From Deinococcaceae bacterium (GTDB lineage: Bacteria; Deinococcota; Deinococci; Deinococcales; Trueperaceae), in NCBI GenBank assembly GCA_040256005.1, contig JBDZWC010000039.1:1-22439 (forward strand): a DNA stretch of 22,439 bases, given 5' to 3'. Made by a program: the position numbers and the translations under genes. The notes under the pieces were generated by a model. That model did not search any database and was not told the origin of the DNA. It saw nothing but the letters and a program-made list of their open reading frames with translations. Of the stretch, positions 1 through 22,439 are shown one piece after another (the stretch's first letter is position 1; each line of letters opens with the position of its first letter).

Positions 1-1
1 G

Positions 2-1255
2 GTACCTTTCGTACAGGCGGACCGCGTGAGTGTAGGGGGCGGCGTAGTACTCGTCGGCCGTGACGTCCAGAAGGCCGTCCCATCTGACGTTGCGCGTACG
101 CGGGCGAGTGGCCGCGAACGCCTTTATCACCTCGGCGTGCGGCTTGAGCGAACCGTCCGGCCTGACAAGGCCGAAGTGGCGCTCGTGTCGCGACTCGACG
201 AGCGGCGGAGAGCCGTATAGGCTCTCGTGGTAGTCGGCGAAGCACCACAAAAGCGAGCCTGTAGCGCCCACCTCGACGAGGCGGGGCAGCACCTGGCTCA
301 CGTACTGAGCCAGCGCCTCCTCGGATGCCATGAACTGCTCGCGTTCCTCGCCGTAGCTGTTCCACCGCCACGTCTGCGACGGCTCACCTAGTGGAGCCGT
401 GCAGCCGCCCCACTCCTCGGCGAGGACCCGCTTGCCAGAGAGCGCAGCGGTGAGCGCGCACGTGAACGGCACGAGGTCGGGATCCAGTGGGTGTCGCGCC
501 AGCGGCAGGTACATGGGATAGGCGTGCATGACGGCGATGTCGGTGTGCGAGAAAACCTCGTCAACCCGCAGCCCGTTGTCCTGCAGCAGGCTGGCCGCGT
601 GCAGACCAACCGTGACGGCATGGGACGGGTCTAGCCGTCTCACCGCGGCCGTCATGTCGCGGGTCCACCGGTCCCCTGCGCCGTCAGCAGCTGGCCACGC
701 GAACAGATCCGGCTCGTTGCCGAGGTTCCACAGCCTGATGGCCGGGTGCGACCTCAGGTTCGATATGACCTCTGTGAGGAGGACCTCGGCCGCAGAGCGC
801 ATGAGCAGGTCTTCGTAAGGGTCGCGGTAGCCAAGTTCCACGGGCGCGCCGTGGCTGACGACCTGTCGTGGTGCCTGGCCGCCCGACAGGGCGCCGTGCC
901 GACGGTCGACCAGCGACCACTGCGGCGCCCAGTTGGGGCCGCTCATGTGGCCGACGAAGAAGGTGACGTCGAGGCCAAGGCCGAAGGTAGCAGCCAGGTC
1001 GCACACGCGCTCCAGCTCGGCGAGCCTGCGTGATGAGACCTCGTCAGGATGTGGTTGCCAGTCGTCCCACAGCAGGAAGACCCTCACGAGGTCCATGCCA
1101 AGCGAGGCGATGAGCGCCAGGTCGTCCTCGACCTCGGCAGCGTCGAAGTCACGCCACCAGCTCATCGCCTTGCGTCTGGGCCAGTAGTTGACGCCCAGGC
1201 TGAAGGCTTGGTCCTCGAGTTGTGCAGCGGCTGCCTCGCGTCCTCCCAGCGTCAC
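2..1255 (-). CDS. GH5-family (clan GH-A) glycoside hydrolase, probable beta-mannosidase/beta-glycosidase; 3' end truncated by the window edge
   Basis: Not in the ORF track because it has no stop inside the window. GTG at 1253-1255 overlaps the permease stop (GTGA). Manual translation gives MTLGGREAAAAQLEDQAFSLGVNYWPRRKAMSWWRDFD...LVRVFLLWDDWQP...GHMSGPNWAPQW...WNLGNEPD (acid/base)...MHAYPMY...VLAEEWGG (nucleophile)...LLWCFADY...HERHFGLVRPDGSLKP, open to the edge. Confidence 0.88.
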   Translation of the reverse strand, partial: MTLGGREAAAAQLEDQAFSLGVNYWPRRKAMSWWRDFDAAEVEDDLALIASLGMDLVRVFLLWDDWQPHPDEVSSRRLAELERVCDLAATFGLGLDVTFFVGHMSGPNWAPQWSLVDRRHGALSGGQAPRQVVSHGAPVELGYRDPYEDLLMRSAAEVLLTEVISNLRSHPAIRLWNLGNEPDLFAWPAADGAGDRWTRDMTAAVRRLDPSHAVTVGLHAASLLQDNGLRVDEVFSHTDIAVMHAYPMYLPLARHPLDPDLVPFTCALTAALSGKRVLAEEWGGCTAPLGEPSQTWRWNSYGEEREQFMASEEALAQYVSQVLPRLVEVGATGSLLWCFADYHESLYGSPPLVESRHERHFGLVRPDGSLKPHAEVIKAFAATRPRTRNVRWDGLLDVTADEYYAAPYTHAVRLYERY

Positions 1256-2358
1256 TTCTCGACGCCCGTTATCACGATGCCGCGCATGAAGAACCGTTGC
1301 GAGAAGAAGAAGAGCAGGACGGGCAGGACCATGCCAAGCAGCGCCGTCGCCTGGATGAGGTGCGGCTGCTGCGAGTAGATGAAGTTGAACTGCTGTATGC
1401 CCACGGAGATTGGTTGAAGGTCGGGCCTGCCGAGGGTGTAGAGCAGCGGTTCGAAGTAGTCGTTCCACGCGAAGACGATGTGGAAGAGAGCTACGGCGAT
1501 TATCACCGGGTACGACTGCGGGACGATGACCGAGGTGAGTACCCGCAGCGGACCGGCCCCGTCGATCATGGCAGCCTCGTCGAGCTCTCGTGGCAACTGC
1601 ATGAAGTACTGCCGGAGCAGGAACACGTTGAAGGCGTTGGCGAAGAAGTGCGGGATTATCAAGGGCAGCCACGTGCCCGTCCAGCCGATGGCGTCGAAGA
1701 ACGCGTAGGTTGGCACGAGCAGCACCTGCTTGGGCAGGATGATGGTGGCGATGAGCACCATGAACAGCACGCCCTTGAACGGCAGGGGGAACCGCGCGAA
1801 GGCGTACGCCACCATCACGCAAGAGATAAGGGTGCCTAGCATCCCGGTGAACGCGATGAACGCCGTGTTGAAGAGCAGGCGTGGGAACTTGATCCCGTTC
1901 CATACCTCGGCGAAGTTGCCCGTACGCGGCGCGAACACGAACACGGGGTCCAACGTGCGCCACGATCCCTCCCACGTGATCTCGGTTCCCGTCGGGTCGT
2001 CGGGCGCCACGAAGACGCTTTCGCGCCTACCCGGACGGACGAGGGCCAGCTCGCGCATCCCTTCCTCGGTGGGCACCTGGTAAACGGTGCGGTCCTGCCC
2101 GTCGACGCTGACGCTCAGGGGGTCCACGGGCATTATGGGCCCGGTCGCGCTGGCCACGATCTGGTCGCGGTCCTTGAACGAAGTCACCAACATGTAAGCG
2201 AAAGGCATCAAGAACGCCAGCAAGATCATGGAGGCGAACAGCGTGACCGTGCCGTACGCCGCCATCTGGCGGAGGCCCCTACGGTAGTTGGGCGCGGTGT
2301 TGAGGTACGAGCCGCCGATGGTGGGGTAGGCGGCGGCCCGGCCGCGGGTGACGGCCAT
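1252..2358 (-). CDS. Carbohydrate ABC transporter permease (MalG/UgpE-like)
   Basis: Multiple TM segments, EAA loop ELDEAAMIDGAG, AWNDYFEPL motif. Its start overlaps the upstream permease stop (TGATG). Confidence 0.93.
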   Translation of the reverse strand: MAVTRGRAAAYPTIGGSYLNTAPNYRRGLRQMAAYGTVTLFASMILLAFLMPFAYMLVTSFKDRDQIVASATGPIMPVDPLSVSVDGQDRTVYQVPTEEGMRELALVRPGRRESVFVAPDDPTGTEITWEGSWRTLDPVFVFAPRTGNFAEVWNGIKFPRLLFNTAFIAFTGMLGTLISCVMVAYAFARFPLPFKGVLFMVLIATIILPKQVLLVPTYAFFDAIGWTGTWLPLIIPHFFANAFNVFLLRQYFMQLPRELDEAAMIDGAGPLRVLTSVIVPQSYPVIIAVALFHIVFAWNDYFEPLLYTLGRPDLQPISVGIQQFNFIYSQQPHLIQATALLGMVLPVLLFFFSQRFFMRGIVITGVEK

Positions 2359-3296
2359 CAGCCGCGGTCCCCGGCGGCGTAGAAGACCCAGTAGCGCGCG
2401 CTGTAGAATAGCAGGCCGGTCATGACCATCGTGATCGCGAACAGTAGCCAGGCCAGGGCCGACCCGTAGCCCATGTCGAAGAACACGAAGCTCGTCTTGT
2501 AGAAGTGGATGTTGAAGAACATCGTCGAGTTGCCGGGCCTACCGGTGCCGTTCGAGAGGATGAACGGCACCTCGAAGTACCGCATCAGACCGATGATCGA
2601 GAGCACCAGGTTGTAGAAGATGACCGGCGAGATCATGGGCAGCGTGATGTGCCTGAAGCGCGCCCAGCCGCTGGCGCCGTCCACACGGGCTGCCTCGTAG
2701 TAGGCAGACGGCACAGCCTGCATGCTGGCAAGCGTGATCAGGAACGCGTTGCCGATGCCCCAGAGCCCGATGATCACCAGGGCCGGGTAGATCCAGGTGA
2801 CGTCGTCGAGCCAGTTGGGCCCGGTGACGCCGATGAGTCGCAAGATACGGTTGATCCAGCCGGTCTGCGCGTTGAGGACGCCCTGCCAGATGAAGATCGC
2901 TGACACGATGGGCACCACGTAGGGCATGTAGAAGAGCGTGCGGAACAGCGGCTTGCCCACGAGCCAGCGGCTGTTGAGAAGAGCCGCGAGGGCCACGGGT
3001 AGCACGATGCCGATGGGCAGCGCGATCGCTGCGAAGTTGAAGGTGACGCCCAGTGAGACCTTCACCAGTGGGTCGACGAACAGCTTCCGGTAGTTGTCGA
3101 GGCCCACGAAGGACACGGCCTCCGGGTCGGTGAGCTTGAAGTCTGTGAACGAGAAGACGAGCGAGGCGAGTATGGGCAGGATCGTGAACGCCAGGAAACC
3201 GATGATCCACGGCGACAGGAAGATCCAACCCCAGACACGTTGTTCGCGCTTGAGCGGCGAGGGCCTGCGGGTCGTGCCGGCGGAGACTGCACTCAC
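2358..3296 (-). CDS. Carbohydrate ABC transporter permease (MalF/UgpA-like)
   Basis: FLSPWIIGF, FVGLDNY, EAA loop YYEAARVDGASGW, MGYGSALAW. Start moved from 3356 to GTG 3296 because a GGAGG RBS precedes it and the longer start would run through the intergenic hairpin. Confidence 0.92.
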   Translation of the reverse strand: MSAVSAGTTRRPSPLKREQRVWGWIFLSPWIIGFLAFTILPILASLVFSFTDFKLTDPEAVSFVGLDNYRKLFVDPLVKVSLGVTFNFAAIALPIGIVLPVALAALLNSRWLVGKPLFRTLFYMPYVVPIVSAIFIWQGVLNAQTGWINRILRLIGVTGPNWLDDVTWIYPALVIIGLWGIGNAFLITLASMQAVPSAYYEAARVDGASGWARFRHITLPMISPVIFYNLVLSIIGLMRYFEVPFILSNGTGRPGNSTMFFNIHFYKTSFVFFDMGYGSALAWLLFAITMVMTGLLFYSARYWVFYAAGDRG

Positions 3297-3321
3297 GCGA
3301 AGTCCTCCCTTGGCGGGGAGC

Positions 3322-3354
3322 GCGGCCGGCCGCCACCTCCAGGCGGCCGGCCGC
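3322..3354. terminator. Perfect 13-bp GC stem-loop between the solute-binding protein and permease genes (mRNA stabiliser or partial terminator)
   Basis: GCGGCCGGCCGCC (3322-3334), 7-nt loop ACCTCCA, GGCGGCCGGCCGC (3342-3354). No poly-U tail. Confidence 0.65.
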
Positions 3355-3372
3355 ACACCTCTTGGCTAGAGC

Positions 3373-4710
3373 CTACTGAGCCTCGTCGAAGATCACCTGG
3401 AGGTCGGCGATGAGGCGATCGATCTCGGCGTCGATGTCAAGACCAGGCTGGCTGTCGAGCAGCGACTTGAACTGGTCGAGGCGGTCGTTCGCCCGGTTGT
3501 GGTTGGGCATCGCCGTCTCGTGGCTGGGCACGTCGGCGTAGGCCACATGCGCCCTCGCGACGTCCCAGTTCACGCCCTGCGGGTACTTCTCGTCGAGCGT
3601 GGCGAAGAACGCCGCCTGGTCATCCGGACGCGTGGGCATGCCGCCGTAGACCGCGAGCAGGTCCATGGAGGCGGGACCGGTCAGGTACTTGAGGACCTCG
3701 AACGCCTCTTGCGGGTGCTCGGTCTGCTTCATGATGCGGAACGTGTCGGCGTGGAGGCGCGCCGTGACCGTGCCGTTGTAGCTGGGCAGCGCCGCAGCGT
3801 TCCACTCCGAACCCGAAAGACAGCACGTGTACCAGAGGTGCGACTGGGCCATGGCGACGTTGCCTGATTCGAACGGGTTGCCCGCGGCCAGCAGGTCGGA
3901 TCCGTCCTCGGCAGCGTTGGGCATGAACTGGTCGGTCCAGATCGCGTCGTAGTACCACTTCCAGCCCTCGCGCCAGTTGTCTGGCATCTGGGCGTTGCCG
4001 TTCTCGTCGACCATCAGGCCGGGACCGAACAGGGTGACGTTCTGACGGGCGGCGCCAGCGCCGGCCCACTGGTTGACGAAGCCCCACTGCACGGTGTTGT
4101 CGCCGTCGAACTCGGGCATAGTGGCGTCGTTGCCGTTGGCGTCGACGGTGAGGATCTTGGCGACCTCGGCCAGCGTGTCCATGTTCCACTCGACCTCTTG
4201 GCCGTCCAGTACGTACGGGTCACCGATGTTCGCGGGCGGGTACTCCAGTCCGGCCTCGTCGAACAGCGCCGGCCGGTAGTACAGGAACGCGGGGAAGCTG
4301 GCGAACGGGATCCCGATGAGCCCGTCGGCCGTGCGCTGGTTGTCGACGGCCGCATCCGGGAACTGGCTCAGGTCGTAGCCGTCGGCTTCGATGAGTGGCT
4401 CCAGATCGAGGAAGTTGCCAGCGAAGGCGACCGAGCCTGCGCCGCCGACGGGCCCCACGATGTCGGGCGCCTCGCCGGTGGCGATGAGCGTCGACAGGGT
4501 GGTGACCGAGACCTCGTTCGTCACGTAGACGATCTCCAGCTGGATGTCGTCGTGCTCGGCGTTGAACTGCTCGACGATGGCGTCCTGGGCCGCCTTCTGC
4601 TCGGGTTGCGCGCCGGCGCCGAGGCCGACGAACCAGGTGATGGTCACCGGCTGTGCCAGGGCTACCCCTGCCAGCATCGCCAGCGCCGCCGTCAATAGTC
4701 TCCTGCCCAT
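3373..4710 (-). CDS. Sugar ABC transporter extracellular solute-binding protein (family 1)
   Basis: Sec/SPI signal peptide (MGRRLLTAALAMLAGVALA-Q), FNAEHDDIQLE, GEAPDIV, LYYRPALFDEAGLEYP, FESGNVAM, EAFEVLKYL. Lies upstream of two permeases. Confidence 0.93.
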   Translation of the reverse strand: MGRRLLTAALAMLAGVALAQPVTITWFVGLGAGAQPEQKAAQDAIVEQFNAEHDDIQLEIVYVTNEVSVTTLSTLIATGEAPDIVGPVGGAGSVAFAGNFLDLEPLIEADGYDLSQFPDAAVDNQRTADGLIGIPFASFPAFLYYRPALFDEAGLEYPPANIGDPYVLDGQEVEWNMDTLAEVAKILTVDANGNDATMPEFDGDNTVQWGFVNQWAGAGAARQNVTLFGPGLMVDENGNAQMPDNWREGWKWYYDAIWTDQFMPNAAEDGSDLLAAGNPFESGNVAMAQSHLWYTCCLSGSEWNAAALPSYNGTVTARLHADTFRIMKQTEHPQEAFEVLKYLTGPASMDLLAVYGGMPTRPDDQAAFFATLDEKYPQGVNWDVARAHVAYADVPSHETAMPNHNRANDRLDQFKSLLDSQPGLDIDAEIDRLIADLQVIFDEAQ

Positions 4711-4731
4711 CTCACACGTCCTTCCCGGCGG

Positions 4732-5949
4732 TCATCTGACCGCCACCAACGGGTGTTCGTACGGATGAGAGCGGGGATCCGGCCGCTCGTCCGACGAGGT
4801 GGGGAAAGGCGCCAGCAGCGCCTGGAGGGGAAGAGTGGCGACGCCGCGCGCTACGGCGTCGGCGCCGAGCTCGGCGGTTACCAGCCGCGTCGTGGACGGC
4901 ATCAGTGAGGACCGCAGCCTCGGCAAACGAGTCTCGAGCCGCGCGCGCAGGGCCTCCACCAAGGAGAGTTCCCAGGCGCCGCCGAACACGATCGCCTCGG
5001 GATCGAGAAGGTACTCGGCCGCGACCAGGGCGGGGGCGAGGCCCTCCGCCGCGGAGTCGAGCCAACGGTCCAATAGCGGCTCCCCGGCCGCCAGCAGAGC
5101 CGCCAGGTCGGCGTAGGAGGAGGCCTGCACGCCGTGACGCGCGAGGTGGTCGTAGAGGCGGAAGAGGTCGAAGCGGCGCCCCAGGTGGTCCGCGTCGCCT
5201 TTCGGGTCTGTGGGCAGGTAGCCGAGCTCGCCGGCGTTGCCCTGCCAGCCCCGGTGAGCCCGCCCGTTGGCCACGATCGCGCCGCCCAGGCCGACGCCCA
5301 GGAAGAAGTAGAAGTAGCTGGAGAGCTCGGCCCCCACGCCGAAGTAGCTCTCGCCCAGGGCGGCGGCGGTGGCGTTGTTCTCGAGGAACACCGGCGTGTT
5401 CAGGCGGCTGGACAGCTTCGCCCTGACCGACACGTTCTCCCAGCCGGGGAAGCCTTCCGGGTTGATGACGTTGTCCACGACGCCGTCGGTGATGCGCAGT
5501 GGGCCGGGGAAGCCGATCCCTATGCCCCACAGCCGGCGCTCGTCCACGCCGCGCGCGAGCTTCTCGACGACCCCGATGACGAGGTCGAGAGCCTCTTCGG
5601 GTGAAGGGAAGTCGCGTTCCAGGTAGGTGCGCGCCCTGACGTTGCCTGCCAGGTCCACGAGCAGACCCGTGAGATGACCTCTGTCCAGGTCGAGCCCGAT
5701 GCTCATGGCGCCGCTGGGCTCCACGGACAGCAGCGTGGGGGAGCGCCCGCGGGCACCCTGGCGCTGGCCGCCTTCGCGCACGAGGCCCTGGCGCAGGAGC
5801 TCGGTGACGAGGTTGCTGACGGTCTGTGGGGTGAGGCCGGAGCGCCTGGCCACGTCGGACCGCGCCAACGGCCCATGCAGCCTGACCGTCTCCAAGACGG
5901 TGCGCAGGTTGTGAACCCGCGCGTGTTCGAGGTTGGTGCCCCTGAGCAC
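4732..5949 (-). CDS. ROK-family transcriptional repressor (N-terminal HTH plus ROK domain)
   Basis: HTH LARSDVARRSGLTPQTVSNLVTELL, GRSP linker, GIGIGFPGP, ENNATAAALGE, GVGLGGAIV, GNAGELG. GTG start with GGAGG RBS. Confidence 0.93.
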   Translation of the reverse strand: MLRGTNLEHARVHNLRTVLETVRLHGPLARSDVARRSGLTPQTVSNLVTELLRQGLVREGGQRQGARGRSPTLLSVEPSGAMSIGLDLDRGHLTGLLVDLAGNVRARTYLERDFPSPEEALDLVIGVVEKLARGVDERRLWGIGIGFPGPLRITDGVVDNVINPEGFPGWENVSVRAKLSSRLNTPVFLENNATAAALGESYFGVGAELSSYFYFFLGVGLGGAIVANGRAHRGWQGNAGELGYLPTDPKGDADHLGRRFDLFRLYDHLARHGVQASSYADLAALLAAGEPLLDRWLDSAAEGLAPALVAAEYLLDPEAIVFGGAWELSLVEALRARLETRLPRLRSSLMPSTTRLVTAELGADAVARGVATLPLQALLAPFPTSSDERPDPRSHPYEHPLVAVR

Positions 5950-6009
5950 TTGGCCTCCCTGAGGTCGCGTGCCGGACTAGGCCGGAACGTCGCTCACTTG
6001 TCGATGCCA

Positions 6010-6040
6010 TTAGTTCATCAAATTGATTTAGAAATGTCAA
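6010..6040 (-). promoter_or_regulatory. Sigma70-type promoter (-35 TTGACA) of the ROK/sugar operon with an adjacent imperfect AT-rich palindrome (candidate ROK operator)
   Basis: The minus strand reads TTGACA (6035-6040) followed by TTTCTAAATCAATTTGATGAACTAAT. The dyad TTAGTTCA-TCAAAT-TGATTTAG lies at 6010-6031, a conspicuous AT-rich island in high-GC DNA. Confidence 0.65.
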
Positions 6041-6085
6041 GTGGTGGCGGCTCGGTGCCGGCGGCATGGTGACCGCGCGTCTCCC

Positions 6086-6130
6086 TTGGCTTTTCGCCAG
6101 GTCAGGGTTGTAGGCTTGCTCGGCTGGAGG
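6086..6130 (+). promoter_or_regulatory. Candidate promoter and RBS of the ABC exporter pair
   Basis: TTGGCT (6086-6091), TAGGCT (6111-6116; 19-bp spacer, atypical), GGAGG (6126-6130) before TTG 6137. Confidence 0.4.
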
Positions 6131-6136
6131 ACGGGG

Positions 6137-7933
6137 TTGACGTTAGCTAGCACGACGCTCGACAGGTCGGGCCCGGGCGAGTTCGCCGTGGAGGGTGCGC
6201 ACGGTTACGACAGGCGCACGCCGCTGCGTTGGATCGTCTCGCACCTCCTGCGCTACTGGCCGCTGCTCGTCTCGTTCTTCGTCTGCGCCCTGGCGACGAA
6301 CGTCCTGTTCTCGACCGTGCCCCGTCTGACCGGCAGGGCCTTCGACGCCGTCCTCAGCGGCCAGGGCACGGCCGCGCTACTGCGCATCGCCCTCAGCATC
6401 CTGGCCGTCGTCGTGACGCGTTCCATCGTCGACATCGCCCAGAGCTTCTCGATCGAGACGCTGGGCCAGAGGCTCGAGCGCGACGCCCGCGATGAGCTGT
6501 ACCAGAGCCTCCTTGGCAAGAGCCAGACGTTCCACAACCGCCAGCGGGTCGGCGACCTCATGGCACGGGCGGCGAACGACGTCAGGCAGCTCAACCCGAT
6601 GATGAACCCGGGCGTCTCGCTGATCTCGGAGTCGGCGATGAGCCTCGTGGTGCCGCTCGTGTTCATGGCGACGATCGACCCACGCTTGCTGCTCTCGCCT
6701 CTCTGCTTCATCGTCACGTTCGGCTTCGCGCTGCGGTCCTACATGCGGCAGCTCAACCCGGTCGTGGGAGAGCTGAGGCAGCGCTTCGGCTTGCTCAACG
6801 CGGGCCTCAACGAGACGATCACCGGCATCGAGGTCGTCAAGTCCACGGTGCAGGAAGGACAGGAGAAGGCCAAGTTCGAGGGGAACGCGCGCGCCGTGAG
6901 GGACCTGTTCGTGAGGCAAGGTCTGGTCCAGGCCCGCTACCTGCCCCTGCTGCTCATCGGCATCGCGGTGGCCGGCGGGTTCGCACACGGGGTGAGCCTG
7001 CTCACGCTCGGCGAGATCACGACCGGCGAGCTCGTGGCGTACATGGGACTGTTCGCGGCGCTGAGGTTCCCGGCCTTCATATCCATCTTCACGTTCTCGC
7101 TCGTGCAGATGGGCCTAGCCGGCGCCAGGCGGATCCTCGAGCTCATCAACAGCGAGGTCGACATGGAGGTGGACGAGCGCGGCCACTCGGGCAGGGTGGA
7201 GGGCGCCATCGAGTTCCGCGACGTCACCTTCGCCTACGAAGGCAGCTCAGAGGGCAAGGACGCCCTGCGCGACGTGAGCTTCCGGGTCGAGTCCGGTCAG
7301 ACCGTGGCCATCGTGGGCCAGACGGGCTCGGGCAAGAGCACGATCACCCGGCTCGTGAACCGCATCTACGACGTCACGGCCGGCAGCATCCTCATCGACG
7401 GCGTCGACGTGCGCGACTGGAACCTGGCCTCGCTCCGCTCGCAGGTGTCGGTGATCGAGCAGGACGTGTTCCTGTTCTCGCGGAGCATCGCCGAGAACAT
7501 CGGGTTCGGGCTAGGGCCCATCGCGACGCGGGAGAACATCATCCAGGCCGCCAAGGCCGCCCAAGCCCACGACTTCATCGTGGGGTTCGCCGACGGGTAC
7601 GAGACCGTCATCGGCGAGCGCGGCGTGACGCTGTCTGGCGGGCAGCGGCAGCGACTCGCCATCGCCCGCGCGCTGCTCACCGACCCTCGCATCCTGGTGC
7701 TGGACGACTCGACGTCGGCCATCGACAGCGCGACAGAGGACCAGATCCAGAAGGCCATCAACAAGGTACTGGAGGGACGGACGACCCTGATGATCACGCA
7801 CCGCCTGTCCCAGATCAGGAAGGCTGACCTGGTCCTGGTGGTGCACGGCGGCGTTCTCGTGGACCAGGGCACGCATCACGAGCTGCTGGACCGCAACCAC
7901 CTCTACCGCCGGATCTTCGCGAGGTTCGACTGA
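6137..7933 (+). CDS. ABC exporter half-transporter (TMD+NBD), subunit 1 of a heterodimeric type IV exporter (TM287/TmrB-like)
   Basis: Hydrophobic TMD, Walker A GQTGSGKS, signature LSGGQ, degenerate Walker B ILVLDD, H-loop ITH. Start refined to the in-frame TTG 6137 after a GGAGG RBS (ORF track gives 6041). Confidence 0.92.
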   Translation: MTLASTTLDRSGPGEFAVEGAHGYDRRTPLRWIVSHLLRYWPLLVSFFVCALATNVLFSTVPRLTGRAFDAVLSGQGTAALLRIALSILAVVVTRSIVDIAQSFSIETLGQRLERDARDELYQSLLGKSQTFHNRQRVGDLMARAANDVRQLNPMMNPGVSLISESAMSLVVPLVFMATIDPRLLLSPLCFIVTFGFALRSYMRQLNPVVGELRQRFGLLNAGLNETITGIEVVKSTVQEGQEKAKFEGNARAVRDLFVRQGLVQARYLPLLLIGIAVAGGFAHGVSLLTLGEITTGELVAYMGLFAALRFPAFISIFTFSLVQMGLAGARRILELINSEVDMEVDERGHSGRVEGAIEFRDVTFAYEGSSEGKDALRDVSFRVESGQTVAIVGQTGSGKSTITRLVNRIYDVTAGSILIDGVDVRDWNLASLRSQVSVIEQDVFLFSRSIAENIGFGLGPIATRENIIQAAKAAQAHDFIVGFADGYETVIGERGVTLSGGQRQRLAIARALLTDPRILVLDDSTSAIDSATEDQIQKAINKVLEGRTTLMITHRLSQIRKADLVLVVHGGVLVDQGTHHELLDRNHLYRRIFARFD

Positions 7934-9753
7934 TGGGCTTCATCATGGACGGCCTCGCCGCCGAGGCCTACGACCGCGAGTACTCGGACGTCCAGCTGCT
8001 CCGGCGCATCGTCGCGTACTTCCGGCCGTACGCGGGCGCGATGCTCGCCGCGGGCCTGGCCGTGTTCATGGTGGCGTCGTTGGACGCCCTACTGCCCATC
8101 ATCGTGTCGGTAGCGATCGACAGGGTCGGTCAGGAGGCCAGCGATCCGGGCGGGGTATGGCGCCGCACGGGCGGGCTGGTCGCGGCGTTCCTCGGCGCCG
8201 CCGTCCTGTCCTGGTGCTTCAACTTCGTGAGGCAGTGGCTGTCGGCGCGCTCGGTAGGCGACGTCGTGCTCAGGCTGCGCCGCGACGCCTTCGACGCGGT
8301 GATGGCGCGTGACATGTCGTTCTACGACGAGTTCTCGACCGGCAGGGTGGTCAGCCGCGTCACGTCTGACACGCAGGACTTCTCCCAGGTGGTCACGCTC
8401 TCCCTCAACCTCATAAGCCAGCTGCTGCAGGTGGCGATCCTCTTCGGCGTCCTCTTCTACGTGGACGGTCGCCTCGCCCTGCTCGCCGCGGCGATCGCTC
8501 CCGTCGTCGTCGGCGTGGCGCTGGCATTCCGGCGCATCGCCCGACGCGTTACCAGGCAGGCGCGGCGGGTGCTCGCGGACGTGAACGCCAACGTGCAGGA
8601 GTCGCTCACGGGCATCGCAGTGGCCAAGGCGTTCCGGCAGGAGCAGGCCGTCTACGACCGCTTCAAGGACGTCAACGACCAGTCCTACCGCTACAACCTG
8701 ATGCAGGGGCTCACCTTCTCGGCCATCTTCCCGGTGCTCGGCCTCGTCTCGGGCATAGGCACCGCGCTGATCGTCTACTTCGGCGGTAACAGGCTCCTGG
8801 GTGGGGCCATCACGCCGGGGCAGTGGTTCCTCTTCGTCGAGGCGCTGGCGCTGATCTGGTTCCCGCTCACGAGCATCGCCTCGTTCTGGAGCCAGTTCCA
8901 GCTGGGGCTGTCGGCCTCGGAGCGGGTGTTCGCGTTGATAGACGCCGAGCCGCGCGTGAACCAGAACGCGGCGCTGAAGCCCGACAGCCTGCGAGGCCGT
9001 ATCGACTTCGAGAGCGTCGACTTCCGGTACACGGACCAGGAGGACGTGCTCACGGGCTTCGACCTCTCGATCGAGGCGGGGGAGACGGTCGCGCTGGTGG
9101 GCCACACCGGCGCAGGCAAGTCGAGCATCGGCAAGCTCATCGCCCGGTTCTACGAGTTCCAGGGCGGCCGCATCCTGATCGACGGCACCGACATCCGGGA
9201 CTTCGACCTGTCCGCCTACCGGGAGCACCTGGGGATCGTCCAGCAGGTTCCGTTCCTGTTCTCGGGGTCGGTGCGCGACAACATCCGCTACGGCAGCCCT
9301 GCAGCGACCGACGATGAGGTCGTGGCGGTGGCCCGCCGCATCGGCGGGGGTGACTGGCTCGAGGCGCTGCAGAACGGGCTCGACACCGACGTGGGAGAGG
9401 GTGGTCGCGGCGTCTCCATGGGCCAGAGGCAGCTGATCGCGATGGCGAGGGTGCTGCTCCAGGACCCCAGCATCCTGATCCTCGACGAGGCGACCGCCAG
9501 CGTGGACCCGCTCACGGAGGCGCAGATCCAGGAGGGACTCGAGGTCGTGCTGGCCGGCAGGACCTCCATCGTGATCGCACACAGGCTGTCGACGATCAAG
9601 GGAGCCGACAGGATCCTGGTGCTAAGGGCCGGCGAGGTCATCGAGCAGGGCACCCACGACGCTCTGATCGCCCAGGGTGGCCACTACGCCGAGCTGTACG
9701 CTACCTACTTCCGCCACCAGTCACCGGACTACGACGTAGCGGCCAGGGTGTGA
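7933..9753 (+). CDS. ABC exporter half-transporter (TMD+NBD), subunit 2 (TM288/TmrA-like)
   Basis: Walker A GHTGAGKS, signature VSMGQ, canonical Walker B ILILDEATA, IAHRLST. TGATG overlap with the upstream gene. Confidence 0.93.
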   Translation: MGFIMDGLAAEAYDREYSDVQLLRRIVAYFRPYAGAMLAAGLAVFMVASLDALLPIIVSVAIDRVGQEASDPGGVWRRTGGLVAAFLGAAVLSWCFNFVRQWLSARSVGDVVLRLRRDAFDAVMARDMSFYDEFSTGRVVSRVTSDTQDFSQVVTLSLNLISQLLQVAILFGVLFYVDGRLALLAAAIAPVVVGVALAFRRIARRVTRQARRVLADVNANVQESLTGIAVAKAFRQEQAVYDRFKDVNDQSYRYNLMQGLTFSAIFPVLGLVSGIGTALIVYFGGNRLLGGAITPGQWFLFVEALALIWFPLTSIASFWSQFQLGLSASERVFALIDAEPRVNQNAALKPDSLRGRIDFESVDFRYTDQEDVLTGFDLSIEAGETVALVGHTGAGKSSIGKLIARFYEFQGGRILIDGTDIRDFDLSAYREHLGIVQQVPFLFSGSVRDNIRYGSPAATDDEVVAVARRIGGGDWLEALQNGLDTDVGEGGRGVSMGQRQLIAMARVLLQDPSILILDEATASVDPLTEAQIQEGLEVVLAGRTSIVIAHRLSTIKGADRILVLRAGEVIEQGTHDALIAQGGHYAELYATYFRHQSPDYDVAARV

Positions 9754-9821
9754 CACGCCGGTCACGGGCAGGACGTCTGGACCTGGCCTCGTTCTAATCC
9801 GGCGGCCCTAGCTTGGGGCAC

Positions 9822-10910
9822 ATGTCGAGCAGTGGGAACGGAGTGGCCTCCGAGCTGAGGACCGACCCTCGGGACGACGCCGCTGCGGCCGGCCTCCGTT
9901 ACGTTGAGGACGGCGATCCGGGCTTCTCGCGCCGTCGGCGGGGCAAGGGCTTCGAGTACTGCGGCGTCGGGGGTGAGACGCTCAGCGACCCTGCGGTGCG
10001 GGAACGCATCGCGGGCCTGGCCATCCCGCCGGCCTGGCGGGAGGTCTGGATCTGCCCGCACCCGGACGGCCACCTGCAAGCCACGGGCAGGGACGAGGCT
10101 GGGCGGAAGCAGTACATCTACCATCCGGCGTTCACCGCGCTGCGAGACGCGGCGAAGTTCGCGCGGCTGACGGCGTTCGGCGAGGTGCTACCGCGCGTGC
10201 GCCGGCGCGTCAGGCGCGACCTGCGGCGCGGCACCCTGGACCGCACCCGTCTCGTGGCCGCGGCCGTCAGGCTGCTCGACTCCACGCTCATCCGGGTAGG
10301 CAACCCCGCGTACGCCAAACAGAACGGCTCGTACGGCGTGACCACGCTGCGGCGCAAGCATGTGCGGCTCAACGGCTCCGAGATCGACCTGCGGTTCATC
10401 GGCAAGTCGGGCGAGAAGCACGCCCTCACGCTCGTCGACGAGGAGCTCGCAGCCGTCGTGAGGGACACCCAGGAGCTACCCGGTTACGAGCTGTTCCGCT
10501 ACCTGGACGCGGACGGCGCCAGCCAGACGGTGGACTCGCGCGACGTCAACGAGTACCTGGCCGCGGTGAGCGGCGACGACGTGACGGCGAAGGACTTCCG
10601 GACGTGGGGCGGCACCGTCGTGACGGCGGCCGCGCTGCACGCCTCCGGCCTGTCCGCGCGCGCGGCGGCGGAACTGAGCGAGGCGAAGCTGAAAAAGGCG
10701 CTCAACGAGGCCATCTGCGCCGCGGCGGAAACGCTGGGCAACACGCCGGCGGTGTGTCGGCAGTCCTACGTCCATCCGGCGCTCATCGACCGCTTCCTCG
10801 CGGGCGCTTTCGACACGGCCTATCAGGAGTCGCTGGCGCGCGCTCGCAAGAGCCGGCGCCGCGAGCTCAAGCTTCACGAGGCGGCAACGCTCGAGTTCCT
10901 GCGGCAGTGA
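9822..10910 (+). CDS. Bacterial DNA topoisomerase IB (poxvirus/Deinococcus TopIB-like)
   Basis: LAIPPAWREVWIC, GHLQATGRDEAGRKQYIYH, IRVGN, YGVTTLR, FIGKSG, TAKDFRTWGGT, LGNTPAVCRQSYVHP (catalytic Tyr). ATG 9822 preferred over TTG 9813. Confidence 0.93.
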   Translation: MSSSGNGVASELRTDPRDDAAAAGLRYVEDGDPGFSRRRRGKGFEYCGVGGETLSDPAVRERIAGLAIPPAWREVWICPHPDGHLQATGRDEAGRKQYIYHPAFTALRDAAKFARLTAFGEVLPRVRRRVRRDLRRGTLDRTRLVAAAVRLLDSTLIRVGNPAYAKQNGSYGVTTLRRKHVRLNGSEIDLRFIGKSGEKHALTLVDEELAAVVRDTQELPGYELFRYLDADGASQTVDSRDVNEYLAAVSGDDVTAKDFRTWGGTVVTAAALHASGLSARAAAELSEAKLKKALNEAICAAAETLGNTPAVCRQSYVHPALIDRFLAGAFDTAYQESLARARKSRRRELKLHEAATLEFLRQ

Positions 10911-10947
10911 GCTCGGTTCGGTTCCTGGCGGCAGTGAGCCCGCTTCG
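10895..10947 (+). repeat. Imperfect 26/27-bp tandem duplication spanning the topIB stop codon
   Basis: GTTCCT-GCGGCAGTGAGCTCGGTTCG (10895-10920) followed directly by GTTCCTGGCGGCAGTGAGCCCGCTTCG (10921-10947): one indel and two substitutions. Confidence 0.75.
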
Positions 10948-10952
10948 TGTCG

Positions 10953-13169
10953 TCAGCGCCGTAGCGCATCGACCGTGGCCATGAGGTGCGCGATACGGCT
11001 GGACATGTGCCGCGCCGACCAGGCCCAGAGCGACGCCGCCGTGGCGGGCTCCTCGGCCTGCAGCCGCGCCAACGACTGGCGGGTCAGCTTGTAGGCGACG
11101 ACGGCCGTGTCGGCCCTGACGGTGGCCGCTCGTGGCCTCTCGGTCAAGAGGCCCACCTCACCGACGATGCTGCCCCTGCCCATCGTCTCGAACCGCTCGG
11201 GAGGCAGGCCCGGTCGCGCCCTCTCGGCGGTCACCCGCCCCGAGGTGATGAGGTACATGGCGTCGGCCGGCGCACCTTGCTCGATGAGCACCTCGTCCGC
11301 CGCGAGCGCCACGCGCTCGGCGTAGCGCTCGATGGTCCCGGCGTCCACTCCGCTCCCTACCAGGACGTCGGAGAGCGTCGAGGCCTCGGTGGGCGAGTAG
11401 CTCACACCGGCCTCGGAGAGGATCCGCGCCTCCTCCGCTTCCAGGGCCGCGTCGACCGATGGGTAGACCTCCACGCCGGCGGTCACCAACACGCCACCCG
11501 ACCGGAGCCTGCGCTCCAGCGAGGCTGGCAGGCCGGCCAGCGCCACTACGGCGCCGCTGGAGGTCGCTCTCTTCGTCAGGTTCAGCAGCGCGCTCGTCCC
11601 GCTCGCATCGAGACCGGTGACCCTGGCCAGGTCGAGGACGAGACACCTGACGGCACCGGACCTCAGCTTGGCTTCGACCTGGTCCGCCACCTTGACGGCG
11701 GTGCCGAAGAACAGGAACCCCTGCAGCTGCAGCACGAGCACCGCGTGGGTCGAGTGCCTCAGCACCTCTTCCTCCTCGGGCCGGCGCCTGACGCGGCTGC
11801 GCAGCTCGGTCCCGGTCACGGCGTACCGGACGGGGTCCACGCGGCCGTAGTTGACGACGAAGAGCAGGACGGCGAGGATCAGCCCCGCCCCCACGCCTTG
11901 CAGGAACCCGCTGACAACGACGACGAGCAGGATCACGACGACGATCCCGTACTCCACGGAGCCCAGTCGCCGCCGCATGTCCCACAGCCACTGGTAGAGG
12001 AACTCGAGGCCGAGGAACGCCACGATGCCACCCACCACGGGCCGAGGAAGGTACTGGACCGCACCTCCTCCGAACGCCAGCGCCGCCACGAGCAGGGCGG
12101 CCACGATCATCACGGTCCGTCGAGAACCGGTCCCGATCCGGCGGCTCAGACTGGCGAGCGAGACGGAGTGGTAGACGACGTTCCCGCCCAACGCCCCGGC
12201 GACCAGGTTGCCGATGCCGGCAGACCGCAGCTCCTCGTCGAGGTCGATGCGGTCCGCGACCTCGAGCTCCGTCGCGGTGATGTTGAGCAGCGTAGCGATG
12301 AGAGCCACGACCGGCACGGTGGCCGCGACCGGCAGCTGTGCCGCCAGCGCGGACCAGTCGACGGCGGACAGGTCGGAGGGTCGGAAGCCGAACAACAGGC
12401 TGCCTCCGGCTGCACCGCCGATGAACAGACCCTCCGCCCGCCACGACGGCAGGTCTCCGCCCGCGATCAGCATGATTACGTAGAAGGCGACGAAGCCGCC
12501 GACCGTGAGCAGTGGGTTCGCCGCCGGATGCGAGATCCTGCGGCCCGCGACCATGAGGACGACCGCGAAAGCCAGGCCGGGGAGGACCGTGTAGAGCCAG
12601 CCGCCGTCGATCATCTGGCCCAGGTGCGCGACGTCAACGTACCGGCCTGCCATCACCGTCAGCCCGCCTTGCAGCAACAGCCACCCGGTACCGGCGAGGA
12701 AGCCGCCCATGACGGGGTAGGGCAGGTACCGGACCAGCCGGCCCAGGCGCAGCCAACCAACCGCCATGAACACCAGTCCCGTGGCTAGGGTGGCGAGCGC
12801 GCTGAGCGCCATCATCGTGGCGTACGCCACCTGGCCCCCGGTGCCTATGTCCGCTACCAGGCCGACCGCGGTGCCCGCCAGCACGGCGGGCGGAGCGTCT
12901 TGCGCGGTCGGGATCGAGCTGGGGGCCGCCCGCCGGAGCAGGACGACGAGCACGGCGATCAGGGCGCTCGTGATGGCGAGGCCTATGCCACGGGCGGCGA
13001 ACTCCGGTCCCGCCACCGCGGTGAGCAGGGTGCCCACCGACACCGCGATCGTGATCATCACGGACGCCACGACCAGGCCGGCGGCCGCGTCGCTCGCGAG
13101 CGAGCCGCGCCTGGCACGGCTCGCCGCGAGCTTCATGTGCGGGTCATCGAGGCCCGCGCCTCCCTGCAT
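10953..13169 (-). CDS. SulP/SLC26 family transporter with STAS and C-terminal cyclic-nucleotide-binding domain
   Basis: LGRLVRYLPYPVMGGFLAGTG (SulP motif), DLDEELRSAGIGNL, LQGFLFFGTA and LDLARVTGLDASG (STAS), LIEQGAPADAMYLITSG...GEVGLLTERPRAATVRA (cNMP). ATG 13169 is 3 nt after the upstream stop; alternative start 13136. Confidence 0.92.
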   Translation of the reverse strand: MQGGAGLDDPHMKLAASRARRGSLASDAAAGLVVASVMITIAVSVGTLLTAVAGPEFAARGIGLAITSALIAVLVVLLRRAAPSSIPTAQDAPPAVLAGTAVGLVADIGTGGQVAYATMMALSALATLATGLVFMAVGWLRLGRLVRYLPYPVMGGFLAGTGWLLLQGGLTVMAGRYVDVAHLGQMIDGGWLYTVLPGLAFAVVLMVAGRRISHPAANPLLTVGGFVAFYVIMLIAGGDLPSWRAEGLFIGGAAGGSLLFGFRPSDLSAVDWSALAAQLPVAATVPVVALIATLLNITATELEVADRIDLDEELRSAGIGNLVAGALGGNVVYHSVSLASLSRRIGTGSRRTVMIVAALLVAALAFGGGAVQYLPRPVVGGIVAFLGLEFLYQWLWDMRRRLGSVEYGIVVVILLVVVVSGFLQGVGAGLILAVLLFVVNYGRVDPVRYAVTGTELRSRVRRRPEEEEVLRHSTHAVLVLQLQGFLFFGTAVKVADQVEAKLRSGAVRCLVLDLARVTGLDASGTSALLNLTKRATSSGAVVALAGLPASLERRLRSGGVLVTAGVEVYPSVDAALEAEEARILSEAGVSYSPTEASTLSDVLVGSGVDAGTIERYAERVALAADEVLIEQGAPADAMYLITSGRVTAERARPGLPPERFETMGRGSIVGEVGLLTERPRAATVRADTAVVAYKLTRQSLARLQAEEPATAASLWAWSARHMSSRIAHLMATVDALRR

Positions 13170-13172
13170 CGA

Positions 13173-15128
13173 TCAGTCGCCGGCCAGGCAGTACTGGTGA
13201 ACGGCGCTGCCTCCTGGGTCGCCGTCGCTCGTGAGACCTGGTAGCAGTGGGAGGTTGGCCAACCCACCGTCAGCCAACTGAGGCAGCGTCCTGCCAGCAG
13301 ACGCGAAGTCGCCCGCCGCGCAGGTGGGGCTGCCGGTGCGCTGGTCGAGTGCGACGAACAGCGAGGCGAAGGGGGCCGAGAACGATGTACCGATGTACGC
13401 CAGAGCGTTCACCTTGGTCTTCCGCAACAGGATCACGTCGCCGGCCGCGAGAACGTCAGCAGCGTTGGAGAACGTCGACGCTTCGTCCCTGAAACCGTTC
13501 TCGAACCTCTGAGACCCCACGTTGATGACACCCGGGGCCGCAGCCGGGAACAACGGGAACTCCAGGCCGTAGTTGCCGGACGCCGCGACGCTGACGAAGC
13601 TCTGGAAGCCGGCTCCGCAGGCCTGACCGGACTTGAAGGTGGGGCACTCGAGCAGGTCGAGCAGCGAGTCGTCCAGGGCCTCGACGGGAGACTGGATCGC
13701 ACCACTCAAGGTCTGAGCCGTCTGGCTCCCTGCTGACACGCCGTTCAGCGCCAGCAGCGCCTGTACGTACTGCTCGAAGGTGATAGCGCCGGTGTCCTGG
13801 TCGTTGAAGTCCTGGAGCACCGTGCACGGCACGATCGAGAAGCTCATGTTCACGACCGCGACGCGATAACCCGCGCTGTAGGCGTTGTCCATGGCGTCGC
13901 GCAGAGCGGCCGTGGCCTTGTCTGTATCGATCAGTCCGGAAGCGTCCCGGGCGTCCACGGCCTGGAGCCTGACCTTGCCCTTGGACCCGAACTCGACGAA
14001 GTACGGGTTGCTGGTCTTGCTGACCTTGCCCTTACCGAGCAGGTCCTCGAGCAGCGTCCGAAGTTGGTGGAAGACCAGGGCTCCATGGCTGTAGTCGTAT
14101 CCGAGGGTCTGCGTCTCCGGGTCGATCCCGGCCAGGCGCGCGTCCAGGTCGTCACCAAGCAAGTTCGAAGGCAACTCGTACCTGCCGCCGAAGTCGTCCA
14201 GAACGAGGATCACGGTGTTGATGCTGTCCTTGCCCGACTTGGCAAGCGAGCTGTCGAAGTGATCGAGCCGGTCCGCGAGGTCGCCGAGCGTGACGAGGCG
14301 ACCGGCGAGGCTACTTGTGCCCTGGAGGGGAGCTGCGAACAGGCCGCCCCCTGCGCCCACCGCCTGGAGGCCCGCGCCAACGGCCTGCAGGCCGGCGCCC
14401 ACGGCTTGTAGACCGGCCCCTACCGCCTGCAGACCCTGGCTGGGCAACGCGGCCTCGTTGGCCGGACAGCTCAGCGCTTCTGGGTCCAGGCCGCCATGGC
14501 CGGACAGAGCCGCGAGCTCTTCTAGGCTCTGTGCGACGAGGACCTTGAAGCTCACGTCGAGGCGACTGCCAGACGAAACGGTGATCATGGTGTCGCTGCT
14601 GCCGCCACCCCGGCCCTTGCCGCCCTCCTCGACGATCCTGACGTTCAGGTACCCCAGGCACTCACCTTCGTAGTCGTTGCAGACCGGCTGCTCACCGGAG
14701 CCGGGCATCCGTATCTCGACGCGTATGCGTTCGGCTACTGACGGTGCGAAGACCGGCCAGTTGAACCTATACGTGTCGCCGTTGCGGCTCAGTACGCCAC
14801 CCGGCTCCATCACGAACGTGCGCAGAGCGGTGCCGATGGCATGGCTGTCGTCGGACGACAGCGCGAACACCGCCACCTCGACCGGGAGCCCGTTGGCGAA
14901 CTCGCCCACGAGCTGCGAGGTGCTGCCTATGGGTGGCAGGTAGCGGGCGCGAAGGGCAGGGTCTGGCGTGAACGAGGCGGCCAGTTGCACCCCCGGCTGG
15001 AGCTCCTTGAGCATCTGGTCGGCGGTCGGCTCTGAGGCCTGTTGGCAAGCGGTGGCGACGAGCAGCAGGACGATCGCTCCGAGAGCGCCGCCCACGGCCC
15101 GCCGTGTTGACTGGAACTTCTCGAACAT
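13173..15128 (-). CDS. Lipoprotein S8 (subtilisin-like) serine peptidase with an uncharacterised N-terminal domain and GLQAVGA repeats
   Basis: Signal peptide ending in a lipobox-like VATA-C. Catalytic triad motifs ILVLDD (Asp), SHGALV (His), GTSFSAP (Ser), plus VVNMSF and oxyanion AASGN. GGAGG RBS. Confidence 0.85.
   Translation of the reverse strand: MFEKFQSTRRAVGGALGAIVLLLVATACQQASEPTADQMLKELQPGVQLAASFTPDPALRARYLPPIGSTSQLVGEFANGLPVEVAVFALSSDDSHAIGTALRTFVMEPGGVLSRNGDTYRFNWPVFAPSVAERIRVEIRMPGSGEQPVCNDYEGECLGYLNVRIVEEGGKGRGGGSSDTMITVSSGSRLDVSFKVLVAQSLEELAALSGHGGLDPEALSCPANEAALPSQGLQAVGAGLQAVGAGLQAVGAGLQAVGAGGGLFAAPLQGTSSLAGRLVTLGDLADRLDHFDSSLAKSGKDSINTVILVLDDFGGRYELPSNLLGDDLDARLAGIDPETQTLGYDYSHGALVFHQLRTLLEDLLGKGKVSKTSNPYFVEFGSKGKVRLQAVDARDASGLIDTDKATAALRDAMDNAYSAGYRVAVVNMSFSIVPCTVLQDFNDQDTGAITFEQYVQALLALNGVSAGSQTAQTLSGAIQSPVEALDDSLLDLLECPTFKSGQACGAGFQSFVSVAASGNYGLEFPLFPAAAPGVINVGSQRFENGFRDEASTFSNAADVLAAGDVILLRKTKVNALAYIGTSFSAPFASLFVALDQRTGSPTCAAGDFASAGRTLPQLADGGLANLPLLPGLTSDGDPGGSAVHQYCLAGD
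14352..14435 (-). repeat. 4 x 21-bp coding tandem repeat (GLQAVGA)x4, residues 232-259 of the subtilase
   Basis: ggt ctg cag gcg gta ggg gcc / ggt cta caa gcc gtg ggc gcc / ggc ctg cag gcc gtt ggc gcg / ggc ctc cag gcg gtg ggc gca. Confidence 0.95.
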
Positions 15129-15250
15129 CCCAGACCTCCCAATGCCACGCCGTCGAAGCGGCGACGCGGTGAGCGCTGGAAGACGTGAAGGTAGAACGCC
15201 CTAGGCTCGACAGATGATATGGCCTCGGACGTGTAGGACGTGCACAATGC

Positions 15251-18200
15251 TCACGCGGGTTGCCGGTCGGTGACCCTGCCGCCGCCCCGAACAGCCAGGT
15301 CGACGATCTCCGCGAACCCCAGTCCCGCGGCCGTCCTCGCCGCCCGCTCGCGCGCGACCTCGTCCACGCTCGTGCCGGCGTCTTCGCGCACCTCGGTCAA
15401 GGTGCGCCCGACGTCCTGATCCGGGGCCGCACCGATCGACTCGAGCAGGTTCTCGGCGCAGGCGCACAGGGTCAGCGCCTGCACGGGGTCGCCTGTCGCC
15501 GCGGCGAGCCCCACCAGGGCCGTTGCGGCCTCCCTGCGGTTGTCGATGGAGTGCGCCAGCTCCAGGCTGCGCAGGTACAGGTCGCGTGCGGCGCTCTTGT
15601 CGTCGCTCGACCTGGCGATGTCGCCGAGGTTGTTGAGGCTCACCGCCATGCCCAGCTTGTCTCCCAGGCTGGTGCGAGAGTTCAGGCTCTGCTCGTAGAG
15701 GCGCTTGGCCTGCTCGGCGTCGCCACGTTCCGCGGCCATGAAGCCGAGGTTGTTGAGGGCCACGGCCGTGCCTGCGACGTCGCCCAGCCGCCGCCTGATC
15801 GCCAGGCTGTCCCGCAGCAGGTCCTCGGCCTCGGCGTTGCGCCCGGCGTTCGCGGCGATCACGGCGAGGTTGTTGAGGGCGTTCGCGACGCCAAGCTCGT
15901 CGCCTGCCTCACGCCTGACGCTCAGGCTCTGGCGGAACAGGTCCTCGGCTTCGTCGGCCTTGCCTCGGTAGAGAGCCACGTTGGCCAGGCCGTGTAGGGC
16001 GCGCGCTCTCGCTGAGGCGTCCGCCAGCTCCGTCGCCACCGCCATAGCCTCCTTGAGCATGGCCGTCGCTTCCGGGTAGGCACCCAGATGCCACAGCACG
16101 TTGCCGCCCAGCGCGAGGAGCGCCTTGACCAGCTCGTCCGGTTGCTCCAGGCGCCTGAGCGCCTTGACCGCCGCCTCCAGCAGGTCCCGGGCCGCGGTGT
16201 GGTCGCCCTGGCGCTCGCGCAGCTCACCCAGCAGGCGGCGAGCCTTCGCCTCGGCCAGAGGTTGCCCCTCCGCGGCTGCCGTGTCGAGCGCCTGTGTCAG
16301 CCTCGCCTCGGCGCGCTCGTTGTCGCCGCTGAACGATTCCACCTCGCCGAGTGCGAGCAGCGGCTCGATGACCCCGGCTCCGTCGACGATGGCCAGTAGG
16401 CGGGTCAGGTACGCCGCTGCCGTCTCGTTGGCGTAGTTCGCCTTGGCGGCTAGCCCGGCTCGCCAGAGGAACTCGCGCCGCTTCGGGAGGTCGTCGGACC
16501 TGTCGTAGTGGAAGGCGAGCTCGTCGAGATGAGGGTCATCGGGGCTCGCCACGGCGGTCTCCACGTAGCGAGCGAGACGCCCGTGCAGGTCGGCCTTGAT
16601 GGAGTAGGGGAGGCTCTCGTAGGCCGCCTCGTGGGTGATGGCGTTGACGAAGCCGAAAACCAACGGCGCCTCCGTGACTAGGTTCGTGATCGTCGCCCTG
16701 GTGGCCGCTCGCAGGTCGCCGAGGAGCTCATCGCGGGCACGCGAGGGCCGGCATGCCTGCAGCCAGTCGACGAGGAACTCGCGGCCGATCACGCTGGCTA
16801 CCTTGAGGCTCACCTGCTCCTGCTCGCCTAGGCGGTCCAGGCGGGCGAGGGTGAGGGCCTGCAGCGTCTGCGGGAGCTCGGTCTCCCCGAACGACAGCCC
16901 GCCGATGTCTCGGCTCAACAGCTCGTCGAGCAGTGCGGTGAGGAAGAGTGGGTTGCCGTCGCTGCGCTCGAGCACCTGTTGCAACACGTCCTCGGGCAGC
17001 GGCTCCGCTTCGCGGGCGCTGAGCTCCGCCGCTATGAGCTCCTCGGCCTCCCTGGGACGGAGCGGTCCGAGCAGCACCTGCGCCGCCCCGGTCAGGAACG
17101 GCGCCTTGGACCGCTCGCCGACCGACGAGCCGGGCCGTCCGGCCGTGACCAGCGCCAGCGGGAGGTCCGCGATAGACCTGGCGACCGCCTCGAGCAGATC
17201 GCGTGAGAGGGGGTCGATGGCGTGCACGTCCTCTAGGACGATGACGAGGGTGCGACCCAGCGCCGACAGCGCGAAAGACCGTTCCCGCAGCAACGACACC
17301 AGCAGGTCCAGGCGGGAGGCCGGCCGCAGGTCCGGACCCAACGACGCCACCAGGTCGTTCTCCTCGATCACGAGGTCGAGGACCGGCGCCAGCAACGGAG
17401 CGCGAGGCGCCAGCTGGGGATCGATGCGGGCCACGGCCGCTTCCACTGCCGCGCCGCGAGCCGCAGGAGGCGCGGTGCGGTCGAGCTGCAGCAGGTCGTT
17501 GAAAACAGTTGACCAGACTCGGTACGGCGCCTCGCCCTCGAACGGCTGGCAGGCACCCGACAGGACCTCCAGGTCGCCGGTACCCACGGCCTCCAGCGCG
17601 GCGGCGACGAGTTGCGACTTGCCCATCCCCGCCTCGGCGGTCAGCTGGATGGCCTGACCGCGGCCGAACCGTGCGCTCATCAGGCACTCGGAGAGCACGG
17701 CCAGCTCCGACTCGCGGCCCACGAAGGGACGCGTGCGGTCCGAGACCTCCCTGATCAGGGTCGAGCGTCCCTCGGCGCCCACGAGCTCGCTGATCGCCAC
17801 CGGCTGCGGCGAACCCTTCACCGGCACCGTCATCACGAGGTTGAACTCGAAGCCGTCGCGGCAAGCGCGGACGAAGGCCGGGCTGGCGTAGGCGGTTCCC
17901 GGTGGAGCCAGCCCCATGAGACGGGCCGCCATGTTCGTCTCGGGACCCAGCACGCCGTAGGTGCGTCGCGTGGTGCCGCCGTACGCTCCGGTCCTGGCCG
18001 TCCCGTAGCCCAGGCCGATGCGGACCTCGGAGACGAAGTCGAAGCGTGACGCTGCCCTTCTCAACCTGGTCGCGGCGGAGGCGCAGCGATGGGCATCGTC
18101 GCCGAACGAGGCCGGCGCGCCGAACACCGCGTAGAGGTAGTTGCCCTTCTCGCCGATGGTGAGCTGCACGACCGAGCCGCCCACGCCACCGACCTCACGC

Positions 18201-19072
18201 TGGACCCAACTGACGAACTCGTCGAGCTTGCTGATCGCCTCGCTATCGTTGTCGTAGTCGATCCCGCCGAACCGCATGAACAGAGCTGCCACCGGCCGGA
18301 GCTCGGTGAGGAACTCGCCCTCGCCGGCCTCCAACCGGCGCCTCACGGTGGGTAGCAGCCAGGGGCGCAGCTGATCGAGGTCGTCGGACACCGGGGGTGC
18401 CCTGAAGTCCGCGCTGGATGCCGACAGTCCCTCGAACGGCGCCACGCGATGCGCGCCCTCATCGATCTGCTCGGTCCGCAGCCATCCCTTCACCGCGGCG
18501 GCAGTGGCATCGTCGACGATGACGTCGCCCGATGCCGCCAGCTCGTTGAGGCGCTCGATCCTGGCCACCGTCTCGCCTGCGACCATGTCCATGAGCTGCA
18601 CGTTCGGGTCCCCGACCACGGCCCTGGTGACCGGTCCTGCCGTGACCGAGACCTTGAGGCTGAGGCGTATGGACTCGTTGGGCAGCCCGGCCACCTGCAG
18701 CGCCTCGAAAGGCGCCATGGCGCGTTGCATGGCCCCGGCCGCGTCCACGGCGGTGCGCCCGGAGTCAAGTGGGAACCAGCAGAGGATCGCGTCGCCGCTG
18801 AAGCCGATGACGTTGCCGCCGCGACAGGCGCCTTCCTTGATGAGCGCGTCGTAGAGCCGGTTGAGGTGGCGGGCCACCTCTTCGGCGCCGCGCCGCCTGC
18901 CGAGCGCAGCTACGAGCTTGACGGTCAGGGCGGTGAAGCCGGAGACGTCGGCGAAGAGCACGCTGCCTTCGGTACGGTGCGCTCCGGGGGTCAAGGGTCC
19001 GCTCCGACGGTCCTCGGGCGCGTACGTCCCGAAGACCTCGGCTACCTGTGTGGTGCCGGACGACCTTTCCAC
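15251..19072 (-). CDS. Tandem class III adenylate/guanylate cyclase domains + STAND/AAA P-loop ATPase + TPR repeats (sAC-like architecture)
   Basis: C1 VLFADVSGFT...FSGDAIL; C2 ELRPVAALF...EKG...VFGAP...TNMAARLM; FVGRESEL, Walker A AEAGMGKS, Walker B VIVLED, SDGNPLFL, ARLDRL, ASVIGREF; C-terminal 40-aa repeats with LNNL(G/A). Start uncertain: GTG 19072 (downstream of a TAACAT -10-like box) or ATG 19111. Confidence 0.9.
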   Translation of the reverse strand: MERSSGTTQVAEVFGTYAPEDRRSGPLTPGAHRTEGSVLFADVSGFTALTVKLVAALGRRRGAEEVARHLNRLYDALIKEGACRGGNVIGFSGDAILCWFPLDSGRTAVDAAGAMQRAMAPFEALQVAGLPNESIRLSLKVSVTAGPVTRAVVGDPNVQLMDMVAGETVARIERLNELAASGDVIVDDATAAAVKGWLRTEQIDEGAHRVAPFEGLSASSADFRAPPVSDDLDQLRPWLLPTVRRRLEAGEGEFLTELRPVAALFMRFGGIDYDNDSEAISKLDEFVSWVQREVGGVGGSVVQLTIGEKGNYLYAVFGAPASFGDDAHRCASAATRLRRAASRFDFVSEVRIGLGYGTARTGAYGGTTRRTYGVLGPETNMAARLMGLAPPGTAYASPAFVRACRDGFEFNLVMTVPVKGSPQPVAISELVGAEGRSTLIREVSDRTRPFVGRESELAVLSECLMSARFGRGQAIQLTAEAGMGKSQLVAAALEAVGTGDLEVLSGACQPFEGEAPYRVWSTVFNDLLQLDRTAPPAARGAAVEAAVARIDPQLAPRAPLLAPVLDLVIEENDLVASLGPDLRPASRLDLLVSLLRERSFALSALGRTLVIVLEDVHAIDPLSRDLLEAVARSIADLPLALVTAGRPGSSVGERSKAPFLTGAAQVLLGPLRPREAEELIAAELSAREAEPLPEDVLQQVLERSDGNPLFLTALLDELLSRDIGGLSFGETELPQTLQALTLARLDRLGEQEQVSLKVASVIGREFLVDWLQACRPSRARDELLGDLRAATRATITNLVTEAPLVFGFVNAITHEAAYESLPYSIKADLHGRLARYVETAVASPDDPHLDELAFHYDRSDDLPKRREFLWRAGLAAKANYANETAAAYLTRLLAIVDGAGVIEPLLALGEVESFSGDNERAEARLTQALDTAAAEGQPLAEAKARRLLGELRERQGDHTAARDLLEAAVKALRRLEQPDELVKALLALGGNVLWHLGAYPEATAMLKEAMAVATELADASARARALHGLANVALYRGKADEAEDLFRQSLSVRREAGDELGVANALNNLAVIAANAGRNAEAEDLLRDSLAIRRRLGDVAGTAVALNNLGFMAAERGDAEQAKRLYEQSLNSRTSLGDKLGMAVSLNNLGDIARSSDDKSAARDLYLRSLELAHSIDNRREAATALVGLAAATGDPVQALTLCACAENLLESIGAAPDQDVGRTLTEVREDAGTSVDEVARERAARTAAGLGFAEIVDLAVRGGGRVTDRQPA

Positions 19073-19158
19073 CCTCAGTGGCCATGTTACGCCCCAGGTG
19101 CAGGCCGTCATCAGGGGGCCCCAGGGGCGCCCACTGCGGCGATACGTGCGAACATCTC

Positions 19159-20268
19159 ATGGTGCGGAAAGGCATCCTGCTCGGCTTCGCGCCCGGCTCC
19201 GCCATCGGCGTGGGTCGGTTCGGTTACGGCCTGGTCTTGCCTCTCATGCAGTCGGAGTTGGGTCTGAGCCTCTCGCAAGCTGGCCTGGTGGGCAGTGCCA
19301 ACACAGGCGGGTACCTGCTTGGCGCGCTCCTGAGCCACAGGGTCCTGGCAGTGGTCGGGTACCGCAGAGGCGTCTACGCCAGCCTGTTCCTCCAGGTCCT
19401 GACGCTCCTCGCGCTGTGGCTCGGCCCACCCTACGCGGTCGTCCTGGCACTCCGGCTGGTGCAGGGTGTTCTGGGCGCCCTCGTCTTCGTGGGCGGTGCG
19501 GCCCTGCTCCTCGCCAGCGGAGCTAACGCCACCGCCATGGGCCTCTACTTCGGTGGCATGGGCGTGGGGCTGATCCTGTCGACCGGCGCGCTACCCCTGG
19601 CCGTGGGCTGGCGGACCTCCTGGGGGCTGCTCGGCTGCCTAGGCCTGCTCATGGCGCTCGTCGCGGTCACCGCGGCGCCCGGGCTGCGCGAGCCCGAGCC
19701 ACGTCGCGTGGAAGAGAGCGGGGGGCTGGCCGGTCTCGCGCCCACCCTCGTCGTCTACGGGCTCTATGGCGCCGGGTACATCGGCTACATGACGTTCGTC
19801 ACCAGCGGCTTGGCCGTCCCCCTGGCGCCGTTCTGGATCGTCCTCGGAGTAGGGGCCATGCTCACGGGCCCCGCCTGGGGCCGCGTCATCGATCGCCTGG
19901 GAGGCGCCGGGTCGCTGAGGCTGATCCTGTTCGTGTTGTTCGCGAGCAGCTTGGCGCCGCTCCTGAAGGCCGTCCCGTACGCGTCCGCGCTGCTGTTCGG
20001 CGTCAGCTTCCTCGGGGTGATCACCGCGCTGACCACGATGTTCAGGGAGCGCCTGCCGGCGGGGGAGTGGGCCAGGGCCATGGGCCTGTCGACCGCCGCG
20101 TTCGCCACCGGCCAGGCCCTGGGCCCCACGTTGAGCGGCATGGCCGGCGACATGTTCGGCGGTGTCTCGGCCGCTCTCTGGATGGCGAGCGGCCTGCTGG
20201 CCGCCGGGATGGCGCTGGCGTTCGTGCCGTTGCGAGGCGCCGGACCCGACGCGACCCAGACCAGCTAG
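19159..20268 (+). CDS. YbfB/YjiJ-family MFS transporter
   Basis: About 12 hydrophobic segments, GVGRFGYGLVLPLM...AGLVGSANTGGYLLGAL, YGAGYIGYMTF, FATGQALGP. Start refined to the in-frame ATG 19159 so it does not overlap the divergent gene. Confidence 0.85.
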   Translation: MVRKGILLGFAPGSAIGVGRFGYGLVLPLMQSELGLSLSQAGLVGSANTGGYLLGALLSHRVLAVVGYRRGVYASLFLQVLTLLALWLGPPYAVVLALRLVQGVLGALVFVGGAALLLASGANATAMGLYFGGMGVGLILSTGALPLAVGWRTSWGLLGCLGLLMALVAVTAAPGLREPEPRRVEESGGLAGLAPTLVVYGLYGAGYIGYMTFVTSGLAVPLAPFWIVLGVGAMLTGPAWGRVIDRLGGAGSLRLILFVLFASSLAPLLKAVPYASALLFGVSFLGVITALTTMFRERLPAGEWARAMGLSTAAFATGQALGPTLSGMAGDMFGGVSAALWMASGLLAAGMALAFVPLRGAGPDATQTS

Positions 20269-20272
20269 GTCG

Positions 20273-21940
20273 TCAGTTGGTCAGGCCGCGCTCTCGGGCC
20301 CACACGACGGCCTCGGCACGAGAGTGGACGTCGATCTTGGCGTAGATGTTGGCCACGTGGTTGCGCACGGTGCGAGAGGAGATCTTCAGGTCTTCCGCGA
20401 TCTCCTCGTTGGTCATACCGCGTGACACGCGCGTCAGCACCTGATGCTCCCGGTCGCTCAGCGTCTCGCCGGCCTCCAGGGTCTCGCCGGTGCCTTGAGC
20501 CTGGGCCAAACGCTCGATGAGCCGTTGGCTGAACCAGTTCGTGTCCGACATGACCTCCTGTATGGCGCGCAGTAGCTCCTCCTGCGAGCGCTTGCGATCG
20601 GTCACGTCCAGGAAGTTCAGCAGCCAGCCGAACGAACCGTTGATCCGGATGCGGTCGCCCGAAGCGAGCACGTCACGCGCTGTGCCGTCCTTGGCCCTCA
20701 GCCGGAGCTCTAGGTCGTCGAAGCGTTCGCCCCGGGCGTGCGCTGCCTCGAGCCGGTCACGATCCCGGCTGTCAGGCCAGAGGCCCAGTCGGTCGGTCGT
20801 GGCGCCCTGAGCGCGGTCGGCCGGATACCCCGTCAGCTTGGTGAAGGCGCGGTTGACCTCGATGACGGACTCGCCCGTCTCATCGGTGATGCAGGCCGCG
20901 ACGCTACCCAGCTCGAACGCCTGCCTGAACCTGACCTCGCTCCTGCCGAGCTCCTCGGTGCGTTCCGCGACGGCCTTTCCGAGGCCGCGGTTGAGGCGCT
21001 CGAGCTCGGCGTTGGCCCGTTCCAGCTCGCCCTGGGAAGCCCGCAGCGCGGCCAGAGCTCGGGCCCGTTCCACGGACGGCCAGATACGTCCGGCGGCGTC
21101 CGTCAGCATGTCGACCTCGTAGGGATCCCAGACTCGAGGTTCGGAGGTGCAGACGGCGATACCCCACACCGGGTTGTTCGGGCCCTTGTCCAGCGGAACG
21201 GCCACGAACGATGCGATGCCGACGCTCAACAGGCCCGCCCTGCGTTCGTCGTCGAACCCGGTGTGGGCGTTCACGTCCTCCACGATGAAGGGCCCCTCCT
21301 CGAGAGGAACCAGCAGCTCGGGGAAGGCCGATCGTCTCACGTCGCCCTCCAGCGGCGCGAGGTCACCGCGGGCGTAACCGGGCCCCACCGTCATGCGGTC
21401 CTCACCCTCGTAGAAGCGGTAGAAGAAGCACCGGTCTGCCTCGACGTGCTCGCAGATCAGCGAAGCCGAGAGCCGGGCGATCTCCTGCTCGGTCTCGAGG
21501 CGGCGCAGCTCGTCACTGAGCGCGAGGAGGAAGCGATGGCGGTCCCCGGTCGCAGCCTGGGCCGAGCGTTGCCGCCTGAGAACCGTCACGTCCACCGTCG
21601 CCCCGCAGGCGTTGATGGGTTCGCCGTCCACGTCGTAGAGGATCTGACCGCGTACGGCCATCCAACGAACGTCGCCGTTGGGCCAGGTCACGCGCACGTC
21701 GATGTCGAAGGTCCCTGTCTCCACCGCAGCGGCCAAGCCGTCGTCAAGCACCGCACGGTCATCGGGGATGACGTGGTCCCTGGCCGGCTCGAGGCACCAA
21801 TCAGCGTGATCCACGTCCAGCCCGAACAGCTCGACGTGCGAAGGGCCGGGTTCCCTCTCGAGCTTGGCTACGTCGAACTGCCAGCCCCTGACCGACTTCG
21901 TCTGGTCGGGCGCCATAGCGTCGCCCCCAGTGTCCGCCAC
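20273..21940 (-). CDS. One-component regulator PAS/PAC-GAF-coiled coil-PAS-LuxR HTH
   Basis: HVIPDDR...WPNGDVRWMAVRG...GATVDVT (PAS/PAC); GAF with SFVAVPL...PRVWDPYEVDML; second PAS IEVNRAFTKLTGY...LRAKDG; LuxR LSDREHQVL...GMTNEEIAEDLKISSRTVRNHVANIYAKIDVHSRAEAV. Start GTG 21940 or ATG 21916. Confidence 0.9.
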   Translation of the reverse strand: MADTGGDAMAPDQTKSVRGWQFDVAKLEREPGPSHVELFGLDVDHADWCLEPARDHVIPDDRAVLDDGLAAAVETGTFDIDVRVTWPNGDVRWMAVRGQILYDVDGEPINACGATVDVTVLRRQRSAQAATGDRHRFLLALSDELRRLETEQEIARLSASLICEHVEADRCFFYRFYEGEDRMTVGPGYARGDLAPLEGDVRRSAFPELLVPLEEGPFIVEDVNAHTGFDDERRAGLLSVGIASFVAVPLDKGPNNPVWGIAVCTSEPRVWDPYEVDMLTDAAGRIWPSVERARALAALRASQGELERANAELERLNRGLGKAVAERTEELGRSEVRFRQAFELGSVAACITDETGESVIEVNRAFTKLTGYPADRAQGATTDRLGLWPDSRDRDRLEAAHARGERFDDLELRLRAKDGTARDVLASGDRIRINGSFGWLLNFLDVTDRKRSQEELLRAIQEVMSDTNWFSQRLIERLAQAQGTGETLEAGETLSDREHQVLTRVSRGMTNEEIAEDLKISSRTVRNHVANIYAKIDVHSRAEAVVWARERGLTN

Positions 21941-21946
21941 GAAGGC

Positions 21947-21952
21947 ACTTTA
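21947..21952 (-). promoter_or_regulatory. -10 box TAAAGT 6 nt upstream of the GTG start (probable leaderless transcript)
   Basis: Minus strand reads TAAAGT GCCTTC GTG, with no Shine-Dalgarno before the GTG. Confidence 0.5.
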
Positions 21953-22045
21953 GCGCGAGGGACGGCGTTGGTTCGTGTGGTCTGCCGCCGGTTGCGGGCG
22001 GGACACACATCTTCGGAGCGTCGAGGTCGAGGCGACGGGCTCGAC

Positions 22046-22438
22046 CTACTGCTGCAGTTCCGGAGGCGCCTCCAGCAGCGCGTTGAAGATGCGCGGCGTC
22101 TGGTGCACGTAGAGGCAGTAGACGCTGCTGCCCTTGAAAGCCGCGGCCGTGAAGGTCGCGTATCCGGAGGGCCAGGTGGCCGTCACGGCATCGTCGGACT
22201 GGGCGACCTTGACCTCCGTCGCCCCCAGCGACGCTGCCACTCCGTTCACGCCGTCGGCCAGGGCGAGGCCGGGTGGCAGCTCGCCGCTGACGTAGGTGAA
22301 GACCATGTCGGGGTGGATCGGCGTGAGCATGTCGGCTCGCTGCACGACCTGCGTGTCCGCGAGGCATCTACGCACCGCGATGTCGCTGACGAAGGTCCAT
22401 CCGAGCGCGCCAGGCTGCGGCTCTCGCGGCCGCACCAG
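22046..22438 (-). CDS. Hypothetical protein, probably 5'-truncated by the window edge
   Basis: Frame is open to the right edge with GC3-rich codons and globular-looking sequence (TATWPSGYATFTAAAFKGSSVYCLYVH). No recognisable motif. Confidence 0.6.
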   Translation of the reverse strand: MVRPREPQPGALGWTFVSDIAVRRCLADTQVVQRADMLTPIHPDMVFTYVSGELPPGLALADGVNGVAASLGATEVKVAQSDDAVTATWPSGYATFTAAAFKGSSVYCLYVHQTPRIFNALLEAPPELQQ

Positions 22439-22439
22439 G

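Follow-up and report, generated by a model that had tools for sequence, protein, structure and literature searches.

The conserved core of the locus described here is a gene pair, one gene for a STAND-TPR protein and one for a subtilase bearing an export signal, rather than the three-gene module put forward in a preliminary description. The subtilase carries a short repeated peptide which is under selection. Judging from sequence, the pair probably serves peptide signalling of the RRNPP kind, in which the precursor would process itself and the receptor is NLR-like; amongst the three functions suggested earlier (peptide signalling, bicarbonate or anion homeostasis and NLR-like defence), peptide signalling fits best. 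The window, i.e. the whole stretch of 22,439 nucleotides that was analysed, holds three ORFs on the minus strand with intergenic gaps of 122 bp and 3 bp, between a convergent topIB (ending at 10910) and a divergent MFS gene. ORF calls and Pfam searches returned the genes, gaps and domains as first described. GC is flat across the window, and no RNA families or tRNAs were detected in it. The features are as follows.

15251..19111, minus strand: cyclase-STAND-TPR protein, likely receptor (1286 aa; alternative start GTG at 19072)
17822..18964, minus strand: tandem class III cyclase domains, sAC-like (alignment to human sAC; counts over 27 homologues)
16502..17728, minus strand: STAND ATPase region (Walker A at 492-499, Walker B at 624-630)
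15392..16414, minus strand: TPR domain with Asn ladder (Y1048 at 15968-15970)
13173..15128, minus strand: subtilase (651 aa) made up of a lipoprotein-type signal, a beta-rich N-domain, the peptide cassette and a catalytic domain with its active-site residues intact
15045..15128, minus strand: lipoprotein-type signal peptide with Cys28 as its last residue (judged by eye)
14436..14468, minus strand: cassette lead, conserved Cys221 to Gln231
14352..14435, minus strand: four tandem GLQAVGA units, likely the signalling peptide (residues 232-259)
13383..14198, minus strand: S8 catalytic residues D311, H348, N519 and S582, with Cys435 beside the NMSF strand
10953..13169, minus strand: SulP-STAS-cNMP transporter, exchangeable cNMP-binding effector (738 aa; cNMP domain 11055-11312)

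A subtilase gene lies directly behind a STAND/TPR gene in 78 of the 91 assessable Trueperaceae members, in all 28 members from one Chloroflexota order and in 8 out of 8 from two other Deinococcota families; in the window's own genome STAND/BTAD genes make up only 21 of 2897 called genes. Thirteen of the 91 Trueperaceae proteases lack a receptor gene upstream on their own strand, and nine of these fall in a single orphan clade. In genomes G036 and G020, related cyclase-STAND-TPR genes stand without such a protease beside them, as do most STAND genes of the window's own genome. Genome G001 has lost the operon protease and retains the receptor, SulP and an unlinked GLQAVGA protease; in genome G002 the operon protease and an unlinked paralogue alike carry GLQAIGA. 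The Chloroflexota members are concentrated in one order (32/121). A phylum-wide sample of 400 Chloroflexota genomes, with four candidates scored per genome, gave no new match, and two profiles run against viral contigs found no family member apart from one weak match.

Co-occurrence of the three families could be followed across genomes: the cyclase-S8-SulP order recurs at 19 loci in three Trueperaceae genera, each on one contig, and the gene arrangement is therefore not due to chance, in keeping with the claim of a conserved unit. An orthologue of the receptor, full-length or cut by a contig end, is present in 11 of 11 same-genus genomes. The trio as such, however, is not the unit, since SulP is swapped for a cNMP-cNMP-patatin protein in two genera (5 of 24 loci) and the receptor-protease pair is far commoner with other outputs. 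The output domain of the receptor may be a cyclase, BTAD, kinase or DUF4062, and BTAD transcription factors account for 41 of the 78 Trueperaceae receptors. topIB was considered as a further member and rejected, being absent at several same-genus loci. Short stretches of the cyclase gene and of the SulP gene occur in two metatranscriptome runs that hardly differ from one another (contigs only); amongst the pieces listed from runs recorded as RNA, again contigs only, none bridges either junction, and the one run that bridges 15129-15250 may be DNA.

The repeated heptapeptide, treated as a detail in the preliminary description, is present as a conserved repeat and appears rather to be the centre of the system. 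The cassette pattern is Cys-x(5-11)-[Q/E] followed by a unit of 7-8 residues in 1-10 copies; it was found in 165 of 196 full-length proteins, with 90 different first units and 1-5 copies, and locus L257 has 10. The peptide sequence is under selection. Between the GLQAVGA units of the window the codons show 29 synonymous and no non-synonymous differences, over 88 genes the unit codons show 1124 synonymous versus 119 non-synonymous differences, and 1 of 301 unit pairs is identical in DNA. In alignment A1 the units are 98% identical and the catalytic region 46%. The cassette precedes the catalytic Asp in Deinococcota, and most Chloroflexota members have it after the Asp and ahead of the His, two positions which mark it as a portable element. 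One Deinococcota family (f2) has single units, mostly without Gly at position 6. An amyloid-motif (RHIM/BASS-like) reading of the repeats was dropped, as the carrier is predicted to be exported and unit polarity varies.

The Peptidase_S8 domain of the protease (Pfam) has the Asp-His-Ser triad and oxyanion Asn of S8 subtilases, and D311, H348, N519 and S582 do not vary, either amongst 22 homologues or in a diverse set of 22 members. Export as a lipoprotein is predicted from an N-terminus which, by eye, is basic-hydrophobic with an invariant Cys (Cys28-Gln29, invariant in alignment A1). A fold search matched subtilisins with low TM-scores; the N-domain drew no identification, and residues 30-300 gave zero matches in the ESM Atlas. 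Were Cys221 and Cys435 joined by a disulphide, the cassette might be kept close to the substrate cleft; however, a single-chain model renders the cassette as a low-confidence linker (residues 210-261, pLDDT under 50), and with the cassette thus unplaced the disulphide and the cleft position are unsupported by it.

We regard it as improbable that the repeats act solely on the protease, as an auto-inhibitory or self-cleavage element, with the neighbour regulating the protease or sensing its external products. The window cassette does sit where subtilase propeptides end, its alternating hydrophobic residues would suit a substrate strand, and the Cys of the lead is conserved jointly with the one that follows the NMSF strand (252 of 255 by a lenient pattern, with one informative lineage and not weighed as support). 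However, proteases that share about 35% identity carry the same unit, of which there are 90 forms elsewhere, and it does not track the catalytic domain, inside which the cassette lies in Chloroflexota. Up to 10 copies are also hard to reconcile with one active site, and several of the partners (cyclase, kinase, DUF4062) are something other than transcription factors.

The most conserved part of the receptor (residues 994-1170) falls in the TPR domain, whose best natural PDB matches are LGN/GPSM2 and kinesin light chain, the TPRs of which bind peptides. Amongst receptors with a constant peptide, the TPR core is the most conserved (64%, versus 57% for the cyclase and 47% for STAND). Over 32 BTAD pairs, peptide similarity tracks TPR identity weakly and amongst kin that are not independent (partial rho 0.20, p 0.015), and no tracking was seen with STAND, BTAD or the protease catalytic domain in the same pairs. 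A Tyr-to-Asp change at TPR position 1048 accompanies an Ala-to-Arg change in the peptide (3/3 versus 0/27), as one event on the tree and one of 7 diagnostic columns. The earlier suggestion that a protease product is sensed by the TPR gains from the pairing, from selection on the unit and from this tracking, within the limits just given.

The sAC-like architecture noted earlier was recovered by Pfam as a tandem class III cyclase, an AAA_16 STAND region and TPRs, and human sAC is the best PDB match of the cyclase domains. D55, D107, N393 and R397 are retained in alignment to human sAC, and the metal Asp pair, the Asn and the Arg are found over the two catalytic domains of all 27 cyclase homologues. 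At the base-selecting positions the window protein has Q316 and G386, and Gln and Gly occur in 27/27, where sAC has its adenine-selecting Lys334/Thr405. In support of the claim that the protein can in principle make a cyclic nucleotide, the metal and transition-state residues are kept; the base-selecting residues are unlike those of adenylyl cyclases, and cyclase activity and its product are predictions.

Pfam identifies Sulfate_transp, STAS and cNMP_binding domains in the 738-aa product of the third gene, as first described, and the intact cNMP-binding domain is borne out by the pocket motif GE...R-x-A in 27 of 27 SulP-cNMP proteins examined. All 24 cyclase versions are followed by a gene for a cNMP-binding protein, either SulP or patatin, and none of the 39 BTAD versions is; the proposed link between cyclase and cNMP-binding effector is a strong one. 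SulP-STAS-cNMP is by itself a common architecture (692 proteins at E under 1e-60).

A bicarbonate or anion loop, in which the sAC-like cyclase would sense bicarbonate, cAMP would gate a SulP bicarbonate transporter and the protease would be a passenger, is very improbable. The match to human sAC, a weak resemblance between the transporter and BicA and DauA (far below the NCBIfam cut-off) and the retention of cyclase and SulP in G001 without the operon protease speak for it. However, the positions of sAC K95 and R176, its bicarbonate site, are G103 and E186 in the window and G/S/A and E/A/D in 27/27 homologues, the sAC residue occurring in 0/27 at either; bicarbonate homeostasis as proposed is not supported. 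Moreover, patatin replaces SulP at 5 of 24 loci, and the protease is the most constant partner.

It is unlikely that the peptide is a damage signal, entering the cytoplasm only upon envelope breach or export failure (phage, predator, neighbour lysis). The STAND protein would then be an NLR-like guard, and the cNMP would open the transporter or activate the patatin lipase, arresting or killing the cell. Such a guard is compatible with all the peptide-receptor evidence; the alternative third gene is a predicted cNMP-gated patatin phospholipase, Avs receptors share the STAND-TPR architecture (as far as excerpted from PMC13581612), and a cryptic defence peptide is released from a soybean subtilase (excerpt of PMC6770897). 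Against this, PADLOC gives single-domain matches only, the neighbours (ABC exporters, sugar transport, topIB, MFS) are of a housekeeping kind in an order stable across the genus, over half of the Trueperaceae receptors are transcription factors, and the peptide diversity between lineages resembles private communication codes. The same PADLOC result, neighbours and stable synteny tell against the Pycsar/Avs-type defence suggested earlier.

In the preferred peptide-signalling reading, the subtilase would be exported and lipid-anchored at the envelope, where it likely cuts the heptapeptide from itself after export. The freed peptide would likely re-enter cells through an oligopeptide-type ABC system (the genome has 25 family-5 solute-binding genes) and bind the TPR domain, thereby switching the cyclase. 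Gating of the SulP transporter by the resulting cyclic nucleotide is predicted. The commoner versions would pass this input to other outputs, namely a BTAD transcription factor, a Ser/Thr kinase or a DUF4062 domain. On balance we lean towards an undescribed class of cell-to-cell communication, present in Deinococcota and Chloroflexota, whose exported subtilases self-excise a tandem-repeat pheromone for NLR-like STAND-TPR receptors to read. Its outputs would be plug-in, a cyclase acting through a cNMP-gated transporter or lipase in one branch and a transcription factor, a kinase or DUF4062 in others, and its peptides would form 90 or more dialects. The literature searched contained no description of such a system or, as stated earlier, of the trio.

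To our knowledge, bacterial STAND-TPR proteins outside phage defence are mostly without a known ligand. If the reading is true, NLR-like bacterial proteins would gain a self-encoded and predictable one, and for well over a hundred receptors a candidate ligand can be read from the adjoining gene, which makes ligand binding and activation testable with synthetic peptides and natural swap pairs. Peptide communication would extend to two phyla, with a precursor fused to its own processing enzyme, and SulP-cNMP and cNMP-patatin proteins would gain a cognate cyclase.

Several known systems share parts of this design. Pycsar combines a class III cyclase with a cNMP-binding effector, a logic shared with the window genes, and Avs has a STAND-TPR sensor with an N-terminal effector, as here. 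However, Pycsar needs a full-profile PycC and a TIR or TM effector, whereas here there are partial domain matches and SulP or patatin; from both systems the pair differs in having no full-system PADLOC match, no defence-island context and a likely self-encoded ligand. ADCY10 and bacterial sAC-like proteins share the tandem class III domains, metal Asp pair, Asn, Arg, STAND and TPR; in the window cyclase the bicarbonate and adenine-selecting residues are replaced, and it comes in fixed linkage with a protease that bears the peptide and an effector that binds cNMP. The cyanobacterial SulP LtnT and yeast Vsb1, likened by architecture alone, have SulP-STAS with a C-terminal cNMP-type jelly-roll domain, and the available portion of their description mentions no cognate cyclase (10.1101/2025.09.11.675521). 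TOMM kinase/cyclase fusions (TIGR03903), HaaT and AfsR-type BTAD-STAND-TPR proteins have the same receptor architectures, with weak profile matches far below cut-off. Unlike STAND-TPR genes beside RiPPs, the present ones have no modifying enzymes and no small precursor gene, the peptide being inside the protease. GmSubPep, hidden in an extracellular soybean subtilase, is a single 12-mer in the PA domain of a plant protein and, as partially sourced (PMC6770897), an analogy only.

RRNPP peptide quorum sensing comprises Rap-Phr, NprR-NprX, PlcR-PapR and the AimR-AimP arbitrium system. The five criteria for it, as excerpted from a survey, are a propeptide of 10-100 aa, Sec export, a receptor of 250-500 aa, TPRs and adjacent genes, with intragenic peptide duplication in precursors; the same excerpt makes no mention of Deinococcota or Chloroflexota (PMC10075063). 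Subtilisin, Epr and Vpr cut Phr peptides, which after import bind in a TPR groove (PMC8767453, PMC3601965). Arbitrium peptides, in an excerpted account, start with G/S and end in RGA or VGA, and GFATRGA, GYAVRGA and GLQAVGA have such starts and ends (10.1101/2025.10.13.681337). As in RRNPP, a TPR receptor gene is followed by a predicted exported precursor with a short, variable and intragenically duplicated peptide, 122 bp away in the window and adjacent throughout the pairs counted above. In contrast to the RRNPP sizes, the precursor here is a protease containing the peptide (651 aa, about 350-880 aa in the family) and the receptor a STAND ATPase of 1286 aa (800-1300 aa in the family) with exchangeable outputs. 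RRNPP is found in Bacillota, whereas the present pair belongs to Deinococcota and Chloroflexota, and one of its branches ends in a cyclic-nucleotide effector.

The conserved core of this locus is a receptor-protease gene pair. The preliminary description had proposed a three-gene module of a cyclase-STAND-TPR gene (the receptor), a subtilase (the protease) and a SulP-STAS-cNMP transporter; its three ORFs, gaps and domains were borne out on reading the ORFs and domains of the window. The window makes up an entire contig of a genome that, going by homologue names, is Trueperaceae-like. Each of the three proteins was searched against 61 genomes and the loci were then read. It was found that the three families do recur together: at 19 loci from three genera a single contig holds cyclase, protease and SulP in this order. 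Among 12 genomes of the same genus, the trio lies on one contig in 9 and is cut by contig ends in 2, and in another (G001) the protease is reduced to a remnant:

L034 (locus of G001), 7813-8067: protease remnant of 84 aa that retains just the signal and the start, flanked by receptor and SulP genes that are intact

Two other genera have cNMP-cNMP-patatin in third position instead. The order stands as a recurrent one, but the core is the pair and not the trio; the locus is real, conserved and larger than was first described. A stand-alone gene of the patatin kind also occurs in the own genome (contig C193, 71-2257) and may serve the operon's cyclase as a second target. Tandem SulP-STAS-cNMP genes (L045:6354-10738 and L046; genomes G036 and G031) have no cyclase or protease nearby. 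In most same-genus loci the operon is adjoined by a divergent YbfB-type MFS gene and a PAS-GAF-PAS-LuxR regulator (window 19159-21940), with only 47-86 bp from MFS start to cyclase start; the MFS gene adjoins it in genus g8 too. A heterodimeric ABC exporter pair (window 6041-9753), which diverges from a sugar ABC operon and a regulator that by eye looks ROK-like, adjoins it in genera g1 and g8, and its role is unrelated as far as tested.

A protease profile, built partly from Trueperaceae genomes that it later matched, recognised 62 of 128 genomes of this family and, at E under 1e-30, 296 clusters at 50% identity. Neighbourhoods of 97 Trueperaceae genes were read (five short-contig matches were not fetched and one fragment row was dropped), six of them without upstream DNA. 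A same-strand STAND/TPR gene lies directly ahead of the protease in 78 of the 91 assessable cases, with cyclase (25), BTAD (41) and other or cut (12) output domains. Of the other 13 proteases, nine belong to a single orphan clade and one is the second of a tandem; the remaining three respectively lie behind an apparent insertion element, have a divergent BTAD-STAND-TPR gene, and lack a partner. A cNMP-binding gene follows the cyclase versions in 24/24 assessable cases (19 SulP, 5 patatin) and the BTAD versions in 0/39. Two other Deinococcota families carry the protease in 8/103 and 1/61 genomes, and two further ones in 0/12 and 0/5; of the 10 loci from these families, 8 have upstream DNA, and a BTAD-STAND-TPR gene is ahead in all 8. 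In named Chloroflexota records the partner is a kinase-, DUF4062- or cyclase-STAND-TPR gene. One Chloroflexota order was matched in 32/121 genomes (31 of 34 rows fetched, the other 3 already in the set), with a STAND/TPR gene ahead in 28/28 loci with upstream DNA, some of which repeat named-record loci; a phylum-wide sample at low search depth gave 0/400. The pairing spans four output domains and two phyla, although the genomes are kin and the counts overstate independence. As a yardstick, STAND or BTAD genes make up 21 of the 2897 called in the own genome, and most of them lack such a protease. Against the peptide-receptor link, related cyclase genes of genomes G036 and G020 have no protease.

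One receptor is followed by tandem proteases at L078 and L139, and two pairs with different peptides lie 6 kb apart at L069, as would be predicted if signalling pairs duplicate and then diverge. In this genus, BTAD versions (L062, L064-L067, L069, L074 and L092) have genes for DinB and an ABC-2 transporter ahead of them, while behind them come one or two small genes in convergent orientation, whose products have signal-like N-termini and match nothing in Pfam. These flanking genes are candidate regulated targets. Next to Chloroflexota kinase-STAND-TPR versions (L155, L209, L211, L216, L232, L233) there is often an opposite-strand gene for a cNMP-histidine kinase on the upstream side and one of DUF3352 type on the downstream side. 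A second system in the own genome (C85 705-2135) has a GFYISGS x3 protease preceded by a TPR fragment that the contig end cuts off; the front part of this fragment is probably the cut BTAD-STAND-TPR gene on C93 (1-2529), with neighbours shared with L067.

The protease carries a selected, portable and hypervariable peptide cassette. A pattern of Cys, 5-10 residues, Q/E/G and seven-residue units whose sixth position is Gly and whose seventh is small fits 165 of 196 full-length proteases, in a set enriched for window-protease relatives and with unit positions 6 and 7 imposed by the pattern itself; most of the other 31 deviate in the lead only. First units take 90 different forms, in 1-5 copies, and in the kinase-linked versions from Chloroflexota the units are either 8 residues long or of GFATRGA type and repeated as many as 10 times. 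As counter-evidence to the receptor link, units of f2, another Deinococcota family, depart from the pattern. Units within a gene are near-identical as protein and diverged as DNA: synonymous differences outnumber non-synonymous ones by 29 to 0 in the window and by 1124 to 119 over 88 genes, picked for similar first two units, which biases toward protein identity and not toward synonymous divergence. The repeat shows 98% identity among cyclase-linked proteases, as against 46% for the catalytic region, in a set from a word-based search that possibly favours the repeat. The cassette lies ahead of the catalytic Asp in Deinococcota and between Asp and His in most Chloroflexota members; a structure model predicts it as a low-confidence linker that joins the catalytic domain to an N-domain rich in beta structure. 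That the repeat has a role internal to the protease, whose catalytic Asp, His, Asn and Ser are kept, is unlikely.

The TPR domains of LGN and kinesin bind peptides. Across 32 BTAD pairs (L108 and L064 excluded, and every pair with both a full receptor and a parsed unit), peptide similarity follows TPR identity with other domains controlled (0.20, permutation p 0.015, in a test that ignores relatedness), and is uncorrelated with STAND (-0.03), BTAD (0.09) and catalytic domain (-0.04). The receptor region that varies least within the cyclase group is the TPR core. At position 1048, which shares a helix register with His1040 and Asn1044, the three receptors with the GLQRVGA peptide carry Asp and 27 others carry Tyr or His; as the three form one clade, this change counts as one event. 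In genome G002 a Val to Ile change occurs in the peptides of both the operon protease and an unlinked paralogue, and G001, which has lost the operon protease, still carries an unlinked GLQAVGA protease; both genomes behave as though the peptide acts in trans. We strongly infer that the peptide is a candidate receptor ligand. Orphan-clade proteases (own genome C136 25483-27879; L051-L057, L073), of ~800 aa and among TRAP-transporter genes, carry two copies of the operon's peptide and may supply signal in trans. One of them (L056, genome G005) is identical to the own-genome copy in the catalytic region, whereas their flanks agree at 71-78%, which could reflect recent transfer or a mixed bin.

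Both domains of human sAC can be aligned with the window cyclase. Across 27 homologues, of which 25 are linked to the protease and 2 are not, the metal Asp pair, the Asn and the Arg never vary, and the positions which we take from sAC residue roles to be adenine-selecting are always Gln and Gly. Lys/Arg never occurs in these 27 at the positions presumably equivalent to the sAC bicarbonate site, and a bicarbonate loop is very improbable. The transporter keeps its cNMP pocket motif (27/27 SulP-cNMP proteins), and the receptor Walker motifs are intact. A damage signal with NLR-like arrest is rather unlikely as the role of this receptor. The most likely course, which we consider reasonably probable while inferring its every step, is that the protease would be exported and would cut GLQAVGA free, that the peptide would be taken up into cells (25 family-5 solute-binding genes are present in the genome) and bound in the TPR groove, and that the STAND domain and cyclase would then be switched, with the cNMP binding SulP.

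Pycsar offers a comparison for this logic. Among titles and abstract openings searched, covering few subscription papers, no description of a receptor-protease peptide system was found. The main text of PMC13581612 contains none of the words 'cyclase', 'peptidase' or 'quorum'; its supplements may list these clades. Comparisons were made with arbitrium peptides (10.1101/2025.10.13.681337), soybean subtilase peptides (PMC6770897), LtnT/SulP (10.1101/2025.09.11.675521) and Phr processing (PMC8767453, PMC3601965). The way of working resembles RRNPP, the peptide quorum-sensing family; however, the system departs from two of the five criteria given in PMC10075063, and is therefore not filed under RRNPP.
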